Shown: piece after piece, positions 1-11,714 of the stretch | Numbering within the stretch: position 1 is the stretch's first letter | Layout: each line of letters opens with the position of its first letter | DNA from: Candidatus Thorarchaeota archaeon | Lineage (GTDB): Archaea > Asgardarchaeota > Thorarchaeia > Thorarchaeales > Thorarchaeaceae | Assembly (NCBI GenBank): GCA_029858305.1 | Contig: JAOUFI010000072.1 | Span: 1 to 11,714, forward strand | Length of the DNA stretch: 11,714 nucleotides | Direction of reading: 5' to 3' | Made by a program: the position numbers and the translations under genes | Notes under the pieces: generated by a model | What the model was told of the DNA's origin: nothing | Seen by the model: only the letters and a program-made list of their open reading frames with translations | Databases searched by the model: none

Positions 1-1385
1 TCTGTCTGATATTCAGCTTTTAGGAGAGCGTGCAGCATGCGGATGCCAGGGTAGTCCTTCTCTCTTGCATGTTCTTCCAGTCTGTTCATCCATGATTGTG
101 GCATCTCGAAAGAAACGTCATAGTTCCCAGATTGCACCATTTTCAATTCTATCTCTGCTAGCTTTAGGAAACAGGAGTTAGTTAATGCCATTCTGTTAGT
201 AGCTATGCATAATCTCAATGCTTGGCTCAAACTCTGTGATGCTGTTTTCAAGTTTCCCTCTTTTATCTCCAGCAAACCCTGTGCAAAATCATGCAAAGGA
301 AGATAGGTGTCATCTCCTGCTTTAAAGACTATTTCACCTAGCTCATCAATAATTTTCCTAGCCTCCTCTATTTTGTTAATATGTATCAAAGCCCAAGCTA
401 TCTGCATTAATCCTTCTGCGTAACTCCTAGGAACTGATTTTGCTTCATCCAAACCCAGTTTTGACCATTCGAGGGCGTTTCTTCCTTCGCCCAATTCATT
501 GTATATGAAAGCGATATCATGAGGGATGGCTGTACTATACATTGTATCAACAATAGGACGCCCCGCTTCTCCCTTAATTGCTGCTGCATCAAAGAATGAT
601 TCCAGAGCATCGTCAAACTCACCGCGAATCCCTTGAATTAGACCGAGTCCATGCTGAACTAATGCAAACGAATTCCAGTTTCCAAGAGCCTTAAAAATGG
701 TTCTTGATTCGATTAGTAGTTCTTTTGCTGCATTTGCATCTGAATTCATTTTTGAACGAGCGATATATTGAAGAATAGATGCTTCGTGCATCTTGTCGTC
801 ATATGCTCTAGTCACTTTAAGAGCAGATTCCATTTCTTCTATGAATTTGTCCGTCTTGCCTTCTCTATCCCATATACGAGCTTCCCAGTCATGAGTGATA
901 TGCTTGAAACAATTCAGCTTTTCATCGGATTCAATTAATCTCTTCATCTCTTCCAAAACCTGGTCCTCTTCGGAAGTCCACCCTCTCTTCATAAATCCTG
1001 CAAACGCTTTTGCGTCAAGTAACTCAATAGCCATCCAACTTTTTGGGGAAATGGACATGGCTAGGTCTACGCTATTGATTACAAGGTCATAGTCCACAGT
1101 TCTATCGAGGAAGGTACGTCCTAGCAAAAGAAAAGGGTGAAATGCAGGGATTGCTTGATACTTGTAAGACATCTTTTCTAGAAACTCATGCTGTCCAAGC
1201 TCGGTTGCGAACAGTAAGGCCAGAAATGCAAGTTCTTCTTGTTTATTCGATGAACAGACTCTCTCGCTCAATGAGGATGCGAACTCCCAGAGGGTTTGGG
1301 CTTGGTTCATAAGAGAGTTCAGTTCATCACATGTAGTCTTCTCCAAGAATGGGAAATACATTGTGACTGATCCTATCGGCTTCAT
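1..1385 (-). CDS. Large helical-repeat (TPR-like) protein, 3'-truncated by the window edge (>461 aa)
   Basis: Manual translation from ATG at 1385 is open to position 1: MKPIGSVTMYFPFLEKTT...GLGLIQGIRGEFDDALESF...IAFIYNELGEGRNALEW...WMNRLEEHAREKDYPGIRMLHALLKAEYQT. It has TPR-like G-x-x-x-x-A-L repeats. It is absent from the ORF track because the stop lies outside the window. Confidence 0.85.
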   Translation of the reverse strand, partial: MKPIGSVTMYFPFLEKTTCDELNSLMNQAQTLWEFASSLSERVCSSNKQEELAFLALLFATELGQHEFLEKMSYKYQAIPAFHPFLLLGRTFLDRTVDYDLVINSVDLAMSISPKSWMAIELLDAKAFAGFMKRGWTSEEDQVLEEMKRLIESDEKLNCFKHITHDWEARIWDREGKTDKFIEEMESALKVTRAYDDKMHEASILQYIARSKMNSDANAAKELLIESRTIFKALGNWNSFALVQHGLGLIQGIRGEFDDALESFFDAAAIKGEAGRPIVDTMYSTAIPHDIAFIYNELGEGRNALEWSKLGLDEAKSVPRSYAEGLMQIAWALIHINKIEEARKIIDELGEIVFKAGDDTYLPLHDFAQGLLEIKEGNLKTASQSLSQALRLCIATNRMALTNSCFLKLAEIELKMVQSGNYDVSFEMPQSWMNRLEEHAREKDYPGIRMLHALLKAEYQT

Positions 1386-1542
1386 TGTCCTAGACCACCG
1401 AACAACGCCAGAGTACTGAAGCAATTGTTAGAAAGGAGAAGAATCTAACGGTCTTTGAAATCCAAACAATTTCCCTGAGAACTACATTCTTACAATGAAC
1501 TGTATCCTCTAATTTCGTATGATGAATAGGAGGTGAATAAGC

Positions 1543-1566
1543 TCTTTTTCTTCAAGAAAAAGAAAA
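1543..1566 (-). terminator. Probable rps19 terminator: T-rich tract within a 10-bp inverted repeat
   Basis: TCTTTTTCTT-C-AAGAAAAAGA (1543-1563) is a perfect inverted repeat. The minus strand reads TTTTCTTTTTCTT starting about 10 nt after the rps19 stop. Confidence 0.55.
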
Positions 1567-1575
1567 GCATTGTCT

Positions 1576-1986
1576 CTATTTCAGTGGTACATATGCACTA
1601 CTCTTAGTTGCACCAATTCCCGGATTTCCATGTTTCACAACTCTTGAGGTTGGCGAAAATTCTCCGAGGACATGCCCAATCATCTGAGGGATGATCTTGA
1701 TGCGCTGAAAGTCCTTACCATTATGTACAGCAATTGTGAGGTCTACCATTTCAGGGAGAATGACCATGTCACGACAGTGGGTCTTAACGACAACATCCTT
1801 TCCTTTCTTGACCTGCTTTCTAGCCGCTCGGAGATTCATCAAGAGCTTTTTCTGCCTCTGTGGAAGGCCTCTCTTGAGGGTTCTTCTCCTGCGAGTAGGG
1901 AGCAGTTCAATGAGCGAGTCCATGTTCATCTTGACTAGCTCAGAGAGGGGGTACCCACGATACATTGGTTCGCCTTTTTGTGACAT
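1576..1986 (-). CDS. rps19: 30S ribosomal protein uS19 (archaeal S19P, eukaryotic S15 type)
   Basis: Motifs [33 protein letters not shown] and C-terminal [26 protein letters not shown] at 1996-1991. Confidence 0.97.
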
Positions 1987-2056
1987 GTAATCACCTGTTG
2001 TGATAAATAGGGATGGCCGTGACCACCCGAAACATCGGAAAAGCGAGAGAGTCCGA

Positions 2057-2073
2057 ATTTAAGCATTGCGTAC
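2057..2073 (-). promoter_or_regulatory. BRE-TATA promoter of rps19
   Basis: GTACGCAATGCTTAAAT on the minus strand. The same motif occurs upstream of the 4491 gene and etfB. Confidence 0.6.
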
Positions 2074-2083
2074 TGTCCATACC

Positions 2084-2647
2084 TCACTCACTAGGCTTGA
2101 CAATGGGATTGCCTTCATCATCTAGCTTACCCGCTTTTCTCATGGCAATTCTGACCCATCCCATCGATTCCTCTAGGCCTGGATCTCTCACTAGTGCAAG
2201 TCTTGCTAGTTCAATCGCTTTCTCCCATCTCTCAAGCTCGTAGTTAATCTCAGCCATGTGGGCGATTGCTAAAGCCATTCGCCCCTCGATATCAAGCGCA
2301 ATTTCAAAACTTCGTAATGCATCCTCAAGAAGACCGACATTCCTTAGAAGGACGCCCTTGTTGAAGTATGGGATAGGATCATCAGGGTTCATTGTCGCCG
2401 CAGAGTCCAACTGCTGGAGTGCCTCTATTGTTAGTGGGTCGTCTTTATCTGGCTTATCCTGAGCCTGCATCAAGGCTACTGCCAGAGTAATCTTGGCATT
2501 CTTGTTGTCTGGTCTTTTTGATAGGATATTTCTCAAAAGATCAATTGCTTCTCGAACCTGCCCTTCTGATAATTTTCTTGCTGCTAGGTCATATTCCTTA
2601 TCTCTCGAACGTCTGAACAAAGGCACTAGAAACACCAACTGACTCAC
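2084..2647 (-). CDS. Tetratricopeptide repeat protein
   Basis: Tandem TPRs (PYFNKGVLLRNVGLLEDALRSFEIALDIE; AIAHMAEINYELERWEKAIELARLALVRDP). The true start may be GTG at 2626 (MPLFRR), which has a GGTG SD-like site upstream. Confidence 0.85.
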   Translation of the reverse strand: MSQLVFLVPLFRRSRDKEYDLAARKLSEGQVREAIDLLRNILSKRPDNKNAKITLAVALMQAQDKPDKDDPLTIEALQQLDSAATMNPDDPIPYFNKGVLLRNVGLLEDALRSFEIALDIEGRMALAIAHMAEINYELERWEKAIELARLALVRDPGLEESMGWVRIAMRKAGKLDDEGNPIVKPSE

Positions 2648-2699
2648 TTCGCAATAACTCTTAAGTCATCACCTACGAGCACAAGAATGTGTGTGAAAC

Positions 2700-4067
2700 T
2701 TGACGAACCGTGAGAAACTCTTTGGCACGAATGGCGTGCGAGGAATCATAAACCAATCTATCACTGTGGATTTGGTACTCGACCTTGGAAAGGCAATTGG
2801 TTCAGTACTTGGTCCAGGACAGGTTGCTATCGCTCGCGATTCGAGAATGGGCGGCAAAATGTTTACGCAAGCAGTCATTGCTGGACTACTCTCCACAGGG
2901 TGTTCAATTATTGAAATTGGATTTGCTCCCACACCGACATTGCAGTTTTTTGTTCCACGATCAGGTTCTAGCGCAGGTGTCGTTGTGACCGCCTCTCACA
3001 ATCCTGCAGAGTTTAATGGAATCAAAGTCATAGGGAAGAATGGAATTGAGGTGTCTCGTTCAATTGAGGAGCGGATTACGGATGTCTACTATTCAAAGAA
3101 TTTCACAGTGGCGGCATGGAATGAAATCGGTTCAGTAGTTCAGGATGCGAGTGCGCTTCGCCAACACATTGAGGGAATCAAGACTCATGTTGATACTGCC
3201 GCCATCAGGAACAGGAATCTCACGGTCGTCATCGATTCAGCAAATAGTGTTGGTGCATTGATAACGCCAGAATTGATGCGAGAGCTTGGATGTAAAGTCA
3301 TCTCCTTGAACTCACAACTCGATGGATCCTTTCCTGGAAGAAGTCCTGAGCCAATTCTAGAAAATGTAACAGAGCTCTGTAAAACAGTACGGTCACTTGG
3401 TGCAGACATTGGCGTTGCTCATGATGGTGATGCTGATAGAGCTACCTTTGTTGATGAATCTGGTCGTGTGGTTTCTGGTGATCAATCCTTTGCATTGATA
3501 GCGAAAAGTATCCTCTCAAAACGTCCTGGTTCGACACTTGTTACTCCGGTTAGCAGTGGTAGATTGATAGAAGACATTGCCTCATCCGCTGGTGCAAGGA
3601 TTGAATGGACCACTGTCGGAAGTGTAGATGTGTCTCATAAGCTCGAGGAGATAGAGGGAGATCTAGGGGGTGAGGAGAATGGTGGTGTTTTCTATCCCCC
3701 GCATCAATCAGTCCGAGATGGACCTATGACTGTTGCACAGATAGTTGAAATAATGGCCATTGAGCAGAAACCACTTTCTCAACTCATTGATGAGCTACCA
3801 GAATACTATACCATCAAGACGAAGATTCCGGTTCCTACTGAGAAGATGAACCATATTCAAAAAGCCTTGTTGAAACTTACTGAAGGTCAGAAGCGCATCA
3901 CAATTGATGGAGTGAAAATCATCTCTAATGAGGGTTGGATTTTGTTGCGCCCTTCTGGGACTGAACCTTTGTATCGATGTTTCGTAGAGAGTAATTCACA
4001 AGAAACTGCTACAGTCTTAAGCGAAAGAGGAAGAATTCTGATTCAGAAAGCGATAGAAGAAGCCTAG
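2700..4067 (+). CDS. glmM: Phosphoglucosamine mutase / phosphomannomutase (alpha-D-phosphohexomutase family)
   Basis: LFGTNGVRG, catalytic TASHNP, metal-binding DGDADR, sugar-binding GEENGG and RPSGTEP; 455 aa, TTG start. Substrate specificity (GlmM vs PMM/PGM) cannot be resolved by eye. Confidence 0.9.
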   Translation: MTNREKLFGTNGVRGIINQSITVDLVLDLGKAIGSVLGPGQVAIARDSRMGGKMFTQAVIAGLLSTGCSIIEIGFAPTPTLQFFVPRSGSSAGVVVTASHNPAEFNGIKVIGKNGIEVSRSIEERITDVYYSKNFTVAAWNEIGSVVQDASALRQHIEGIKTHVDTAAIRNRNLTVVIDSANSVGALITPELMRELGCKVISLNSQLDGSFPGRSPEPILENVTELCKTVRSLGADIGVAHDGDADRATFVDESGRVVSGDQSFALIAKSILSKRPGSTLVTPVSSGRLIEDIASSAGARIEWTTVGSVDVSHKLEEIEGDLGGEENGGVFYPPHQSVRDGPMTVAQIVEIMAIEQKPLSQLIDELPEYYTIKTKIPVPTEKMNHIQKALLKLTEGQKRITIDGVKIISNEGWILLRPSGTEPLYRCFVESNSQETATVLSERGRILIQKAIEEA

Positions 4068-4104
4068 TCTCTTATGAAAACAGATTGAAATAATATTGAA
4101 ATGA

Positions 4105-4122
4105 TAGGGCCTTTCGGCCCTA
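4105..4122 (-). terminator. Hairpin between convergent genes, probable terminator
   Basis: TAGGGCC-TTTC-GGCCCTA, a 7-bp perfect stem. On the minus strand the loop is GAAA (GNRA) and T-rich sequence follows. Confidence 0.6.
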
Positions 4123-4146
4123 CTATCATTAGATGTTAAAGTGACT

Positions 4147-4491
4147 CTACTCTTCTTTCTTCTCAGCAACTTCTTCTTCATCAAAGTCGAAGTCTTCGAG
4201 TGGTTCAGGAGCTGGAGTTGTAAGCATTGTCCAACCAATCCACATCGCAATGACCATTATGAGAACAACGCCGAGATAGATTGGCAGTTGAACCAGGAAG
4301 TCTGGGCTTGGATGGAAGAGACCGCCGAGGGGAGTACCGACTCCGAAGGTAGTGTCAACCCAAGTTGCCAGATCTGGGAATATCTGGAGTATAACAAGCC
4401 CCCAAGTGTAGTACAATAGTACTAGCAGTGCGAAGATGAAGATAAGAGCACCAATTACCTTTTCTTTTCCGATTGTAATTACTCTCCTCAT
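4147..4491 (-). CDS. Small two-TM membrane protein with acidic tail; DPM2/PIG-P-like
   Basis: TM1 VIGALIFIFALLVLLYYTWGLVIL, TM2 LPIYLGVVLIMVIAMWIGWTML, then TTPAPEP and an acidic C-terminus. It has its own promoter and 3' hairpin. The CDS is secure; the DPM2 similarity is by eye. Confidence 0.8.
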   Translation of the reverse strand: MRRVITIGKEKVIGALIFIFALLVLLYYTWGLVILQIFPDLATWVDTTFGVGTPLGGLFHPSPDFLVQLPIYLGVVLIMVIAMWIGWTMLTTPAPEPLEDFDFDEEEVAEKKEE

Positions 4492-4528
4492 TGTTTAAGG
4501 AACTAAGTTGTTAACCTCTAGCGCACTC

Positions 4529-4545
4529 ATAAAAGCATTACGTAC
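4529..4545 (-). promoter_or_regulatory. BRE-TATA promoter of the 4147-4491 gene
   Basis: GTACGTAATGCTTTTAT on the minus strand, about 38 nt upstream of the ATG. Confidence 0.6.
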
Positions 4546-4683
4546 GTGAATGCATTTGTCCATTTTCATAGGAAGTGTACTAGGTGTCTATAGATTTACC
4601 ATTCAGTACTAGAATTTATATCATCTCATACAGATTTCTTCGCTTGGGAAGTAGCGGTCAATTCCAGAGTCGGAGGTTAGGAT

Positions 4684-5523
4684 TTGATTGGCAATTCACA
4701 TGATGGTACTACAAATCCTCTTGGTATTCGAGCATATGGGGTATCTGCAGCTGCAGTGAAGTACGGAATCGAATCTATTACAGGTGTCAATCCTGGACGA
4801 AATGCAGTTCATACGAAAGAAACCGGCAGGGTCTCAGTAACGCCTGAAATTTACTCAACGGTTGGTTGCTGTGATGGTTCTGGTGCAGGTGGAGGTGGAG
4901 GTGCAGACGGTGAGGGACTTCTTTGCTGTCTCCTAATCATTGCAATCTTCATGGCCGTATTTACAATAGTCTGGGCTGTGGTGATGATTGCATTCTCGAT
5001 CCTTACAGTCGGTGGTTTCCTGAAGAAACGATATCGCACATTATTCATAATTGAGAAACCGAATCGCGAGTTCATAGGCAAGATTGCACTTCATATCTTT
5101 AGGTCTGGAGGAATCCTTGAATACCCCCTTGGAAATGAAACCTATGATGAATGGATGAAACGCACATTCAGTCTCTTTGTGAGGCTCAAAATTATAAGAC
5201 AGGTCAGTTTGTTCTTTGGTTTTGGTTGGGGCTTTATCGAGGTGGCCTTCAAGGTAAATCAGATTTTGTATAATCCTGCTGACTATAACTTGTGGCCACT
5301 AAGATTTTTGATGGTCGCGATCTTCCTACCATTATTGCTATACAGTCCGGTTCTCGAGATTCAATTCAAACGATCACGTGATGTAGGTGCTGAAATCATT
5401 GAGCGTGTCCTCACTGATGAACAGACATTCGCACCAGATCATCCGATGATTTTCGAAGAAGAGCCAACAATTGTCAAACCTGTCCCAACGACGACACTCA
5501 AAGCGAAAAGAACCAAGAAATGA
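4684..5523 (+). CDS. Hypothetical membrane protein (about 3 TM segments) with a CC-(Gly-rich)-CC segment
   Basis: 279-aa ORF with TTG start, SD GGAGGT at 4672-4677 and TATA-like TTTATAT at 4615-4621. Hydrophobic segments LLCCLLIIAIFMAVFTIVWAVVMIAFSILTVGG, VSLFFGFGWGFIEVAF and FLMVAIFLPLLLYSPVL. Confidence 0.8.
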   Translation: MIGNSHDGTTNPLGIRAYGVSAAAVKYGIESITGVNPGRNAVHTKETGRVSVTPEIYSTVGCCDGSGAGGGGGADGEGLLCCLLIIAIFMAVFTIVWAVVMIAFSILTVGGFLKKRYRTLFIIEKPNREFIGKIALHIFRSGGILEYPLGNETYDEWMKRTFSLFVRLKIIRQVSLFFGFGWGFIEVAFKVNQILYNPADYNLWPLRFLMVAIFLPLLLYSPVLEIQFKRSRDVGAEIIERVLTDEQTFAPDHPMIFEEEPTIVKPVPTTTLKAKRTKK

Positions 5524-5539
5524 AGTTACACAATTCCCC

Positions 5540-5556
5540 GTACGAATTGCTTATAA
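5540..5556 (+). promoter_or_regulatory. BRE-TATA promoter of etfBA
   Basis: GTACGAATTGCTTATAA about 52 nt upstream of the etfB start. SD GAGGT at 5598-5602. Confidence 0.6.
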
Positions 5557-5608
5557 TGGGGCCGCACTCAGAATTTTCTACTCTACTACCTAAATCTGAG
5601 GTCTAACA

Positions 5609-6400
5609 TTGGTCAAAATAGTCGTTCCCGTCAAGCAGGTGCCTGAGGTCACTGAGGTTCGAATGAATGAAGAAACAGGTACACTGATTCGTGACGGTGT
5701 TCCAAGCATATTGAATCCATTCGACGAATTAGCTGTCGAGGCTGCGATCCAACTAAAAGAGAAACACGGTGGTGAGGTGACCATTATAACAATGGGTCCA
5801 CCACAGGCAAAGGACGCCCTCCTCAAAGCACTAGCCATGGGCGGCGATAGGGCTGTTCACTTGACTGATAGAGCCTTTGCTGGTGCTGACACATGGGCAA
5901 CAGCACTCACCTTGGCCGAATACATCCGTAAGGAAGAATTCGATATAGTCATCTGTGGAAAACAAGCAATTGATGGAGATACAGCTCAGGTTGGTCCAGA
6001 GCTTGCTGAGCTTCTTGGCGTTCCTCAGATCTGCTATGTACAGAAACTTGCGCTGAGCGAGGACGGAAAACAAGTGATTGCTCAAAGGGGGACTGATGAG
6101 GGGCATGAGGTCGTGAAGGCAAAGCTCCCTGTCCTGCTAACTGCAACTAAGGGTCTCAATGAGCCAAGGCTCCCAAACATCATGGGGATCATGAAGGCAA
6201 AGCAGAAACCCTTTGTTGAAGTGAATATTGAGAAGCTTGGCACTGATCCTAGCCGGCTCGGTCTGAAGGGCTCGCCAACACAGGTTCGCAAAGTATTCGC
6301 TCCTGAAAAGAAGAAGGGCGGGATAAAGATTGATGCAGACAATCCGGCAGCAGCTGCGAAGCAGCTTGTGGAGTTCCTCACAAAGAAGGGGGCGATCTAG
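5609..6400 (+). CDS. etfB: Electron transfer flavoprotein beta subunit (EtfB/FixA)
   Basis: KIVVPVKQVP, LNPFDELAVEAA, TMGPPQA, FAGADTWAT, GKQAIDGDTAQVGP, NEPRLP and GLKGSPTQV. Confidence 0.96.
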   Translation: MVKIVVPVKQVPEVTEVRMNEETGTLIRDGVPSILNPFDELAVEAAIQLKEKHGGEVTIITMGPPQAKDALLKALAMGGDRAVHLTDRAFAGADTWATALTLAEYIRKEEFDIVICGKQAIDGDTAQVGPELAELLGVPQICYVQKLALSEDGKQVIAQRGTDEGHEVVKAKLPVLLTATKGLNEPRLPNIMGIMKAKQKPFVEVNIEKLGTDPSRLGLKGSPTQVRKVFAPEKKKGGIKIDADNPAAAAKQLVEFLTKKGAI

Positions 6401-6402
6401 GA

Positions 6403-7602
6403 ATGGGCTTGATCTATGATAGAGATACTTGCACGGGATGCATGCTCTGCCCTAAGGCGTGTAACTTTGGAGCTATCGAGAAAGACGGTGACAAAGTAAA
6501 GTTCGATCTCGACAAGTGTGTCCTCTGCGGATCGTGTGAGGAAGTGTGCCCTGTAGATGCCATCAAGATTGAGAGGAAGAAGGTGGATGCTAATGAAATC
6601 GCTCAATACAAGAATGTCTTCGTGTTCTGTGAAACCCATGAAGGACGACTGAGAAGCGTCGCCCTTGAACTCGTCACAAAGGGAAGAGAGCTTGCTGACA
6701 AGTTGGGTGAGAAACTTGTAGCCATACTTATTGGCAATGATATTGAAGAGCATGCGCAGACCCTCATTTATCATGGTGCAGACCATGTACTTGTTGTTGA
6801 AGGAAAGATATTCACAGACTACACGACTGATGCGTACACCATAGCCATGACCTCACTCATCGCACCCAGAAAGCCAGCCATTGTCCTCTATGGTGCGACG
6901 AATAATGGTCGTGACCTGGCTCCTCGTATTGCAGCACGGCTTGCACTCGGTCTCACTGCTGACTGTACTGGCCTTGAGATTGATGAGGCACGCCAGCTCG
7001 TTCAAACAAGGCCTGCCTTTGGTGGTAATATCATGGCTGAGATTATCTCGCCCTATACTCGACCTCAAATGGCTACAGTCCGTCCGAATGTTTTCAAACC
7101 CGGAGAGCCAGACACATCGCGAAAGGGAGAGATAGAGAAGGTCAATATCGAAGTAAGCCCTATTCAGGTTCGAACACGAGTGACCGAGAAGGTCAGCGAG
7201 ATTGTTGAGGGGATGAAGTCGGTCGAAGAGGCTGACATCATTGTCTGCAGTGGAAGAGGTATCAAGGACCCCGCGAATCTTGAACTGCCGAAACAACTCG
7301 CTAAACTGCTCGATGCTGCCATTGGTGGCTCACGGCCCATTGTCGATATGGGTTGGCTTCCTCCAACTCAACAGGTCGGGCAATCAGGCCGAACCGTATG
7401 TCCAAAGCTCTATTTTGCACTTGGGATATCTGGAGCTATCCAGCATCAGATCGGAATGTCCTCATCGGACATAATTGTAGCCATAAACAAGGACCCCGAG
7501 GCTCCAATTTTCAGTATCGCAGACTTTGGAATTGTTGGAGACCTGTTTACGGTCTTACCTGAAGTCATTGCAGAAGTTAAACGAGTATTAGATTCACGAT
7601 AG
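6403..7602 (+). CDS. etfA: Electron transfer flavoprotein alpha subunit (EtfA/FixB) with N-terminal 2x[4Fe-4S] ferredoxin domain
   Basis: N-terminal CTGCMLCPKAC and CVLCGSCEEVCP. Then GRDLAPRIAA, GLTADCT, RPAFGGN, QVGQSG, GISGAIQH and [11 protein letters not shown]. Starts 2 nt after the etfB stop. Confidence 0.96.
   Translation: MGLIYDRDTCTGCMLCPKACNFGAIEKDGDKVKFDLDKCVLCGSCEEVCPVDAIKIERKKVDANEIAQYKNVFVFCETHEGRLRSVALELVTKGRELADKLGEKLVAILIGNDIEEHAQTLIYHGADHVLVVEGKIFTDYTTDAYTIAMTSLIAPRKPAIVLYGATNNGRDLAPRIAARLALGLTADCTGLEIDEARQLVQTRPAFGGNIMAEIISPYTRPQMATVRPNVFKPGEPDTSRKGEIEKVNIEVSPIQVRTRVTEKVSEIVEGMKSVEEADIIVCSGRGIKDPANLELPKQLAKLLDAAIGGSRPIVDMGWLPPTQQVGQSGRTVCPKLYFALGISGAIQHQIGMSSSDIIVAINKDPEAPIFSIADFGIVGDLFTVLPEVIAEVKRVLDSR
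7478..7602 (+). repeat. Direct repeat copy 1 (3' end of etfA)
   Basis: Aligns without gaps to 9242-9366; 22 mismatches in 125 nt (about 82% identity) by manual count. Confidence 0.95.
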
Positions 7603-7611
7603 TCTGTTGAA

Positions 7612-7636
7612 TTGCCCGGTTCTTCGGACCGGGCAA
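7612..7636 (+). terminator. GC-rich hairpin after etfA, possibly a bidirectional terminator
   Basis: TTGCCCGGT-TCTTCGG-ACCGGGCAA, a 9-bp perfect stem that can close a cUUCGg tetraloop. It lies between convergent stops at 7602 and 7667. Confidence 0.65.
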
Positions 7637-7666
7637 ACTATCCTCTTTTACAAGAAATGAATCGAC

Positions 7667-9079
7667 CTACCACGGCTGCTGAAGAAGTTGTATCCAGAAA
7701 TACATGAATCCTGACAGTGTTTCATTCTCTGCTGCAAAAATCTTCATCACGAAAGTAAACGCCCCAGAATCAAATCCAAGATCCCAGGAACCACCCATGC
7801 CTCCCCAGTTGCCCTCTGTCCTATTGTCGTAGTCACACAATACTCTTCGACCGGTTTCATTTAACACCTGAAAATCGGATGAGGACATGTTTAGCATGGA
7901 GTAGTAGACGCTCACCTCTTCAGGAGCGTTTCCCCAGTCTTCGACAACGCAATCATAATGCAGGAAATTTCGTTGTCCGTAACGTGAAGGCTGGACATTA
8001 CATGAGAAGACATACCAATAACCAAGGACAACCTGTTCTCCTGCTTCGGGGCTTTGATAAAAAATGACAGTAGTCTGTTCAACAACGAAGGAGGAATACA
8101 TAGCTGTTCCAGATGCCCCTATGGTCAAGACAATTATGACAAGAACCGCGAGAGATGCTCTGCGTATTCTTAGACTGCGTCTTATTCTTGTATGGATTCC
8201 TTGACGTTCTAATTCAGACTCCCAGACTCCAGCACTCGTGTGTACTTCTGCCATCTTCGACCAGTGAAGTGTGTTGATCTTGAAAAACTTGGTACTGACA
8301 AGGAGCCCTGTAAGAGAAATGAGTGCAAGCACTGCGAGCGACAGTAAAATCGAGCCCAACGTTGCTTCGAATCCAAAGTAGGATGCGAGACTTGTTCCAT
8401 GCTCAGGACTGTAGCCAGAAATAGACCCTGCAAAGACTCTTACAATACTGGAAGGACTCAGCATTGCTATGCCCCGTGTCACTGATGCCCAGATAGCTCC
8501 GGGACTATAGCCTACCATGGTTGCTAGCCCAAATGTCACTGCACACCCCATAGTTGTGGAAATTATTACCTCGTCTGAAATCATCACAAAGAATACGCCA
8601 ATTGATGCCAGAAGCAACGAAACAACAAATGTCGCTACTAGAACTGAGGGAAGATAGACTAGAAAGCCCGTGCCTCTAGGTTGATAGAATGAAGTTCTCG
8701 ATAGATAAGGTTCCAAAAACAGGGCACTTGTGACTATGACACTGAACATCAATACAAGGGCATAGGTTTCAAGCAGACATCGAAGAATAACCTCTATGGG
8801 ACTCCTTCCAGACTTTAGCAGTGCCAGAATATGCGTTTTTGCAGCGGATGTTCCAAAAACGATGCTTGCTGATAAGAACACAGGAATGCCAATTATCAAG
8901 ACATATGATATTACGTTTATCGCATTAACAAGAACTGAGAACTCATCTTCAAAGCCAACAAATGGACGAACTAAGTAGCAAAAAAGAATAACAATGCTCG
9001 AAGCGATTACCCATATTATCAACCAGGTCTTTGTGATACAAAATCGACTGATTTTTGACTCATCTTTGCTCTCCTCCAC
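7667..9079 (-). CDS. Multi-pass membrane protein (ABC-2 permease-like N-terminal region, extracytoplasmic C-terminal domain)
   Basis: 470 aa, about 7 hydrophobic segments, and an ILALLKSGRSPIEVIL loop recalling the ABC-2 LLxxPxSR loop. The C-terminal domain has NxS/T sequons (NMS, NET, NRT, NET). GTG start with GGAG upstream. The family call is tentative. Confidence 0.75.
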   Translation of the reverse strand: MEESKDESKISRFCITKTWLIIWVIASSIVILFCYLVRPFVGFEDEFSVLVNAINVISYVLIIGIPVFLSASIVFGTSAAKTHILALLKSGRSPIEVILRCLLETYALVLMFSVIVTSALFLEPYLSRTSFYQPRGTGFLVYLPSVLVATFVVSLLLASIGVFFVMISDEVIISTTMGCAVTFGLATMVGYSPGAIWASVTRGIAMLSPSSIVRVFAGSISGYSPEHGTSLASYFGFEATLGSILLSLAVLALISLTGLLVSTKFFKINTLHWSKMAEVHTSAGVWESELERQGIHTRIRRSLRIRRASLAVLVIIVLTIGASGTAMYSSFVVEQTTVIFYQSPEAGEQVVLGYWYVFSCNVQPSRYGQRNFLHYDCVVEDWGNAPEEVSVYYSMLNMSSSDFQVLNETGRRVLCDYDNRTEGNWGGMGGSWDLGFDSGAFTFVMKIFAAENETLSGFMYFWIQLLQQPW

Positions 9080-9241
9080 GATAATCCGCTCCTATGGAAC
9101 ATTCATCTATGCTAAGTCGACGGATATCCATCGTATGAGAATGCACAGAATACTACGTGATACGATATAGTATGTAAGACGATATATATTTAGTGGTCAC
9201 AGATATATCTTACTGCTATAGAGATTTGATTCTCTATGTGT

Positions 9242-9366
9242 TAGCCATCAACAAGGACCCAGAAGCTCCAATCTTCAGCATTGCTGACTTTGGCATTGTG
9301 GGTGATATCTTCACAGTTCTGCCTGAAGTGATTGCAGAAGTTAAACGAGTATTAGACACAAGATAG
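9242..9366 (+). pseudogene. etfA: Duplicated 3' fragment of etfA (direct repeat copy 2)
   Basis: Encodes [40 protein letters not shown], 38/40 aa identical to the EtfA C-terminus. Similarity stops abruptly upstream of 9242 and after the TAG. Confidence 0.9.
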
Positions 9367-9424
9367 AAGATTTTCCTGCTCAATCCTGCTTGCCTTTAAA
9401 ACTCGAAGCAGTGGAGATGCAACA

Positions 9425-9849
9425 TCATAGCGCTACCTTGAATCTACACTCATCATTTCCTGCTAAGATTGATTTCTCTAGTGTGACATCAATCGGTCTT
9501 CCAAGTGCTCCCTCAAATAGAGCCTTAGCCCAACCGATGGAACAGTTGCAAAAAATTGCTGGCATCTGACCTTGGGTATCCTATTAACCCTAGTGCAGTA
9601 GCATTTTGGATATACAAGATAGATGCCATCCTTCTCTCTATGGAGGTGCTTGTACGTCATTCCAAACTCTGTTAGAAACGTATCAATATCTTTAGTCCTC
9701 TCATAGATAGCCTTGGCTTTCTTTATGGTGCTCTGTGATTGACACTTACGGCCACAGTCCTCAAGTGCTGCTTTCAATGCATCCTCATCAATACTCTTTT
9801 CCAATCCCCCAATTAGATTGCACAGCCACTTTTCTCCTGAACTGACCAT
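9425..9849 (-). pseudogene. Cys-rich V4R-like (DUF6144-like) protein gene interrupted by a 1-nt frameshift near 9571
   Basis: Frame 1 gives LEDCGRKC...YPKCYC...RIPK. The -1 frame continues GQMPAIFCNCSIGWAKALFEGALGRPIDVTLEKSILAGNDECRFKVAL* (TGA at 9427-9425), a typical V4R-like C-terminus. Restored length is about 141 aa. Confidence 0.75.
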
Positions 9850-10038
9850 TTAGACACCTTGTGAAAACAAGAACGATCCTAGGATTTGAACGCATTGTTC
9901 TGAGAAAATCACCTAGGGGCTTTTGTCATACCTCGACCAGAAGAACAGACTACTTGAGAATGAGGGCGGATGCACGTACAATTACTTCAGAGATTCGAAT
10001 AATGTGCCTACGTGTGAGTGACTTGAACATCCTTTCGA

Positions 10039-10764
10039 CTATTTTTGTAAAACATAGATGGTCCAAGGCGCGATTCTGGTTTCATTGACCCAAGAATATG
10101 GTTCATCGTTTTTCGCTAATGGCTTGTAGATGTGAGCAATCTTCAACTGAGCACTTTGATATGTTTCTTGATATGATTCAGCTGTCCAAAGGATGTCACT
10201 TACAGGTCTCTTGTCATCAATGTCCAACTGGATAATACGAACGATATCCCCACTTGTTGCATCTTTGTTCTCTGGGAAATCTTTGGTGGAGAATGAAGTC
10301 CATTCATGTATGTATATCTCCGGTGATGATACCAGGTTGATTAGCACACCATCCTCTCTGAGAAGGTCCCTCAATCCTCGTAAATTCATGACTTTCTTAT
10401 CCATTGTAGGGATATTATCAAAGGGAAATGCAGACAAGATGAGGTCGAAAGAACCTGTCTTGAGTGATCTGAAATCGCCCTCTTTGATGACATGATAGAC
10501 TCCCTCTGGATCGGACTCTCGAGCTCTCTTTACCATCTCCTCGGATATATCGATGCCGACAGTTTTGAACCCAAGCCTCTGTAAGAATCTAGATGAGCGT
10601 CCAGAACCACATCCAAAGTCTAATGCTTTTCTTCCTTTGACATGCCGCTCAATGATGGCTGGCAGATCTCTGAATGCCAAGTAGTATGTACCAGGAAATT
10701 CAAGCCTGGAATAGGCATCTGCTCTAATTGCATCTTCATAAACATTAGAGAACTCCATTCTCAT
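10039..10764 (-). CDS. Class I SAM-dependent methyltransferase
   Basis: Motif I ALDFGCGSG, GIDISEEMV, SFDLILS and LLREDGVLI. An alternative start is ATG at 10758. Confidence 0.92.
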   Translation of the reverse strand: MRMEFSNVYEDAIRADAYSRLEFPGTYYLAFRDLPAIIERHVKGRKALDFGCGSGRSSRFLQRLGFKTVGIDISEEMVKRARESDPEGVYHVIKEGDFRSLKTGSFDLILSAFPFDNIPTMDKKVMNLRGLRDLLREDGVLINLVSSPEIYIHEWTSFSTKDFPENKDATSGDIVRIIQLDIDDKRPVSDILWTAESYQETYQSAQLKIAHIYKPLAKNDEPYSWVNETRIAPWTIYVLQK

Positions 10765-10855
10765 GCCTCTGACTTGGCTGCAAAACTGCCTTCATTTATT
10801 GATTACGAAATATACACATAATTCGAGATGTTTTATGATTAGGGCATTCGAATAC

Positions 10856-11131
10856 TTACCGAGGGCTCTCGTCTTCGGCTAGGTTCATGACCTCCTCTTC
10901 GAAAGGGGTTCCGTGATAATGAAACTGGAAGAGCGGTCGTCCTCTTACCTGACGACCACAGCTCAGTAGTGGTAGAATCACAAAGGCAATCATTACAAGA
11001 GCATATGGAAGTTGATCTGGCCCCGTGATAAAAACAGGGAGCATGAGAATGATCAATATGGGCAGAAGCGCTATAACCAAACAGGCATAGTAGCCTCTTG
11101 GATGCTCAGAACGCTCCTGGTCTAGATTCAT
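10856..11131 (-). CDS. Small hypothetical two-TM membrane protein
   Basis: 91-aa ORF with ATG start and two hydrophobic segments (YYACLVIALLPILIILMLPVFI; YALVMIAFVILPLLSC). It fills the intergenic space in the same orientation as its neighbours. Confidence 0.6.
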   Translation of the reverse strand: MNLDQERSEHPRGYYACLVIALLPILIILMLPVFITGPDQLPYALVMIAFVILPLLSCGRQVRGRPLFQFHYHGTPFEEEVMNLAEDESPR

Positions 11132-11211
11132 AGATTTTCAGATAATAGTCTGCTCATTTAGTAATAAGGTCCATCTTCAAAGCATAGCAATAAAAGAAGT
11201 AGAGAAACGAA

Positions 11212-11237
11212 GGTGGGCAGTCGCTGACTGCCCTACC
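11212..11237 (-). terminator. 3' hairpin and pyrimidine tract downstream of the histone gene
   Basis: GGGCAGTC-GCT-GACTGCCC (11215-11233), an 8-bp perfect stem extendable by GGT/ACC. On the minus strand it is followed by TTCGTTTCTCTACTTCTTTT. Confidence 0.65.
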
Positions 11238-11257
11238 GGTTTCCTGATACTAGTGAC

Positions 11258-11494
11258 CTAGAAGTCGTAAGCCTTCAGGGTCTTTCGCTTGTTATCCTTA
11301 CAGCGTCCTGCAGCTTGATGCAGTACATTATGGACGGCCATGTTGAATGCATCGTATGCATCGCTGCCGACCATCATATCATTATCACGGGCAAAGTCCT
11401 GCACTGCCTTCTTAACATAGAAGGTGTACTTTGGTGCCTTAGCTGCTGGTTTCTTAGCTGCTGGCTTAGCCGCTGGTTTTGGTTTCTTTGACAT
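11258..11494 (-). CDS. Histone-fold protein (alpha3-truncated, face-to-face-like) with a Lys/Ala/Pro-rich N-terminal tail, 78 aa
   Basis: ATG at 11494 with SD AGGGGT at 11506-11501. Fold: YVKKAVQDFARDN (a1), MMVGSDA (L1), a2 to AAGRCKDN, then RKTLKAYDF (the RKTxxxxD clamp) at the C-terminus. Tail: MSKKPKPAAKPAAKKPAAKAPK. Confidence 0.88.
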   Translation of the reverse strand: MSKKPKPAAKPAAKKPAAKAPKYTFYVKKAVQDFARDNDMMVGSDAYDAFNMAVHNVLHQAAGRCKDNKRKTLKAYDF

Positions 11495-11589
11495 TTTTTT
11501 ACCCCTAATGTGGTTTCCTGCATGGAAAGGCTGGCAACAAGTTGTTTCCGCACCCCCAAGCAAAGGTAAAGATTTCCATAGTCATCTTG

Positions 11590-11601
11590 TTAATAAGCAT
11601 A
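11590..11601 (-). promoter_or_regulatory. TATA box of the histone gene
   Basis: TATGCTTATTAA on the minus strand shares the TGCTTWW core with the other promoters and predicts a TSS near 11566-11570. Confidence 0.55.
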
Positions 11602-11714
11602 TGTCGCATAGAATGCCTTCGCAGGCTTGTTTGACGCGTTCCAACGAACAACTCATTTGAAGCCATACATGGCGTTGAATTGCTATTTTGGAGGCCCTTT
11701 CTTCAATTTTGAGT

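Follow-up and report, generated by a model that had tools for sequence, protein, structure and literature searches.

The stretch analysed here, hereafter the window, comprises 11,714 nucleotides of contig JAOUFI010000072.1 from a Candidatus Thorarchaeota archaeon (GCA_029858305.1). On its reverse strand, the open reading frame at 4147..4491 encodes a protein of 114 aa, with an ATG start and a stop codon at 4147-4149 according to the ORF list and its translation. AF2 models this protein as a two-helix hairpin (H9-37 and H63-91, mean pLDDT 87.6), and a sugar-phosphate mutase gene converges on it from the forward strand. The features of the locus are the following:

2700..4067, + strand: archaeal GlmM-type phosphohexomutase, convergent neighbour (Pfam PGM_PMM I-IV; TIGR03990, 549.3 bits)
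4105..4122, no strand: inverted repeat, 7 bp and GC-rich with a 4-nt loop, between the convergent stop codons (seen by eye)
4147..4491, - strand: gene of the DPM2/PIG-P-like two-TM protein (ORF list, translation, 155 homologues, AF2 model)
4468..4491, - strand: basic N-terminus MRRVITIG, residues 1-8, putatively cytosolic (alignment; positive-inside rule)
4381..4467, - strand: helix 1 (TM1), residues 9-37, with K-E-K-x-x-G14 and Y27-Y28-T29-W30 (AF2 H9-37)
4306..4380, - strand: variable loop, residues 38-62, predicted to face outside (AF2 short helices H39-49 and H54-59)
4219..4305, - strand: helix 2 (TM2), residues 63-91, ending in W84-I85-G86-W87-T88-M89 (AF2 H63-91)
4150..4218, - strand: Pro-rich turn and acidic tail T-P-A-P-E-P-L-E-D-F-D-F-D-E-E..., residues 92-114 (alignment; pLDDT 55-60)

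The original prediction had taken this reading frame for the gene of a two-TM protein, and the gene is indeed real: it has 155 homologues at E<=0.01, 29 columns are invariant in an alignment of 41 Thor-type sequences (alignment A1), and the family profile matches the window protein at E 2.5e-54. Both strings that the prediction quoted are exact (residues 10-35 and residues 59-90), and the spacings on which it dwelt are all present in the window protein (G14, Y27-Y28-T29-W30, F59-x-P61, P70-x3-G74, I85-x3-M89-L90, and T91-T92-P93 in the tail). The original prediction fitted these spacings to a consensus of eukaryotic DPM2; here the resemblance to DPM2 was judged via Pfam profiles. In the alignments, relatives begin at the position of I7 with MGKEK, and the loop, which in the window protein (residues 38-62) contains neither Lys nor Arg, differs widely in length from one family member to another.

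The archaeal family to which the protein belongs is recognizable by an N-terminal K-[DE]-[KQR]-x-x-G, a G-x12-Y in TM1, a TM2 end of the form W-I-G-[WY]-T-M and a T-T-P-[PA]-P-x-P-[IL]-E turn followed by an acidic tail, all of which are found in the window protein. Across 91 diverse members G14, W84 and G86 are invariant (91/91 each), I85 is Ile in 88 and the second Tyr, Y28, is Tyr in 80, with the first Tyr kept in 11 and the Thr position occupied by Thr or Ser in 32. The face of TM1 that the family shares is a conserved G-x12-Y[TS]. The expectation that YYT would be conserved across Asgard orthologues fails, YY[TS] being present in 3 and Y[TS] in 15 of the 19 non-window loci; the Thor members themselves keep it almost throughout (Y27 41/41, Y28 40/41, T29 39/41, W30 41/41). 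G74 lies outside the invariant and nearly invariant columns of the Thor-type alignment A1, where the consensus is Ala. The tail from T91 to F101 is invariant in 41/41 Thor-type sequences, and TTP[PA]PxP[IL]E[ED] is retained in the wider family. Some members (P0195, P0210, P0220, P0259 and L195) carry long C-terminal extensions that look helix-hairpin-helix-like by eye.

A conserved archaeal family of small proteins with a WIGxTxxTTP tail had been mentioned in the original prediction, and this family proves to be both real and large, with 203 cluster representatives at E<=0.001. Family matches occur in 164 of the 201 Asgard genomes sampled, including 79 of the 85 high-quality ones, and in 187 of 201 genomes of Thermoproteota, the phylum of a Nitrososphaerales record. 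Most Asgard genomes that have the gene contain one match, and most Thermoproteota genomes contain one or two. With so similar a frequency in Thermoproteota, the protein is not an Asgard-restricted eukaryotic signature protein; the original prediction had named it a possible eukaryotic signature protein.

DPM2 is the small subunit of dolichol-phosphate (Dol-P)-mannose synthase and of GPI-GlcNAc transferase, and PIG-P is a subunit of the latter. The top Pfam match of the window protein is DPM2 (PF07297, 18.5 bits, E 0.0024), and like eukaryotic DPM2 it is a small two-TM hairpin that aligns colinearly and from end to end, residues 10-91 corresponding to positions 2-71 of the 75-position profile. 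This ORF is the sole DPM2-profile match in the 3.04-Mb genome, where its E value is 0.216, and its score falls short of the Pfam gathering cut-off of 27.3 bits. It also falls short for PIG-P (PF08510, 8.1 bits against a cut-off of 39.3, E 3.2), the profile that matches the family's loci in Thermoproteota. Relatives do reach the DPM2 cut-off: P0094 scores 30.5, P0055 27.9 and P0048 27.3 bits, and in six-frame genome searches 30 of 201 Asgard genomes pass it via a family member, with a best score of 54.3 bits, compared with 0/14 control genomes matching at E<=0.001. The places found with the DPM2 profile and with the family profile overlap wherever both searches list one (14 such rows).

At E<=0.01, 30 of the 41 Thor members match DPM2 and 14 match PIG-P; across the 91 diverse members, PIG-P is the commonest Pfam match (47 members at E<=0.01, best 2.3e-10) and DPM2 is matched by 34 (best 1.7e-8). 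The PIG-P profile matches 17 of 101 Thermoproteota genomes, one of them above the cut-off, and 0/14 controls, and 13 of these 17 hits overlap listed family loci; the highest PIG-P scores among relatives are 40.2 bits (G301), 35.7 and 32.0 bits (G001). None of 37 unrelated small two-TM ORFs from the same genome matches DPM2 or PIG-P. Within the window's own family (f1), 0 of 43 other genomes match the DPM2 profile at E<=0.001; the membership of the window protein follows by transitivity through its relatives. The claim of a prokaryotic relative of DPM2 and PIG-P thus stands for the family, where the profiles support it, and does not stand for the window protein on its own score. At family level the resemblance holds and suggests a distant relationship. 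Sub-threshold matches to Phage_holin_3_6 (Holin-X, PF07332), likewise a two-TM hairpin, are also found in 46 of the 91 members (best 2.4e-6), so that part of the signal may come from shared hairpin architecture.

Against PDB sequences (E<=10), phmmer and hmmsearch queried with the window protein and with the Thor and wider alignments returned no DPM2, PIG-P or DPMS chain, that of Pyrococcus furiosus DPMS included; the best rows, integrin beta-3, P2X2 and DHHC20 (E 0.02-0.9), were read as noise. A Foldseek search gave no match to a solved structure sharing the fold of the window protein. The nearest clusters in the ESM Atlas are archaeal relatives only, with no eukaryotic cluster among them; in one of them 11% of the members carry PF07297, and one Thor cluster is automatically named after DPM2. 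The view that DPM2 is a eukaryotic protein, which the original prediction repeated, is out of date in light of that cluster and of a passage in the literature that derives DPM2 and PIGP from a pre-LECA duplication of archaeal origin (PMC12872463). Likenesses to an archaeal enzyme have also been described: in the type-III Dol-P-mannose synthase of P. furiosus, TMH1 and TMH3 are said to resemble human DPM2, and its two pairs of TM helices are suggested as possible topological counterparts of DPM2 and DPM3 (passages in PMC5526996, 2017). In that enzyme (5mlz and others) the hairpins belong to one polypeptide with the catalytic domain, unlike in the window protein, and in a later passage by the same group a distinct structure is expected for the eukaryotic TM subunits (PMC12992685, 2026).

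The window protein differs from DPM2 in two further respects: its loop, of 25 residues, contains two short helices, and a conserved Pro-rich acidic tail of 23 residues extends beyond the profile, the match to which stops at residue 91. Its length of 114 aa is due to the longer loop and the added tail. In eukaryotic DPM2, a few basic residues form the C-terminal end. Heimdall-type members of the family (alignment A6) are shorter, with 82-97 aa and no acidic tail, which places their lengths inside or slightly over the 80-90 aa stated for DPM2 in a passage of PMC5526996. They align with the family at an hhalign probability of 98.3% (E 1.8e-14) and share with it the N-terminal [KN]-[DE]-K-x-x-G and the W-I-G end of TM2, but their loop is short and a basic K-[NT]-R-A-P stretch replaces T-T-P-P-P and the acidic tail. 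In databases these short forms are labelled as hypothetical proteins or mislabelled, and several escape the Thor profile A1: in G045, G068 and G080 the DPM2 profile gives a match and A1 gives none.

The genomic setting offers a second line of evidence. The neighbouring mutase has all four PGM_PMM domains of Pfam, passes the cut-off of TIGR03990 (Arch_GlmM, 439 bits) and bears the NCBIfam equivalog name phosphoglucosamine mutase. GlmM feeds the synthesis of UDP-GlcNAc, the substrate used by the PIG-P complex. The two genes are convergent, with stop codons at 4067 and 4147, and a bacterial-type terminator scan listed no terminator at the inverted repeat that separates them. The original prediction had regarded the link between them as weak. 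It is stronger than that: a GlmM-type mutase adjoins the gene in 11 of 19 Thor loci and is adjacent to it in 4 of 21 sources, which span four Asgard families, three of them beyond that of Thor, and in two of these 4 sources a SIS/GlmS-like gene lies beside the pair. A cupin of the mannose-6-P-isomerase type occurs near the gene in 5 of 21 sources, and a sugar-1-P nucleotidyltransferase adjoins it in 15 of 56 loci (11 in Bathyarchaeia and 4 in Asgard). These recurrent neighbours in several lineages point to nucleotide-sugar supply. Other neighbours are unrelated to sugars, among them ETF genes (16/19 Thor loci), the S19-L22-S3 cluster and AdoHcy hydrolase (32/56 loci); the setting is one of housekeeping genes, with no phage genes beside the gene. 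Downstream of it in Bathyarchaeia lie proteins of 551 and 582 aa without a Pfam or NCBIfam match or a predicted TM segment.

We consider it fairly probable, taking the two parts of the statement jointly, that the window gene represents the Thorarchaeota type within an ancient family of small archaeal membrane proteins with a hairpin fold, a family that is the prokaryotic counterpart of eukaryotic DPM2/PIG-P, and that the product of the gene serves as a glycosyltransferase subunit. The probable role of this product is that of a non-catalytic membrane subunit in a lipid-linked-sugar glycosyltransferase. Both ends of the protein would lie in the cytoplasm. By analogy with DPM2 and PIG-P, it would have no catalytic activity of its own and would hold or stabilise a cytoplasm-facing glycosyltransferase, which would charge a membrane lipid, for example dolichol phosphate, with a sugar taken from a nucleotide sugar. 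The conserved acidic tail may act as a docking peptide for a soluble partner.

It is less likely, but deserves serious attention, that the family provides archaea with a conserved membrane anchor unrelated to glycosylation, whose tail recruits some other cytosolic partner and whose likeness to DPM2/PIG-P reflects convergence or a homology without shared function. Sub-threshold Holin-X matches are as frequent in the family as DPM2 matches (46 versus 34 of 91), the DPM2 profile match does not reach the tail, where conservation is strongest, and the neighbours are heterogeneous, ranging over ETF, ribosomal proteins and AdoHcy hydrolase; the helix-hairpin-helix-like extensions of some members and a distribution independent of the DPM1-type GT2 (see below) are also consistent with such an anchor. 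This explanation fits poorly, however, with the 30 Asgard genomes that exceed the DPM2 cut-off while none of the 14 controls matches, with the absence of DPM2 or PIG-P matches from the 37 unrelated two-TM ORFs, and with the recurrence of three different nucleotide-sugar enzymes as neighbours in separate lineages.

The search for partner enzymes bears on a more specific explanation. The window genome is 88.9% complete, and missing partners are to be read as not found there. Neither tblastn nor a genome search found a DPM1-type GT2 in it: tblastn returned just the neighbouring nucleotidyltransferase, after which a different ORF follows. DPM3, the PIGA domain (PF08288) and GPI2 (PF06432) were likewise without a match in this genome, the GPI2 search carrying little weight, since its control matched no genome. 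The genome does contain an AglH/Alg7-type Glycos_transf_4 match of 102.2 bits and an STT3 (AglB) match of 172.6 bits. A GT2 at C19 of this genome was considered as a DPMS partner and rejected, as it is a generic GT2 in a sugar-modification cluster and not DPMS-like. With these four partners unmatched, the originally proposed role as a regulator of DPM synthase in this organism finds no support.

Related Thor genomes do have a GT2 of 230 aa that lacks a TM helix; the match between it and P. furiosus DPMS (5mlz, E 2.3e-45) spans residues 27-251 of the 374-residue chain. In this GT2, D89-A90-D91, H94, S116-R117, R131 and S135 are invariant in 22 of 22 sequences, and it is by these positions that DPMS is defined in a passage of PMC12992685. 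The locus of this GT2 lies between a nucleotidyltransferase and a GT87-type membrane transferase. At E<=0.1, four of five such genomes give no DPM3 match, the fifth giving a weak 17.2-bit match inside a 473-aa frame, and for want of DPM3 another anchor would be needed. A TM-less type of Dpm1 may, moreover, be ancestral and of proteoarchaeal origin (passage in PMC4973528). All this would suit the role given to the small protein in the original prediction, that of regulatory subunit in a split Dol-P-mannose synthase like the eukaryotic one, where it would anchor or stabilise the TM-less DPM1-type catalytic subunit. We nonetheless find this explanation improbable: the GT2 query found nothing in the window genome and matches 6 of the 14 genomes of the window's genus, as against 13 of 14 for the small protein, and the presence of the two is uncoupled in both directions, the small protein occurring without a DPM1-type match in the well-assembled G103 (97%), G027 (98%) and G008 (99%) and the GT2 without the small protein in G070 (97%) and G017 (92%). 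A complex prediction of the Thor DPMS-type GT2 with the small protein of the same genome scored 0.01 against a mark of 0.32, an outcome that counts neither for nor against binding.

That the family could consist of holin-like pore formers encoded by prophages or defence islands, as its 46 sub-threshold PF07332 matches might suggest, is hardly credible, since the scores seen (16.7-20.8 bits) leave every scored member below the cut-off of 28.4 bits, the window protein has no PF07332 match even at E<=10, the gene is present in one copy in most Asgard genomes having it and in one or two in most Thermoproteota, and its surroundings are housekeeping genes, with no phage genes next to it.

A broader evolutionary scenario can be put forward, which we regard as speculative and on the whole unlikely. 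Asgard and TACK archaea may already have had eukaryote-type 'split' lipid-linked-sugar synthases, made of a TM-less glycosyltransferase and a universal DPM2/PIG-P-type hairpin; the tail would have been lost in the Heimdall lineage, and the duplication into DPM2 and PIG-P would have followed before LECA. In such synthases, the acidic tail would take on the tethering that in humans falls to DPM3, and the hairpin would serve several dolichol-phosphate-using enzymes, which would account for its retention where the DPM1-type enzyme is missing.

DPM2 and PIG-P are small subunits of the ER membrane that take part in Dol-P-mannose and GPI synthesis. An archaeal origin of DPM2/PIGP is already in print (a passage of PMC12872463). 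What is described here beyond that printed statement is how far the family extends across Asgard and Thermoproteota, the invariance of its Pro-rich acidic tail, the short tail-less forms of Heimdall, the recurring nucleotide-sugar neighbours and the TM-less DPMS-type enzymes of some Thorarchaeota. On the part of these subunits in that synthesis, it has been written that 'the exact role is unknown' (passage in PMC5526996). A prokaryotic family that is near-universal in the two archaeal phyla closest to eukaryotes would provide a simpler and genetically tractable setting in which to address the role of DPM2/PIG-P, and would trace a further component of the ER glycosylation apparatus to archaea.

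The window spans all of contig C88, part of a genome of 3.04 Mb and 205 contigs that is 88.9% complete.

Genes of the window
3-1424, minus strand: TPR-repeat gene
1576-1986, minus strand: ribosomal protein S19 gene, alone between TPR-repeat genes
2084-2647, minus strand: TPR-repeat gene
2700-4067, plus strand: four-domain phosphohexomutase, convergent with the next gene
4147-4491, minus strand: gene for the DPM2/PIG-P-like window protein (ORF list and translation, 114 residues)
4684-5523, plus strand: divergent neighbour, a 279-aa ORF in which a Gly-rich segment and several hydrophobic ones can be seen by eye
6403-7602: ETF-alpha gene
7667-9079, minus strand: 470-aa multi-TM gene, no Pfam match
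11258-11563, minus strand: 101-aa ORF whose N-terminal stretch is rich in Lys, Ala and Pro and precedes a compact domain

The original prediction read the product of 4147-4491 as a prokaryotic precursor of eukaryotic DPM2 and PIG-P. Its sequence observation was confirmed, and the two strings it quoted match the translation exactly, at residues 10-35 and 59-90. The AlphaFold2 model, based on 41 relatives (mean pLDDT 87.6), has long helices at 9-37 and 63-91, two short loop helices and a disordered tail. A basic N-terminus and a loop free of Lys and Arg lead us to infer that both termini are cytoplasmic. The nearest named relatives are Thorarchaeota, as are most of the named proteins among 155 relatives found at E≤0.01. 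W84-I-G-W-T-M and T91-T-P-A-P-E-P-L-E-D-F are invariant in 41 of these.

Searching 1.84 billion cluster representatives with a profile gave 203 matches at E≤0.001, which are small archaeal proteins sharing one plan. They have an N-terminal K-[DE]-[KQR]-x-x-G motif, carry a Tyr 14 residues past the Gly of this motif (80 of 91 diverse members) and have a loop of highly variable length between the helices. The second helix ends in W-I-G-[WY]-T-M; T-T-P-[PA]-P-x-P-[IL]-E comes next, with an acidic tail after it. Counts cover two phyla: the family was matched in 164 of 201 Asgard genomes (79 of 85 high-quality genomes, 55 of 59 genera) and, often in two copies, in 187 of 201 genomes from the phylum of a Nitrososphaerales record, which corresponds to the Thermoproteota of GTDB. 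It follows that the poorly annotated archaeal family mentioned in the original prediction exists, is old and occurs almost universally in both phyla. Titles of matching records name Thor-, Prometh-, Hermod-, Odin-, Baldr-, Jord- and Atabeyarchaea, Bathyarchaeia, Nitrososphaerales and Thermoproteota.

Most matching Asgard genomes hold one match. Many Thermoproteota genomes (G201-G404) hold two to four, which suggests separate duplications of the family outside eukaryotes. Some members (P0195, P0210, P0220, P0259 and the ORF at L195:8-460) extend 50-190 residues past the acidic tail, with helix-hairpin-helix-like 'G-I-G' motifs by eye; if real, these would argue for a cytoplasmic C-terminus.

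Taken alone, the window protein is weak evidence for relatedness to DPM2 or PIG-P. DPM2 is its top Pfam match and is colinear (profile positions 2-71 of 75), at 18.5 bits and under the cut-off of 27.3; PIG-P scores 8.1 bits. The evidence is much stronger at the level of the family, and overall the interpretation is supported in part. At E≤0.01, 30 of 41 Thorarchaeota-type members match DPM2 and 14 match PIG-P; among the 91 diverse members, 47 match PIG-P (best 2.3e-10) and 34 match DPM2 (best 1.7e-8). The comparison with unrelated two-TM proteins proposed in the original prediction gave DPM2 or PIG-P matches in none of 37 small ORFs from the same genome, each with two predicted TM segments and some perhaps not real genes; nor did these match the holin family.

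Searches were also run in reverse. The DPM2 profile, run over the six-frame translation of the window's genome, matched the window ORF only. Across 201 Asgard genomes it exceeded its curated cut-off in 30 (best 54.3 bits), overlapping the family-profile place wherever both list one (14 such rows), and it matched 0 of 14 control genomes at E≤0.001. The PIG-P profile matched 17 of 101 Thermoproteota genomes, one above the cut-off (40.2 bits), and none of the 14 controls; 13 of the 17 places overlap listed family places. Of five Asgard genomes that are complete or nearly so, four have the family locus as their best PIG-P match and three have it as their best DPM2 match. Three observations count against relatedness: the DPM2 profile matched none of 43 other genomes of the window's own taxonomic family (f1) at E≤0.001, 46 of the 91 members have sub-threshold matches to Phage_holin_3_6, and solved structures gave no match by sequence or fold.

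In another Asgard family (f5, labelled Heimdallarchaeota or Heimdallarchaeaceae), the DPM2 profile finds proteins of 82-97 aa, annotated for example as 'hypothetical protein', that the Thorarchaeota profile in part misses. These short forms retain the motif near the N-terminus and still end TM2 in W-I-G; their loop is short, and where the wide family has its T-T-P-P-P acidic tail they have basic K-[NT]-R-A-P. They align with the wide family by hhalign at 98.3% probability (E 1.8e-14, 74 columns). The evidence thus runs from the window protein through the Thorarchaeota family and the wide archaeal family to Odin- and Heimdall-type members above the Pfam DPM2 cut-off, with the eukaryotic side represented by Pfam's profile.

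Homology between the archaeal family and DPM2/PIG-P is already known in outline. PMC12872463 counts 'DPM2 and PIGP' as an archaeal-derived pair duplicated before LECA, PMC4973528 proposes a proteoarchaeal origin for Dpm1, and one Thorarchaeota cluster in the ESM Atlas is automatically named after DPM2. Our literature search found no account of the family's range, tail motif, Heimdall short forms or gene context. PMC5526996 likens DPM2 to the first helices of the Pyrococcus enzyme's two TM pairs. A 181-aa ORF at L196:169-711 (genome G009, contig C3) reads as two tandem DPM2-like hairpins without the acidic tail (first half, 29.8 bits to DPM2), a fused four-TM form that recalls those paired hairpins.

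As for partner enzymes, the window's genome encodes an AglH/Alg7-type transferase, AglB/STT3 and generic GT2s. No match to DPM3, the PIGA domain or GPI2 was found in it at 88.9% completeness, the GPI2 control matching no genome either. Related Thorarchaeota genomes encode a 230-aa GT2 without a TM helix that matches the catalytic part only of the P. furiosus Dol-P-mannose synthase (DPMS; PDB 5mlz, E 2.3e-45) and retains the DPMS-defining residues given in PMC12992685. Its gene is flanked by one for a nucleotidyltransferase and one for a GT87-type membrane transferase (L161:1-2474, genome G124 contig C5; also L163, genome G075 contig C3). This set resembles the human 'type II' layout, treated as eukaryotic in that 2026 paper; in effect, these are the genes of a 'type II-like' Dol-P-mannose synthase in archaea. 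Neither the GT2 gene nor its cluster was found by tblastn and genome search in the window's incomplete genome. Because this GT2 is missing there and the presence patterns of the two proteins are uncoupled across the Asgard phylum, the small protein, if a glycosyltransferase subunit, would not be tied to the DPMS-type GT2 alone.

Elsewhere in the window, a 125-nt direct repeat (82% identity; 7478-7602 and 9242-9366) flanks the multi-TM gene and looks like a remnant of rearrangement or insertion; its second copy lies within a 57-aa ORF (9193-9366, plus strand) that repeats the C-terminal ~40 residues encoded by the ETF-alpha gene. The 101-aa ORF has no Pfam match at E≤0.001 and by eye looks like a basic-tailed chromatin protein. 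The 279-aa ORF also lacks a Pfam match and recurs in one (L014) of 19 compared Thorarchaeota loci.

In those 19 loci the mutase adjoins the family gene in 11 and ETF genes do so in 16, and since flanks span just 1.5 kb the misses may be out of range. The mutase scores 549.3 bits against the NCBI archaeal GlmM model (cut-off 439). Much of the synteny consists of unrelated genes. Among 21 Asgard sources from many families (two, L029 and L030, near-duplicates), an S19-L22-S3 ribosomal cluster recurs nearby (S19 in eight), whereas the window has S19 alone. The mutase is a neighbour in four of these sources (families f1, f2, f3 and f21), with a SIS/GlmS-like gene beside it in two; a mannose-6-P-isomerase-type cupin occurs in five, in three of them beside a PfkB kinase. 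Outside the Thorarchaeota core, AdoHcy hydrolase lies upstream in 32 of 56 loci, and a sugar-1-phosphate nucleotidyltransferase adjoins the gene in 15 (11 Bathyarchaeia, four Asgard). In 10 of the 11 Bathyarchaeia loci, where the ORF list shows both, the family gene begins 38-118 nt downstream of the nucleotidyltransferase on the same strand; in the four Asgard loci it is divergent or one gene away. Because three different nucleotide-sugar-supply enzymes recur beside the family gene in separate lineages, its neighbourhood, while not proof, fits a role of this family in glycosylation.

What the first reader, a model, noticed from the sequence alone, without database searches (positions are those of the whole stretch)
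11258..11494. Alpha3-truncated histone with a eukaryote-like lysine-rich N-terminal tail
Seen: a 22-aa tail with 8 Lys and three KPAAK units, encoded by imperfect tandem AAR-CCA-GCR-GCT repeats. It is attached to a fold whose a2 is about one turn shorter than in HMf and which ends at RKTLKAYDF with no full a3. Established: HMfA/B-type histones lack tails and need a3 for hypernucleosome stacking; short-a2, truncated-a3 histones form a separate prokaryotic class (face-to-face and Bd0055-like); tails are reported on some Asgard nucleosomal-type histones. Inference: a non-nucleosomal histone that gained an H1/H2B-like, potentially modifiable tail independently by repeat expansion. I cannot confirm whether this combination is already described.
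Basis: partly seen in the sequence, partly recalled or inferred. Interest (0 to 1): 0.8.

Follow-up and report, generated by a model that had tools for sequence, protein, structure and literature searches.

The report
Tailed face-to-face histone of Thorarchaeia
A small Asgard-archaeal gene encodes a ring-forming, non-nucleosomal (face-to-face) histone whose lysine-rich front tail has grown by repeat expansion within one genus; the protein family is known, and the long tail on an archaeal member is the new detail.

Summary
Window 11258-11494 (-) is a real, conserved 78-aa gene. Residues 1-22 carry 8 Lys and no Arg or acidic residue, encoded by three CCA-GCR-GCT-AAG units. Residues 23-78 are an alpha3-truncated histone fold.

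It is a face-to-face (FtF) histone of the HTkC/HLp type. A family profile hits HLp at 1.2e-20 and HTkC at 2e-14. The invariant columns R64, N68, R70, T72 and D77, and the chain end at D+1, match the published FtF signature. A homotetramer model scores 0.86 against a best control of 0.00 and uses 63-64, 67-68 and 74-77. Like complexes are solved, so that pass shows likeness only.

The organism is a Thorarchaeion. The tail is the long end of a series within one genus: 5, 8, 10, 13, 16, 21 and 22 aa. One strain has an identical core and one unit fewer. The same genome holds a tail-less paralog. The six Thorarchaeial nucleosomal histones read are untailed.

Positively charged tails on bacterial FtF histones are in print; archaeal ones are said to generally lack them. 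Verdict: new member of a known kind, moderate interest. Tail function and modification are untested.

The parts
11258..11494 (-). Coding sequence of the tailed FtF histone (78 aa plus stop), protein P0001
   Evidence: 150 homologs at E<=0.001; found in 59 of 61 genomes of the class
11429..11494 (-). Codons 1-22: disordered Lys/Ala/Pro N-terminal tail (8 Lys, net +8)
   Evidence: pLDDT about 59-60 and no secondary structure; not in any modelled interface
11438..11479 (-). Imperfect tandem repeat inside the tail: three CCA-GCR-GCT-AAG units, one preceded by AAA
   Evidence: TRF period 15, 3.0 copies, score 56; codons; 74 of 20000 codon shuffles reach it
11261..11428 (-). Codons 23-78: alpha3-truncated histone fold (alpha1 28-37, alpha2 44-67, one turn 75-77) with R64, N68, R70-K71-T72, D77 and the C-terminal F78
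11501..11506 (-). Shine-Dalgarno-like AGGGGT, 6 nt before the ATG
   Evidence: read; an equivalent purine-rich motif stands before the same ATG in all 15 same-genus orthologs
11590..11597 (-). TATA-box-like CTTATTAA (minus strand), about 95 nt before the ATG; possible archaeal promoter. Found by eye and not tested
   Evidence: read; RNA-library contigs reach 11530, 11551 and 11553 but not this site; inference only
11215..11233 (-). Terminator-like hairpin (8 pairs, 6 G-C), 25 nt after the stop codon, followed by T-rich sequence
   Evidence: 2 such sites in the region against a mean of 0.7 in shuffles, so weak; one RNA-library contig ends at 11241

Best explanation
The gene encodes a face-to-face (FtF) histone of a Thorarchaeion (Asgard archaea). 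Two chains form the usual histone handshake dimer. Two dimers close into a ring-shaped tetramer through R64, N68 and the free C-terminus one residue after D77. DNA is bound on the outer rim by the N-terminal end of alpha1 (K28, K29), R36 and the L2 loop (K71, T72), and is wrapped around the ring as shown for HTkC and HLp.

Each chain also carries a 22-residue disordered Lys/Ala/Pro arm. The arm leaves the fold just before alpha1, next to the DNA-binding 'paired ends of helices' site. With +8 per chain (+32 per tetramer), against +2 for each fold, the arm most likely supplies most of the electrostatic grip. It would neutralise DNA phosphates, raise affinity and compaction, and possibly reach neighbouring DNA or particles, in the manner of an H1 C-terminal domain or H2B/H3 tail.

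The arm grew from a short basic N-terminus by gain of 12-15-nt codon-repeat units within one genus. It still changes by single units between strains.

Shown here: gene, start codon, fold class, signature residues, repeat structure, length series, the tail-less paralog, and presence of the gene in RNA libraries.
Predicted only: the tetramer.
Inferred from relatives and charge: DNA wrapping and the role of the tail.
For: Fold and family:
- The AF2 model (pLDDT 84.5) has alpha1, a short alpha2 and a one-turn alpha3.
- The best Foldseek matches are HLp 9qt0/9qt1 (TM by target 0.88-0.90, rmsd 1.1-1.3 A), HTkC 9f2c (0.85-0.86) and HBb.
- The family profile A1 hits HLp at 1.2e-20, HTkC at 2e-14, HBb at 2.5e-8 and an Asgard nucleosomal histone only at 7e-4.

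Signature:
- Invariant columns in 59 aligned relatives are A61, R64, N68, R70, T72 and D77.
- These match, with the same spacing, R41/N45/R47/T49/D54 of the FtF reference, whose R41 binds the C-terminal carboxylate of residue 55 (section read).
- HTkC R45A becomes a dimer (passages seen).

Tetramer model: score 0.86, best of 3 controls 0.00, runs agree in at least 92% of contacts, partner pLDDT at least 81. Second-dimer contacts use 63-64, 67-68, 74 and 76-77. The mark was reached by 20 of 30 proteins solved as pairs and 1 of 23 solved as single chains.

DNA contacts: HLp contacts A13/S14/K15, K17, K21, T27/G29 and T56/T57. By the gap-free alignment these map to K28/K29/A30, Q32, R36, V42/S44 and K71/T72.

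Tail:
- Charge is given.
- In 120 cluster representatives the tails are 5-25 aa, with no Arg and at most one acidic residue.
- The same-genus series is 22, 21, 16, 13, 13, 10x4, 8x3, 5x3.
- P0003 has a core 100% identical over the aligned 72% of the query and a tail 4 residues shorter.

Expression hint: contigs from RNA libraries of two studies cover 11278-11489, 11331-11530 and 11241-11553, including the tail codons, without indels.
Against: - No experiment on this protein exists. DNA binding, wrapping and the tail's effect are inferred.
- The tetramer pass may come from the model's memory of 9F2C and 9QT0. It shows likeness, not binding.
- Pfam hits are below the curated cut-offs (Histone 19.9 against 26.4 bits; CBFD_NFYB_HMF 15.2 against 21.4). 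There is no DUF1931 hit at E<=0.1 and no NCBIfam hit.
- The RNA evidence is assembled contigs from RNA libraries. These cannot show strand, ends or level, and may contain DNA.
- The fold's own net charge is low (+2), and it is lower in long-tailed relatives (Spearman -0.76 over 120 representatives). However, only 1 supported independent pair exists on the tree, so this may be a single lineage event.
- Rapid gain and loss of units is also what a nearly neutral low-complexity stretch would show.
Confidence: 0.75

Rival explanations
1. The tail is mainly a regulatory platform. Its lysines are acetylated or methylated by Thorarchaeial writers and erasers, as reported for the tailed nucleosomal histones HLoB/HMpB of Loki- and Hodarchaeales, so that charge and compaction are tuned. 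This does not exclude the electrostatic role.
For: The tail is 22 aa with 36% Lys and pI 10.85. That lies inside the range given for HLoB/HMpB tails (over 30% Lys, about 16-32 aa, pI about 10.5; legend seen). Methylation of an AKKKTPAKK tail peptide, and acetylation and deacetylation by LoHAT2 and LoSIR2b, are reported there (passages seen). The genome holds 2 SIR2 genes and seven PF00850 matches, two of them adjacent on one contig.
Against: No modification data exist for any FtF histone tail in the papers searched. Deacetylase families are found in most control genomes too (10 and 9 of 14), so their presence says little. Tail sequence and lysine positions are not conserved between close relatives, unlike regulated eukaryotic tails.
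Confidence: 0.2
2. The long tail is a nearly neutral by-product of replication slippage in a lysine/alanine-rich 5' coding region ('easy come, easy go'). It adds little function beyond the short basic N-terminus that all relatives have.
For: Length varies from 5 to 22 aa within one genus and by one unit between strains with identical cores. The repeat units share their codons. A review argues that archaeal histone tails are easily gained and lost (PMC10919886, passages seen).
Against: Composition is tightly kept in all 120 representatives: no Arg, at most one acidic residue, a Lys every 2-5 residues, and the frame never broken. The total net charge rises only from about +6.6 to +9.7 while the core charge falls from +4.6 to +1.7, which suggests the charge matters; that trend is not phylogenetically independent.
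Confidence: 0.2
3. The protein does not act as a homotetrameric ring. It acts either as a DNA-bending dimer like HBb, or in mixed dimers or tetramers with the tail-less paralog encoded elsewhere in the genome, with the tail steering partner choice.
For: 15 of 16 same-genus genomes (the window's own included) have at least two FtF-type matches. Where I read them, one is tailed (15 genomes) and one tail-less (own genome, C75:17338-17502). HBb is the third-best structural match. A review notes that tails can bias histones towards heterodimers (passage seen).
Against: The tetramerisation Arg and Asn, and the chain end at D+1, are invariant. According to the HTkC preprint, dimeric HBb-type histones may have arisen by loss of that Arg (passage seen). 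The homotetramer model is confident. I did not model mixed assemblies.
Confidence: 0.12
4. The tail is not made. Translation starts elsewhere, or the ORF is not a gene.
For: A longer 101-aa frame from an upstream TTG exists and was called in two database relatives (P0003 and P0016).
Against: The Shine-Dalgarno-like motif lies inside that extension, 6 nt before the ATG, in all 15 same-genus orthologs. In several orthologs in-frame stops lie just upstream of the ATG. The next Met (M40) lies inside the fold. The gene is conserved in 59 of 61 genomes of the class.
Confidence: 0.03

Closest known systems
HTkC, the FtF histone of Thermococcus kodakarensis (PDB 9F2C; Schwab 2024 PMC11390915; preprint 10.64898/2025.12.06.692711)
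   Same: Alpha3-truncated fold (TM by target 0.85-0.86; profile E 2e-14), the tetramerisation Arg, the RKT...D motif, and an archaeal host that also has nucleosomal histones.
   Different: HTkC has no tail and has Glu where this protein and HLp have the conserved Asn (alignment). Here a 22-aa Lys/Ala/Pro arm precedes alpha1.
HLp, the FtF histone of Leptospira perolatii (PDB 9QT0-9QT2; PMC12701072), and the tailed FtF histones of Leptospira and other bacteria
   Same: Best sequence and structure match: E 1.2e-20, rmsd 1.1-1.3 A, gap-free alignment over residues 17-78. It shares R, N, R-x-T and D-F at the C-terminus. Bacterial FtF histones commonly carry positively charged N-terminal tails without a conserved sequence.
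   Different: HLp is bacterial. The crystallised HLp has only about six disordered N-terminal residues and has RTT instead of RKT. The tail here is archaeal, repeat-built and graded in length within a genus.
HLoB/HMpB, the tailed nucleosomal histones of Lokiarchaeia and Hodarchaeales (preprint 10.64898/2026.07.02.735847)
   Same: Asgard host and a disordered, lysine-rich N-terminal tail of similar length, Lys share and pI.
   Different: Those tails sit on full-length, hypernucleosome-type folds. This one sits on the ring-forming FtF fold, while the six Thorarchaeial nucleosomal histones read are untailed. No modification data exist for this one.
HBb (Bd0055), the dimeric bacterial histone of Bdellovibrio bacteriovorus
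   Same: Alpha3-truncated fold (TM by target 0.82-0.87; profile E 2.5e-8).
   Different: HBb acts as a dimer that bends DNA. This protein keeps the Arg/Asn/C-terminus set needed for the FtF tetramer.
Lys/Ala/Pro-rich tails of linker histone H1 and of mycobacterial HupB (recalled; HupB is also named in the passage seen)
   Same: Low-complexity K/A/P repeats on a DNA-packaging protein that probably act by charge neutralisation.
   Different: The folds are unrelated, those tails are C-terminal and much longer, and no homology is implied.

Membership tests
Face-to-face (FtF) alpha3-truncated histones (Schwab 2024) | Histone fold with shortened alpha2 and alpha3 reduced to about one turn | tested here: met
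   AF2 helices 28-37 and 44-67, turn 75-77; top Foldseek hits are HLp, HTkC and HBb
Face-to-face (FtF) alpha3-truncated histones (Schwab 2024) | Conserved C-terminal signature R...N.R.T....D (R41, N45, R47, T49, D54 of D4GZE0), with the chain ending one residue after the Asp so that the Arg can bind the terminal carboxylate | tested here: met
   R64, N68, R70, T72 and D77 have the same spacing and F78 is the last residue; all five are invariant in 59 relatives; definition read; role of HTkC R45
Face-to-face (FtF) alpha3-truncated histones (Schwab 2024) | Predicted ring-shaped homotetramer (the family is defined by this prediction) | tested here: met
   Four copies: score 0.86, best of 3 controls 0.00, at least 92% contact agreement, pLDDT at least 81; the second interface uses 63-64, 67-68, 74, 76-77. 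This is a model only. Like complexes are solved, so the pass may be from memory. Only one copy's contacts are reported, so ring closure itself was not seen.
Face-to-face (FtF) alpha3-truncated histones (Schwab 2024) | Wraps about 50 bp of DNA around the tetramer | not testable with these tools
   Shown for HTkC and HLp in the papers. Here only the basic residues at equivalent positions were mapped.
Nucleosomal (HMf-type) archaeal histones, Pfam PF00808 | Full alpha3 for dimer-dimer and stacking contacts; score over the Pfam cut-off | tested here: not met
   15.2 bits against a cut-off of 21.4, matching only profile positions 32-60; the chain ends one residue after the Asp; Thorarchaeial nucleosomal histones continue with about 10 more residues
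Bacterial dimer histones (HBb/Bd0055 type) | Alpha3-truncated fold without the tetramerisation Arg; acts as a dimer | tested here: not met
   The Arg (R64) is present and invariant; the tetramer interface is modelled with confidence; HBb scores below HLp and HTkC
Asgard tailed histones (HLoB/HMpB type) | Lysine-rich disordered N-terminal tail (over 30% Lys, about 16-32 aa) on a nucleosomal-type fold | tested here: not met
   The tail criterion is met (22 aa, 36% Lys) but the fold is FtF, not nucleosomal. It resembles this type in the tail only.
Pfam DUF1931 (the name NCBI gives to some relatives) | Match to the Pfam model | tested here: not met
   No DUF1931 row among Pfam hits at E<=0.1. Several relatives and PDB 9QT0 carry the name 'DUF1931 domain-containing protein'.

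The most novel reading that the evidence does not exclude
In one Thorarchaeial lineage the eukaryote-like, lysine-rich histone tail evolved on the ring-forming FtF histone, not on the nucleosomal histone. It acts as a true chromatin-regulating tail: a built-in linker-histone-like arm whose lysines are reversibly acetylated or methylated to switch FtF particles between loose and hyper-compact states. Charge was moved from the fold to the tail to make DNA binding tunable. Tail-based chromatin control would then have arisen at least twice in Asgard archaea, on two different histone architectures. The natural 5-to-22-residue series in one genus would be a ready-made experiment on what tails do.
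Probability: 0.15. Interest if true: 0.7.

Novelty: new member of a known kind. Interest (0 to 1): 0.4.

Why it matters
FtF histones have recently been shown to be major chromatin proteins in some archaea and bacteria. How and why histones acquire tails is an open question about the origin of eukaryotic chromatin.

This locus shows three things:
- A lysine-rich tail of the same length and composition as those on Asgard nucleosomal histones has arisen on a different, ring-forming histone scaffold.
- It was built by simple codon-repeat expansion.
- A graded natural series (5 to 22 residues on nearly identical folds, plus a tail-less paralog) exists within one genus.

That supports the view that tails are easy to evolve. 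It also gives a clean set of natural variants for testing what a tail adds to DNA wrapping and compaction. It qualifies the published statement that archaeal FtF histones generally lack tails. It does not reveal a new kind of protein or mechanism.

Tried and rejected
- Curated families: Pfam gave only sub-threshold histone hits and NCBIfam none, so family placement rests on profile-to-PDB and structure searches.
- The search for related loci with alignment A1 failed because it had no conserved stretch to search with. I used the genome search instead.
- The listing of cluster members on 10 tailed distant relatives returned no organism names. I cannot say from my own calls whether those long-tailed forms (for example 98-102 aa) are bacterial. 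Their cores look HLp-like by eye only.
- Supplementary figures of Schwab 2024 (Figs 9, 13) could not be read: one file is a picture-only PDF, and the searched text held nothing on Asgard or Thorarchaeota. They may already show tailed archaeal FtF histones.
- Charge compensation between tail and fold has Spearman -0.76, but only 1 supported independent pair exists (4-6 on unsupported branches). I make no statistical claim.
- The tree of the 56-residue fold is weakly resolved: 14 of 25 inner branches are open and the outgroup branch is very long. The direction short-to-long is inferred from the other genera having 3-12 residues, not from a root.
- RNA-library contigs cover only 11236-11553 of the 10800-11714 stretch laid. 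The uncovered flanks prove nothing, and I draw no transcript ends or expression level from them.
- Nucleosomal histone: none found in the window's genome (PF00808). The genome is 88.9% complete and 14 of 15 same-genus genomes have one, so I read this as probably unassembled, not absent.
- Rfam: no match in the window. The sigma-70 promoter scan is not relevant to archaea.
- Methyltransferase two genes downstream (10039-10764): considered as a possible tail modifier and rejected as a claim. It is a generic class I SAM methyltransferase and was seen next to the histone in only 3 of 29 loci, limited by flank length.

Full report
**1. What is in the sequence**

On the minus strand, 11494..11258 is an ATG-to-stop frame of 78 codons.
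- The first 22 residues are MSKKPKPAAKPAAKKPAAKAPK: 8 Lys, 7 Ala, 5 Pro, and no Arg, Asp or Glu. Net charge is +8 and pI 10.85. Residues 23-78 have net charge +2.
- The codons read CCA-GCG-GCT-AAG, CCA-GCA-GCT-AAG, AAA-CCA-GCA-GCT-AAG, GCA-CCA-AAG.
- Tandem Repeats Finder reports period 15, 3.0 copies, at 11438-11479.
- Only 74 of 20000 codon shuffles of the tail reach three copies of a four-codon word with at most one mismatch.

**2. It is a real gene and the tail is translated**

- A word-indexed search found 150 relatives at E<=0.001. Every organism name among the 120 listed is Candidatus Thorarchaeota, with one Candidatus Sifarchaeia.
- In whole genomes of the class, 59 of 61 have a match.
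- All 15 orthologs of the same genus keep a purine-rich Shine-Dalgarno-like motif (AGGGGT here, 11501-11506) a few bases before the same ATG.
- In several orthologs an in-frame stop lies 1-7 codons upstream: open frames of 67-70 aa for proteins of 61-69 aa. This rules out the longer TTG-initiated frame of 101 aa that two database entries use.
- The next in-frame Met is M40, inside the fold.
- Contigs assembled from RNA libraries of two studies cover 11278-11489 (3 mismatches), 11331-11530 (2 mismatches) and, from a 91%-identical relative, 11241-11553. None has an indel in the tail. Such contigs cannot prove transcription, strand or ends, so I count them as a hint.
- A terminator-like hairpin lies at 11233..11215. 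A TATA-like CTTATTAA (plus-strand 11590-11597) was seen only by eye.

**3. The fold**

- AlphaFold2 with a 59-row alignment gives mean pLDDT 84.5. Residues 1-20 are about 59-60 with no secondary structure. Helices span 28-37 and 44-67, with a single turn at 75-77.
- Foldseek against the PDB ranks HLp of Leptospira perolatii first (9qt0/9qt1, TM by target 0.88-0.90, rmsd 1.1-1.3 A). HTkC of Thermococcus kodakarensis follows (9f2c, 0.85-0.86), then HBb of Bdellovibrio. Nucleosomal histones come far behind.
- By sequence the single protein hits HLp at 7e-4 and HTkC at 0.09.
- The family profile hits HLp at 1.2e-20, HTkC at 2e-14, HBb at 2.5e-8 and the Asgard nucleosomal HHoB at 7e-4.
- Pfam's Histone and CBFD_NFYB_HMF models score below their cut-offs. 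NCBIfam gives nothing.
- Alpha2 is shorter than in nucleosomal histones. The alpha2 N-cap Asp to the Arg of RKT is 25 residues here and 30 in a same-genus nucleosomal histone (my count). The HLp paper describes that protein's alpha2 as one turn shorter than HMfB's and its alpha3 as a single turn (passage).

**4. Which histone class**

Schwab et al. 2024 define face-to-face (FtF) histones by a predicted ring-shaped tetramer. Their conserved set is R41, N45, R47, T49 and D54 in Haloferax D4GZE0, with R41 bound to the C-terminal carboxylate of residue 55 (section read).
- Here R64, N68, R70, T72 and D77 have exactly that spacing, and F78 is the last residue. With A61, they are the only invariant columns in 59 aligned relatives.
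- The HTkC preprint shows that the equivalent R45A mutant is a dimer that only bends DNA. It suggests that HBb-type dimers arose by loss of this Arg (passages).
- A four-copy model scored 0.86 against a best control of 0.00. Runs agreed in at least 92% of contacts and partner pLDDT was at least 81. The mark was reached by 20 of 30 proteins solved as pairs and 1 of 23 solved as single chains.
- The scored copy touches its handshake partner over 22-78 and a second dimer through 63-64, 67-68, 74 and 76-77. That is the FtF interface. The tail is in no interface.
- Like complexes (9F2C, 9QT0) are solved, so this pass shows likeness rather than binding. Only one copy's contacts are listed, so I did not see ring closure itself.

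I file the protein as an FtF histone, not as an HBb-type dimer or a nucleosomal histone.

**5. Likely mechanism**

HLp contacts DNA through A13/S14/K15 (paired ends of helices), K17, K21, T27/G29 (L1) and T56/T57 (L2), along the rim of the tetramer. With the gap-free alignment these map to K28/K29/A30, Q32, R36, V42/S44 and K71/T72, so the main basic contacts are kept. HTkC binds fragments of 50 bp or more and compacts DNA strongly.

The tail leaves the fold directly before alpha1, next to the first DNA contact, and carries +8 of the chain's +10 net charge. The best-supported reading is a DNA-wrapping tetramer whose four flexible Lys/Ala/Pro arms add non-specific phosphate contacts. These would raise affinity and compaction and possibly reach other DNA segments. 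This step is inference from relatives and charge.

**6. How the tail arose**

Within the window's genus the orthologs have tails of 22, 21, 16, 13, 13, 10 (four), 8 (three) and 5 (three) residues, running from MAKPK to the form here. Other genera of the family have 3-12 (28 of 29 other-genome loci parsed, one extraction failed).
- On a tree of the fold alone, tails of 10 or more fall in one clade (support 82/88), and the 13-22 forms sit with the window's protein. The tree is weakly resolved: 14 of 25 inner branches are open.
- Among 120 cluster representatives (P0118 dropped as C-terminally broken) tails run from 5 to 25 residues. 37 have 15 or more, three have 22 and one has 25. None has an Arg and four have a single acidic residue.
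- P0003 matches the query at 100% identity over the fold (72% of the query), yet its tail is four residues shorter, which is one PAAK unit.

Together with the shared codons of the units, this supports growth and shrinkage by repeat-unit slippage from a short basic N-terminus.

**7. Paralogs and the chromatin set**

Thorarchaeia have two FtF types.
- The tail-less type starts MSFVVKK or MADYVVKK. It is the only type seen in five genera and the second copy in others. The window's own genome has one at C75:17338-17502, 45% identical.
- The basic-N-terminus type is the one to which the window's gene belongs.
- 15 of 16 same-genus genomes (the window's own included) have two or more matches.

FtF-type genes are present in 153 of 201 sampled Asgard genomes. 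In 20 loci from four other Asgard families, three families show short basic N-termini, up to MAKKAAAKKPAKKSGGE; one family has none.

Nucleosomal histones are found in 53 of 61 genomes of the class and 14 of 15 of the genus, but not in the window's own 88.9%-complete genome. I read that as probably unassembled. The six I examined start MPRSRKD..., keep a full alpha3 and have no long tail. In this lineage the tail therefore sits on the FtF histone, not the nucleosomal one.

The genome also has one Alba gene, no HU match, two SIR2 genes and seven PF00850 deacetylase-family matches, two of them adjacent on one contig.

**8. Charge trade-off (unproven)**

Across the 120 representatives, fold net charge falls from about +4.6 (5-residue tails) to about +1.7 (22-residue tails), while total charge rises only from +6.6 to +9.7. 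Spearman is -0.76. Only one supported independent pair exists on the tree, so this may be one lineage's history. I make no statistical claim.

**9. What is in print**

I made four full-text searches.
- Hu et al. 2025 (PMC12701072; one section and passages): HLp tetramer and DNA complexes. It notes FtF histones in Asgard archaea.
- HTkC preprint (outline and passages): wrapping, the role of R45, high expression.
- Preprint 10.64898/2026.07.02.735847 (passages): lysine-rich tails of 16-32 aa on the nucleosomal-type HLoB/HMpB, their methylation and acetylation, and an abundant alpha3-truncated histone in one Heimdallarchaeion. The passages seen say nothing on tailed FtF histones or Thorarchaeia.
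- Henneman 2018 (PMC6136690; passages): lists an untailed Thorarchaeota nucleosomal histone.
- PMC10919886 (passages): argues that tails are easily gained.

I found no description of tailed Thorarchaeial FtF histones. Schwab's supplementary figures could not be read, and bioRxiv supplements are closed, so an earlier listing cannot be excluded.

**10. Verdict**

- The class is specifically FtF.
- The tail is an elongation of a pre-existing short basic N-terminus.
- Tailed FtF histones are already known from bacteria.

It is a new, archaeal member of a known kind. Its appeal is the natural tail-length series and the parallel with Asgard nucleosomal tails. Tail function and modification remain untested. 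Interest 0.4.

Noticed in passing
window 10856-11131 (-): A 91-aa protein with what look by eye like two hydrophobic segments and no Pfam or NCBIfam match. It lies 126 nt downstream of the histone on the same strand. A homolog lies next to the histone ortholog in 18 of 29 loci from other genomes of several genera. Function unknown.
   Followed up: partly
G000:C75:17338-17502 (-) = L001:1501-1683 (-): A second, tail-less FtF histone in the same genome (starts MSFVVKK after a possible MIKT; 45% identical to the fold of the window's protein). 15 of 16 same-genus genomes (own included) have at least two FtF-type matches.
   Followed up: yes
whole genome G000: No nucleosomal (PF00808) histone over the cut-off in the window's own genome (88.9% complete), although 14 of 15 same-genus genomes and 53 of 61 of the class have one. 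It is probably unassembled, but real loss is not excluded.
   Followed up: partly
proteins P0122, P0126, P0130 and G037:C46:6573-6734: Long forms of 198-260 aa with an FtF-type fold at the C-terminus behind a large unrelated N-terminal region. P0122 holds two FtF folds in tandem (a doublet).
   Followed up: no
120 cluster representatives of the family: Fold net charge falls as the tail lengthens (Spearman -0.76), as if charge moved from fold to tail. Only 1 supported independent pair exists on the tree, so this is unproven.
   Followed up: partly
G042:C431:2729-2836 (+), beside the ortholog at 2419-2616 (-): A second, partial histone copy (78% identical to residues 16-51), divergently oriented next to the ortholog and cut by the contig end. 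It may be a local duplication.
   Followed up: no
window 10039-10764 (-): A class I SAM-dependent methyltransferase two genes downstream of the histone (Methyltransf_11/25, E about 6e-14). It is kept beside the histone in 3 of 29 loci, all close relatives, and the count is limited by the 1.5-kb flanks. No evidence links it to the tail.
   Followed up: partly
window 5609-6400 (+) and 6403-7602 (+): An electron-transfer flavoprotein beta/alpha pair in which the alpha subunit carries an N-terminal two-[4Fe-4S] ferredoxin domain. The resemblance to FixAB is recalled, not tested.
   Followed up: no
window 1576-1986 (-): A ribosomal protein S19-type gene (136 aa, E 5e-31) that lies between two TPR-repeat genes (3-1424 and 2084-2647) rather than among other ribosomal protein genes within this window.
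   Followed up: no
whole genome G000: Seven matches to the histone-deacetylase family PF00850 (two of them adjacent on contig C188), two SIR2 genes, one Alba gene and no HU match.
   Followed up: no
L011:134-1063 (-) (closest relative, upstream of its histone): A divergently oriented 309-aa protein with what looks by eye like a winged-helix (ArsR-like) segment and a very acidic C-terminal stretch. The window ends before the equivalent position.
   Followed up: no
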